A stretch of 61,744 nucleotides of DNA, counting the filler, from Corallochytrium limacisporum Hawaii (Eukaryota; Protista; Pluriformea), in the NCBI GenBank assembly GCA_002811645.1. It is 4 parts of 4 records of this genome, joined end to end, with 100 filler letters (N's around TTAATTAATTAA, not from the genome) between each part and the next. Parts side by side here need not be neighbours in the genome. Positions count along the whole stretch, not along the records: positions 1 to 31,928 come from PDIP01000114.1; 3 more parts are not named here. One strand, given 5' to 3'. Below, piece by piece: positions 1 to 61,744 of this stretch. The position numbers were made by a program, and so were the translations under genes. The notes under the pieces were generated by a model. That model was not told the DNA's origin. It searched no databases and saw only the letters and a program-made list of their open reading frames with translations. Positions within the stretch are counted from its first letter, which is position 1. Every line of letters begins with the position of its first letter.

Positions 1-864
1 CCCCTTCTTCCACCCCGTACCCCCATGCACACCTCCCCCCATCAGTACCTAAAGAATAGGCCCACGCATCGGAAAGTGGACTTTTTGGAGGGCTTTCCTC
101 CTTTTATTTTTGTTAAGTATGCCGGACCAGTCCGCAAAGGCAACTAAAACAAATATGCCGCAGAAGAAGGGAGAGGGGCAGCTGGTATCGGGAGTTTAAG
201 TACTTTGCCCACAGCCAAAGGGACAAGAAAAAAGAAAAAAAATGTAAAGAAAAAATTCGCTAAAAAAAAGCCAGTGGCTGCGTAGGCCAATTTATAAATA
301 TTCCGGATATGTAAAATCATTCTCAGGCACCGTTAATGATAGTTATTAACAGATAAAGTATATTGATATACTTCCAATCATCTCTGCCGGTCACCGGCCC
401 AGTGTGTTGCCCCTTCGCCGTTATCATACTGCTGCACATTCTTGCCTGCTCTCGGCTCGAGGCGAACGAACAGTGGCCTGCATGCCGCGCCCTCAGCGCC
501 ATCACTCCGCGGACCGCTCATCTCCTTCTTCGTCTTATCCTGTGGCAATCCATTCATCTCGCTGCTGCTGCGGTTTCTGCTGCTCTTTCCTTATCTCCTT
601 GGGGCCAACGATATGGGCCTCCATCCGAAAGGTACTTCCCACCGTTGATGCTGGCTCTGTAATCACCAAGCAAGGTAGTCAACTTCCACACCACCAATAT
701 CTTTCGAGGGATCCCGAGCGCTGGGCTTGCGATGCAGTTACATTCTTCGCAACCGTAGAGAACCCCGTATCATTCCATCAGGGGTTAGAATTCTAGACAC
801 GACAAGGTCACATGGTCTTCATCTATTCACAGTAACCTGTTCGCAATACAGTAGGAAATCACAA

Positions 865-2019
865 ATGCCAGCGGCAGACACAGCCACCGCAACCGCTGCG
901 GCCGTCACAGCCATCGACAGCGCGTTCGTCAGCAAGGAGTCTGACTCAGAGTTTGTCAAGTACCTGCGAAGGCACCGTGTACCGGACTACCTCATCGAAT
1001 GTCTGGCTACTAATGGAGTGGAGACACTCGAGGATCTCCGCCTGCTGTCCGTCTACGGCAGTCGGCACGGTCAGGGAGAGAACCTGGCAGAGATTGAGGG
1101 ATACATTTCACAGATACTGCACTGTGGCACTCCGGTTGCAGCACCGCTGCTTGCGCTGATGCAAAGGGACCTGGGCAAGGCCATGCCCGCGACGCCGGCC
1201 GGCCACTTGAGCCACCGGTCATCGGCCAAAGGCAGCCATGGCCACAATCACAGTAACCACGGAGTGGTCCAGTGGCCGCGCGGGCGTTGCTTCATTGTTC
1301 CGCCAGGGCACCGTCTTCGCCTCCGACGCGCAACGGAGAGTCTACGTGCGTCGTTCCTCGGCGGAGGCAGCCCTACCGATCTGGACGGTCCACCGCCGCC
1401 AATGGCTCCGATGGGTGCCCACCATCCGCCGCCACCTCCGCACTTTGACCCGGCCTTCATGCCACCACCACCGCAACCGCCGATGGTTTCCGCTGCCCCG
1501 ACGATGCCCGCACCTGCAGTTGATCACACGCCGACTTCATCGACCGCAAAGCGACCTCTGTCCTCAGCCACAGCGTGCACAGATTCCGCATCAGCAAAGA
1601 TGGCGCGAACCACTACCAACGCCCTTGCGAACGGTGGTATGGGCACAGAGGGTGAAATTAGTCCCGGCACACTCTATCCAGACTTTGTCTCGCTCGAACA
1701 CCCAAACCAATCACCAACGCGCAAAATGCGGCTCTTTCGGGAAGGACACAATCACACACCAGTACCCGGCGCGGCTACCGCATTGAACGGTGCGGGGCCG
1801 AACACAGTTCAGGAACTGCCGCCGCTTGAAGCGAGGCAAATCGTGACGCAGCTCCTGGCCGAATCCCCGGCAAGACACGGAAAAGGAGGACCAGAGGCTC
1901 AGCGCCGGGCACAAGACGGGCTAGACAAGGTGTTGTTCGCGGCACCGAAAGAGGCGGGGGCCACTGACACCGGAGGGGCTGAACAGGCCCCTGAATCGGA
2001 TGCAGCGGGGACCACGTAG
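865..2019 (+). CDS. SAM-like domain protein with Pro-rich low-complexity C-terminal region
   Basis: First ATG of ORF 727..2019 is at 865 (acaaATG). FVKYLRRHRVPDYLIECLATNGVETLEDLRLL and PPGHRLRLRRA resemble SAM helices 1-3 and helix 5. A poly-Pro tract follows. Confidence 0.6.
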   Translation: MPAADTATATAAAVTAIDSAFVSKESDSEFVKYLRRHRVPDYLIECLATNGVETLEDLRLLSVYGSRHGQGENLAEIEGYISQILHCGTPVAAPLLALMQRDLGKAMPATPAGHLSHRSSAKGSHGHNHSNHGVVQWPRGRCFIVPPGHRLRLRRATESLRASFLGGGSPTDLDGPPPPMAPMGAHHPPPPPHFDPAFMPPPPQPPMVSAAPTMPAPAVDHTPTSSTAKRPLSSATACTDSASAKMARTTTNALANGGMGTEGEISPGTLYPDFVSLEHPNQSPTRKMRLFREGHNHTPVPGAATALNGAGPNTVQELPPLEARQIVTQLLAESPARHGKGGPEAQRRAQDGLDKVLFAAPKEAGATDTGGAEQAPESDAAGTT

Positions 2020-2453
2020 GCATGTAGATAGACTGAAGCATCGCTTCAGCATAGAATAAACAATAGACGCACCACACAATGCATCAATTAAATCCCGTCT
2101 GCATCCCACAACCTCCCCTTCCGCCGTCCTTTCTCGTTCCTCGCCGTCTCCGCTTTGGGGTGTGGGGGGGGGGGGGGAAGGGGTGCTGCATGGTGTCCGT
2201 CGGGGGCGCGCCGTTGGGAAAAGTTGAGAAACTTTCTTCTGCCACGGTGGCTGTTCTGTGTGGCACGGCTACTTCAGGCACCGTGGAGTCGGATCGGATG
2301 CGGCTCGACTGGTATGCGGTACAGAAAATGATTAAAGAATTTTGGTGACTGGACCAACCAATGAGAGACCATGTGGCGGTGAATGAGAAATGTGTATCGC
2401 TAAGGAAGCAGAAACCATTGGTAAGTGAGGCAACACAATAAGGACAGACAACC

Positions 2454-3512
2454 ATGAGCAAGCGTTCGCACGATTCAGGCGGCGGCGGTGGTTCCCATTA
2501 TCCCAATAAGCGCAACAAAGGCGGTCACGGACAGAGCGGAGGCGGATCAATACCGCAGGCGCCGACGGAACCGCCACCACCGCTCGCGTCCGTCCGGTGT
2601 GAGGTTGATCTGCAGAAGGCTTTCGCAGTCTACGAGCGAAACTTGGTAGACAGGTACGACCGGCATGAGCGATTGGTGAAGATCAGTCGTGACATCACTG
2701 TCCGAGGCAAACGCGCAATTTTTGCTTTGCAACGGACCGCATATCCGAAGAGCAATGGTGGACTGCAGGGCATGAAGCAAATGATGGCCTCGGGATCAGA
2801 TGCACCGGAACAAAAGGAAACAACAGATCACTTGCTCAAGACCTGGCAGGAGCACAACAAAGAGGCTTTGGACTCCATCGACGCTGATCTGCGCGCGATT
2901 GATCCGCTGCTGTCTGCGATCGCCAAGGAAATCTACGGAATCGCGGACGATGCTCAGTCCCAAGCGGTCGCTGCACAAGCTGACTACCATCTGCACGCCC
3001 GCGCCTTCTCCCCAGGGATCCAGGAGTACTTGGAAGCTTTGTTGTTCCGTGGGTGCCTTGTGCACGGGCGCTTGCTTTCGCTGGATGAGGTCAATGCCAA
3101 AGATCGGGGACTCGGCGGATGCTCGACGGTGACTGCGGCCGAAGATCAGCAACAACCCGCGCGGTGCCTGCAATTCACACCGACAGACTACGTCCTTGGA
3201 TGTGCTGACGTCACGGGTGAACTAATGCGCTACTCACTGGCTCAGATGACCCACGGTGCCTTTGAAGCAGCTGTGTGGTGCCTGCACCTGCTCCGATCCC
3301 TGACTACGTCCCTGGCAATCTTTCAGAAGAAGCACATCTCTGGCATTGACCGTAAGCACGGCGAAATGCACCGCAGCTTAGCCAAGGTCGAGACCGCGAT
3401 CTACCGCCTGGTTGTTCGCGGGAGCGAGGTACCGGAGGATCGGCTGGCCGAGGTTTTGGTTGCCCCTGCTGGAGGTGGAGACGGCAGTGGTGGTGGCAAA
3501 GACGACGATTAG
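2454..3512 (+). CDS. TSNAX: Translin-associated factor X (TRAX, C3PO nuclease subunit)
   Basis: Motifs RHERLVKISRDIT..KRAIFALQR, AFSPGIQEYLEAL and DYVLGCADVTGELMR. The acidic catalytic residues that distinguish TRAX from translin are present. Confidence 0.9.
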   Translation: MSKRSHDSGGGGGSHYPNKRNKGGHGQSGGGSIPQAPTEPPPPLASVRCEVDLQKAFAVYERNLVDRYDRHERLVKISRDITVRGKRAIFALQRTAYPKSNGGLQGMKQMMASGSDAPEQKETTDHLLKTWQEHNKEALDSIDADLRAIDPLLSAIAKEIYGIADDAQSQAVAAQADYHLHARAFSPGIQEYLEALLFRGCLVHGRLLSLDEVNAKDRGLGGCSTVTAAEDQQQPARCLQFTPTDYVLGCADVTGELMRYSLAQMTHGAFEAAVWCLHLLRSLTTSLAIFQKKHISGIDRKHGEMHRSLAKVETAIYRLVVRGSEVPEDRLAEVLVAPAGGGDGSGGGKDDD

Positions 3513-4001
3513 GACCAGCCGGTTCGCTCTCGATCGACTTGTGGAGGACCGAGAGAGTGCCCACATAGTAAGGGGACAGACAGTTAGCAGAACCAATACC
3601 CCTCCACACTCATTACTCAACAAAAACAGAATTCAAACTCTTTTAGATGATTTCAAGAACGTAGGTTGCTACACTAGGTTACGTTTAGGTTTGGAAATGT
3701 GGAAAAAGATGTGAAAAGATTTGAATTATTATGCCGTGCAAATTGAAAGTGCAAATAGGATTGAAGTACGTTGACGATGCCTGTTGGAAAATAACGATTT
3801 TGTGTGGATGGCTACTACCTGGAGATGTTGACGACAGGCAAAGCATGGGAAAACATGGAAGTCTTTAGCAAACTACCAATACCCAGCCTCGTAATCATCA
3901 TTACCAGAGGAGCAGTATGGACTAGAATGTGATTGAGACAGAAGTCAAAGATTGATATTACGTTGCAATGATCATGATCCATAATAGCAAACTCAAACTT
4001 C

Positions 4002-4772
4002 TTACTCGTCCTTCTTGCCAACGTTCTTGGTACCACGCAGACGACCGGTACGGCGGGCAGCAATGAGACCGACCTTCTTACCGGGGGGAGCGTCACGGCG
4101 GACAGTGGAGGGGAAACCAATGTGCTGATGGTTACCACCACCGTGGGGATGCTCGACGGGGTTCATGCACACACCGCGCACCTTGGGCCAGCTGTTGCGC
4201 TTAGCCTTGTACTTGTGGAAGGCACGACCGGCCTTCAGGATGGGCTTATCAGTACGGCCACCACCGGCAACCAGACCAACCATGGCGCGGGCAGCGGAGG
4301 GGATGACCTTCTTGGAGCCGGAAGGCAGCTTCACGCGGGTCTTTCCGTCCTCGGAGTGACCAATGATAATACCGTAGCAGCCAGAGGCACGAGCCAGGGA
4401 ACCACGGTCTCCGGTCTTCTCTTCCAGGTTGCAGATGACGGTGCCCTCGGGCATCTGTCCAACGGGGAGAATGTTGCCAACAACCAGAGCAGCCTTCTTA
4501 CCGGCGTAGATGAACTGACCAGTGTACATACCCTCAGTAGCGACAAAGAGCTCAGTGCTCTTCTTGAAACGGTAAGGATCCCGGAACTCAACCTTAGCCA
4601 GGGGAGCACCGCGACCGCTGTCGTGAATAATATCCTTGATCACACCCTTGATGAAACCGTTACGCTCGGCGTAGTCGAGAGTACGGAAAGCGGCGGCACC
4701 CTTGCGGTTTTTGGTGTGAGCCTTGAAAATAGCAGCCGAACCACGGCGCTGGCTACGAGTAACGCGACCCAT
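4002..4772 (-). CDS. RPL8: 60S ribosomal protein L8 (uL2)
   Basis: [11 protein letters not shown]...[12 protein letters not shown]...[25 protein letters not shown]. The true ATG is at 4772 and the ORF-track extension to 5081 is not homologous. No intron. Confidence 0.98.
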
Positions 4773-7436
4773 GTTTACTTTTTTAGATCTAAAAGACTTT
4801 GCTCGAAGATATACTAACCCGTTGGGCCCGAATAAATATCTTAAGGAACCCTTGAATACCACAACTGCCGTGATCGAGAAATGGTATATCACAAATAGCT
4901 CATCACAGATGAAGCTTCTGCCTGTTACATTATAATGATAACCTAGGTTTATAATATAATAATTGGCGAAGCCTGTGAAGCAATGGAAAGCATACATCGA
5001 GGTCATTTCACATTCCAGCTCACCCCCAGTACACTGGTGATGTATTGCGATGAAGCCGTTGTGACTGCCATTGTACACCAAAGGAGCTCACTCGCCCATA
5101 CTGCGTGGCCTGCGCTACCTGGTCTGTCAGTAACAAATGTACAGCAAGCGACAGCATCCCACTGATTCACTATGCAATCAAGAACGTCCTCTGAACTGGT
5201 ACATTATATATAAAACATGCATCCCGAGTAAATGTCTGGTAAATTGGTAATAAATGGCTCGGAGGCCCGTGCTCACTATACAAAAACTAGGCCTTCCACC
5301 ACCCCCCCTTTTCCATTTGTAGGCCCTAAAATTTCAAACAAAGAAAAAGGGGAGAAAAAACACACAAAATTTTGTGTGTGTCTTTCCCAATCTCCCCTCG
5401 AATGTGTGTGCTTTTTTAGGGACCCGGGGGGAGAGGTCCCCCCCGGGGGGGCCTCCTCCTTCCCTCTCAATTCTAAACTGTACCCCTAATATAAAACCAT
5501 TTAATGAAACCAGCGAGCTCCCCCTTCCTTTTCAGAGGGAGCAAAACAAAAAAGAAAAAAAAGAACGGAGAGAGAAGATTTAACAGAAAAGAAAAAAGGG
5601 AATCCCACCAACCGTGACCGCGGGGCTTGCCACTTCTCCGTTCCACCCACCCCACCGCCGCAGTTTTTTCTTTCCCACAAAGACAAACCCCCCCCCCCCG
5701 GGGGGGGGGGGAGGGGGGCCCGGGCCGGCCGCGCTTGCGCAAATGTGCAAGGCTGTTGTGTGTGACGCCCTGAAGCCATGCAGAAAGAAAATGATGCAGA
5801 AGAGGCTCGTAGTCTGCGAAAACACATTACTCAGTAATCAATGGAGTATGCATAGTAGTACGTAGGAGAATTATGCAAAACACCCCACGAACATGGCTAA
5901 TATCGCAACTGAGGAGCCTCTGACTCTCGGTTCCTCTCTCTTGCCTCACCACTGTCCTGTCCGCCATGGTACATCCGAGGGCCAGACGAAGCAAGCAACT
6001 GAAGACTACTAAACCATGCGGCTGTATGGTACACAAGGCCGCTGCTGCGGCTCCCCACACACACTCTCGCACAGCAATTACACAGAGGCACATGGAGATT
6101 CAAGACACCTCCGCTAAGAAAAGTAAGAATGATATGGAAGACTCCCGTGTCCGAAGACCATCGCACAGATAGGATTGGAAAGGAGTGAACACTAAAAATC
6201 AAAAGGATACGGGCAGTGCTGTGCCAATGGGAGCCTACCAGTGCGACCGCGGCTTCCCGACTCTCAGCCACCAAGTATTCTCAAAAAATTCTTCTCCGCT
6301 GTCGAAGAACTACGGAGCTATCAGTACGGGAGGGTATCAGCCGATGCTCCTGAAATATGGATCGCATATCAGCATGATGGTGGACCGCAATACACAGGAA
6401 GCCCCTGCGGCACAAAACTGCTAAAAACTCGGAGGAGTAAGGCACCCCATTGGTACCGGTTCGTAAGCTCCGAATCCCTCCGTTCCAAAATGACGCACAT
6501 TTCGAGCCTACTTGTTGTTGCAGGTCGCGGAGAAAAAGGGGTATGTTGATTGGAAACCCGACTGTGGAACTGGCTGGTGCCGATGCAACCGTTGGGAATG
6601 AGGGGGGTTGGAGAGGTTTATGTTAGACTTCTACATTCCCTGTCAGTGCAACAACGACTCCAAACCAAAAGCGGGAAGAGGGGGGCCAAAACGAATCCCG
6701 GGATGACCTGGACTCGGCTGATATGGGGACATGGGTGGGTTCGTAAGCGGCTCCGTTGACGATGATGGATGAAACAATGGATGCTCCGGCGTGTAAGCAT
6801 ACAGAAAAGCGCCCGAAGACGAGTGTGGCAGAGGCTGGCACGGCTTACACTCTCAAGCTTTCTAGCTTTTGTGAGGATCAATATCAGGGAGCGAATGAAG
6901 GATCATCAGCAAGCAAGGTCGGTGATCTTGGTCTTGGAATTCATCCCGAAAAAGGAGATCGCTAAGGCCGTCTTAGGGGCATCCTGGAAGAGGGTTTAGT
7001 GGTTAACTTGAGTATCTTCTCATTACAAGCAAGCATCGTACTTTGAGTGCCTATCTTACCCGCAATGGGTACAGAGGGAGAGATGGCTGCGTACATGCCA
7101 GACCACAACGCTTACGTTGCCTTGTCAGATGTAGGTCTTCATCAACGGATTACCATCATCCGGAACCCAAATCGAGCAAGTGTGGCTCAGAAGGGCCAAA
7201 TCACTGGAGGCTGGGGCCGAGAAGAAGCGCTAGTAGGAGCGGAATCCAGGGACGGTTAGTTTTCTGATAGGACCCGCCAGTGTTCGAACGCAAGCTAAAC
7301 CACCCACCCCCTCCCCCGGGGGGGGGGTGTCAAGGTTTACATTTCAAGTACTAGGAGATTTGTCTGCTTGTATTATCATTCTGAGTTGAAACATTACAAA
7401 ACTCGTTTGGCAGATCACCTTTCGACAGCTACGAGC

Positions 7437-8411
7437 TTACCTGGGCACAACTTCGCCATTTTCATCGAATTCAGTGAAAGGTGCAGTGGGATCTGCTGTC
7501 AGGTCAGGGCATATGCGCTCAATCGGGCCGGTGTGAGTGCCACGGTCCTTTGGCGAGGTACCAGTCTTAAACTCGTCATCCACGATCTGGCGGGCAATAT
7601 CAGGTGAGTCGGTGATAATACCATCGACACCTAACGTGAGGTAGTGGCGCATGTCATCAGGGTTGTTGATGGTGTAGCAGAAGACCGGGACACTTTCGTC
7701 GTGCATGGACTCAATGTAGCCCTCATAAATAGCGCTGCATCTGGGCACGACCATGTCAACAACATCGCGGCTAAAATCGGCAAAAGGAGGTTGCCAAAGG
7801 AGAAAGCCGGTGGCAACATTCGGGTGCAAGGCACGGGCGCGCTCAAGGGAACGGTAGCTGAATGACTGTAGAACAATCTTATCCGTGAGGGGATCTCCGA
7901 TAGAGCTGAGGAGCAACCCATGTTCCTCAAGGACCTCCATCAGAGCATCAACCACGTGATCACCGTACTCCTTGATCTCAATGAGCAGTCTCATCTTGGG
8001 ATTAACACTAAAGGCACAGTCCAGATGCTCGGCAAGGGTAGGGAGAGGCGTATCTACAAAGCGATCCTGAGCCAAATCAGGATAGAGGTCGTTGAACCAA
8101 GATCCGTAGTCACACTGACGGGCATCCTCCAGCTTCAGATCATTGATGACACCAGTGCAATCAGATGTGCGGTCGATGGTGTCATCGTGCAGGCATACGG
8201 GGATACCATCGGCGGTGAGGACAACATCACATTCCATGTAGTCAGCTTCAAGCATCATAGCTCCGTCAAAGGAGTGGACCGTGTTCTCCGGATAGTAGGT
8301 CGCGGCGCCGCGATGTCCCACAACGAATTGCTTTCCGATGAGAGACTGACCCATAGCAGACCCCGCAAAAGCGACGAGACCGAAAGTGCACCTCATGTTT
8401 CTGTTGTGCAT
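7437..8411 (-). CDS. Secreted glycerophosphodiester phosphodiesterase (GDPD, GlpQ/UgpQ-like)
   Basis: Motifs GHRGA, PENTV, ECDV, HDDTIDRT, IEIK, QSF and GVDGIITD. Short hydrophobic N-terminal signal. Start could be 8411 or 8396. Confidence 0.9.
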   Translation of the reverse strand: MHNRNMRCTFGLVAFAGSAMGQSLIGKQFVVGHRGAATYYPENTVHSFDGAMMLEADYMECDVVLTADGIPVCLHDDTIDRTSDCTGVINDLKLEDARQCDYGSWFNDLYPDLAQDRFVDTPLPTLAEHLDCAFSVNPKMRLLIEIKEYGDHVVDALMEVLEEHGLLLSSIGDPLTDKIVLQSFSYRSLERARALHPNVATGFLLWQPPFADFSRDVVDMVVPRCSAIYEGYIESMHDESVPVFCYTINNPDDMRHYLTLGVDGIITDSPDIARQIVDDEFKTGTSPKDRGTHTGPIERICPDLTADPTAPFTEFDENGEVVPR

Positions 8412-9665
8412 GTACCACTCTTTTCATGTGAACCGGATGGTGTACTGATCAAGAGTACCGCATCGCTTAGGATTACGGATCAAGTCCAACTAAAGTACCT
8501 GTCCACGTGATGCGCCAGCCCCAAACCTTGAGTGGTGGATTTCTGCAAAGGACTCTAATTTCGTCATGGTTAGCAAAGTGTTTGCGTATAGACCTCGGCA
8601 ACTGAGTCATCTTGGACAAAGGCAAATTCCTTCACAAATACACACGACCTTGGAGCGCCAGAATTCAAGAGGAATGGAAAGGAATGGTCCTTTCGTTCTC
8701 CCCCACAATCAATCGTCGCTGATTTAATACATCTTATCCTGCTCTTGCACTCGTATAGAGTACTTTAGCCGACCAACCACAGAGGTCTGACATGTTGGAC
8801 ACGGTGCGCATGGGGTGCCATACGTCTCCCGTCTCACTCATCCACACCCTCTCCCTATAGTAATACCGAAGTAATCATGATCTTGGATGATGCTGGCGCT
8901 ACTGATAAGAGCAGCGTACCTCCTGGTTTGGTAGACTTGTCCTAAAATTCGTCTTGCATTCCAAGTCCAAAAAGCTGTAGGGCATCATCACGCGTGTCTA
9001 CGACCGCCCGCTTGATCAGTTGTTTCGCTAGCACGGGGCCAATGGATTTCCGGGCCGCACCCTTTCCCCGTCTCTTGTTGACTCACTGTGGGAGTGCAAC
9101 TCGCTTGAGACTGCGCAGTATGTTCACTATAGATCTTCCGGTCTTAGTAATTTTCCGTCTCGCCTACTGCCCCTCCGGGTTTCCCATTTTTGGGCAACTG
9201 CCATCGATCGGTTGTTGAAATTGTGGCGCCTATCTAGTCCCCTAATTTCCCCATAGTAAAACACAGGCAGGGTCCCCTGGAGACAACCCCAGCAGTGTCC
9301 AATCCGTACCTCCCCATCAGTCCAGTATTGGCGTATTGGTATGGGGGATTAGGGTATTGAAGGTATGGAACTGCTGGAGGAGGGCGGGCGAGCCAGCACA
9401 GGATAAGATCCCCCCGGGCACGGTGTGCGCCCCCCGATCAAATCAAAGACGGAGGTCCAATGGCACGGGAGTCTATTTCTTGGCTAGGTGGGGGGGGGGG
9501 GCAACAGACCAAATTGGTTTATGTTTCAATATGCGGGGCAGGCCCAGTAGAAAGAAAATGGAGGGGGCTGTGTTGGGGTTTGTTCTGAACGCCTATATTA
9601 AAACCCAGGCTATTTTCCTGCCAATTCGGGACTGGCTGCTGTGTCGTGGGGTCGAACTTACCACC

Positions 9666-9713
9666 GAGTGCAGGATCCGTGTTCCAGTAGAGTGCAAGAT
9701 CCGTGTTCCAGAA
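9666..9713. repeat. 24-bp tandem duplication
   Basis: gagtgcaggatccgtgttccagta / gagtgcaagatccgtgttccagaa, 2 mismatches. Confidence 0.85.
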
Positions 9714-10058
9714 GGAATACTGCCGATCTGATATTTCAACTGATCTTCCAGGATAACATGCGACAGTGACGAATACGAAAGAAGTTAATCTCAGTGGGAA
9801 CGCGTGGGAGCGCCTATGGCAAGAAAGATCTCTTGGGTGTATATTGGTGTTCACATACTACGAGGTCGATCAGCAATATCTCACATGTGCTCAGTGGATG
9901 TGTAGTTGGAATTACGTGAGCAATAGATTGAAATCAGATCCACCTGCTGTTGATCTCACTCAGAATACTATGGACAACAGCCATACCTCCTCACTGGCAG
10001 TGAGCCTGACGAAAACGATGACGTGCATGGCACATGCTGCCAAGAGTAGCGTCGTCCA

Positions 10059-11093
10059 TTAGTGAGATGTAAGTTGCGGCTGCGCCGTCTGCGGCTCCTT
10101 TGCCGGCTCCGCCTCTTGCTCCTTCGGTGGCTGCGTCTCTTGCTTCTTTTCGGGTCCCTTCTCGTGGTTCATTTCTTGCTTCTTCCCGTGCAGCTTCTCT
10201 TGTTGCTTCTCCAGCTTCTTGTCCAGCTTCTCTTGCTTCTTCTGCTGCTTCTTCTCTAGTTTCTCCTGCTTCTTCTCCAACTTCTCCTGTTTCTTCTCCT
10301 CTTTTCGCTCCAGCATCAATTCTTTGTCAGGTTTCCTCTTCCGTGCCTCCTCCACCTTACCAAGGTGTGCCTTGGCGAATTCCCACAGCTCATCATCCGT
10401 GGGGTAGCGTCCACCATAGTCCTTCTTTACGGCCTCTAGGAATTTTGGGAAATGTTCTACGTGGTGAATCCATTTTGTTTGCAGGAATTTTGCGATCTGC
10501 TTGGGGATGTTGCCACCCGGGTCCGCCTGTCCGAAACGCCAGATCTCGCAGCTGCCGTCGTCCTTCCGTTTGGCTGCCCAGCCACCGCGGTGGGTGACGG
10601 TACGGACAGTCTCCTCCCAACCCTCGGGATAACCGCACTCCCCCGCCAGATCATTGGGAGCCGACTTGTATACCATGAGGTAGAAGTCATCGTCGACCTT
10701 CACAGTGGTACCAACCGTCACTTGGTCACGGTGGGCGAGGAAGGGCGGGGTCTTGATAAACATGTGGGACAAACCCATGGGGCGGGGATCGAGGTCGAGG
10801 CAGGCAAACTTGTGGAATTGGGCAATGTCCTTCTCGAGAATTGCCTGGTGGTCTTCACCCGCGCCCCAGATGGCATTGATAGCCTCATGAGGAGTGATGT
10901 CCTTGAAGACTTTCCTCGCCTTGCGGAAAGGAATTTCTTCAACATCGGGCATCAGCTTGTCCTGGACCTCGACACCAGTCACGGTCGTGTACTTTTCGGG
11001 AAAGTCTTCAAAGAGCAATTCCTTGACCTCTTCGACCAAGGCATCAAGCTCCGCGCGCAGCTCGAGCACCCTTGCGTCTGTCCATGGCACCAT
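10059..11093 (-). CDS. START (lipid-binding) domain protein with K/Q/E-rich coiled-coil tail
   Basis: PPFLAHRDQVTV, MVYKS, GGWAAK and QADPGGNIPKQI are START-like motifs. C-terminal KKQEKLE repeats. Confidence 0.8.
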   Translation of the reverse strand: MVPWTDARVLELRAELDALVEEVKELLFEDFPEKYTTVTGVEVQDKLMPDVEEIPFRKARKVFKDITPHEAINAIWGAGEDHQAILEKDIAQFHKFACLDLDPRPMGLSHMFIKTPPFLAHRDQVTVGTTVKVDDDFYLMVYKSAPNDLAGECGYPEGWEETVRTVTHRGGWAAKRKDDGSCEIWRFGQADPGGNIPKQIAKFLQTKWIHHVEHFPKFLEAVKKDYGGRYPTDDELWEFAKAHLGKVEEARKRKPDKELMLERKEEKKQEKLEKKQEKLEKKQQKKQEKLDKKLEKQQEKLHGKKQEMNHEKGPEKKQETQPPKEQEAEPAKEPQTAQPQLTSH

Positions 11094-11627
11094 GATTTCA
11101 GAGTATGCTTCGTACTACATGTACCATCAATCCTGACCAAATCGCGGTGTCGTTCTCTGTGCCGTCTTAATGGTCATCCCCTGAAATACGCCGTTGGTGG
11201 ACGGCTGGGAAAGGACAACATAAATCACCCGGCTTCACCGCGTCGCCGAGCATGTGCTGGTGACACTCCTGCCAGTCCGAACGAAGACCGGGGCTGCTCA
11301 CATTAGGGAGGGGTTGCAGCGGCCCTTAGTTAGATAAGGCAGCGGACCCAGAAAGTGATGGTTGGGGAGGGGGGTTGGTGTTTTTGTTGACAAAAGGCGC
11401 AGCAAAAGTGTAAGATTTTTTTTTCCACTCTGAAACGCGCCTTCTCGCCGCAAAAGAGAGACACTTCAGGCGCGCTGCTCTTAACCCTGGCTGCTGTGTT
11501 CACTCTCCCAACCACCGTGCCGTGTGTCTGCTGACCGTACGTGAATTCAGCAGCGGGGAACAGAATGCGGCCCCCGCACGGCCCTCCGTGGAACGCATTC
11601 TCTACTACGACGGGTTCAGAGGGGGTA

Positions 11628-11650
11628 TGTGTGTGTGTGTGTGTGTGTGT
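11628..11650. repeat. (TG)n microsatellite
   Basis: Direct inspection. Confidence 0.9.
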
Positions 11651-12559
11651 TTCGCACACACCCCACAAAAAAGTATATAAAAGGGTTCTACTCTCTCCCT
11701 ACAAAATAACCGACACGGTTGGACCGAAATGGCACACCACTACCCCAAATCCACCTCCCCCTTCGCTCAATTGTCTTCTCCTCCCCTCCTTTACCTTCTC
11801 CTCAACCTCCACCCCCCCCCCCCTACCCCCAAGGAGAGACCCCCGGGGCGAAAAGGGGGGAGGGGGGGCCAGGAGGGCAGGGTTGGTCGCTGGGTTTCGT
11901 TCCCGAAATCGTGACGAATTCGTGCTCGCTTGGCGGCGGTGCCCCCCTCCGGGGTTAAGGAAAAGGGGGGGGGGCCGGCTCCCTGTCCTTCCGCTTCGGC
12001 CCTTCCCCCTTCTGCGCTTCAAAAAATATCGGACACTTTGTCTCTCGGCCCTGGGCAAAAGGTTCAGGCGGGGCGGTGGTCTTCTGTCACCAAATGCGGT
12101 TCGGCAAAACTTGGCTCGATTTTATCTCGCGAACCCCGCCTTTTGGGCCGGGGAAGGGTTCCCACTCGCATACATGGGGCACCGGACGCGAGGCAAGGAC
12201 CAAGAGGATCAGCTGAAAATGACAGCCCATTTCTTTGTTGCCATGAACAGGTTTATGGAACTGATTATGGGCTTGTATTGATCATTTTGATCCCGTTAAT
12301 AAGAACAGATGGACGAATGAAACCTGGAGCGAGCAATAAGCGGCGGGCTACACCGAGGCCAAAGGGATTAAGCCGTTTGCATGACTGCTGCAACAAGCGC
12401 AATGCAACACTTAGATGGTACATGCGGAGCCGGCATCCCCGCTGAAGAGAGAGAGAGAGAGCGGACAAAGCGCTTCACAATGTGAAATTATCTCAGTTTT
12501 ACGAATGCATATACATGTGTGTGTGTATCTATATTGTATGACAGCGGATCGGGGCCCCT

Positions 12560-13963
12560 TTACAATAAGAGTTTCTTTAGAAGGAACAGAGCAGCAGTAG
12601 ACATGATCATGTGATACGGTGACAAGGGCGGCTGGAGATGCGCTCCCTCGTTCCTGGATGACACTGTGATTCCATTCGCCCTTGCAGCTGCGAGACTGAA
12701 CGCTTTGGCCATGTGTACGTGATCTGCCTTACCGTCGCCATCCGCAGTTGCATCCAAGGGCCTGATCGATGTTTGGTCGATAATGTCTACAATGTCCTGC
12801 GGAGTGGCCTCTGGCTCCCATTGAAGTATCTGTGCTGCGACACCCGCCACGAATGCGGCCGCCATCGAAGTGCCGGACTTCTTGTTGAATGATCCGGGTG
12901 TGTACGGCGTCGTCGGAGGGTCTCCCTGCGACGTATAGATCTCCTCTCCGGGGGCCCAAACATCGACACAGGACCCGCTGTTGCTGAAGAAGGCCTTTTT
13001 TCCATTCCTGCCCAGAGCACCGACCGTCAGAACACTTGAGAGTCCAGCTGGTTGAATCTCCCGGCACATATCCTTCTCGTCGTAGTCTTCGTCGGAGATA
13101 ATGTTTCCCGCAGCGGCAATCACGGGGATGTTTTCACGGAATAGACGCTCGTACGCGTCCTCCGCCGCACGTGTTTTTACGGCACCCATGGTCACTAATA
13201 ATACCGCTGGTTTCTGTGCATTTCCTAGTAGCCAGTCCAAACCGGCAAGGGCCATGCCACCCAGTCCCTGTCCTTTGTCACATTCATAGGCCATGACTTT
13301 AATGCTGTGTATCACAGCATTCTTGGCCACTCCAACAGTGGTACCTGCCACTGCTCCAGCCACCGATGTGCCGTGTCCGTTGCAGTCTACGTCGCTGGAG
13401 ACGGTCAGTGGTGAAAACCCTTCCCCACGCCGCCCCTGGAATTCGGAATGGTACCCATCTACACCAGAATCCAGGACATATACGTGTACTCCAGCGCCAT
13501 CCAAGTCATAAGAATACTGATCGTCCACTATTCCATCAATGACATCGAGTCCCCAGGACTGTGGTGCAATTTGTAAATTTGGACTTCCTTCCGGACTGTT
13601 TGAAAAGTATTGGTATTGTTTGGTTCCGACGTCGGACTCTATCCGTACAACGTCGGGATGGTCCCGTATGTAGTTCAGTTGGTCCTCTCCGTCTAGCACC
13701 ACCGCAAACCCTACAAACAAATGTTCATAAGTAGCGTAAGGTACAACGTCCAGTTCTACCAAAACTCTGTCAAGGTCAGCGGCGCGCAACGTACTGGCCA
13801 GGATACACACATAGTGATTGGCTTTTCCGCCCTGCTCGCTACTGATGGTTATAAGAGTGGCTCGGCCACTGCTGTTATGTTTACTGTAAGCTGAAGTGGC
13901 CAACAAGACCAAACACAGTCCGACCAACGCCAGACTTCTGAGTAGTCTTGGATTCCCGTACAT
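12560..13963 (-). CDS. Subtilisin-like serine protease (S8A, proteinase K type) with signal peptide and I9 propeptide
   Basis: Catalytic triad motifs VYVLDSG, NGHGT and SGTSMA, oxyanion AAGN, SWGLDVID mature N-terminus, hydrophobic C-terminal tail. Confidence 0.93.
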   Translation of the reverse strand: MYGNPRLLRSLALVGLCLVLLATSAYSKHNSSGRATLITISSEQGGKANHYVCILASTLRAADLDRVLVELDVVPYATYEHLFVGFAVVLDGEDQLNYIRDHPDVVRIESDVGTKQYQYFSNSPEGSPNLQIAPQSWGLDVIDGIVDDQYSYDLDGAGVHVYVLDSGVDGYHSEFQGRRGEGFSPLTVSSDVDCNGHGTSVAGAVAGTTVGVAKNAVIHSIKVMAYECDKGQGLGGMALAGLDWLLGNAQKPAVLLVTMGAVKTRAAEDAYERLFRENIPVIAAAGNIISDEDYDEKDMCREIQPAGLSSVLTVGALGRNGKKAFFSNSGSCVDVWAPGEEIYTSQGDPPTTPYTPGSFNKKSGTSMAAAFVAGVAAQILQWEPEATPQDIVDIIDQTSIRPLDATADGDGKADHVHMAKAFSLAAARANGITVSSRNEGAHLQPPLSPYHMIMSTAALFLLKKLLL

Positions 13964-14611
13964 AACTGTCTGTTCTTAGTTACGGTCTCTAAGATCCCCA
14001 CTATCCCGGCATTGTTTCGGGACAAATGATTTTAACAATTAGTTCTATTTCTCAGCCATAAATCATTTACATGGTTGCAACCTATTTACAATATTTCCGG
14101 AAGCTTAAACTATTTCTCCACTGTGACCCCGGGTTTCACGAGTCTTGAGACCTACGGGACAATTCCTTGGGAACTCTGGCCATGCATCTGCGATTGTCAA
14201 CTCTTAGCGTCCAAATACCTCTGTATTGTTCAGGATGGGAATATAACCAAGAGCAGCCTCACAAACGGGAACACTGAAAGCTCTCCTGTGAACGTTCCAT
14301 CCAATTCCTGCTTTGTCCTTGTTCTTAGTAATTTTCAAAAGTGGGTTGCTCAGTCCCGTTGAGCACTGTCACCTTAAGTCGACGCGAGTCTGCACTTCAT
14401 GCTCACTTGTGTGCGTGCACTGTGGAACACACTCCTTAACGGTCGGTACACATCCGCCTTGAACCACCGCCCGCCCCCTCCCCTCACTCCCTGATTCGGG
14501 TCTGACACCACGGACCTCCGTTGCATAAAGAAACAATGGGAAAATGAGGGCCCCAACGAAACAAAGAACGACGCGTTACCACCACCACTCCCCCACCCGA
14601 GAGAGCAGGCA

Positions 14612-14614
14612 GTG

Positions 14615-14645
<31 letters not shown>
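14612..14645. repeat. Compound (GT)n(AG)n microsatellite
   Basis: Direct inspection. Confidence 0.9.
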
Positions 14646-17600
14646 CAGCGTGACAGCAAAAAAAAAGGAAGAAGAAAAAGAAAAAAAAAAGGAAAAATAG
14701 AGGGTCGTCCACAAGGAGCAACTCTCTAGGTACAAAACGTACGCAACAACTTTCCGCAGGCGTGTTTCTTTTTTTTTTCAAAATGCCCAAGGCGGGGCGG
14801 ACCAAAGTGAGAATAACCTTCCTGGAGTTTTCCCCAAAAAAAAATTATGTGAGAATAATCATCGAGCCCCCCCCCCTCCACCCCCGGGGAGCTCTCTCGC
14901 TCTCGCTTTCTTTCTTTCCATATTAGCGCGTTCCTACGTTGGTGATGGTCAGCAAGCCTGTTGGAACGACAAAAAAAAAGAAAAAGAAACGTCCTTGGTC
15001 TCTTCGTTTCTTTCTTGTGGCTCATTCATTCTCTCTCTCTCTCTCTCTGAATTCCAGTGGCCTTTGTCGCTGTATACTTCCGCCTTTTTCTCCTTTTTTT
15101 TTTGGTTTCTTGCGCTTCCTGGACTCCACTACCATTCACATCAACCCACCGTACCAACCGAGGCGCACCACCAATGCCAACCATCAGAAAGAGTTCTTTG
15201 CGTGTACTTTTACTATTCATTCTTTTGTATTTTTTTGGGTGTCCTTTTTGTGGATCTTATTCTTCTCCTTTCTCTCTTTTTTTTTCTGAAGGAGGGGAGG
15301 GTGTTCTTGGGGCAGTGAAGGAAGATCGTCCCAATTTTTATTCCCCCAAACTCCCGCCCCCCCCCCCCCTTCCCGTCTCACGGGCTCCCTTCCTTCCCCC
15401 CCGCAGCGGAGAGGGAGAAGCAAGGAAGGAAGGAAAGGGGGGGGGGAGGGACCGTGCTTTCCCCTTCCCAGCAGGACCCGACCGCAGTCTCAAAGATCCC
15501 CAACCAACCAACTCCTCTCCAGGGGGGGCGCCCCCTGGTTCGTGAAGACAGATCAGTACTGAAACACCTGGTGAGACCAGGAGGAAACGGAAGGACGCAA
15601 GAATTCGAACGAGGGGGGAGGGGCCAGCCGAACCAATCAGGATGCGTCGTCACCAGCGCGGCGTCGACACTCTACAGAGGTTGCGGGCAGAATCGAAAGT
15701 ATCGCCCAGTTCTTCCAGTACATAATGTAGTCAAATCAAGAATGCTGAATCTGAGTTATCTATCGGTCCCAGCCGGGATACAGGAACGCGATCTTGGGCT
15801 CGAGAGGGATCGTCGGTTTCGGGCACGTGTTGTTTACAGGTCCTGTATCTCGCTAGAAATCTAGTCCCATTCCTAATTATCCACTGTTTCTGCCGTCACT
15901 GTGTAATACGATGTCGTCGGAGAATATTGCCCTTCCAGCTATTTCTCGACACATCGGGTTGTTCAACTCACGTTCTCCCTAAATTTCATTATCTTTGTCC
16001 ATTCTCCCTAAAAACTAAAACGCAATACTTATTGTGCCCCAAAATGTCTTTGGTTATACTTTGTTTCGCTTCTCCACAAAATGTTTACCTGTTTTTCTCT
16101 TTTCTGTTCTGACTCATTTGGTTGCTGGCCGTATGGGGACAGACCTGCCCGCCCGTCTAATCGTCCTCCATCCGAACCGCAGAAAGTTTTCTACGTAAAA
16201 CAGACCCACCAAATGGAGAACAGTGGACATCAATATTACACCAAAGACGCAAAAGGGAGGACAGGAGGGGAGGGAGGGGTGGTGTAACCGAAAGGGAAGC
16301 TTACACCAACAACAAAAAACCTACCTTCCTTCGGGGCGAGACCGGGGAGCCCGGGAAGAAGAGAGACGGGGGAGGGGGGGGGGGGGTAAAGACACAAATC
16401 AAAAAAAAAAAAACCACTGAAAAAAGGTAAGGTGCTCTGTGGTGTTGTGCAACAGTGGGCGGTGGGCCAACTCTCGGGACCAAGCCAAGCCAGAACTTGG
16501 TTGTTAGAAAAGCAAAAGCAAAGACAAGCAAAGCGAAAAAAGAAAAGAAAGAAAGAAAAGAACATGGACAAGTGCTGCAGCCCCAAACCTCCTTTCCCAA
16601 TCGTCAAATAGCAGTCCTCCCCCCTCCTCCTCCCCGGGGGTTCTGCGGTGGCACTTCCGGTGCGGCGACGCCCACACCAGCCCTTCTTCGTTTCCCTTCC
16701 GTTCTCTCCGGGCCAACACGGAACAATGAACAAAAGAAATGAAAAACGGCAAAAATCTAAATTGAAAAAAAAGGGGAGAGAATGGACAGGCGGACAAGAG
16801 AGATAAAACGGGGAGAGAATAATGAGAAACAAAATACCATCTTTTTTTCATGGGCCCAAAATACCTTTGCCCGATACTCATAAGCAGCGGAAGTCGAGGC
16901 GGTTCGCAGTGGGCCGGCGGGACTCGCAAGGGAAGAAGAAGGGGTCCCCCACCCCGGCCCCCCCCCGGGGGGGAGGGGGGTTAAGTAGGGTAAATGGTCC
17001 GACCCGCCCACCTACCCCCGGGGGGGGGGGGGAGAGAGGAAGGAATCAAATCTCCGAAGGAAGTAAGCAGTGGCTGAGTCTACCTTTCGGGACAAGACAA
17101 AGGAAACAATATATATATACTACACAAGGGAGACGAAAAGAAGTAAAAAGTAAAAAAGGGAGGAAGAAGGGAGAATTGTTGTGTTGTCGTCCGTGGTAAA
17201 GTTTCTCCATCGTCGGGCGTAGCTGTATGTGCCTTTCGGTAGCGAAATACCGAAAAGGCCAAATGGCCGTTCTCGTACCCAAGGCAAGAATAGCCGGGGG
17301 CCGCCCGGGAGTTTTCTCAAACGCAAGCCCACCTCCAGAGATCTTACGGTCACGTACTGCCCGCTAAACTAGCAGGTAATACATAGATATGTGGATTACC
17401 ATTTTCTATTCTTAGTATATTCATTATACAAAGACCATGGAATAGACTGCATCGGACCTATCAATGAACCTGTTTGCCCCCGTTTGGGTAAATTAGGCGC
17501 CCAATCTTGCGCAAGTCTAGGACCTGATATGATACCCAGGCTACTTGGGAAAATCAAGAAAGTTTAGAGCATCGGTGCGTGTGGCACACGAGACCCCCCT

Positions 17601-18445
17601 CAGCAACCACAGGTCTCTATATTTCATGTACTGAAAAAAGTTATGGAGAGGAACGAGCACACCGCCCTCGCGTGACCTGGGAGGTGTAACGCCTCGCATC
17701 GCATGCCCCTGCCTACTTTCCCATCCGTTCCCATACGTTCACTATTGAACCAGGGTTAAGTCCGCTGTTTCATTTAACGTTTCCTTCTTTATTCTTACTT
17801 GATTTCTCTCCTCTTTCCATGGTGACCAGATGCACCGCAGACCCTTGAACTATGAAAACATTCATGGCTAACTTTATAGAAATTCTCCCTGGCAGTGTGC
17901 GGAAGAAAATCTACGGATCACATGATGAAATCGTCCACTGTTCAAGCAGCGATGTGCGCGGCGGCATCGCTCGCTCGGTCCTCACAAACAAAACAAGGCA
18001 AAAACTGGCGCCAGTCTTCTTGGTTGAGTTTTGCTAATAAATGTATCAGAACCCGTGCCCAGTTGGAAAAGAAGAAAAGGGCCCAAGAACACAAAGCAGG
18101 GCCATAAAAGGAGCTGTGAGTTTCTTCTTTGGCCAGGCGTCCCCCTTCCTCGCCCGCTGTTTTCTTTTTCGCTGCCACCTCGCGTGCCTTTCCCCTAATT
18201 TCTCACACACATATACTATAAATAACGACTTCTCCTTTCCCCGTTTCCTCCGCTTGGGGGGGGGGGTTGGGAGGCGCCGAGGGAACAGATATTGCGTTCT
18301 TATGAGAAAGGGGGGGGGAGGGGAATACAATTTTCTTGCTGAGATCTTTCGACCTCCCCCTCCTTTTCCGATGTGTGGAAATCGTATTTTGCGTTCCAGG
18401 GTATATCCTCCGCTATGGTTCCCCACGGCCAGAGATGATGTTGTG

Positions 18446-18852
18446 ACCCCATTCTACGGGTTATTATGGTCGTGTGTGGTGCTTCAGCTAATGGCAGTTC
18501 AACATCATCATCAGCATGTTTGATGAAGATGTCTAGATCGAGGAATCAATAGTCAGGGGCACAAGTCAAACTTTAAGCGATGATCAACCACTGTCTTATT
18601 CCGCGCACCCTCATTTAGATGAGGTCCGTGAAACTAGCGCCTGGTTTTTTTGCCACGCATTTGCAACGACACAGGGCTGCGGTCAACCAAATTAATCATC
18701 ACTTTGACAGCGTTTGGAGATGCAAGATACACCGGCGAAGCAGGGGTATTGCTCCCACCCGTACAGCATACAGGTGCAAGACCTGCGGAAATGGGGACCT
18801 GCACAAAAAGAGTCGCACTTCTGAACAGTCATGTCTGGGGGTTTGGTGCTGA
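18446..18852 (+). mobile_element. Possible degraded piggyBac-type transposase C-terminus (relic)
   Basis: RCKIH..RTAYRCKTCG..L..SCLGVW resembles the piggyBac C-terminal cysteine-rich domain. PFYGLL lies upstream in another frame. No intact ORF or terminal inverted repeats were found. Confidence 0.22.
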
Positions 18853-21616
18853 GAAAGTAAGGGGGTCAGGACCGGATAGCGTAATAACTTGAGTTTCATG
18901 TCGCAGCCACGCACGAGGACACCAGATAATGTGGGTGCAAAGCAACCAACAACAGCCAGCACTCCCTCGCTGAAAAGACAAAAACGTCGGGACGCTTCAG
19001 ATGTCGCACATGTTTCGCGTATGCTGCACACACAGCTCTCTGCGCAATTGGCAAATGCCACACGCTCCCATCGCAGGAATGCGCACAGACAGCGGCAACG
19101 AATGCGAAAAATTCGGCAAAGCAAGCCGGGAGAACAAAACTGTCACCTTCAATATGGGGTCAATCAGTGGTGTCCGACTATGCTCCCTATCGTCAGGATA
19201 AGTACTAATTCGGTACCAAAGCAGGGAATCCATCAGGGAACGTGGAGAAGAAAGAGGAGAGGGGGGGGGGGCACAGGCCGTGGAGAGGGCGAGGTGGGGG
19301 TTTGTTTCCGAGCTGGAAAGTTGACAGAAGGCTGAGTCCGTTGTGCCGTGGTCAATACATTGACAAACCAAGGCGAAAAGGGACCGGAAACTAATCAATA
19401 ACAACGCCCACTCAGTCTCCTTTCTGGTTGTCAGAAGTCCGTCTGGGATTGCATGCGACGTTTCGAGGGGAAAACAGCCCCCAGTTCCCTGAGGAAACAT
19501 CGGGAGTCAATTTCCAAATCTCATCAATATAAGGGTCTACGTAGATTTTATTCCGGGCTGTAAAATAAGAACCGAATGTACTGGTGTGTCGTAGGGGCCT
19601 AATTTTAAGTTTCGATACAGATCCCAAAATCCAAGAGGGGGAGGCGAGGTTGTTTTAGTTTTACCTTCGTGGCAATCCAAGCCCTCGGTATGGGGGAATG
19701 GGAGGAGAGTCACGGGAGTACGTGGTTGGTAGTCGTTCTATGGAAAGAAGGGTATGTTTCAGCGCTGTTCCTTTTCAATGTAGCTGCATATGCGAAAATT
19801 ATGGGTCAAAATTTCCATAGAAAATGTATTGATGGTGATGCCACAACTACGATATTCTTCATATCTAATCTTTCCTGTGAAAATCCTTGGCCTCGGGTCG
19901 GTCGTTCAGTATAGATTAGTTACCAAATGGGAAACCCTCGCCCAGGACGCGTTCATGCCTCACATCTACTGGGGTTCGGAATGAGACGCATTCTGATCAA
20001 CCACACTGTACTAGCCTGCCACTACACCAATGACATGGGATTGATCACCATGGACATTACTTTAGCGACCATCATCACCATATGCGGTGACAGAGCAACA
20101 TGAAGAAAACTTTACTTCCTTTTCCATGGCCCGTCCCTGTCGGGCAAAGTACAGAGGAAGCGTGACATCATGGGATATTCCATACGCTGTGCTTCTTACA
20201 TCTGCAGAGAAGTATAGCTTGATATAACATGAACACTCAAATTAGGACGAAGGTTTTCTTCCAACCCAGCCGTACAGAGCTTTGGATGTTCACAGCATGT
20301 CTCGCACAGCGACGACACGTCACCTATGCGAACTGGGGCGAACTAAGTGTTTTGCCCTGCTACCGTGTCCCACCACCCCACGCGAAAAAGCGTACATAAT
20401 ACCCTTTGATACATATGTATTTCCTCGAACCACGGTGGTTGGGTACTTGAAGAAGTTGAAAATGGACAAGGGAGTGCTCAATACCGGCACACATTGATGG
20501 ATAACGACCACATCGTGATGGCGATGTGAGGTCAAACTCGGACGGGGAAGGCTCTTGGAGCTAGGAAGAGAACGAAACGGTGGGATGGTGCGGCGCTGCC
20601 GACCATCATGAGACACAAGGTTCGCTTGAGCACCCGCCCTCTGCCCACCTCTCGGGCTGGGCATTTTACTATTGGGAAAGTTACATTTGCGGCTGGCTGC
20701 CAAGGGGGGGGAAATAGGAGGCTGAGGAAAGTCCGGAATGGGGTAAAGTGATATTTTTTTTTTTTTTTGGCGGGTGGAAGGTTGTTAATTGTTCTCCGAT
20801 TGTTTTCATCTGGCCTGTTCCTTGTACGGAGCCTGTGACAGTCCAGTTAGTGTCGGATGATGTGTCAGCTCGGTGTCCGCACGCTGCTGCATCAGCTCGG
20901 GGCAGAGAGTTTGAAGCATATGTAGGCAGGATACGCGATTAGCATCGCACTCCAAGCCATTTTAAGTTCTTATCTCGTCTGTGTGCAGCGACGAACGCTG
21001 AAAGGGGGGGGGCCGCGGGACGGTTGCTGACTCGTGATTTGTATGACCTCACGGCGAGAGAGCTGCACACAGCCCATTGCGTAGAGATTCACTCAATGCA
21101 GTGGAAACAGTTGTGGGTAGAATGGGAGGAACGAGAGAAGCGGCAGGCAGAGATCTAACATCCTGCGGCAAAAGGTCGGCGGAAACAACAGTGGCTGGCT
21201 ACAGGGAATTGAATCCGCCACAAAACAGAGTGGCCTACCATTTCGGCAGGTCGCCCTGTAAAATCCCGTGGCTTTTCGTATTAATCAATTGGGTCTTGGT
21301 TGGATGCTCAGGAGCGCCACAGCTGCCCCACCCTTTTTTGTTTCTTTTGGGTTGCGCCCCGGGGGGACGAGCGAGCGCCCTTCCGCCACCCCTCAGTGGG
21401 TTTGACACCATTGGCACGATCCGCTTTGCTCTCCTGCACTTTTTCTAGATCTGCATGGAAGAATTTACTGTCAGCATCCCCACTTTCATCACCGTCAGTC
21501 CATCCAATCTGATCGCGAGATGGTATTTAAGAGACTCCCATAGGCTCCGTCTACCTGGACACCATCCACCTAAGAAGGACCAGTGTGATATCTTGAAGTA
21601 TATGCTGTGGTACGCC

Positions 21617-22315
21617 ATGTCTGAACAATTCGGTCTCCAGAATCCGAAGATGCGGGTGCGCAAGGCAGAGCTGAAGGATCTAGACTGCGTGGTGGACTGT
21701 GTCTTCGAGGCCGGTGAGCATTTCTGGAGGGCGGCCTATCGTAGCTTTGACGATGAAAAGCTCAAGATTATGATCCGCCACTATGCGCAAGTCAAGGGAT
21801 CTATAATCGACATCAATTGCTGTGATGTCGCTGTCGATAAGGAAACCGATGAGGCATTGGCAGCCCTCCTCCACTTCCCAGCAAAAGAATTGAAAGCAAG
21901 GGAGAAGGCCCTCCAGAAGGACATGCGCGTCGTCATCAAGACCATGGGCTTTCTTAAGTTCCTCCGCATACTCCTTACTGTTGCCGGCTTCAGTAGCCCT
22001 AGTGACAATATAAAGAGGCCCGAGAAAGATGACTACTACATTATGATCTTTGCTTGTAGCCCCAAGCACCAAGGACGCGGAGCCGGCAGCTTCCTCATCC
22101 AGTACGCGCGCAAGGTAGCAGAGGCCAGCGGTCACCCTGCATGCACACTGCACGTGGAAGACTACCATCAGCACGCCATGTATCTGTACCGCAAGATTGG
22201 CCTTGAAGTCGACTTTGAGGTTGACCAGAGCAAGAAGTGGTCCAAATACGAAATCGGTAAAGTCTACCGCATGCGATGCGAACTGGAGAACAACCAGGCA
22301 GCTCCAGGGGCCTGA
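21617..22315 (+). CDS. GNAT-family N-acetyltransferase
   Basis: MRVRKAELKD start, acetyl-CoA motif A (ACSPKHQGRGAGSFLI) and AMYLYRKIG. Start chosen at MSEQF; the ORF is open to 21455. Confidence 0.85.
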   Translation: MSEQFGLQNPKMRVRKAELKDLDCVVDCVFEAGEHFWRAAYRSFDDEKLKIMIRHYAQVKGSIIDINCCDVAVDKETDEALAALLHFPAKELKAREKALQKDMRVVIKTMGFLKFLRILLTVAGFSSPSDNIKRPEKDDYYIMIFACSPKHQGRGAGSFLIQYARKVAEASGHPACTLHVEDYHQHAMYLYRKIGLEVDFEVDQSKKWSKYEIGKVYRMRCELENNQAAPGA

Positions 22316-22942
22316 GCCAGGTTTATCAATTATCCATAGTTTTGCATGCCATCCTCGCCATCATTTAATAAAAATTACATACTGAAACGATCTACATTGA
22401 TATTGAAACGTCATGGTCCAGAATACATACAGGTTTTGTAGAATGGGAGTCTCGTCGGCGTTCCTTGTCATCTGTCCACCCCTGAAACCCCGCACGGCTA
22501 CGAGTCCCTCGGAGGGAAGCGCGAATCCGTTTGTGCGGGTTGACAGTGCTGATTGGGAGTCTATTTTCGCGTACCTCTTTGACGACCCCCGGGTCTGAGC
22601 CGGGTGTAGCTCAGGATCGTCGACGGTGCACGACCGCGCGAAAGATGTGAAGAGGGGGAGGGGAGGAGGGGGGGGGGTTCTCGAAAATTTCTCGACTTCA
22701 GAAGCTGTCGGGTACGGATGGAAAGCAGGGTGGCGGAGACCCCGGTACGGAAAACAGTTGCCGCACAGGGTACGTGAAGACGACTAGTATACTTTCTGAT
22801 TACTTTACTATGCTTGCCATTGCATGATTGACATATGTCCCTCAATGTAAGCGGGATATGGACTATGTGATGCCTGTCTAAGGTCACAGACACGATGTGA
22901 TCACAGTAGTTTTCCTCCTTGTGGGTCAATGATCGCATAGCC

Positions 22943-25900
22943 ATGGACAACCCGAACGTGATCTATCAAACACGTATCGTGGTGGACTGTTTCAAACAGA
23001 ACCGCAAACCTAAAGGGATACCTGAACCCATCTATGTCCTCAGCCACTTCCATGCAGACCACTACGGTGGCGTCACTAATAATTGGAATCGTGGTCTGAT
23101 CTGGTGCTCGACGCTGACGGGGTCACTATTAGTCAACGTTCTGGGGGTCGAAGAACAGTATGTCAGGCAATGCGAACTCGGCACCCCTGTGGAACTGCCG
23201 GACAGCACAGAGGCAACCTTCCTTGATGCGAACCATTGTCCGGGAGCAGCCATGATCTTGTTCCGCGTGAGAAACGAGAATTCATCGTCTTTCACATGTC
23301 ATCTTCACTGTGGTGATTTCCGTTACCATCCATTCATGAAAAATTTGGCCCAGCTCGCGGCGCTGGCACCGGAGAGTCCACAATTCAGTGGAACAAGGCT
23401 TGATCGGCTCTACCTCGACACAACGTACTGCAATCCCCGATTCGATCTGCCGGACCAAGTGCATCCAATCGAATTCGTCGCACGGACAGCGGATGAGGAG
23501 ATCCGCAGTGGCAAGGAGAAGGGAGAGCGTACCCTTGTACTTATTGCCACGTACGTCATTGGTAAGGAGAAGATTCTTCTACGTGTTCATGAGCAGACCG
23601 GGCACCAGCTACACGTCAGTGACAAGAAAATGAAAATTTTACAGCTGCTGGGTTATGCCTCGGACGAAGACCAACCCAACAGCGGTCAAAACAGCCCTCC
23701 TTTCACTCAGAGCCTCGATGGTGTGCCTATTCACGTCGTTTCCTGGGGTTTTCTGGGAGAGATGGCCCCAGGCGGATGGACCTTTCTTCCAAATTGGTCC
23801 GTATTTCGGGAAATGCTCGAGCACTATCAGGGACACTTTGAACGCATAGTCGCCTTTGTTCCGACCGGCTGGACGTACACCATGAAGTCGTCGAAAAGAG
23901 ATGAAAACGGAGTCGTTTACAATCGCATGACAAGCGAGGATTTGAATGCTGTTGTATACACTGTGCCCTACTCAGAACATTCGTCATTCGGGGAACTGCG
24001 TGAGTTCGTTGGTTTCCTGAAGCCGACACGTGTCGTGCCGACGGTGTTTGGTCGGAGTGTAAAGCCTGAGAAGTTGAAGCGCTATTTCCGTGACCTCGTG
24101 AACATCAAATCAGCTCATGCTAATCTGTTCGCAGGTGCAAGAGATGAGAAGTCAGAACCTCTGACATGTGTGGAAAATGGGAAAGAGGATTCAGACACAG
24201 CCAATGTCGATGCGCAGCGGCAGTCGAAGCGGCCGCGTGTAGAGAATGGTGACGAATCTGACCCCCAAGAAAATCGCAATGACGAAAACTACGATGGTGA
24301 TAATATGACAGCAGTCATGGATATCGTGGAAGAGAGATGTGCAGGGGACAACAAGGAGAACGCGCAGCTGCCAACCGCAACAAGTACAAACACGATATCT
24401 ACCACTGAGGCGGAAGCGGGGACCGCTGAATGTCCTGTATGCCAGCAGGACATGCCCTTGGCCAGCATCAACGAACACATTGATGAGTGTTTGACGCGGC
24501 AGGCGATCACACTGGACAAAGTCCAAGGCAAAAATGAACCTGCTGATGTATCTGATCAGGAGCAGGACTCACCAATATTGCGAGGTTCTACCATCGAGGA
24601 ATTGCGCGCCTTGGTGCCGGACATTAAGGAAAGCTACGCTCAGTCACTTCTACTGCGTGCGAACGGCAATCTCGAGCTAGCCATGAATTACTATTTTAAC
24701 GATGAGAGCGGCATTACCATTGATTTAGCCCCGCGTACCCAGCCACTGTCTCAGGCATCAGAACCTCAAGCACCCCGAACCAACGGCACCACCCCACGGT
24801 CTTTGAAGAAAGTTGCCGCCACGAGCGGGTCAAACACAGCCAATACGAATAGAGGGAGTGGAAGTTCAGAATCCCACACTCTTGACTCGCTCTTTGGCAG
24901 CGCTACGAAATGTAACAGCGGTAGCATGGAAGAGAAAAGCAGCGTCTCACAGTCCTCTCAGGCGAACACCACTCCCACAAAATCGATGGGTAACACCAGC
25001 AACGATCAGAATGCTTTGAACATCGACTATTCCCCCGGTGAGCCCGTTCCATACGCCACTGTTGCACATGCCTTTGAGATTCTTGAGAAGGAACAGGGTC
25101 GCAGAAGGATCACGCAGACTTTGACATCTCTTTTCGCAGAAATTATGGACAAGACACCCGAAGATCTACTGCCATGTGTCTATCTTTGCTCGAATCGCAT
25201 TGCTCCAGCTTACACGGGCCTGGAGATCGGTATCGGTGGCTCTTTAGTCAGCCAATGCGTGCGGGAGGTTACGAACCGGAGTCGGAATGCGATGCGAGCG
25301 GACTACGCCGAGCTGGGCGACCTTGGTGATGTGGCATACCGTGCACGGTCACAAATGAAGGTGCTTTTCCCGACCAAGCCGCTCACGGTACGGGAGCTTT
25401 ATAAGAATTTGCTCCGCATGGCCCGCATGAAAGGCTCTGGGGTGCAGAATGACAAGAAGAATATTGTCAAGAAAATGCTTGTTGCCTGTCGCGGTGTAGA
25501 GACCAAGTTCCTGGTGCGGACCTTGATTCAGCACATTCGCACTGGAGCGACGGCGACCACAGCACTGCACGCTCTGTCAGGAGCATTTCTGCAGCGTCAG
25601 GCGAGGCAGACTGGGAGCGTTGTACCCGCGGAGCGCTTAGCAGAAGGGACAGCACTTCTCAAGGACGCCTTTAGTCAGTGTCCGAGTTTCGACAAGCTTG
25701 TGCCCGCTCTAATGGAATGCAGTGAGATTGACGACATTCGTGAAACGTGCCGCATGCGGGCGGGCATTCCGATCAAGCCGATGCTTGGTACCATCATCAA
25801 GGATCTCGCTGGCGTCTTGAAACGAGTCGGGCACACCACACCGATTGCTTGTGACTGGAAGTTCGACGGAATGCGCGCGCAGATACACTTGCTGGAGAAT

Positions 25901-27235
25901 GGCAATGTCCGGGTCTTCAGTCGTCACCTTGAGGAGGCTACAGAACGATTCCCCGACGTGTGTCTGGCGACACAGAATGCAGCACGGAGTCACGGTGTTT
26001 CGTCGTGCATTTTGGACGCGGAGATTGTAGCCGTCGAATTGCCGAAGGATTACGACGACAGCAAGAGCGGGAGTGGTGGTGTGCCACAGCAACAGGAAAA
26101 GGTGGCAGGCAAATGGCCGTTCAAGATTCTTCCTTTCCAACAGCTGTCTAGCCGCCCGCGGAAAAATGTCGCCATAGAAAACATCAAAATCAAGGTCTGT
26201 GTCTTTGCCTTTGACCTGATGCTGCTCAATGGTGAGAGTCTGCTGCAGCGAACCTTTCGGGAGCGGCGAGATGCTATGTACGCTCATTTTGACGTAACCC
26301 CGGGTGTGTTTGACTTTGTCAAACAGCGTGTGATCAACCCGAAGGCCATGACTATGGCCGGGGAGGAGCCCGCCGAAGCGTTGCAAGCGTGTATGGTTGA
26401 CGCCTTTGCGGAAAATTGTGAGGGTGTCATGGTTAAACCGCTTGATTTTCCGACAGTGGACGGCCGTGTCAGCAACGCTGACGACCCTGACTTCAAACAG
26501 ACATGTGCATCGACCTACCAACCTGCTAAACGCTGCGGCAATTGGATGAAAGTCAAACGGGATTACCTTGAAGGTATGGCTGACTCCCTCGACCTCGTTC
26601 CGATTGGTGGATGGTGGGGTAATGGCCGCAAGGCCGGTTGGATCAGTCCGTATTTGCTCGCAACCTACGACGCGGACACAGATACGTACTACACCGTATG
26701 CAAGTGCATCTCTGGGTTCAGTGATGCTTTCTACAAGGAGTCATTGAAGTTTTACATGGGTGATAAGGACAGCGACAAGAATGACGAGAACGTTGCCGAT
26801 GGTTACAGTGATGGTGTTGACGATAACAGGAACCGTCTGCTGGGTCGCAGGCCCGAGAATGTCGTCGTGACCGATGCGCTGACGCCATCCTTCTGGTTCG
26901 ATCCGTGCGAGGTCTGGGAGCTGCGTGGTGCTGAGTTCACTGTCAGTTCTAACCACACGGCGCTGCGGGGATCGATTGTCGAAGGCGACGAGACGAAAGG
27001 TCTGAGCCTGCGCTTTCCGAGATTTATTCGTAAGCGCCAGGACAAGAAAATCAATGATGCAACCAGCCCGAGCGAGCTGCTGGCCATGTACCGTTTGCAG
27101 GAGCAGAGGGCGCAAGGGCTGAATACGAGTAGCAGCACCGCTGCTGCCCCATCGCAACAGCAACCTGAAGATGACGTAGACGACGAGGAGGTCCGCGGGC
27201 ACCAGAACCAGGTCGATGATGAGGTTGAGTTCTAG
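22943..27235 (+). CDS. LIG6-like ATP-dependent DNA ligase fused to SNM1/Pso2-type metallo-beta-lactamase/beta-CASP nuclease, with UBZ4 and UBA-like domains
   Basis: Nuclease motifs LSHFHADHYGG, ANHCPGA, HCGDFR, LYLDTTY and VPYSEHSSF. UBZ4 motif CPVC..INEHIDECL. Ligase motifs KPML, KFDGMRAQIH, ILDAEIV, FAFDL, EGVMVK, WMKVKRDY and SLRFPRF. Confidence 0.92.
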   Translation: MDNPNVIYQTRIVVDCFKQNRKPKGIPEPIYVLSHFHADHYGGVTNNWNRGLIWCSTLTGSLLVNVLGVEEQYVRQCELGTPVELPDSTEATFLDANHCPGAAMILFRVRNENSSSFTCHLHCGDFRYHPFMKNLAQLAALAPESPQFSGTRLDRLYLDTTYCNPRFDLPDQVHPIEFVARTADEEIRSGKEKGERTLVLIATYVIGKEKILLRVHEQTGHQLHVSDKKMKILQLLGYASDEDQPNSGQNSPPFTQSLDGVPIHVVSWGFLGEMAPGGWTFLPNWSVFREMLEHYQGHFERIVAFVPTGWTYTMKSSKRDENGVVYNRMTSEDLNAVVYTVPYSEHSSFGELREFVGFLKPTRVVPTVFGRSVKPEKLKRYFRDLVNIKSAHANLFAGARDEKSEPLTCVENGKEDSDTANVDAQRQSKRPRVENGDESDPQENRNDENYDGDNMTAVMDIVEERCAGDNKENAQLPTATSTNTISTTEAEAGTAECPVCQQDMPLASINEHIDECLTRQAITLDKVQGKNEPADVSDQEQDSPILRGSTIEELRALVPDIKESYAQSLLLRANGNLELAMNYYFNDESGITIDLAPRTQPLSQASEPQAPRTNGTTPRSLKKVAATSGSNTANTNRGSGSSESHTLDSLFGSATKCNSGSMEEKSSVSQSSQANTTPTKSMGNTSNDQNALNIDYSPGEPVPYATVAHAFEILEKEQGRRRITQTLTSLFAEIMDKTPEDLLPCVYLCSNRIAPAYTGLEIGIGGSLVSQCVREVTNRSRNAMRADYAELGDLGDVAYRARSQMKVLFPTKPLTVRELYKNLLRMARMKGSGVQNDKKNIVKKMLVACRGVETKFLVRTLIQHIRTGATATTALHALSGAFLQRQARQTGSVVPAERLAEGTALLKDAFSQCPSFDKLVPALMECSEIDDIRETCRMRAGIPIKPMLGTIIKDLAGVLKRVGHTTPIACDWKFDGMRAQIHLLENGNVRVFSRHLEEATERFPDVCLATQNAARSHGVSSCILDAEIVAVELPKDYDDSKSGSGGVPQQQEKVAGKWPFKILPFQQLSSRPRKNVAIENIKIKVCVFAFDLMLLNGESLLQRTFRERRDAMYAHFDVTPGVFDFVKQRVINPKAMTMAGEEPAEALQACMVDAFAENCEGVMVKPLDFPTVDGRVSNADDPDFKQTCASTYQPAKRCGNWMKVKRDYLEGMADSLDLVPIGGWWGNGRKAGWISPYLLATYDADTDTYYTVCKCISGFSDAFYKESLKFYMGDKDSDKNDENVADGYSDGVDDNRNRLLGRRPENVVVTDALTPSFWFDPCEVWELRGAEFTVSSNHTALRGSIVEGDETKGLSLRFPRFIRKRQDKKINDATSPSELLAMYRLQEQRAQGLNTSSSTAAAPSQQQPEDDVDDEEVRGHQNQVDDEVEF

Positions 27236-27314
27236 CTACGATACAAATTCTTGTTCTTTGGTGATTACATCTACGAAATTCTTGCTTACGAAACTAAATT
27301 ATCCGACTTAGTGC

Positions 27315-29552
27315 TTATTCTTCAATGGTTTGTCTGAACAGACCACCTACATCCACCTCATAGCTCTGAAGATACATCATGTTGTTGTGCTCCACGGTAG
27401 CTAAGTCATATTTGTAGTTGACCATCATGCCAAAGGATTCCCGCAGCCCTCGCTCCGATGTGTTTGCCGCCCAATTCAGGCGGTACATTTGCGCGCCATT
27501 GCGAACATGGAAGTTTCCAACAGGGTCAAAGATGGCACCACCACGCTTCTGGAGGGCGAGGTACCGGCCGCATAGGCGCATCATTGGCTCACGTAGCGTC
27601 TGACTCGTGACGACGTCCTTCTTCGGGAACTCGAGTAGGGCACTGGCAATAGCCGGTAGCTCGGACTGCGCACTGACCGCAGCTCCCGCAGAGCCTTGTT
27701 CGCTACCGAGGGCGTCCGCAACAGTGCGCAACGCCTCCTGCAAAGACGGCTCCGGGTCCACTCGCTTTCTTGCGACCTGGTCCAGCCAAGACGAGAAGGC
27801 AGGGATCGGGGACAGCGTGCAGAAATTGACCATAGAACTGAACTCCTGTCGCAGTTCAAAGACTACGCGCTTGATCAAGAAGTTACCCAGGTCGACACCA
27901 CTAAGTCCACGTTGGGTACTGGAGATAGAGTAGAAAATCGCCGTGGTGATGTCTTCCACAGGCGGATCCTGGTGTTGGATCGGTTCCTCAATGATCTTCT
28001 GCACATTGTCTGCAATGGTCGGTAGTAGAGCAATATACGTGACCACCAGCGGTTCGGTGGGCATGGAATTGTGAAGAAAGGCGTAACACCGCCGGCCCGG
28101 AGCGAGGCGCTGCTTCAGGCCCATCATGTCATCTACCGCGTGCACAGCTTCGTAGTTCTTGAGCTTTTCCACTAGGTACGCAGGAGATGCCCAGGTTATA
28201 CGCTGTAGGTCCATCACACCGACACTGAACCAATCGGCGAGCAGATCACGCAGTGAGTTGTTGAGAAATTTTATATCACTGACCTCCTTGTCCGTCAATA
28301 GTTCTGAGTCTGTCTCGGTGTCTCCACCTGTGGCCCGAAGGGTTGGGTTCCTGCGTGTCTGAGCCAAGAATTCGAGCAGATCCTTGCGCATGTCGACCAA
28401 GAACTTCACTCCCCCGACTTGCTGACTGATGGCTGTAAATACAACTTCGTAGAGCGGAATGCACGCCGCCCGGAGTTTGTTGGCTGTCCGCGTAAAGGCG
28501 ACATGATCTCCGCTGTCGCCCAGGCTGTGCAGCTCGGCCGCAGTCTGCAGAATGTCCGCTTCATTTAGTCCACATACGCGCACCAAGGACACAAAGAAAT
28601 GCCCACGATCTTCTGGCTTAAGGCGAAGGTAGGCATTGCGAATAGCTGCCGTGACATCGGCGGGCAAGGAATCACGGCCGTGCAGACTTGTGGCCATGTA
28701 CGCACTGCTGAGCAGTTCCTGCAGATCCTTCGGTGCTATCGAGCCTATCGAACTGCGTCGCGAGAGGCCCACAGTGGATGCCAGCGACCCCACACGCTCT
28801 GCGGAGGGACCGCTACCATCCGTGCTACCCACTTTTTGGACGTTACTGTCCGTGGCACTGGCAGCAATGCCGGAACTATCCTCCGCAACCGGACTGAGCA
28901 CCTGCTCCGCAGTCAGTATTTGTGATTGCTGGGGCGCTGCAGTGCTCGACGTGTCAGGCCCCGCCGCTCCGTACTGCTGAAACTGTTTCTCCTGACGGTA
29001 CTGCTGGTCCAATTCGCGGGCAAGAGACTGCTCCCGCTCTTGCTGTAGCCGTTCATCTGAGCGCGTGCCGCCCACTCTGACCGAGGAGGAGCGGGGGTTA
29101 GGGCCCCATGACACCTGGCGCTGTACCACCGGTCTGATCACTCCTCCACTAGTCGAGTCATCTTCTTCATCCGAGCTGCTCTCTTTGCCGTCCTTGTCGC
29201 CACCTTTGGAACCGTAGTGACGGTGCCACAGTCGCACAGACGATGAGCGGTGCAGGGGTCCGGGAACGGAATTGCCTACATTTCTGGTGCCGCTGCTGAA
29301 GCTCCGACTGTGTGACTTGTGCACCTGGGTGACTTGAGGTCTCTTTGACTGTACGGTAGCCTCAGGCGGAGTAGATATCCTGCCATTGCCAACATTGTTG
29401 CTTGCAGAACCCTGCCGTTGTTCTGACATGGTACTCAGTATGTGTCTGCCGATCAAAGACCTCCTTCCTGCACTAGTCGCAATTCCGCGGACTGTGGAAA
29501 GACTGCACACGGATCTCTTGGCACCTGTCTGAAACAGCAATGTCAGTGTCAT
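27315..29552 (-). CDS. MLYCD: Malonyl-CoA decarboxylase
   Basis: GGVKFLVDMR, LQRITWASP, YEAVH, AIFYSISSTQRGLSGVDLGNFLIKRV, TLSPIP, DPVGNFHVRNGA and GMMVNY. Start uncertain (ATGs at 29633, 29552, 29429). Confidence 0.93.
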   Translation of the reverse strand: MTLTLLFQTGAKRSVCSLSTVRGIATSAGRRSLIGRHILSTMSEQRQGSASNNVGNGRISTPPEATVQSKRPQVTQVHKSHSRSFSSGTRNVGNSVPGPLHRSSSVRLWHRHYGSKGGDKDGKESSSDEEDDSTSGGVIRPVVQRQVSWGPNPRSSSVRVGGTRSDERLQQEREQSLARELDQQYRQEKQFQQYGAAGPDTSSTAAPQQSQILTAEQVLSPVAEDSSGIAASATDSNVQKVGSTDGSGPSAERVGSLASTVGLSRRSSIGSIAPKDLQELLSSAYMATSLHGRDSLPADVTAAIRNAYLRLKPEDRGHFFVSLVRVCGLNEADILQTAAELHSLGDSGDHVAFTRTANKLRAACIPLYEVVFTAISQQVGGVKFLVDMRKDLLEFLAQTRRNPTLRATGGDTETDSELLTDKEVSDIKFLNNSLRDLLADWFSVGVMDLQRITWASPAYLVEKLKNYEAVHAVDDMMGLKQRLAPGRRCYAFLHNSMPTEPLVVTYIALLPTIADNVQKIIEEPIQHQDPPVEDITTAIFYSISSTQRGLSGVDLGNFLIKRVVFELRQEFSSMVNFCTLSPIPAFSSWLDQVARKRVDPEPSLQEALRTVADALGSEQGSAGAAVSAQSELPAIASALLEFPKKDVVTSQTLREPMMRLCGRYLALQKRGGAIFDPVGNFHVRNGAQMYRLNWAANTSERGLRESFGMMVNYKYDLATVEHNNMMYLQSYEVDVGGLFRQTIEE

Positions 29553-30679
29553 CGGAAAATAACAAAATCCTGACCAGGATACTTTCACATCGACGTGAAG
29601 CAGTCCGATGTACCCAGATATCCCTGGAGCCATGCCATGCCATCCTCCAGACTGGTCTTGGTCATTTGTTAAGTAACGGTGTATTATCTACGTGGTCTTC
29701 TTTCTCTAAATTTATCTGTACGAATGGATCAAGACGAAAACCATCATTGAAAGCAGACCATCATGACCATGAGTGTGATGATAGAAGCGAACACTTGCCG
29801 CGTTGCCAGCGGCAGACTCTTCAGCAAACGGCAACACCGCTCCCGGGGGGACGGTGGGTGAGTCCTCGCGAGGATTTCCGTTTTTGTTTTGGGCAGAGTT
29901 GGCGAACCCCGCCACCCCCCCCCCCCAACTTTTCTCGTTAAATTTTTTTTCTTTTTGGCCGTTCATTGGGTTTGCACGCTCGACCTCACTACCAACCCAC
30001 AGAAGTGCGCGCCGAGACCCGCTTGCGGGCACACAAAAATGCCGTGCCGCTGTTTTGACGGAGAGGGCCCCGCGCCCCCGGGGGGGGGGGGAGGCAGCCA
30101 AGGGACTTGGATTTTTTTTTTTGGTGGATCTCCTTGGATAAATAGGCCCCCGATGCAGACCGGCCCCGTCCGAACTGGATTTGCGGAGATTGCGCTGTTT
30201 TGGGAGGGGTCCGGTGCATTCACTATGGGAGGGGTGGCAAGATGGTGCGCAAGTGTGCCATAGTGAAAGTACGGGATTTTGTTGAGATCGGCCGGACTCC
30301 CGTCACACGCCAAGACCCTTCGGGACTATCGGGGGGTGGGCCCTTGTGGGTATTTCAGAGAAGGGCAGCTCGAGGAATGAGACTCGCAGCCGTGTGGGAA
30401 TATTCCGGATTGCGACTGTTAGCGGGATCACAAACGGATGCAGATTGACCCATTCACCTGGCTTGATTACCGTCCAAGAGTGCCGAATCTCATAAGTTTT
30501 GAATAGTTCATTGGTGTGATCTAAGTGATGTCAGGTAGCTTTAAAGAAAACAAAAAAAAAAGGAAGAAAACAACTTAATCCTTCGAATCTCAAGTCCGGA
30601 AAATCAGTAAGGAGCGAAGATAACGTAGGCTCAAGCGATCCGGAGATATTTACCTGGTTAATAAATTATAACCACAGCC

Positions 30680-31669
30680 ATGAATAGACAACTTGGAGGA
30701 CAGTTCGAGCTCAAACGTCGTCCTCGCCTCGGCGAAGGTGAGCTCTTCTGTACATACTGCGGGACAGGTGCCAATATTATGGAGGACGACTTGGAGGGAT
30801 TCATGGTTTGCACAACTTGTGGTCTACGTGTCGCACGAGTAGTCGACTACACGGCGGAGAACCGTACGTTTGCAAACGATGACGACGACGGAAAAGACAC
30901 TGGCCGTGCCGGCACGGCCACAAACCCCTTATTGGACGATGACACAGGCACAAAAACGGCTATTGGTGGCACAGGACACCGTGCGACTAAACTGAAGAAA
31001 GCCCACTGGGGCGCTGATCCGAAAGACGCTCTGTTAAACAAAGGTTACGTTGAGATTGACATGTTGGAACACAAGTTGGGCTGCGTGCGCCGGGTGACTG
31101 AGCGGGCAAAGGTATTTTTCAAACAGTACACAGAGGTCAAGAAGTTGCGAAACCAAGACACCAAGGCCCTGGCTGCAGTGGCACTGCTGTACGCCGGTCG
31201 AGAGGAAGGTTTAACCCGGTCTGTCAAGGAAATCTCAGGACGCAGCGGAGTGCAGTTGAAGACATTTAACAAAACTCTGAAGGTCGTTCAGGAAACGCGC
31301 AAAGAGCACAGGGTCAACACGCAGGTCGCCAAGCCCAAGGATCTCATTCCGGGCTATGTCTCTGTGCTGAAGCGCGAACGAATTCGATTGTACTGCGAAG
31401 AGGTCGCGACGGTGGTTGATAGCCACTCCATCGCCGGTGGTCGCTCTCCTCCGTCTGTAAGTGCTGCCATTATTTATTTTGTCAGCCACCTGATCCAGGA
31501 CCCGAACCACACTAAGCCGGTTACTCTGAAGGAAGTAGAAAACATTTCTGGTCAATCTAAGACCACCATTCGTCAATCATACAAGCCACTCTGGGAGGAA
31601 CGGGAGACAATCTGCAAGAACGTGAAAGCCCTCGAGAACTCCGATGTGGACCAGTTGCCAGTTCCCTAA
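30680..31669 (+). CDS. GTF2B: Transcription initiation factor IIB family protein
   Basis: Zn ribbon CTYC..CTTCG, B-reader ENRTF..RAG, two cyclin folds (AAVALLYAGR..RSVKEI; GRSPPSVSAAIIY..TTIRQSYK). Confidence 0.85.
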   Translation: MNRQLGGQFELKRRPRLGEGELFCTYCGTGANIMEDDLEGFMVCTTCGLRVARVVDYTAENRTFANDDDDGKDTGRAGTATNPLLDDDTGTKTAIGGTGHRATKLKKAHWGADPKDALLNKGYVEIDMLEHKLGCVRRVTERAKVFFKQYTEVKKLRNQDTKALAAVALLYAGREEGLTRSVKEISGRSGVQLKTFNKTLKVVQETRKEHRVNTQVAKPKDLIPGYVSVLKRERIRLYCEEVATVVDSHSIAGGRSPPSVSAAIIYFVSHLIQDPNHTKPVTLKEVENISGQSKTTIRQSYKPLWEERETICKNVKALENSDVDQLPVP

Positions 31670-31928
31670 GAGGACGAAGCAAGTTGAAGGCATCAGCAGC
31701 CGTGTTGACTTCAATTATGCAAACAACATCAAATACGAAGTCATCCACCGGCAAGGCCGCATGGATCATTTCCTGGCGATGGTAGCGAGTTTGGGAGATG
31801 ATCAATGCGGACAGCAGCACCAGGCCGGCCGGGCACGATCAAGATGTTAAAATCAGAATTGGGCGCGAAAGCGCCTGGGTGGGAAGGCCCAACCCGTTTC
31901 TTGTTCAATCTCCCCCCACCCCCCCTTT

Positions 31929-32028
31929 NNNNNNNNNNNNNNNNNNNNNNNNNNNNNNNNNNNNNNNNNNNNTTAATTAATTAANNNNNNNNNNNNNNNN
32001 NNNNNNNNNNNNNNNNNNNNNNNNNNNN
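31929..32028. other. Artificial contig linker (N44-TTAATTAATTAA-N44)
   Basis: Exactly 100 bp with a core giving stops in all six frames. Recurs identically three times. Confidence 0.97.
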
Positions 32029-32070
32029 AACCCTAACCTAACCTAACCTAACCTAACCTAACCCTAAACC
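32029..32070. repeat. Telomeric repeat tract at contig start: CCCTAA-(CCTAA)5-CCCTAA
   Basis: C-rich strand at the 5' end of a contig, the correct polarity for a left chromosome end. Confidence 0.8.
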
Positions 32071-32275
32071 CATGTGTGCTCATACTATGGTATCCCTTTC
32101 AATGAATTAGATCCCCAAAAGAATATTCACCAAGCCAATGCGCCAAGAATGCATCGACGCGGTCCTTCTTCGATATTTTTGCCGGGCACATTGTCTGGCT
32201 CACTGTGCTGTCCCTTCAATGGTACTGTATCTCGTTCTGAATCACTCCCGGAAATAATAATCACTGGGAACTCAC

Positions 32276-32339
32276 CATGACACTTAGAGCATGATCGAAA
32301 CAATGCAAAAGCCCTTCTCAACAACCACCCGCTCGGAAT
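32276..32339 (+). repeat. 64-bp subtelomeric direct repeat, copy 1
   Basis: 60/64 identical to 33369-33432. Confidence 0.9.
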
Positions 32340-33368
32340 CCGATGTCGATGGCCCATAACTCGATGCCGGCTCAAACTGGGATCTGTTTTCCTCCAAGCA
32401 CCATGAAATGAGAATCTACGGAATCCTTGTCTGTTTTGCCTGTATCCTGCGTTTTCGAGTCATTTGGTCAGAGAAATAAAAAAATCAAAGAAGAAGAGGG
32501 TAAAGCGGGGCGATCCAGAAATTTGTTAGAGCGGCAATACGTTCAGTACTTGCTGAACTCTCCCCTAGCATAACGAAACCCGCTGGGCACGCGCACACCT
32601 TCCCTTTAGAGCCCCAAAGTATGCCGCTAAAGATTGCTAATATGCAATCGTAGACGACACCAAACTCTCCTGCATTCGCTTTTGTTCCCCTGGGTAGAAT
32701 TTGCCAGGTGCCGACCGCAGAGTCTCTATATGGCATTGAGTGGTAACTGTGGACATGCGAAATTGGAACTTCTCCTGCCTAATGAACGCGTTCACTTCGA
32801 TGCTCGCGTATAGTGGAATGGTGTGGAAGAGACGAATCGAGTTGCTGATGTGGACGAGTGTGGGAGGGACCACTTCATCGAAGGTCCCTGTCCGATGTCG
32901 ATTATGACCATTGATCTGAAAACGTCATGATGACCCATGAAAATAAGTGATTTGGAAGATTTTGCAAAGTTTACAAACCAGAGGTTGGTATTGGAGACTG
33001 CCCGCCCGCCCCCGCGTCAGGAGGGGATCTGCACCAACCGAAGCGTGTTCTCGTTTTACAAGGAAGTTATACAAGTCGATTTCAGGATTTCTTGCCAAAA
33101 ATGGGGTGTTGTGCACTAAAATGAGTCAAAATGAGTCAAGAAGCGGAGCGAGCGGAAGGAACGGTGAAATTACTGGGGGGTTTATGTTTTCGCTATACGA
33201 GCAACTTGCATATTTTAGTCAGACTGAGGCCAGCCCTAAGAAAGTTATGGATATCTGAAGAAATACCTTTGGACAGTCACTGTCAATAAACCTGCACTAT
33301 AGATGAATACGCAGATGGAACCCACATACCATTGTGCGACTGGTTTGCTCAAAGTACATAAGATACGA

Positions 33369-33432
33369 CATGCCACTTAGATCATGATCGAAACAATGCA
33401 AAAGCTCTTCTCAACAACCACCCGCTGGGAAT
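33369..33432 (+). repeat. 64-bp subtelomeric direct repeat, copy 2
   Basis: 60/64 identical to 32276-32339. Confidence 0.9.
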
Positions 33433-33653
33433 AACCATTGCGCAACGGATTCCAAGACATAGGACTTTTTCAACTTTGACCGGGAAGCAAACATGCACGA
33501 CCGATTTTAGAAGACATTGCACTTTTTCAACTACCCTAGGATACTGCCGCAATCGCAACCGCAAAGGATAGATCTATAACATCCAAGGGAGACAAATTTC
33601 TTACAAACAGATAAGCATATGAGTGGACACGAAAGTTTTCAGTGGTTTGCGAT

Positions 33654-34072
33654 GGGGAGAGGGGAGAGGGGAGAGGGGAGNNNNNNNNNNNNNNNNNNNN
33701 NNNNNNNNNNNNNNNNNNNNNNNNNNNNNNNNNNNNNNNNNNNNNNNNNNNNNNNNNNNNNNNNNNNNNNNNNNNNNNNNNNNNNNNNNNNNNNNNNNNN
33801 NNNNNNNNNNNNNNNNNNNNNNNNNNNNNNNNNNNNNNNNNNNNNNNNNNNNNNNNNNNNNNNNNNNNNNNNNNNNNNNNNNNNNNNNNNNNNNNNNNNN
33901 NNNNNNNNNNNNNNNNNNNNNNNNNNNNNNNNNNNNNNNNNNNNNNNNNNNNNNNNNNNNNNNNNNNNNNNNNNNNNNNNNNNNNNNNNNNNNNNNNNNN
34001 NNNNNNNNNNNNNNNNNNNNNNNNNNNNNNNNNGGAGAGGGGAGAGGGGAGAGGGGAGAGGGGAGAGGGGAG
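33654..34072. repeat. (GGGGAGA)n heptamer array spanning an assembly gap
   Basis: The same unit lies on both sides of the N-run at 33681-34033. Confidence 0.88.
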
Positions 34073-34299
34073 CGGGAAGCCGCATATACACGACAGTATG
34101 ACCGCTGTGTACATTGCACGAAGAGTCAGCCTTTGTATTGAGCTTGTAAGTTAGAAAATGGGTTTTCGCTCGAACAGCGATGATGCAGCGTCCCTTAGGT
34201 AAAGGTATATAATGAAGCTACGAAACCAGTCCAAAACAGTCAGTCAAACCCCAGGAAAATTTCAAGTAATCCAACGAATAGTCTAACGAAAGCTTAACG

Positions 34300-35097
34300 A
34301 TGAAGGGTGCCTACAGTATCATTGCTCTCGCTATTGTCTCGAGCGTGAGTGCAACCGATTACTGCACCGATCCGTGGGATAAATGTGATGGCGACAAAGA
34401 CACTTGCTGTAAAGGATACTGTGGTAAGGCCAACTCAACTGACAAGGAAACCAAGTGCATCCCCCAAGTACCTGAAGGTGACATCTGCTCCGATCCAACT
34501 GGCGAGTACCAGATGTGGATCTGTGCCGATCATATGCAGTGCCCTTGGAGCGACGGGCAGGTAGCACGTTGCCAAGTCACTCCCCCCGGGAAGATATACT
34601 GTGGCTTTGATTCCCGTGCTGATCCCGGTGAGCAGCTGTACTACAACCGCTACTGTGATGATACACAGTACTGTGCTCCAAATGCGAGTACTCTGTTCCC
34701 GCAGTGTTACGACTACATTGCCAAGGGAGACCAGTGCACACTACCTGGATTTGCTTACGGCTGGATAGGCAGATGTGAGGGTGATATGATTTGCAAGTTT
34801 CTTACTCCCGATAATTCCAATCCTGCAGTCTGTGTGGACCAAGACCAGTGCGTTCCACATTGGGAAAAGGGATGCTATGGTATGGATGAAGCCTGCTGCG
34901 GTGATGACTACTATTGTGATTATGCAAGTGTCGGGGACACCGAGACGAGTTGCATTCGCTACGTTCCCCTGGGTGATATATGCCAAGTACCGACCGGACT
35001 CTCTAAATATGGCATCGTGTACCAAACCTGGCAGTGCGAGAGTGGTACTTCTTGCGAACACACGCAGGGCGTCTTCCGGTGTATGGCACCCAATTGA
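34300..35097 (+). CDS. Secreted cysteine-rich protein with three internal modules
   Basis: Signal peptide MKGAYSIIALAIVSSVSA. Repeated pattern W.K.C.G...CC..YC..ET.CI..VP.GDIC..PTG..W.C. Confidence 0.82.
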   Translation: MKGAYSIIALAIVSSVSATDYCTDPWDKCDGDKDTCCKGYCGKANSTDKETKCIPQVPEGDICSDPTGEYQMWICADHMQCPWSDGQVARCQVTPPGKIYCGFDSRADPGEQLYYNRYCDDTQYCAPNASTLFPQCYDYIAKGDQCTLPGFAYGWIGRCEGDMICKFLTPDNSNPAVCVDQDQCVPHWEKGCYGMDEACCGDDYYCDYASVGDTETSCIRYVPLGDICQVPTGLSKYGIVYQTWQCESGTSCEHTQGVFRCMAPN

Positions 35098-35287
35098 TGA
35101 ACGACTCAATTATATGATGATCCTTTGTAGTTGCAGCAGCACAATCTCCACGCCGAATTCCCTCCCAGAGTATACGCGCGTTTGCGCAAATGAACTCCAC
35201 AAGAACCTCAAACGAATTTTACGCATATACTTCGGGAACAGATGAATATTTTATGTGATTACGAAAGAGTCTAATAAATCAGGTCTG

Positions 35288-36511
35288 CTATTGGTTTTCC
35301 AGAGGACTCCATCCCGTAAAATCCACAGAGCGATTAAATTCGTGAATCTCATTCCAAGTCCACACTGACTGGCGCTTAGCACCAGTGAACCCGTAACGTA
35401 GATAGCTGAGTACGATCGCTCGGAACATCTCAGGTCTGATCCCGGACGCATACACTTCCCGTTTGTACTGATCCGTGTACTTGTAGTTGTCTGAATACAG
35501 GTCCACCTTGGACAGGGGTTTCTTTGAGTTCTCCAAGCGCAACAGCGGGGTATAGTCATTAAAACTATCTACAGTCCATGATAGGGTCTTCATATTCAAG
35601 GAACCCAACCCTTTCTCAAGATCGTTCAAGGCCTTGACCAGGGGACGTAGATTGATTCTAGGCAGTTGCTTCCTCTCAACGAAGTTTACATAAGAAGTGT
35701 AGTTCACCTCCAGCTCATATCGATTGCCAGGACACAAAGTAACGACCATTTCTGGTGCACCAGCCGGTGATGTGCCATCTGCATCTGCCAAAATACTAAA
35801 CAGAGCAAAGTTGTGCAGAGTTCTTTTTGAGACAACAACATCAAGCCCGACGTCAGAAAAGTTTGCGCGATTCTCGTGGGCAAGCTGAAGATCTTCGATT
35901 ACTCGGGTGTATTCCTCCTCCCATTCGTTTCTTCGCGACTCTACATTGTCTAGCATACTCGGAAACGTCCCGAAAAAGAACTCAAACTTGTCAGAGGATT
36001 CATCCCGCTCACTCATTCGGTCTTCTAAGGGAGTGAAGAACCGAACGCGTTCCACGGCCATTAACCAGCAGCATGTCTTCAAGGCATGGTCTTCCAAAAC
36101 ACTCACTGGCTCTATACGACCTGTCTCCGCATTGCGTTTCACAAGAAGCTCCCTAAAGTCGCCTATATGAGCAATACGTTCCACAAGTTCGCGGTGTTCT
36201 AGAGCAATGTCTGGACGTACCATTGCAAACACAGCGCAAAAACCATCCACATCGTAGTGATTACAAGAGACATATTTCTTTCCTTCAAGCAATGGACTCA
36301 AATGATCATCGTCAGCCATAACCTTGAGGCACATCCCCGCTGAAGAGGAAGCAAGGTATTTACGAGGTAGTTCGCTGTATCCAGGGTGACGATGGTGTGT
36401 CAATGCCGCCGTTTCATTACCCATGCTGCAGTCCACCAGCAGCACTTCTGACAGATCTATAGCACCACTGTCGACCTGGGGATACGGAAGGTAAGCTAAA
36501 TCTGTTCTCAT
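35288..36511 (-). CDS. DHH-like uncharacterised protein (DUF6687-like)
   Basis: 407-aa ORF with LTHH, SCNHYDVDG, IAHIGDFRE and RYELEVNYTSYV. Family assignment is from memory, not from a search. Confidence 0.6.
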   Translation of the reverse strand: MRTDLAYLPYPQVDSGAIDLSEVLLVDCSMGNETAALTHHRHPGYSELPRKYLASSSAGMCLKVMADDDHLSPLLEGKKYVSCNHYDVDGFCAVFAMVRPDIALEHRELVERIAHIGDFRELLVKRNAETGRIEPVSVLEDHALKTCCWLMAVERVRFFTPLEDRMSERDESSDKFEFFFGTFPSMLDNVESRRNEWEEEYTRVIEDLQLAHENRANFSDVGLDVVVSKRTLHNFALFSILADADGTSPAGAPEMVVTLCPGNRYELEVNYTSYVNFVERKQLPRINLRPLVKALNDLEKGLGSLNMKTLSWTVDSFNDYTPLLRLENSKKPLSKVDLYSDNYKYTDQYKREVYASGIRPEMFRAIVLSYLRYGFTGAKRQSVWTWNEIHEFNRSVDFTGWSPLENQ

Positions 36512-37385
36512 AGTGAGACTGGTTTTGACTTCCCTGCTTGTGGTCTACAGTGCACGTCATCAATCTTCAGCGCTCCATCAATCTTGATACGCGCACGCCG
36601 TCAGCAAAAATACCAATCCACGCTTATCTTCCCCGACACGACAAGGCTCAGACTCGCCCTCTCCTATTTGCGCGAGACTCGTGGTCGAAACTCTCACCCA
36701 GGTCGTTCGGTATTGGCTCATATATGATTCATTGTGCGATTTGTCGTTGAAGCTTGTGGAGTCAAAATGAATTCGAGCGGATGACCGGACACAGTATTAT
36801 TGATTGACACCTGGTATTTCGATGTCTGTGGGCTCGCCTGCGCCTTCCTCCCCACGGGGGGGGCCACTCCATTCCTGGTTCTCATGTGTCCCACTCTCCT
36901 GTGGTATTAGAGTCTATGTCATTATCATGGGAATGGGCTGCCGCAGACTACGACACCCTATGTCATCGAGCTCTTGCATATAGAATAGGATAAGCATACG
37001 ACGTTGTATGTTTACATGTGACTGTGACATGAAAGGCGCAGATGGCGACACCATCAAATTGTCAAGTTCGTTGAGCATAGCGCGAAAGGATGGTATGCCC
37101 CGCCTCCCTTCGCACTTTCGTCCTCGCGACGAGGTCGAGAGATCTCCCCCTAACCCTGGGTTCAACAACATATTGCATTAGTCCTCCATAACTACATGAT
37201 AGCATTCAATAGGCATTTGTATTTAGGCGCTTTCCTGCCCAAGATTTGTACAATGACGTTGGCTTTGCTGCTTCGATGCTCCTGGAGAAAGTCCCCAATC
37301 CCAGGAAGGTGGAGGAGGTTGTGTGCATACGAATGGCTGCCTTTTCATACCTGTACCATTTTGCTATGAAAGCCTATAGAGACTT

Positions 37386-38429
37386 TCACCCAAAGTAATT
37401 GTAGAGGCGCGCCCACTGCAGATTGTAGAAATTTTTGCGCTGGTCTTCTATGTACTTTCCGAATTCAATAGGCGGGTACTTTGGCTCTTCGCCGTCCTTG
37501 ACAAAATGAGGGAAAACGGATCCTGTAATCTCGTTTAACGGATTGAAGAACCAACAAACGGAAATCGGTTCATTGTCCTTGTTTATGTGTACTCGACGGA
37601 GGCAGCTATTGTAGCTATTGTTGGTAAGCCGCTTCATGAAGTCCCCGAGGCTTACGATAAGCTGGTCCTTGCGGACTTCCGGTTCGATCCATTCCCCTTT
37701 CTTGCTAAAAACTTGGAGCCCGGGATTGTCACCCGCGCTTAACACAGTCAGCCACCCAAAATCGGAATGAGCATCCATGCCAAAGGGATCCTTGGCTGTC
37801 TTTGAGATGAGATCCTGGTGGTACAATGTGATGCGCAAACGATCGTTCACGGGGTATCGCCGGTCATTGCCAAAATACTCACGATTGAAGAATTCTTCAT
37901 CATGCTCGTATCCTACTCGCAGAGCAATGAGGCGATTGAGCTTGTAGCCAATCTCACGTAGCTCTTCTATCCAGGACAGGATCAAAGTCTTCAGCTCTGG
38001 CACCTCTTCTGGCCACGATGTGGAATTGTTGTTGTCTAGCCAAATTGGGGACACGAACACCTCATTCGTGCAATTTCCGGGTCTATGGAGACCAAGATAT
38101 CCAGGGAAGGTGTCATCTACAGGGTACTTTCTCTTCAGCTCCTCTGGGAGGCAGAAGAACTTGCGGGCAGCAGCATTCAGCCGTTCTCTTAGGTCTAGAT
38201 CAACGCCGTGGTTCTCGACCAAGAAGATCCCCACATTCCGCATTACCGCTTCCAGTTCTTCTGCTGATTGACGCTTGTGATCATCACTTGAAAAGGCCCA
38301 AGCAAGATCCAGAGTCGGGATCCCCTGGTCTCCCAAGTGATCAAAGCCACTGGTCCTCAATGCGTCGATATTCTTGACACTCTCGAGAGATTGACCAGAC
38401 TTGCTCTGTGAGATGTTTTCTGCTACCAT
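37386..38429 (-). CDS. 2-oxoglutarate/Fe(II) dioxygenase-fold protein (IPNS/DIOX_N family) with degenerate active site
   Basis: IPTLDL, GIFLVENHGV, FFCLPEELK, AHSDFGWLTVL, PGLQV and IVSLGDFMKRLTN. ATG at 38429. Confidence 0.85.
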   Translation of the reverse strand: MVAENISQSKSGQSLESVKNIDALRTSGFDHLGDQGIPTLDLAWAFSSDDHKRQSAEELEAVMRNVGIFLVENHGVDLDLRERLNAAARKFFCLPEELKRKYPVDDTFPGYLGLHRPGNCTNEVFVSPIWLDNNNSTSWPEEVPELKTLILSWIEELREIGYKLNRLIALRVGYEHDEEFFNREYFGNDRRYPVNDRLRITLYHQDLISKTAKDPFGMDAHSDFGWLTVLSAGDNPGLQVFSKKGEWIEPEVRKDQLIVSLGDFMKRLTNNSYNSCLRRVHINKDNEPISVCWFFNPLNEITGSVFPHFVKDGEEPKYPPIEFGKYIEDQRKNFYNLQWARLYNYFG

Positions 38430-41135
38430 GGTTCTGAAACTATAGTTTTCACACGAACCAAGATAAGAGCTATAGTGCACCCACCATGAAGACAAGAGTG
38501 AGTTTCTTATACCATTTTTTCCGAGATTACTGAACAGAAAGAGATCTCCCCGACCTGTAGCGTGTGCACCGCGCCCTGTCAGACGATTGTGTCCGCCCCT
38601 CCCCACCTAAGGAGTAACGTACCAAACGCGATGCACCGAGAACTGGAGCGAAAAATTTACAACCTCGGTCGTTTCGTCGAGACTGGGAGCGGGCCATAGT
38701 GGGCATATAGAGGGTGGAAGCATAGAAACCGCAAACTGAACCGAGAACGATAATCCCGCGAAATTGATTCCCAACCAGCAATGACCGGACCCCTATTTGC
38801 ATCTGTAGGGGAGTGTTTCTGTGTATCGACGGTAGAATCGACGGCGAGATGCGATTTGACGTTACGCAAGAGGCAGACGACGCACTCCCTGTAGTTCCTT
38901 CTAAAAAGTGCAAGTCAGAGCCTTTCTGCGCTCTTAGGATTCCTTCCTTTCCAAGAATATTGGGGTCGGGGTTGCCTCCCAGTCAACAGCAGAGACCACA
39001 AACTACGAAAAAAAATTAGCCAGTTCTCTTCGATATTCAGTCTGGGAAGTACGTGGTAGTACCATTTCGGTGCCTCAAGTTGATTTTGCAAATTTCCCGG
39101 GTTGGATGACCAGTACTCTCTGAGGACGAGAAGGGCCGACGAAAATGCCATATCTCACTGCGAAGCACAATGGTCACATGCGAGGCGGGAAGTTTCCTAG
39201 TCCCTGAACAAAAGTCGAGGTCAAAGCAGGCGGACGTCTTTCGCAAGTGAGGGTATAACTTGTCCAAAACATGCACGCGATGGCTGTGTTACCAGCAGCG
39301 GAATTTGCAACCATGGACGGGATCCCAAAGCTCTAGGCGAATGAGGTTCATGACAATATATTTGGTAGGGAGTGGTAGTTGCCGGCCATTTGCGACCACT
39401 GGGAGGTCATCACGCAGCGCCGGGCCAAAAATCTTGTCACAACCTACAAACAACCAGTCTGATTCATAAGCATCTCTCGAAGGCTGCACGTGTCTCCATG
39501 ATGTATGTTTCCAATCATTCAATTAGAACGGTTTCGGTACTGAGATAATATTTGCTATAAGAGGCTGGAAACAAGTTACTTGAGAAGGCGGATCCCATCC
39601 CGGTTAACAGCTATACAAGTCGATGAAGACTGTCCGCGTCAGTATTATCTACTGATAGAATATTGAACCCTGCCATTGGGCAGGTTCGTCAGGCAATGAC
39701 TTCAGAAAACACTTCCACATTGTGCTAAACACAAACTGGATTCCCAGAGGCAAAGTTTCGTCAATGAAGCAATCGCTCTGTCCACAAGATCATCTAATTT
39801 TATGTGATTCAAAAAGCGAAATTGAATTGAGTGATTCTTATTTCGCTTAAATTCAATTTCATGAGTCGCTGGTGTTAATTTGCCGTAAAATATCCTGTCC
39901 ACAGTCTAAAATACTTCAGTGTGCTGACCTAGTCTCAAAGTGGTTACGGAACAGGAGCGATATGTATATTGTTTGCTTGATTTATTAGTTTTCTTCATGA
40001 GATCGATATCACTGTGGGCTTTATATTTGATAATCACAACGGCCCTATGAATTTGGAAGATTTTGGTGCCGCATTGGTGTGTGTCGTATTGAATCGGTCC
40101 TCAAGCTTGCGATGCCACTTGTGGTGCATTAAATCGGCGAGCATAGCATATGTCTTGATACATGGTCCTATTCTCAATGTTTGAATTGTAATCGGAAGGG
40201 AAAAGTCTCGAGCTAGCTGTTTTTTCAAGTTGCTTTGCTTTTCCACGCTTCCGGTAGTGACCTCTCGCTCCATTTGTTTTGTGGTAGTTCGCTGAATGCG
40301 CACAAGTACCCGCTGCTCCCTTAGGTGAGGAGGGCCGGGCGTGCTCCGCTGTGGGGAGAGCTGGAGAGCGGGTCTCCCACGAAGTGGTGCTTTCCACACT
40401 CGACTACTTGCTTTCCACGGTCGGCTGGAGAACGAATGTTACCTATTGTATACTAGTATTTGATTTGTAATTGTGCGAGAGGTATCTGTACACTGTGCCG
40501 CAGCCAATCTGATTCCGCCAAAATTCAACGCCGCCTACTGGCCAGCTTCCATTCACATTCGTAAAGAACTGCAAGCCTATGTGCTCTCCCTTCCGGGGAT
40601 TCGAAACTGCTGTATGTTCTGCCTCAGCTACCTTGTGCCATACCCCTGGCAGCGCTTCGATTTACAATGGGATTTGTTTTCAGTCAGCTTCTTTCTTTCC
40701 GCTCCCCTTCCACTCTCTTCCACCTCTCCAGCCTTTGGCATCTTCGTTTACTCCAAGTACTCCACAATTTCTCCTACACGGATGACTCCAGGCACGCAAA
40801 TTCACTGCTCGTGTGTTAGGGGAATAACCGCCTATGACAGCGAGATAGTGGTGCTCTACACAGCCCATCCAGCTCTTCCCGGTGACTCTCGCCTGGCAAT
40901 AGCTCTACTGAAGGTAGTTTATTTCTTTACCGACACGCTGACTGCGTATTTTTGCATCGTCATAGCAAGAAATAACTGGAAGTGACTATTGTGTACAATA
41001 ATTAGGACGACATAACTGAGAAAGTAGCTACAGAATGCAGTGGGACACGGAGGACTAAGACATCTTGGAAACTAGAGCGTGGAAACAATAGAGGTAGAGT
41101 ACCGTTAAAGAAGGCCATTATTTTAAAAGGACACC

Positions 41136-41567
41136 ATGGCAGGGTATCAGTCCATGGGGGGCGAAGACGCTTCTCTTCTTGAACGTGGAAACAGTACAGG
41201 CAATATCTCAGGCCGTACCGATGCCAACTCATCGTTTGTGCGGTGGGCTGACTATGTCAGTGTATTTAGGGAAGAAGCACCAAGAGAGTACTATGCTGAA
41301 TTGGTTATGACGGTACTAGTGTTTTTAGCAGTTCTGGTTACAGCTATCCTCTCAGTGGTTCGCGCAGCTGAGGACTCGAGCATTCATGTCTTCTTTGGTA
41401 TCGCTGTGGTCATGATGGCAGTGAATGTAGTCACCCTGGTTAAATGGTATCGGGAAGGTGACCTAGAGCCCAAGTTCAAAAAACTGATTTGGTACACAGC
41501 GGCCGTGCTGATCATTCTGTGTATAGCAGCTGATGTGGAGTTTTTCCATGAGAAACCGAGGACGTAA
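41136..41567 (+). CDS. TMEM243: TMEM243-like small three-helix membrane protein
   Basis: WYREGDLEPKFKKLIWY matches the TMEM243 signature (WYRQGDLEPKFRKLIYY). Three hydrophobic segments. Confidence 0.78.
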   Translation: MAGYQSMGGEDASLLERGNSTGNISGRTDANSSFVRWADYVSVFREEAPREYYAELVMTVLVFLAVLVTAILSVVRAAEDSSIHVFFGIAVVMMAVNVVTLVKWYREGDLEPKFKKLIWYTAAVLIILCIAADVEFFHEKPRT

Positions 41568-41780
41568 CGCACTGTCCATTTAATACTTTCCTCCTGACCA
41601 TATGCCATGGACGACCATCACCGCTGGGTGGACACAATCATGCACAGGAGAGGACCTCTTTTGTGCCCGGCTCATTCACCCAACAAACCGTGATTATCGT
41701 CTGTCATATTGACACTACATTTACAACCTGTATTACACTTGTCTAAGGACTTCGAAGATGGTCACTCTCTGCGCTGTGGT

Positions 41781-42866
41781 CTATGACCCACCCTGACTTG
41801 CTCGCCTGCGTAGCAGAGGATTATTCTTCATATTGAGCTTAATATCTGGGGCCTTAAAGCGACTGTTGTCTTCTTCTGTGATCATGTCACTGGCGTCATC
41901 GTCGTCCTGGTTGCCCTCACGCACTCTCTCGGCGGCATTGGCCAGAGTAAAGACATCGTTGATGCCGTACTCCGCGTCAAACATCTTGGATACGTCTGGG
42001 GACATCAGCGAGTTGCGCAGATTCTTCTTTGCTTCAGCACTGTCTGCACTACTTCCACCGACCTGTTGCTTGACACCAACGCGCATCCATTCATGAGCAA
42101 TCATCTCCTCAATCGTAAATCGCTTTTCCATATCGACCTCAAGTAAATGACTAATCAGATTCTTGGCACTGTCACTGACCTCATCCCACCAAGGAGAAGG
42201 AAAAGTGTAGTCCCCGTTTCGTACCATGTCCAGGAGGACTGCATTGCTCTGATGATAAAAGGGAGGGAAGCCGGCCAACACTGTGTACAGAATGCATCCC
42301 ATAGACCACATGTCAGTCTTTGTAGTGTGCCATGTCTTTGACATAACCTCTGGTGCTGCATATCCCACCGTACCACAGGGAGTCTCTGTCGGCTTGTCCC
42401 AGACAATCTTGCTAACCCCGAAGTCTGCGATCTTAATAGTCAGGGGTTCACCGGGCTTTACAAGGAGGATGTTCTCGGGCTTGAGATCCCGATGCACCAC
42501 ACCATTCTTGTGCATGAACTGTACTGCTGAACCAGTCTGGAGGAAGAGATCACGGGCCTCGTCCTCATAAAAGTATGTCCGTGCCTTGATGGCATCAAAG
42601 AGTTCGCCCCCAGTCATAAGCTCCATTGCGAGCATGAAATATTCGCTGTTTTCGACATGACGGTACACGCTGCATATGTTGGGATGCTGCAGCATGGTAG
42701 CGATCTGGATCTCACTGTAGACACGTCGAGTCTGCCGGGGATTCAGGTCCGCCTTACGCAGAAGCTTCAAAGCACATGTCTTACCACTCTTCTTATCGGT
42801 GGCAATGTACACTTTGGCATACCTGCCCTTTCCGAGAACCTTTCCGACTTCAAATTCTGGCTCCAT
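41781..42866 (-). CDS. CAMK-group Ser/Thr kinase, Rck2/Srk1-like (MAPK-activated)
   Basis: LGKG, ALK, HRDLKPENIL, ADFGVSKIVWD..TPCGTVGYAAPE and YTFPSPWWDEVS. First ATG at 42866. Confidence 0.9.
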   Translation of the reverse strand: MEPEFEVGKVLGKGRYAKVYIATDKKSGKTCALKLLRKADLNPRQTRRVYSEIQIATMLQHPNICSVYRHVENSEYFMLAMELMTGGELFDAIKARTYFYEDEARDLFLQTGSAVQFMHKNGVVHRDLKPENILLVKPGEPLTIKIADFGVSKIVWDKPTETPCGTVGYAAPEVMSKTWHTTKTDMWSMGCILYTVLAGFPPFYHQSNAVLLDMVRNGDYTFPSPWWDEVSDSAKNLISHLLEVDMEKRFTIEEMIAHEWMRVGVKQQVGGSSADSAEAKKNLRNSLMSPDVSKMFDAEYGINDVFTLANAAERVREGNQDDDDASDMITEEDNSRFKAPDIKLNMKNNPLLRRRASQGGS

Positions 42867-43675
42867 TGTTCTATAGACTGACAACTTACTAAGATTCTCA
42901 AGAAGTATTTTACTGCTTTCTATGTCTTACATGCTTGTTCCGCCTGAACAGTAGAGGCTCTGTACAGCCTTTGTGAAGGCATTGGTGGTTTGTTTACGGT
43001 TCGATGTCACTTCTGGATGTCAGTCCAGAGACAGAGTTCTAGCACATTCTCTCTTGTACCATGTTGTGCTGCACGAAACATCCTCTAAGCTGTGATGGGC
43101 TTGGGCAGAATAGGTACCGAAAATGTAGCAGGTAGCATGCGCCCGGACTCACTGTTGGGCAAAGAGCGGCCGGAAGGGATTCCACAACACAACCTGTATC
43201 CCCCGGATTCGTGTCCGTAGTTCTTATGTGACTGTCGGGCACCCCGAATGGTTCGGTTCAGTCTGCCTCCTAGTATAAAAAGCCAAATTGCCAACGCTGT
43301 TGACGAACTGGCACAACACGAAACTGAGCAGCGGTTACATAAGCCAGCCCACCCCTCTCTCTGGCGGGGGCACAGTGCAACACTTTGAGCTTATTAAAGT
43401 TTCCTCACCATCCATACTGACTGAGACTGGGTGATATCGCAAGCCGTTGTACGGTGGTACCATATTTCCCACAGCACATATACTTCAGACATTTTTTTGC
43501 CGGTCCCCTCAGTATGGGCTTTGAAACTGGTGACTTTCTTTTCCTGGCCCCCAGGGGGTATAATGCGAACAATGAATGTTGGATGGGTTTTGGTGCAGGA
43601 AGGAGACTACGTTGACATTACGTGTGTTGAACTCCCCCTCCGCCCCCCCCCCCGGGGGGGGGGGGCCGGGGGGGG

Positions 43676-43775
43676 NNNNNNNNNNNNNNNNNNNNNNNNN
43701 NNNNNNNNNNNNNNNNNNNTTAATTAATTAANNNNNNNNNNNNNNNNNNNNNNNNNNNNNNNNNNNNNNNNNNNN
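43676..43775. other. Artificial contig linker
   Basis: N44-TTAATTAATTAA-N44. Confidence 0.97.
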
Positions 43776-45498
43776 ACGCTTGGGCTAACAATCACGAATT
43801 GTGCAAATTTTTGTTGAACACCGGTTTTTCGAAATTCTGCACTTTTTTATTGAACAGAGGTTGGTACTATCCAACTGCTCCACCCACGTTTCAACAAACC
43901 CCCAAATCACCTTAGCTCCAATGGGGTGGCCATGGAGTGGATCGGTGGTGGTTTGGAGCGTGCTTTCGGGGACACACTGCCACCAATTTGTTATGAGTAT
44001 TTCACGAAATTTGTGTTGGGGAAACCGTTTCACCGACAGCCCGCCCCGGCCCACTCGCGACTGCGGGCAGGCGCAAGGCGTCAAGAGAGAGCGCCCCCAA
44101 CTTCGGAGTATTTGAACAGTTCAGCGAACTCCACGGCCCAAGCCTAAGCGTCCCGTTCGTTTGCCCTCCTCCGCGATTTCAGGCCGATGAGCTGTCGCCG
44201 CCAATCCTGGAGCACTGGGTACTGGCCCTATTGTTAGAATGCGAGGGTGAGAGGTGCACTCTCTCATTCCATTTTCTAGCCCAGAGCCCTCGTGTTTGGT
44301 ATCGGCTTCGCAATTTAGCTCTCTCCACTCGGGCGCTATCATGGCCGGCCATCTGTCGCTCACCCTTCATCTAACAACTGTCATTCCCGTGTGTATTCGA
44401 AAAAGCTAAAACACTGTTATCGTCAATTTCAGCCGTTTCAATATTTCTTTCGTTATGTCACTATACACTTCATACCTAACCGCCACATTCGCCAAATGCA
44501 TGGCAAATTATGTTGCGACCTCCTGGAGTGCGGAGGAGTATTGGTTCCGGAGAGGAGAGCAGGAGGATGAGGGTGAACAGAACGGGGCACAAATGGAAAC
44601 AATGCTGGAACTCTTTATATAAAAGTACTTCCCATTTCGGTAAACACAGACACCACATACATACGATAACTTGTCTATCACACTATCCGATCTCGGGGAC
44701 CGCGCTCGCATGCCTGTCTTCAACAGCACATGCATGCCATTCCTTTTGCAGTCGAATGACATCTCAGCATGTTACGTGTTCTGTCGAAAGAGGAAAATAC
44801 AGAGGACCCGAGGTATGCGAAGATGCCGCTCCCTTTAACGCGCTCAACGAGCCCCGCTTGGCCATGGCCTTTGACGATGAGGTTCCTGCGAACTTTGTAT
44901 AAGCTCAAAGGTTACTTCTGGATCTCGCTCTACCGCAACACGGTGCTTTTAGGCACACAGGTAACCCACACAGATCTCAGGCGGAACAAGTGAAAGCTGA
45001 GCAAAGCCTGTGTGTTGGATTAAATCAATTAATTAGGTTATTAGGGCTCTAAGTCATATGGCGGAGAGTGGAGTATCGGCAGGGCTGCACCTTCGCTGTT
45101 GGCGGTCTTGAGGCTTGGAAGGCGGGGGGTAGAAACTGAAGGGTTCGACGGCGGGGCACGTTATCGGATCGTTGCCTGAAAGTGTGTGTTTTCTTGACTT
45201 TAGTTTGTTCCTTTCTCTGTCGAAGCCTATGCAATTCGAGCACTGTAAAGGCTTCATATTGCCAAGGTCACGAGAGATCAAAAGAAAACATGCTATTTGT
45301 TGAATGTGATACTCACCTAGAATAATCTACAGCCTACAGTTTTACGAACAGCACACCACACCGGTTCGACAGATGTGTAGAATACGTTGAAATGTGAACC
45401 AAGGGTTAGAAGAAGTAGTGGACTTAGATATGAAACGTTCATAATGTAAGCGTCTGGTAGCAACGCTGTGAATGTATAACTTAGCAGTAGCATAGAAC

Positions 45499-48090
45499 AT
45501 GGTGGACGGCGACGCACCGAAGCGTCCCAAGCTCAAGCTGGGCGTGAGGAGGCCCCCAGCACTCACATCGGCACCACCACCGTCAGATGAGGCACCGCCT
45601 CGGCCAAAACTGAAGCTTGGAGGGCCGAAATTAAAACTGACGGTCGGGGGTCGAGGCAGCGCCAGCAGTGTCGGCAGTGGCGATGGGTCTGCTACTGTAC
45701 AACCACCCGTGCCGCCCGTGCCCGCAGTGCACCCTGCATCCATGGACGACGACGATGATGACGACGAGGTGATCACCCGTCGAAAGCCAAAGCTCAAAAT
45801 CAGTGCGCCACAGGCTAGTTTGGCTCCCCGCCAGGGCCGAAAACAGCCAGTATCTGAAGATGATTACGACAATGACAGCGACGATGCAATGGAAGAGGTC
45901 GACGACACCGATGGTGAGGGCACGACACCCGGCGGGAGCAGCGGGCTGAAACTGTCCCGCCGCAACACCAACGAGACAGACGTCTGGGAGGACATGGACG
46001 AGGAAGAAGAGGACGACGAAGAAGAGGACTATCGGCCGTCGAGCAGTGCCAAGTCAAAGGCACTGAAGGCGAAGAAACCGAAATTGAAGCTCAAGGTTTC
46101 CTCACATCCACCATCCTCGGGCCCCCCATCGGCGATTGCCTCTCCGGCACCGAGCGCAACTGGAGGAGATGAGACCAGTGCTGCAGCCGCAGCTGTGCCA
46201 GATGCGAAACCAAAGCGCAAGCGTGCTCCGCGCAAGAAGCCCGGTGAGGCTGCTCCTGGCGTCCCAGAGCCGCCCCCAACGGGTGAGAAACTCGTAGCAA
46301 AGTACGTAGAGATGCTAGCCATGCCGGAAGATGCAGAGCAGCACTTTGTGCTCAAATTGCCGCCGGATATTGCGCGAGAGATCAACATGTTCGTGAATCC
46401 GAAGAATGCAAAGGAACGCGATCTAGCTAAGACAAAGCGGTTCGAAATTCGCCAGCTTGGTCCCAACAGTCGCCATGCAGATGTGTACTGGGGTGAAAAG
46501 ACCGTGCTTAAAGGCGTTTTCAAGGATCTCCCTACAGTAACAGAACTGGGAAAGACAATCGATCGCGTTGACTATTATAAGATTGGCGAGATTGGCCAGG
46601 TCCTAGATTGCACCATCGACCAAAGAGAAGCGACTCGACTGCGCGAACTCGGCGAGGACTTTCCCCTCTGTTACGAGCATCTGGACACTGGGGTTGTGCC
46701 CTTACAGACGCCGCAAAAGTTTAAGGCTCCCGACGGGCTGACGCCTCCCATGACTGATGTCGAACGAACGAGATTCCGTAAGGAGGAACCAATATCCATC
46801 ACAGGATCTGCAATGGCAGATGCCGAGGTTAGGCGACTGCTGCAGGCCGACGCGCTGGCGGACGCCTGGAACTTTGCTGTCCTAGAACAGAATGAAAAGC
46901 ATGCGCCGGACGACTTGGATGTGGAGCGTGGTGATCTCACAGGAGGTTACCTCACTGAAGAGGAACAGCGGGCCAAGGATGCGGCTGATGCGGCACGGGA
47001 GATTGCGGACAGCGACAGCGCTGGTGCTAAAGTTCCTACACCACACGGAGCTCAGATTGTACCGGCTGAGGAGGCTGAGGCCGACGCTACAGAGGGCGAG
47101 GACGAAGGAGCCGTTAGCGCTGTAGGTGGACCGTCGACGCAGCCTTCATCTCGCGAATCTTCGGTCCCGCCGCTCGATCGCAGTACTGCTCAGAGCGAGG
47201 CGGACGAAGAATTGGCCACCAGCACTGCCGCAACACCTGCCGAATTGGCCGTTCCACTGCAGCCTATGGCTGCGGACTCCACTGCACCATCCGAGGTCGG
47301 CACTGCTGAGTTTGAGGATGAGGACGAGGAAGCCGAGGACGAGGACGAGTCGGAAGCACCGGAAGAGTCCCCTGAGGTCAAGGCGGCGCGACAGCGGTTG
47401 GCGTCATTGAAGTCCGAGTTTGATGAGGCTACGCGCACCGTCCTGCGTACCAACGATCAGCGCAAGAGGACGCCGAATCCAGCTGTACGCAAGCGAATCC
47501 AAGCACAGCTCGTGCAGCAGCAAACACAGCGCAAGAAGCTGCAGGCGACCATCGCTCAGGTAGAGCGCGATATTGAACTCATGCTTGCCGGCCCAGGACA
47601 GTCAGCGGAGGCGTCAGCGGAGGCGTCAGCGGAGGCGTCAGCGGAGGCGTCAGCGGAGGCGTCAGCGGAGGCGTCAGCGGAGGCGTCANNNNNNNNNNNN
47701 NNNNNNNNNNNNNNNNNNNNNNNNNNNNNNNNNNNNNNNNNNNNNNNNNNNNNNNNNNNGGCGTCAGCGGAGGCGTCAGCGGAGGCGTCAGCGGAGGCGT
47801 CAGCGGAGGCGTCAGCGGAGGCGTCAGCGGAGGCGTCAGCGGAAGGGTCAGCGGCAGATGCAGCGCCTGCAGCTTCTACGGCACCATCTGAGGAAGAGCT
47901 GCCGCAACAACCACCGTCGGAGCATCCTCCTGTATCGTCGTCGTCCGCAGTGAACGAGAGCACTGCTTCCACTACTCATCAACGTCCACAGACTCAGACA
48001 CCACCCTCCAGCGGTGCGATTGACGTTGACGGTGACGCGACATCCTCCGCTCAGCCCCCCGGAGAAGGCGGCGATGGGGGATCGCAATGA
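45499..48090 (+). CDS. TAF7: TFIID subunit 7 (TAFII55 N-terminal domain) with long disordered extensions
   Basis: EQHFVLKLPP, DLPTVTELGKTIDRVDYYKIGEIGQVL, GLTPPM..RFRK and a C-terminal coiled coil with NPAVRKRI. Contains an N gap. Confidence 0.85.
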   Translation: MVDGDAPKRPKLKLGVRRPPALTSAPPPSDEAPPRPKLKLGGPKLKLTVGGRGSASSVGSGDGSATVQPPVPPVPAVHPASMDDDDDDDEVITRRKPKLKISAPQASLAPRQGRKQPVSEDDYDNDSDDAMEEVDDTDGEGTTPGGSSGLKLSRRNTNETDVWEDMDEEEEDDEEEDYRPSSSAKSKALKAKKPKLKLKVSSHPPSSGPPSAIASPAPSATGGDETSAAAAAVPDAKPKRKRAPRKKPGEAAPGVPEPPPTGEKLVAKYVEMLAMPEDAEQHFVLKLPPDIAREINMFVNPKNAKERDLAKTKRFEIRQLGPNSRHADVYWGEKTVLKGVFKDLPTVTELGKTIDRVDYYKIGEIGQVLDCTIDQREATRLRELGEDFPLCYEHLDTGVVPLQTPQKFKAPDGLTPPMTDVERTRFRKEEPISITGSAMADAEVRRLLQADALADAWNFAVLEQNEKHAPDDLDVERGDLTGGYLTEEEQRAKDAADAAREIADSDSAGAKVPTPHGAQIVPAEEAEADATEGEDEGAVSAVGGPSTQPSSRESSVPPLDRSTAQSEADEELATSTAATPAELAVPLQPMAADSTAPSEVGTAEFEDEDEEAEDEDESEAPEESPEVKAARQRLASLKSEFDEATRTVLRTNDQRKRTPNPAVRKRIQAQLVQQQTQRKKLQATIAQVERDIELMLAGPGQSAEASAEASAEASAEASAEASAEASAEASXXXXXXXXXXXXXXXXXXXXXXXXASAEASAEASAEASAEASAEASAEASAEGSAADAAPAASTAPSEEELPQQPPSEHPPVSSSSAVNESTASTTHQRPQTQTPPSSGAIDVDGDATSSAQPPGEGGDGGSQ
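47601..47854 (+). repeat. Coding 12-bp tandem repeat (GCGTCAGCGGAG)n encoding (ASAE)n, spanning a gap
   Basis: About 7 perfect units on each side of the N-run at 47689-47759. Confidence 0.92.
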
Positions 48091-48343
48091 AAAACCGTGT
48101 ACATATTCAAGCGTAAACACAATATAGAGATAAGGTTGGTCCTGATTGATCGCTGATTGATCACCATTGTTGACAATTACGTGTATTTGATCAGAGGTTA
48201 TAGAAAACTACCGGCCCGCTGAATGATGACCAGCTCAGGGCCACGGAAATAGTGTTTCGATAGACTGTGTCACGGAGAAGGTTGAGCAAAACGTTGGCGA
48301 ACAACGGTTTCCTTCACCTTTTGGAAATTTGTTCAGAATCGTC

Positions 48344-48865
48344 TCAGTCCTTCTTCGCCTCCTCCGCTGCCTTCTTTGCCTCTTCAGCAGCCTTAGCGGC
48401 CTCTGCCGCCTTGGCCTTCGCTATTTCCTCGTCCTGCTCTTTCTGAATTTGTTTTGCAAACTCCCGGACATCAAACTCAACACCAGATTCTTTATCAATG
48501 CGCTCCTTCGCCCGAACGACCTTGGACTGCAGATACAGCGATCCGCCCTTCGACCGGTCGTTGACCCTGAATAAGTGGTCAAAATTCTTGTTGATAATCT
48601 CCTGGTTCGAGTTCACTTCCACATTCAGGATCTTGCGCGCCTCCATCAGAGACATACCGTTGACCACGTCTGCATTCGCAGCCTTTGCCCCCGCTTCTTT
48701 GGCACCAGCCTCCTTTGCGGCGTTGGCGGCCTGTTGTGCGCCGTTGCGGCCTGCCGCAGCGTTGCGAGCGCCCTGTGCTGCAGCCTGGCGGTAGGCATCA
48801 ACAAATGCCCGGGTGATGATCTGTGATCCCATAACAATGAGCTGGGCAATGATACGTCCGGCCAT
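48344..48865 (-). CDS. PAM16: Mitochondrial import motor subunit Pam16/Tim16
   Basis: [36 protein letters not shown] and [27 protein letters not shown]. Confidence 0.95.
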
Positions 48866-49803
48866 TTTGTCTTACGCTAAAAAGAAAAGGGAATTTGTGG
48901 TCGAACAGCTTTTTTTTGACTAAATGAGCTCTGGGAAAGAACCTCAATATGTAGATGTACTAATGAAATCCCGCCGGTTTAGCAAACGAGTCTGCTAAAC
49001 CTTTGTTCTTTAAATCTGACTTCACTTACCCCGTTCAGCAAATTCAGTTCGTTCTATCAGCCTCCCTGAGTATGGCACTCCCGACTGTGATCATTTGACT
49101 TTGCGTACCACGCGCCCTGTGTAAAACTTGTTGGTACTCGCAATCTCTCCACCAAATACCAGGTCTCAAGCAAACATGTGTGATAACGCAACCCACTCGG
49201 TCAGGCCAAGACAAGTACACGACAGCATTGCTTGCACAACAAAAGGGAACGAGACTGTCCATTGAAGAACTCATTACAGCACGGGGGAGAGATGGCCGCT
49301 CTCGCTCTCACATGACTCCTCCGGGACACACTCTCCCAGGGCGAGATTTTCGGGATGCCAAGTGCCAACGGGGCGGTCCCCGGGAGAGGAGAAGGGGGGG
49401 GGGGGGGACCTCACTCTGAACACGCGGGTCTCAAGGGCCGGCACTTCCGTCAGTGAGAACGGCGGGTGAGAAGCCTGGGGAATGGGAAGAGCCGCTGGTG
49501 AGGGGGGCCGGCTGGTGGCCGTAGTGGGGCAATTGGAATGTGAAAACGTCCGTATATGAATAGAGCTCCAGGGCCGTGGGGTTGTAAAATCGAGATCAGT
49601 GGGGAAACTGGGATAACGAGGGTGAAGGCGATAGGGTGTTGACAATCTGAAGGGATCTAAAGTTGGCTAGTTCTCTTTGATAACCACATGTTTTCATTGT
49701 ACAAGAGGTGTCATGATGAAAGGGAGAATATTATGGAATGCTGTTTGACCCTTGAGGGGATGTCGCTACATTCGAACACCAAGACAATAGCTGTCCGGGT
49801 ATT

Positions 49804-52800
49804 CTAGCTGTAGAAAGCAACTGGGTTGCCGGGTGAGATCATGTCTCGGGTCTTCTCATCCGTGACCGTGTCGGCGTCCAAGAACTCGACTTCGAGACCG
49901 CCGAGCTGCTCGGTAATGTAGCTCTTCATGAAGCCCAGGACATCGAACTCGTCGAACGTCAAGACCAAGTCCATGGCCTTGGGACCCATCTCGCCCTGTA
50001 CCAGACCGCGGATGTAGGCTACGAAGGGCATGGCCTTCTTCATGTGCTTCTTGACCTCATCGCTCTCTTTTATGTGAGGCAGCACGCTCTTGGGATCAGG
50101 GAAAGTGTTACCATTCTCAGAGTACATCTTCTTAATCACAGTGAGGGTAGTCTGCTGCCATGCCGGGTACGTCTTAGCAACGTAGATTGTGGCCTTTGTA
50201 AAAGGCTTGCTGTCCTTCTTCTTGGCGGCCTGCTTCTGCTGCGTGTCCAGGCGCTTGCGGAAGGCATGCATAGCGTTCTCAAAGTACGTCTGTTTGTCCA
50301 TTGCCACGTTATCAATCTCGCCCGCGATTGGGAAGCCACTAGTCAGGACACTGCCCTTCTCCCCAAGTAGTTCGCGCCAGATGTACTCGGAGTAGTGCGT
50401 CGTGATCGGCGCCAGGAGTTGGACCTGCAGGCGAATGAACTTCTTGACGAGATCCTGGTGCATGCCATCAGTTGACAGCTCGCGGTAGGTGTCACGGGCA
50501 ATCTGAAGGTCGTAGAAACCGGCTTTCAGGGCTTCACGGAAGTTCATGTGCTCGTACGCCTCGTCAGTACGTTTGATGCAGTCATTCATACGCGCATCAA
50601 AGGCACGGTCAAGAAAATCGTTCATGGGACCCGTACGGTAGCTGTCCATTTCCTTGAGAGCTTGCTGGATGAACTCAAGTTGGCCGTACAGACGCAGAAT
50701 TCCAGAGTTGGCAGTCTCGGAGTTGAAATTGGCGTCGTCCATACCATCACCAGCATCGGCAAGGGCAAAACGAGTGCCGTCCGCACCGTACTGTTCAAGG
50801 GCCTGGTACAGAGTCATGAAGTTGCCTGTGGACTTGCTCATCTTCGCACTGTTGATGAGAAGATGGCCATTGCATCGCATGCCAAGCGGCCAGTACTCGC
50901 GCGGGAACATGGCGACGTGGTTGTAGATAGCAAAGCTTAAGTGGTTCTGGATCAGATCCTTACCACTGCAACGCAGGTTCATTGGGTACCAGTACTGGAA
51001 GCTCTCCCGCATCTTTCTGGCGCTCTCCGGGTTGATGTTGGAAGGAAGAGTGTCCGAACGGCAGTATATGTAGTCCCATACGTCCTTGGTCATGTCCTCG
51101 GGCTTCAGACCAAGGGGACCGGGTTTGGATCCGTCAAGGCTGCCCTGGTGCAGGTAGTGGCTCACGGTATAGTAGGCCATGTAAATGGTGGAATCGGAGA
51201 GGGACTCCACCAGATAGATAGGATCCCACGGGATCTTGGTGCCGAGACCGTAGCTGCGACTGCAGGCCCACTGGTGGAGCCAGTCGATGGTGGCGTTGAA
51301 CGCGTGACGCACATCCTCGTTGTAGAGAGCCATGGTCTCCAGGCATTCGCGTACCTTGCTCTTCCACTCCTCGTCGCCATAGTCCATGAACCATTGGTCA
51401 CACAGGGCCACCACACATTCGTCGCCCGACCGGCTCATAACCTCACGCTCCGGTTCGCTGTAGAGAATGGCAAAGCCATGCTTGACAATATCGTCCTTGA
51501 TCTTGGGCTTGGCCACCTCGACCTTCTCTCCCTTGTACTTACCCACCAGCATGGTACCGTCGTAGAAACCCTTCATATACGTCATTTCCTTGGCCTGAGC
51601 CAGCTTGTCAGTGTCATTCTGGCTCTGGATCTTGAGCTGTTCGACTACAGTCACAGCAGACGTGTCGCCGAACTCTGGAATGTTGAGCACACGAAGTACT
51701 TCGAATGGCAGGACCATCTCGTCGGTAATTCCGTACTTCTCACGGAAGGGCTGCTTCTTCTTCAGATCGCGCAGGGCGGCAAAATCGTCCGGAGAATCGG
51801 AAGGCACCGACGTGACAATGCCAGTACCCTTATTGGGCTTGATGGTCAACATGGGCAGGGTGTATACCTTCTCATACGAGGTGTACGGTGCTTTGAGGGG
51901 GATGCCCATAATATCCTGGCCGGTGACCTTCTTGATAATCTTGACCTTGCCAAACTCGGGGCTCAGATCTTGGAAGGCAGCGTTGCGGGCCGCACGGTAT
52001 GTGGACACAAACAAATCACCTGTCTTGGTTTCCCACACACAAAGATCCATGTCTGGGCGCACCCAACAGTTGGTCTGACCGTACATGGTCTCCGGCCTCA
52101 ATGTGCCTGCCACGAGGAAGACCTTCTTGTTACCGCCCTCAAGCTCCTTCAGGGCTTCTGGGTAGGGTTTAACTACCTCCATCTTGATCAAGACGTACTC
52201 CTGAGCATCAGCACCTTCACCGCTTGCTCGATCGTGGTCCATACACGGCTGTCCATCCTTAGGAGAGTAGATGGTGTTACGCTTGCCGAACTTAATGTAT
52301 CCCTGCTCTTTCAATGTGTTCATCTGCCAGCGCACGAACGAGTCGTAGTAAGGATTGGCGTCCGTGGTCACAAAACTACGGCGCCAGTCCACCTTCAGAC
52401 CGAAAGCCTGAAGATCACTAATGGCGTTAGGCGGAAAGTACTTTGCCCAGTAGTAGGGATCCGCAAACGAGGGAATCTCTCCCTCGGTGAGGCCCATGCT
52501 CTTCATAATGTTCCACTGGCGGGTCTCACCGCCAGTCTTGGCGGCAACCTTCGAATGATGCTTCTTGGCTTGCTTCAGAGGGTCCACTGGTCCCTCGTCC
52601 TCCTCCTTCTTCTCCTCCACGACCTTGGTGAAATCAGGGGGGTTGCCGTACACCTCCATCTCCCGCTCCAGCTTGTCAGCGCACGCTTTAATCGGCATGC
52701 CAGTCAAGTGGAACCCAAAAGGAAACAGGGCTTTCCGGCCCTTCATGAGCTCGTATCCCACTGCAAACTCGGCCTTTGACAGACTAAATGAGTGACCCAA

Positions 52801-52992
52801 GTGCAGACGACCGTTCATGTACGGGAAGGGGAATGTCACCATGAACTTGTTCTTCTGTTTGTATTCATCAGAGTCCGGGCTCGGATTATCGTGTTCGAAG
52901 CACTTGGTCTCGTCCCAGTACTTATTGGAGACGGCCTCCATGCGCCGAAGCTCACCGAGCTTTGCGCCACCCTTGCGCTCAGTAGTAGCCAT
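49804..52992 (-). CDS. LARS1: Cytosolic leucyl-tRNA synthetase
   Basis: FPFPYMNGRLHLGH, TLRPETMYGQTN, GTGIVTSVPSDSPDD (CP1 editing domain) and KMSKSTGNF. Eukaryotic/archaeal type, 1062 aa, no intron. Confidence 0.98.
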   Translation of the reverse strand: MATTERKGGAKLGELRRMEAVSNKYWDETKCFEHDNPSPDSDEYKQKNKFMVTFPFPYMNGRLHLGHSFSLSKAEFAVGYELMKGRKALFPFGFHLTGMPIKACADKLEREMEVYGNPPDFTKVVEEKKEEDEGPVDPLKQAKKHHSKVAAKTGGETRQWNIMKSMGLTEGEIPSFADPYYWAKYFPPNAISDLQAFGLKVDWRRSFVTTDANPYYDSFVRWQMNTLKEQGYIKFGKRNTIYSPKDGQPCMDHDRASGEGADAQEYVLIKMEVVKPYPEALKELEGGNKKVFLVAGTLRPETMYGQTNCWVRPDMDLCVWETKTGDLFVSTYRAARNAAFQDLSPEFGKVKIIKKVTGQDIMGIPLKAPYTSYEKVYTLPMLTIKPNKGTGIVTSVPSDSPDDFAALRDLKKKQPFREKYGITDEMVLPFEVLRVLNIPEFGDTSAVTVVEQLKIQSQNDTDKLAQAKEMTYMKGFYDGTMLVGKYKGEKVEVAKPKIKDDIVKHGFAILYSEPEREVMSRSGDECVVALCDQWFMDYGDEEWKSKVRECLETMALYNEDVRHAFNATIDWLHQWACSRSYGLGTKIPWDPIYLVESLSDSTIYMAYYTVSHYLHQGSLDGSKPGPLGLKPEDMTKDVWDYIYCRSDTLPSNINPESARKMRESFQYWYPMNLRCSGKDLIQNHLSFAIYNHVAMFPREYWPLGMRCNGHLLINSAKMSKSTGNFMTLYQALEQYGADGTRFALADAGDGMDDANFNSETANSGILRLYGQLEFIQQALKEMDSYRTGPMNDFLDRAFDARMNDCIKRTDEAYEHMNFREALKAGFYDLQIARDTYRELSTDGMHQDLVKKFIRLQVQLLAPITTHYSEYIWRELLGEKGSVLTSGFPIAGEIDNVAMDKQTYFENAMHAFRKRLDTQQKQAAKKKDSKPFTKATIYVAKTYPAWQQTTLTVIKKMYSENGNTFPDPKSVLPHIKESDEVKKHMKKAMPFVAYIRGLVQGEMGPKAMDLVLTFDEFDVLGFMKSYITEQLGGLEVEFLDADTVTDEKTRDMISPGNPVAFYS

Positions 52993-53328
52993 GACTGTTG
53001 TCGAAATAACACAAGTCTTTCTGTGTGCTCTTGGTTTTTGCTGACAGAAAGAATTTATACGTTATGGCTGAGAATTGAGTTCCATCGTGAACTTGTCAAC
53101 GAAAAGCGAGATCTCTTAACAAGCTTCGGACCTGAGGAGGCAAGTGAGCTATTACCAAGAACTGGTAATCCTCAGGTCCAAACAAAGCATTGTTTGCAGT
53201 GCGCTCATTGCCCCCGTCCCCATCGGTGCCAGCGCAGATGGGCAGCAGGAAATCAAGTGAACGGTGTGGAGGGAGTAAGCTGATCACGAAGTCAAAACAG
53301 CGGCCCCTATGCTCTGCTCTCTGTCACA

Positions 53329-53335
53329 CTCTCTT

Positions 53336-53381
<46 letters not shown>
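53329..53381. repeat. (CT)n microsatellite
   Basis: Direct inspection. Confidence 0.9.
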
Positions 53382-53382
<1 letters not shown>

Positions 53383-53695
53383 ATTAGCCAAGGCTGGCCC
53401 TGTTTCTGGCTCACACTGGTGCAGACCCGGGGGTTGTCGGTGTGTGTATACCACCCTCTGTCTCCTAAGTATGAGACAAATCGCACGAAAACGAGAACCC
53501 CGATCACTCTTTTTAATCATGATTGAGTAATATATATTTTGATTATTATCATTATTATTAAATATCATTATACACCAAATCAATTTCAAATATTTCGTTT
53601 ACGGATTGAATAAACACTTAAGTGTACTTCAAAAAATTGAGCCTTTTCACATTAACTTGACATCGAAGATCTCGTAGTCGTCGAAAAATTTTTTT

Positions 53696-53795
53696 NNNNN
53701 NNNNNNNNNNNNNNNNNNNNNNNNNNNNNNNNNNNNNNNTTAATTAATTAANNNNNNNNNNNNNNNNNNNNNNNNNNNNNNNNNNNNNNNNNNNN
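53696..53795. other. Artificial contig linker
   Basis: N44-TTAATTAATTAA-N44. Confidence 0.97.
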
Positions 53796-54460
53796 TAAAT
53801 AATCATATAAATCACGATCCGGTATATATTTTCGAACGAAAATTTTGGTTGGATACGGAGTATACATTCAACTCAGAGGATAGTATCATTAATCTATTTT
53901 TCCATTTCATCTACCCTGGAAAGTCCGAAAGTCGGGGCGAGTCACAAACTTGGGTGGCGGAACAGGACCAAACGATTGAGCAGTTTCCGGATATTGAGAG
54001 GGGTTCGGGTTTTTGTAGATGTACTGGAGGGGGGAGGAGAACTCCCTCCCCCTCCCTCAGGTGGGGCGCGAGCAACGGCCCACCACTACCTTTAGGGCGG
54101 TCTAGTGGCTGCGCAGGGCCGCCTTCACAGAATCTGTGGTAGAATAAGGAACAAAGAACAGGTTAATAGGGCATCGATATAGAGGGTCTTCGGTATTCCT
54201 GATTGTTGGTCACATACCATGATGTTTGATGCTTAAATACCCAGTGCCCGTATCCGCTTCGTCTTGTGCCGATGGACATTATTCCATAGTGCTCTGTAAT
54301 CCTGGGCGTACTTTACTCTTCATAGTATGAATGCGTGACAGGTAATAGCCCCTGTGACTATTCGAAATCATCTTCTGCTTTCTTTAACATATGTTTTTAG
54401 TAATCATATTGTGTACCTCAGATGAAAGACAAATCTAACAACTCTAGCAAGTATATCTGC

Positions 54461-54844
54461 CTACGCTCCGAGGACTGTATCGTCAACGTTAACTTTGTTA
54501 GCCGACTTAGACAGAGCAGTACACAAAACGATGACAGCCACAATGCCCAATAGTGCAAATACAGCACATAGCATCATTTTAGTTGACCATGGTCTCTGTC
54601 GAGGGCTCCGTGTAGTCCGAGAGTAAGGGGGAGGCAAAGCATCTGCATCTTTCACAACGTCAACGTATGTCGGTGGCTTTTCACCATTCTCGTACATAGG
54701 TGGTGCTTCCTTGAGATCATCTGTATGGTCAAGGTCTATAGACTCATGATAGCTTCTTTGAATGGTTAAATTTCCATATGTGTCCACATTATTTGCAAGC
54801 ACCACCTTAGGTGGTATGCATACAGACGGGTCTGGATTTTCCAT
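54461..54844 (-). CDS. Small single-pass membrane protein with three PPxY motifs
   Basis: PPMY, PPTY and PPPY followed by the hydrophobic helix MMLCAVFALLGIVAVIVLCTAL. gccATGG start context. Confidence 0.65.
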   Translation of the reverse strand: MENPDPSVCIPPKVVLANNVDTYGNLTIQRSYHESIDLDHTDDLKEAPPMYENGEKPPTYVDVVKDADALPPPYSRTTRSPRQRPWSTKMMLCAVFALLGIVAVIVLCTALSKSANKVNVDDTVLGA

Positions 54845-56440
54845 GGCACAATCCTATGTCTGTGTGATCTCTACGAGAGTACCCTAAAGCACAAACGGCC
54901 ACAGTTTACAGGCTTAAAGTACCTTATACTCTTGTGATTGCTTCTCTATAGTGCACTGTGATACAGTGGTACGTGCCAGTGATACAGAAATCTGTTTGTG
55001 GAAAGTCTGCGCAGTGATTCACCTGAAACCTGCGGCCCACCTCGGTCTCCCAACCGACTCACCACATGTCCATTGCGTGCGCACTGAGCGTTTTCGCGGG
55101 TTGGTTCAGTAGTTCTCCAGCTCGAGGAAACCCTCCGTTAGGACCCGGCCAGGCAAATCCGCACGGGCCAAAGGCTTTGGTGCGCAGTTGAAAATATTCC
55201 GCAGTGAATGTATGGACGAGGGTGACGCGACTGAATTGAACCATCCATTGACCCTCCCCACCAAGTGGAGCCGGATATCAACTGCTGATCATCGGATGGA
55301 TACTATCCACGGGTTGAGTACCCGACCAGGCACTGGAGTCACGACTTTTAAATCGCTAACATATCCGACGGGACGAGTTCTTAGCGAGGCCTATCGTGGT
55401 GCGCATTGAGAGAAATGTTCTGATTTCGAAGTTGAAGGGATCAGTGAATGTGACTGGAAGCACCGTACGTATTCGTACCATTAGGATTTTTCGGTGCACA
55501 GTTCCATGATATGTCCGTATCATGGCATGTACGAACTTCTTGGCAGTAGTGCAGCTTACCCCCGTGACCTAGCTTCGACGGTTCGTCGAAATGAGCTCAC
55601 ACTTGGACTCGCATTCCTTTCCCCCTACCCCCGTGACGGGTATCCTCTTTCCTCAACTTTCTGCCTCAGGCGTCTCTCTCACGGTATAGTGGTTGCCTAC
55701 AAATACAGTTCACGCTTAGACTGTGGTGCAAACCCTGCGATCACCTTCTGGAATGTAAGAAGCGCCCAAGACATAACTGCCGCTTGCCGCTGACACGCAC
55801 CTAGAGAGATTTTATACTATCTGTCTATAGGATACTCTGAATCATTAACTAAGAGAAGGACTTACGGTTGAGCCCAAGCCCCGTGGACTTCGGTGGGACG
55901 GTGGTACCGGAAGAAAACTTGGCGAGAAAAAAGCCACAAAAGCCTGCCTCCCATTAGCTTGGGACCGTCCGGGAAAGGACTGCCCCCCTTAAATGGGGAC
56001 CATTCATAAGGGAGAAAATGAACTGGACAGAAGAAACTGAGCTCAGCCTCGACAATCAGATTTACTGGTTTTGTGCGTAACTATTCCCTAAGTGTGTCCG
56101 GCAGACTCTAAGTCACCGACACCTGACCAAGCACTGCCTGCTCGTGGAGCTCTTGAGGAGATCCTTGATCGGTCAGGTCAACACCACACTAGTCATACAA
56201 GAGCGGAGAAACATAGCTCACCATCATTTCCTTAGCTCACTTCGGGTCATCTCTAAGGGCACCAACAATATTGCGGGTCGCAACCCCAAAATCATACCGA
56301 TCGTTGGCATTCATGCAGTAGTTTCCTGAAGTACGGTCCAGGTATTTACGTGCCGCCAATTCGACGCCATCGTAGATAAGCGTCTGCTGTGGTAAAGTCT
56401 GTAAGTGATACATTAACGCCATCTTAAAGTATCTGTCAAT

Positions 56441-56845
56441 ATGGTAACCGGAGTTGCTAAAAAGACTAACCCTGTGGGCTGGTTTGAGATCTATACCAAT
56501 GATCTTGAAAAAGCACGCACCTTCTATGAATCTCTCCTTGGTGTGACTCTACAGTCGACCGGTCAGAAGATGGATGGATTTGACATGATTATGTTCCCTG
56601 GTGGTGGCGAGGAAGAAGTGTATGGTGCTAGTGGTGCTCTCTGCCGTATGGAAGGCATTGAAGCAGGTGGTGGTTCTACCGTTGTGTATTTCACTGTCCA
56701 AGACTGTGAAGAGACTTTAAACAAAGCCAAAGAGTTGGGAGGAGGTGTGGTAAAGGCTAAGACCGCCATCCCAGGGGGAAAGGGTTTCTTCTCCCTTGGC
56801 AAAGACACTGAAGGCAATGTCATTGGCTTCTACTCTGAGGCCTAA
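56441..56845 (+). CDS. VOC/glyoxalase-bleomycin-resistance family protein, bacterial type
   Basis: NPVGWFEI..DLEKARTFYE, GASGAL, STVVYFTV and KDTEGNVIG. Confidence 0.9.
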   Translation: MVTGVAKKTNPVGWFEIYTNDLEKARTFYESLLGVTLQSTGQKMDGFDMIMFPGGGEEEVYGASGALCRMEGIEAGGGSTVVYFTVQDCEETLNKAKELGGGVVKAKTAIPGGKGFFSLGKDTEGNVIGFYSEA

Positions 56846-57263
56846 ATAATGGGATCATAATCCAACCCATACCCTCGAGCCTATTTCTATCTTTTGACAA
56901 GGTCAGCAATCCAACACATACGATCGAGCCTATCTCTATCTTTGGACAAGATCTCATGCCACTCGTATTCGAAGTGTAGCTGAATCTATGACTGGTTGTG
57001 AGGACAGAAGATATTCGTTTGTTGTCTTTAAGGAACGAAACAACCGTGTTGACCGTCCAAACCTTTACAGTCCAAACCTCCATATTCCGAAATACTCCAA
57101 TAGATTGTTCTAGACCTGCGTTGCCGATGTGGAGCCGATGTGTATACACGTTACAGGATGTTCCAGGGTGGCATCGGCCGAAGGCTTGCGTCCAAACATG
57201 GTACGGGTTCACAAACTTGTGGAGTCCAAGGGAGTCCATTTTACTGCAATTGGCGAGGGGGTT

Positions 57264-58616
57264 CTACTTGGGTGGAACTAAGCGCCTGGACCTATCCTCT
57301 CCTGGCTTATCGTAGTACCCGGATGATATCCAAAGATTCCTATGTACCCCTTCACCGTCCGGATCCGGTTTCACAGCATTCACAGCTACCTCACAGAAGA
57401 GGTCCACTGTCGGCTTTGAAAAGCATTCAAAAGCAGCCCACCTTGACAAAGCATAGACTGCCTTTGGAATGTGTTCATCATGGCTATCGAGACTTCCATG
57501 CAGCACTCTAGTCCAGAAGTTTCGATCCGCCTCATCCAGCAATCTTGGGGTAGAAATTGTGGTCGCCGTCCGCTCCTGTGTCTCTCGCGCTTGTTTCCAT
57601 CTTGCAAGTCGGTCTTTGGTTTTCGACAAACCAGGCATGTTTTGTGCCACCAAGATTGCCATGATGGCACGCCACCAATAAGTTAACGCCAAACATTGGG
57701 ATTCTTCATCAGGAAGGTGAGGCATTATGGATAGAACGGCGTGTAAGCTAGTGAGGCCGTGAACAACAAAGAACTCATTATCTGATTCCAAAACACTCGC
57801 AGCAAGCAATGCCACTGCTTCTTCCACCGCAGAGAACAATGACTTTCCGAGCATAAGAGGACCCGTACTATTGAGAAGCTGACCAAATAGAAGCTCTGGA
57901 TCGTTCGTGGCGAGTACTCGCGCCTGAAATCCTGTGGTGTGGATCTTTCCCGCCTCAAGAGCCTGAACTCCCCATTCGGCAGCGTATTGAGGCAGGTTTG
58001 CCTTCCGAGATTCTTCTAGCAAACGAACAGTAGCATCGATTAGGCCAGAGCCACCGTATTTCCACAACGGTTCTGGCGGAATGTGAGGTGGTTCTGTGCA
58101 GATTGTTCGAAACCTAGTACACCAATAGGCAAGGCCATCTGCAACCATGCTCCCATTCATTACCTCCAAACCATACCCAGTGTGGATCACAGGATGAACA
58201 GCAGCTCCTACTATACCGGGCAGGAGAGTTGGAACATGCTCTTCAACAGTCCGAGATATCCCTTTGTTATGGATTTCATTGTCAAAATACTTGACATACG
58301 ACGGGAAGTTTCTACAGGAGGACTGTATGTGAACCTTCCAATTGCCATTGTTGACCACTAAGCCATCCGGATCCTCCGGTCTTGGAGGTAGTGAACGTGG
58401 TTTATCCGAACCTTCTGCTCCGTGCATGCTATTATATATCTCCTGCCACCACTGCATTTTGGCGTCTGGGACACCAGCAAAGGCTAGGACGACCCAGTTG
58501 TGAGTAATGTGGTTGGAAAGTCGTGCCGTACCGTATTCTATATCCCATTTTCGCGCGCTATCAATGTATTTTGCAACATTAGACCCGATGTTAGGGGCCC
58601 GATAAATACTCAACAT
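57264..58616 (-). CDS. Questin oxidase-like (DUF4243/HypA/AflY-type) oxidoreductase
   Basis: LSNHITH, YVKYFDNEI, LLPGIVGAAVHPVIHTGYGLE, DGLAY, FFVVHGLTSLHA and HDEHIPKAVY. First ATG at 58616. Confidence 0.8.
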   Translation of the reverse strand: MLSIYRAPNIGSNVAKYIDSARKWDIEYGTARLSNHITHNWVVLAFAGVPDAKMQWWQEIYNSMHGAEGSDKPRSLPPRPEDPDGLVVNNGNWKVHIQSSCRNFPSYVKYFDNEIHNKGISRTVEEHVPTLLPGIVGAAVHPVIHTGYGLEVMNGSMVADGLAYWCTRFRTICTEPPHIPPEPLWKYGGSGLIDATVRLLEESRKANLPQYAAEWGVQALEAGKIHTTGFQARVLATNDPELLFGQLLNSTGPLMLGKSLFSAVEEAVALLAASVLESDNEFFVVHGLTSLHAVLSIMPHLPDEESQCLALTYWWRAIMAILVAQNMPGLSKTKDRLARWKQARETQERTATTISTPRLLDEADRNFWTRVLHGSLDSHDEHIPKAVYALSRWAAFECFSKPTVDLFCEVAVNAVKPDPDGEGVHRNLWISSGYYDKPGEDRSRRLVPPK

Positions 58617-60774
58617 GTTTGATCCAATTCCGTGTTGATTTGTAGTTCTCGAATCTCCTTGCAAATGCCTGTTGCTCCGTGCACGCTTTTCCTTTATAGG
58701 TCGACACGGCAATAAGCGATACTCGCAATGTGGCCCCAGACAGTGTGATATCTGGACCAGGACTTAATTTTACGCTTTTACTTCAAACAAGTCCGGCTGC
58801 GGGGGAACTACACAATTCCAAGCTTCATCGTCTGAGCCTCGGTTCCTGGTCAGCAGATTGATAGTCTAGAGCTTATGGTAGGTCAGCACACGGAGTTTTA
58901 GGGTCAGGAATGGGATCAATATATTATGTCGCCCGCCTAGACCCTTCGCTTGGGTGGGAGTCTAATTTCGTGCCGTACAGCAGTTTGTATCCAAAACCCG
59001 AACCGTTTGATGTGTCCTGCAGGTTTAAAGGTGCGCCACCTACCGCAACACCCAAATGACGACTAAGTGGATGGTCTCTTTGATCGCAATTGAAATTCTG
59101 TTGTCCCTACCCACAGGTAACATCTACCTAGCCCTCGGGGCCGACCGAGTATTCACCAGGCCCCGCTGCAGCACCGCGACATAGATCCTCAAAGGGAGAT
59201 GATCGACTCTCCAGGTCTCTGTGACGGGCGTGTTTTTTTGGGAGGACATTTTAGTCGGCAATGGCATACAGTCCCTGCTCCTGTGCCCACTATTGCCATT
59301 TCCAACACCTGCACCAAGGCGAAGAAGGCAAGTAAAGGAATTTCTTATCCAGTTCAGCTCGGCAGTACCTTTTCGTTGGCAACCGCACAAAAGATCCCTT
59401 TCAAGTCGACCTCCCTGGTCATTTTCTCCAGTATTGTCCGGTACTCCGTACCCTAGGGACCAGGACATAAAAAATATGTCGTTGGAGAGAGTCTGTTTCT
59501 GCTTAATTTGTTTGACATCTTTCAGGAAGTCATCAAATTCTTCGTATCCCTCAGAATTTTGGAGACCAATCCCACTATCAAACCAAATTCGGTAGTGAAG
59601 ACCAGTATTGTTTGGTCTTTTGAGACTTTGTGCCATTTGAAACTTTTTGAAACAGAGGGTAGGAATTTAAATCAGGAGCATCTGCGGTGCCGTGAGTACG
59701 ATTGAGGTTTATCGATAAAGCGAACTACAAGGAGTTCGCAAGCAGAAATTAATTCGGTACCTTACCTCGAGGTTTCAAAATGTTCATTTCCAGGTGCTGG
59801 TTCCAGACTTCTTCCCCCGTTCCATGGAGTTGATGTTGCCGGGGGCGGCTATTGTTGGGATTTCTGATGTTTTTGTGGTGGCCATGGTCATTATCCATGA
59901 CCCTGATATCGCTTGGCATCAGATGGTTCCAGATTGTGGATCGTGTTGCTTAAGACCCGTAAACCGGTTAGCCCGAGCACGTCTAGTCGTTCATGAACTA
60001 GTGGTGGCCTGTCGAACCGCACGTGGAAATGGGGCCTCTGTCCTTCCCTCCCAGGGGAGGCTGGGAGGGTGTTTGGAAGGAAGAAGTCGGGTTGTGTCCG
60101 ATCAAAGATGAGACTTGAAGTAGAAAGGCGACATGTACTGTTCGTGATATTCGGATTGCGTCAATGGAAGACTTGATTCGTATTTATCGATACGATGGCC
60201 TTGTCGAACTGGAAAAACGACTCAGTGTTTGGTATCGCTACGGAGTGTCCTTCTGCAATGACGCACCGAATGATGCGCACGGATGGAAAAGGACCCAGGG
60301 AAGGGGTATTGCTACCGTGTGTATCCTTCTGCAATTACGCACCAAAGGATGCGCACGGAAGGGAAAGGTAAGGGGGGGGAGAGTATGCTAGACAAAGAAC
60401 CTCATATCAATCCAGAATTTGATGCTAGCTGGGTAAACTCGAAAGTCTACATTGCCACCTGCACGGTACACAAAGGTTCCAGTTCCAAACTGCGGTAAGC
60501 ATGACTTATTCTCGAAAAGCTCTGACCAAAGTTCATGAGAAACTGGATTGACCTCTTTATCTGCAGTCGAAATCCAGCCCTACACCGTTTAGGGGACATG
60601 ATGGGAGGATTTGCGGACCAGTACGATTGGCATCGTTCTGTTCTTAAAGTGTCAACCACACGTAGACAACTATCAAGGAAAAGTGATTTTCTTATGAAAA
60701 CAAGTTGGAAGTCCTTAGGTATTTAAGGATCTGAGGATCCGACGTGGAAGACAGCGGTGTGAGATCAAACCCAT

Positions 60775-61569
60775 ATGACTCGACAAAGAGTAGTACTGAC
60801 TATTACAATCAAAAGTGATCGTGCCTTTAATCCAAAAATGGCAGCCCTTGCTGAATCTCAAGCCCCAGGCCCTACTGTATTCGAACTTCCGTTCAATGTC
60901 GCCCCTCAGTGGAAACCTATGGATGAGGATGTTGAACACCACAACTGTCAACAAATTGAGAGTGATTACTTCACTGCTACTGCGAATGGTTGGTCGGACT
61001 GTGCCCCAACAGACACATGCCTGAGCAGTGCGACTGATAATGAAGAAATGTGCCAGGTCGACTTTCAAGGCAACCCTGATCTGGAACTTGACCACGATGG
61101 CTTTGAGCTATTCTTCTGTTCCAATGAGAACTTTGGACCTCATGGTGATTGCAAAAAAATTACGAAAGACCTAACTAAGCTTATGGCCAAGGTAAGTACG
61201 TGTAAACTCAAGGACGACCTCATGCAGCCCCGGTTTCAGAAGTTCCAGATAGATTTCAATGGTAAGAGTACGGCCAGGGTCATACCTCAGCTGTGGTATA
61301 CAGACTATGCGGCCTTTTCTCCCCAAAACAAACCAAACTGCTCACCAGATGTGTGTAGAGACAATTTCATGCCATGCACCGAAGTATTCGAACAGTCTAT
61401 TCGCGATATGGCAAAGCAGTCCTCCCCATACGCTGAACGCAAAGGACTCTATAAGATGAAAAGCATCTCAGGCTCGTGGATCAAGCGTTACGTAGTTGAA
61501 AACAGTTTGACTAGTGACACCAGTTTCGCTGGATTTGGGGTCACGTTGTCTTTGGACGAACCGTTCTAA
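60775..61569 (+). CDS. Telomere-adjacent hypothetical Cys-containing protein
   Basis: 264-aa ORF (alternative start MAAL at 60838) with AATAAA at 61688. No recognisable domain. May be the remnant of a longer broken gene. Confidence 0.5.
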   Translation: MTRQRVVLTITIKSDRAFNPKMAALAESQAPGPTVFELPFNVAPQWKPMDEDVEHHNCQQIESDYFTATANGWSDCAPTDTCLSSATDNEEMCQVDFQGNPDLELDHDGFELFFCSNENFGPHGDCKKITKDLTKLMAKVSTCKLKDDLMQPRFQKFQIDFNGKSTARVIPQLWYTDYAAFSPQNKPNCSPDVCRDNFMPCTEVFEQSIRDMAKQSSPYAERKGLYKMKSISGSWIKRYVVENSLTSDTSFAGFGVTLSLDEPF

Positions 61570-61721
61570 GGTGAGCTCCTTCGCATGGTTTATACCATGC
61601 AACGTTTTTTTTTTTGAATATTTCCCACTATCCACTATGCTACCACCACTGTGACACAAGGGGGAGGTGACGGGTTTTGTCTTATCCAATAAACAAGCTT
61701 AGGTGTGACGTTTCAGGCTTT

Positions 61722-61744
61722 GGGGTTAGGGTTAGGGTTAGGGT
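61722..61744. repeat. Telomeric (TTAGGG)n at contig end
   Basis: GGGG(TTAGGG)3T running off the 3' end, with G-rich strand polarity correct for a right chromosome end. Confidence 0.85.

Follow-up and report, generated by a model that had tools for sequence, protein, structure and literature searches.

A probable LIG6-family nuclease-ligase gene in the unicellular holozoan Corallochytrium limacisporum

LIG6, in which an SNM1-type nuclease is followed by a LIG1-type ligase, has been described as restricted or unique to plants in papers up to 2019 (PMC2708163, PMC6728418). A locus of Corallochytrium limacisporum raises the question of whether a gene joining the same two enzymes outside plants belongs to this family and, if so, by what history it came to be there. 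The locus lies in a window of 61,744 nucleotides, by which we mean the whole stretch of DNA analysed. Its host is, as had been suspected, an opisthokont and not a plant or alga, namely the unicellular holozoan C. limacisporum, as is evident from its LIG1, which is 100% identical to the EukProt sequence 'Clim_evm100s152' of that species. Our reading, to which we assign a probability of about three in four, is that the window contains a real, probably transcribed gene of this organism, a LIG6-family orthologue in which an SNM1-type 5' exonuclease, a UBZ4 finger with a UBA-like domain and a weak PCNA-box-like motif, and a LIG1-type ligase follow one another on one chain.

Two catalytic halves and the linker between them

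The open reading frame occupies positions 22919..27235 of the plus strand, on which all features described here lie, and from its first ATG (22943) an intronless coding sequence of 1430 codons runs to 27235, identified by the frame itself together with Pfam and PDB matches. A run of 1438 stop-free codons has a chance expectation of about 1e-30, and the single uninterrupted nuclease-ligase frame of the original prediction is thus confirmed. A domain scan recovered DRMBL and DNA_ligase_A_N, _M and _C, and left the ubiquitin modules below the curated cut-offs.

The SNM1/Pso2-type MBL/beta-CASP nuclease domain comprises residues 1-400 (22943..24142) by alignment to human SNM1A (PDB match, E = 7e-48) and by the DRMBL match (residues 288-369, E = 8e-20). 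Compared residue by residue with human SNM1A, it retains every metal-binding and beta-CASP motif: HxHxDH (23045-23062), DANHCPGA (23225-23248), HCGDFR (23306-23323), LYLDTTYC (23408-23431) and PYSEHSS (23966-23986). The ligase half, which matches human LIG1 in the PDB over residues 693-1266 (E = 1e-111), is likewise complete, as had been claimed: a DNA-binding domain (DNA_ligase_A_N, residues 703-879, 25049..25579, E = 2e-40, and LIG1 alignment), an adenylation domain (25778..26587 by alignment to human LIG1, with DNA_ligase_A_M from residue 946, E = 4e-35) and an OB-fold domain (26633..27046 by the same alignment, with DNA_ligase_A_C at residues 1231-1368, E = 8e-12). All six ligase motifs are conserved relative to human LIG1, beginning with motif I, KFDGMR, whose active-site lysine is K973 (25859-25861), followed by motifs III, IIIa, IV and V, which start at 26009, 26204, 26420 and 26540, and ending with motif VI, LRFPRFIRKRQDK (27008-27046), inside the OB-fold domain. 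Judged by these residues, the catalytic motifs of both enzymes are all intact. The landmarks first named at this locus, HFHADH at 23045, HCPG at 23234, GDFR at 23312, SEHS at 23972 and KFDG at 25859, were all found at those positions, as were the two linker modules described next.

Between the halves lies a linker with a basic patch, SKRPRV (24224..24241), possibly a nuclear localisation signal. The patch is followed at 24431..24490 (residues 497-516) by a zinc finger which displays the CCHC ligands, the C-x2-C-x(11-12)-H-x3-C spacing (here with x12) and the IN-x-H-[IL]-D-x-C signature of the UBZ4 type. In Pfam it matches zf-WRNIP1_ubi at residues 496-513 under the curated cut-off (E = 1.4e-4), and a family profile finds the UBZ of WRNIP1 (E = 1e-8), of RAD18 (1e-7) and of FAN1 (5e-4) in the PDB. 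The AlphaFold model forms a beta-hairpin and a helix (beta-beta-alpha, pLDDT about 95), its best Foldseek matches are the WRNIP1 and RAD18 UBZ fingers, and the former superposes on this predicted model with an rmsd of 0.8 A over 30 residues; profile, model and Foldseek together uphold the Rad18-type UBZ4 assignment. The finger is kept in Capsaspora, Pigoraptor, Choanoeca and S. infusionum as well as in chytrid nuclease-only proteins, and it was not found in any plant or green-algal LIG6 member scanned.

At 24581..24706 (residues 547-588) there follows a putative UBA/CUE-like three-helix bundle, alignable to the UBA_4 region at the same linker position of plant LIG6. As to the fold, AlphaFold predicts three helices (pLDDT about 90) and the model matches, in Foldseek, the UBA domains of Ede1, EDD, Mud1 and hHR23A at an rmsd of about 1 A, with CUE domains matched also; the sequence matches, however, all fall below curated cut-offs in Pfam (CUE at 549-586, UBA_4 and UBA_8), and the family profile finds UBA and CUE domains weakly (E = 0.15-1.6). 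Finally, a motif scan of the relatives points to a degenerate PIP-box-like motif, HTLDSLF (residues 645-651, 24875..24895), at a position where most of them have a canonical QxxLxxFF PCNA-binding box; the canonical pattern Q-x-x-[LIMV]-x-x-[FY]-[FY] has no match anywhere in the window protein.

The arrangement of these modules suggests how such an enzyme may operate. Human SNM1A relies on a UBZ finger together with a PIP box to reach ubiquitinated PCNA at cross-link-stalled forks, and its exonuclease requires a 5' phosphate and leaves one. In the window protein the predicted ubiquitin modules, perhaps together with PCNA binding, would recruit the protein to ubiquitin-marked damage such as stalled forks, where the exonuclease would trim the damaged or cross-linked 5' strand and the tethered ligase, after gap filling, would seal the nick. 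We infer that the protein may perform 'trim and seal' repair under the guidance of ubiquitin or PCNA. The biochemistry of LIG6 is still poorly known, and such putative ubiquitin and PCNA targeting offers a concrete and testable mode of recruitment for it.

Affinities of the two halves

Separate trees of the two halves both place the window protein in LIG6-type clades. In the ligase tree, computed under the LG+C20 mixture from data in which no plant LIG1 was identified by name and Adl1 was absent, the LIG6-type clade is supported at 98/90 and contains an opisthokont sub-clade with the window protein (99/95), while the host's true LIG1 joins animal LIG1 (99/99). AU tests in IQ-TREE used LG+F+G4, a simpler model than the mixture; grouping the window ligase with LIG1 is rejected (p = 1e-5), and tree and test together rule out that the gene is LIG1. 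Thus LIG1/Cdc9 shares with the window protein the three-domain ligase and motifs I-VI but is a distinct paralogue. In the nuclease tree the fused holozoan proteins unite with chytrid nuclease-only proteins (95.7/99), and grouping the window nuclease with canonical SNM1 is rejected (p = 0.002), so that an SNM1A/Pso2 orthologue is ruled out as well. Human SNM1A (DCLRE1A) and yeast Pso2 have the same nuclease fold and catalytic motifs, but human SNM1A has its UBZ on the N-terminal side of the nuclease and contains no ligase. C. limacisporum moreover possesses separate LIG1, LIG4 and SNM1A-like genes, the last of which (G000 contig 171) groups with canonical SNM1A, Pso2 and plant SNM1.

The gene therefore has what identifies a LIG6: an N-terminal nuclease and a C-terminal LIG1-type ligase on one polypeptide, with both halves in LIG6 clades. 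Plant LIG6 (Arabidopsis AtLIG6, AT1G66730; rice ligase VI) has the same succession of SNM1-type nuclease, UBA-like linker and LIG1-type ligase, and both window halves fall into its clades. The window protein differs in its 32-40% identity, in having a UBZ4 finger, in lacking the plants' canonical PIP box and in its holozoan protist host. The part that plant LIG6 plays in ageing seeds and as a back-up in end joining (PMC6554324) is not transferable to it.

Both halves have their closest kin among other opisthokonts, as fused proteins in holozoans and as separate genes in fungi. Full-length fused relatives in NCBI, UniProt or EukProt come from Capsaspora (XP_004364857, 34% identical across 95% of the length), Pigoraptor and three choanoflagellates, Salpingoeca rosetta (PTSG_11661), Choanoeca perplexa and S. 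infusionum. They are the nearest relatives in both trees and share the whole architecture including the UBA-like domain, and, except for S. rosetta, the UBZ4; where the window protein has HTLDSLF, most of them show a PIP box that is canonical or nearly so. None of these database entries has been characterised. Among fungi, second LIG1-like ligases (Fimicolochytrium, Paraphysoderma, Zychaea, Dipodascopsis) are sister to the window ligase half at 42-46% identity, in agreement with the resemblance originally proposed; they differ in having no nuclease, the chytrid nuclease-UBZ4 protein being encoded by a separate gene. S. pombe Adl1, absent from our data, possibly belongs with these ligases.

Possible histories of the fusion

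Fused LIG6 occurs further in all green plants and algae, which provide by far most of the members found, and in the stramenopile Hondaea. The supposition that the fusion is an oddity outside plants thus holds insofar as the host is not a plant, but fused proteins were already public for the five other holozoans and Hondaea. The fusion is to this extent catalogued in opisthokonts, as database entries that we found mentioned in no paper: the literature searched, which did not extend to subscription journals, reports no LIG6 or SNM1-ligase fusion beyond plants or in holozoans, and none tied to S. pombe Adl1. Plant-only occurrence, which is a claim about distribution and not a structural criterion of LIG6, is contradicted by Corallochytrium, the other holozoans and Hondaea. 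The gain is consequently one of interpretation and not a new kind of system. LIG6, so far described as plant-specific, is recast as an old repair enzyme of eukaryotes that several protist lineages have retained; it is tied to a second LIG1-like ligase that fungi possess and that is unstudied, and it becomes accessible in small, transfectable, intron-poor organisms.

As to how this distribution arose, we tentatively suggest that opisthokonts, plants and stramenopiles had a nuclease-UBA-ligase fusion in their last common ancestor, near the eukaryote root, that it remained intact in the closest unicellular relatives of animals, that it disappeared when animals arose or earlier, and that in fungi it was split into a nuclease-UBZ4 gene and an Adl1-type ligase gene. 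The proposal that the fusion was lost in both animals and fungi does not hold for its fungal part, since in chytrids, which are early fungi, both halves persist, each as a gene of its own. Were such an ancestral fusion real, LIG6 would be a fourth ancestral eukaryotic ligase, to be studied in transfectable protists and yeast, and its absence from animals a putative further case of gene loss on the lineage toward them.

The choice first posed, between ancestral fusion and gene transfer, overlooks repeated independent fusion, which is compatible with the data and which we regard as possible, if rather doubtful. Under this explanation the eukaryotic ancestor had one gene for the nuclease and its ubiquitin modules and another for the LIG6-type ligase, an arrangement that persists in fungi and red algae, and the two were joined on separate occasions in the holozoan, green and stramenopile lineages. 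The unfused chytrid genes, both of which carry a terminal PIP box, argue for such a history, as do the ligase-only forms of Galdieria and Polykrikos, the nuclease-only forms of red algae and the UBA already present at the C-terminus of many protist nuclease-only proteins; in addition, the linker of Hondaea gives no hhalign match to the UBZ-UBA profile. Nor does the N-terminal part of the Fimicolochytrium ligase, and the UBA domain could be followed into neither of these two lineages. The explanation nevertheless requires that the same two paralogue subfamilies were joined three separate times, and the domain order is identical in all three groups, while holozoan and plant linkers share the alignable UBA-like domain, usually followed by one PIP box.

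Far less probable is that an early holozoan received a ready-fused LIG6 by horizontal transfer from a green or other alga. The preponderance of plants and algae among the members is consistent with it, and a clade of all fused proteins without the fungal ligases is not rejected by the AU test (p = 0.083). Yet in both half-trees the holozoan sequences stand next to the fungal half-genes, outside the green and stramenopile clades, the UBZ4 is common to chytrid nuclease-only proteins and missing from the green members scanned, and the identity to plant LIG6 is low. Since both halves have their nearest kin in opisthokonts, vertical descent of an old eukaryotic gene fits better than plant-to-protist transfer, and its topology is favoured, without being exclusive given the AU value.

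Contig evidence and constraint

Two public runs of 2015 (X1 and X2, from two studies), presumed to be RNA, supply contigs that bear on the continuity of the gene and not on a single transcript or its level. A contig of run X1 spans the entire gene with no differences and no joints, and contigs of both runs cross the nuclease/ligase junction joint-free, so that the chimeric join that might have been suspected there is absent; one X2 contig diverges from the window sequence at 26727, after a hole of 77 bases. That an error of assembly or of reading has run two adjacent genes together, or that this is a decaying copy, is scarcely credible in spite of this one contig, given the open frame of 4.3 kb, the continuity in both studies, the retained catalytic residues and the same architecture in five other holozoans; read continuity and conservation in relatives rule out an assembly chimera. 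The contigs appear transcript-like because the intergenic stretch upstream (22355-22778) has no coverage and because their depth differs strongly between this gene and its neighbours. They start at 22794 and 22779 in the two runs, which delimits a probable 5' leader (22779..22942) containing nine upstream ATGs. The window gave no match when scanned with Rfam and for tRNAs. The nuclease-ligase gene is real and probably transcribed. Between two strains it differs by 10 synonymous and 11 non-synonymous changes, which indicates only moderate constraint.

Architecture of the fused gene

The gene at 22943-27235 (+) belongs to the LIG6 family (plant DNA ligase 6). This family is not plant-specific but old, and is represented in opisthokonts, the green lineage and stramenopiles. 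LIG6 has been called both 'unique to plants' (PMC2708163) and 'plant-specific' (PMC6728418), and no mention of non-plant members was found in the literature searched, the scope of which excluded most subscription journals. The protein sequence itself is already public, yet it has gone unremarked as a family member.

The open frame extends over 1438 codons (22919-27235, +), giving 1430 amino acids from the first ATG at 22943; the chance of a stop-free frame of such length is about 1e-30. Pfam places DRMBL (residues 288-369), DNA_ligase_A_N (703-879), DNA_ligase_A_M (from 946) and DNA_ligase_A_C (1231-1368) well over cut-off, with zf-WRNIP1_ubi (496-513), CUE (549-586) and UBA_4 under it, while comparison with solved structures matches residues 29-237 to the human nuclease SNM1A (E = 7e-48) and residues 693-1266 to human LIG1 (E = 1e-111). 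The single frame, the Pfam domains and the structural matches thus confirm the nuclease-ligase fusion that the original prediction had read from the DNA, each motif named there being found at its place.

Aligned with human SNM1A, the nuclease half keeps HxHxDH (with H35 and D39 of the metal site), the histidine of DANHCPGA and the aspartate of GDFR, together with the beta-CASP motifs A (LYLDTTYC) and B (PYSEHSS). The alignment with human LIG1 spans all three ligase domains and shows motif I (KFDGMR, with the adenylated lysine K973) and motifs III, IIIa, IV, V and VI to be kept; the window protein differs from LIG1 in having three additional acidic or low-complexity segments. Judged by sequence, nothing suggests decay in either enzyme.

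In the host, the unicellular holozoan Corallochytrium limacisporum, the gene sits on contig 16 of an assembly that totals 24.1 Mb in 286 contigs and elsewhere encodes separate LIG1-like, LIG4-like and SNM1A-like genes, so that the fusion is an extra gene and not an altered LIG1 or SNM1A. Two shorter DRMBL proteins are also encoded. The host LIG1 agrees with EukProt entry 'Clim_evm100s152' at 100% identity, its next best matches being animal LIG1. Stable transfection of Corallochytrium has been reported (bioRxiv 10.1101/2020.11.12.379420). Beside the LIG4-like gene a 1.7-kb stretch (L010:5136-6893, on contig 46 of the host assembly) is open in all six frames and probably consists of N's or masked sequence.

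Relatives and history of the two halves

Searches with the full-length protein returned fused relatives in Capsaspora (34% identity across 95% of the length), Salpingoeca rosetta, Choanoeca perplexa and S. infusionum, as well as hundreds of plant and green-algal LIG6 proteins; an exhaustive search of representatives with the ligase half added 22 fused cluster representatives, among them Pigoraptor, a cluster containing a Prasinoderma protein and the stramenopile Hondaea. The original interpretation was largely right, and the fusion in a non-plant genome is real, but with fused kin in holozoans and Hondaea the gene is less singular than had been supposed. Among the top matches no LIG6-type protein came from animals. 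The nearest ligase-only proteins are fungal (Fimicolochytrium, Paraphysoderma, Zychaea, Quaeritorhiza, Dipodascopsis), and the nearest nuclease-only proteins are from chytrids, several being annotated as UBZ4-containing; the Spizellomyces nuclease gene has no ligase adjoining. In chytrid fungi the halves are two separate, unlinked genes (proteins P0242-P0262 and P0362/P0367; locus L014:8001-9977).

In the ligase-half tree (49 rows, 626 columns, LG+C20 mixture model) a LIG6-type clade (support 98/90) contains a green, stramenopile and dinoflagellate group (99/99) and an opisthokont group (99/95) comprising the window protein, Filasterea, choanoflagellates and the fungal ligase-only proteins, and the host LIG1 joins animal LIG1 (99/99). 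Among the sequences compared, none could be named as S. pombe Adl1 or plant LIG1. In the nuclease-half tree (43 rows, 370 columns) the holozoan fused and chytrid nuclease-only proteins group together (95.7/99), the nucleases of plant LIG6 make up a separate clade and the host SNM1A stands beside plant SNM1. AU tests, run under a less complex model than that of the main tree, reject placing the window ligase half with LIG1 (p = 1e-5) and its nuclease half with canonical SNM1 (p = 0.002); for the ligase half, a fused-only clade without fungi is not rejected (p = 0.083). Separate phylogenies, as the original prediction had proposed, thus set both halves apart from LIG1 and canonical SNM1, and tell the same story, one matching organismal relationships.

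A single ancient fusion with later fissions is favoured, because domain order and a UBA-like linker are shared. Repeated independent fusion is plausible, since fungi and red algae have the halves split, but it is this common order and linker which tell against it. Transfer of the fused gene from algae is unlikely, given the tree position of the holozoan sequences and the UBZ4 finger that these share only with chytrids.

Predicted ubiquitin modules and a proposed function

Residues 497-516 form a C-x2-C-x12-H-x3-C finger with an IN-x-H-I-D-x-C signature, present also in Capsaspora, Pigoraptor, Choanoeca, S. infusionum and several chytrid nuclease-only proteins. A profile built from the window, holozoan and chytrid sequences and searched against the PDB matched the UBZ of WRNIP1 (E = 1e-8) and RAD18 (1e-7), FAN1 (5e-4) and the UBZ of RAP80 and Pol kappa. 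The AlphaFold model of residues 488-600 has a beta-hairpin and helix (pLDDT about 95) followed by a three-helix bundle (about 90). For this model Foldseek ranks the WRNIP1 UBZ-ubiquitin complex (rmsd 0.8 A) and RAD18 UBZ first, ahead of numerous UBA and CUE domains superposing at about 1 A; such tiny domains give poor E-values. The bundle aligns to the plant LIG6 region bearing a precomputed UBA_4 match.

In most relatives a canonical PIP box lies between bundle and ligase, where the window protein has only HTLDSLF (residues 645-651), which may resemble the non-canonical PIP box of Pol kappa. Chytrid nuclease-UBZ4 proteins carry a canonical PIP box at their end, and chytrid ligase-only proteins one at their start.

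SNM1-type exonucleases require and regenerate a 5' phosphate, exactly the end required by a ligase, and human SNM1A is recruited through its UBZ and PIP to ubiquitinated PCNA. We consider it about an even chance that the window protein is a ubiquitin-guided, possibly PCNA-guided trim-and-seal enzyme, in which the ubiquitin modules, and possibly a PCNA contact, would guide the protein to its site, the exonuclease would trim and regenerate the 5' phosphate, and the tethered ligase would seal the trimmed end.

Continuity, transcription and neighbouring genes

Two public runs of 2015, from two studies and with a recorded type that is only a guess ("RNA?"), contain the gene. The first gives a single contig from 22794 to past 27800, with zero differences and zero joints; the second gives a contig over 22779-26649 with 21 differences (10 synonymous, 11 non-synonymous) and, from its sequence, looks like a second strain. 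The junction is thus continuous in independent data, both contigs crossing the point at which a chimeric join had been considered. Neither run covers 22355-22778, and depth differs about ten-fold among adjacent genes, which looks like the pattern of transcript assemblies; both halves are likely on a single mRNA. The second run has a 77-base hole at 26650-26727, and its next contig departs at 26727 into about 2 kb unlike the window, whether because the contig is chimeric or because the strains differ within the ligase OB region. The probable 5' leader (22779-22942) holds nine ATGs, three in frame and each stopped ahead of the main start, so that upstream ORFs are possible.

The surrounding genes are unremarkable for a eukaryote, encoding translin, GDPD, subtilase, GNAT, malonyl-CoA decarboxylase and a TFIIB-like protein. 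Only 79 bases separate the stop codon of the fusion from that of the convergent malonyl-CoA decarboxylase gene (27233-27317), and a single contig crosses both, so the 3' ends probably overlap. Some 7 kb (14000-21000) of this otherwise dense, intron-poor contig lacks an ORF of more than 200 aa and any Rfam or tRNA match, and could hold intron-rich or non-coding genes. A 359-aa ORF at 4002-5081 (-) with a Ribosomal_L2_C domain may, being longer than the usual cytosolic uL2, be the mitochondrial form. At 10158-10300 a CTT-rich tandem repeat of period 12, 21 or 33 sits within a 344-aa minus-strand ORF without Pfam match.
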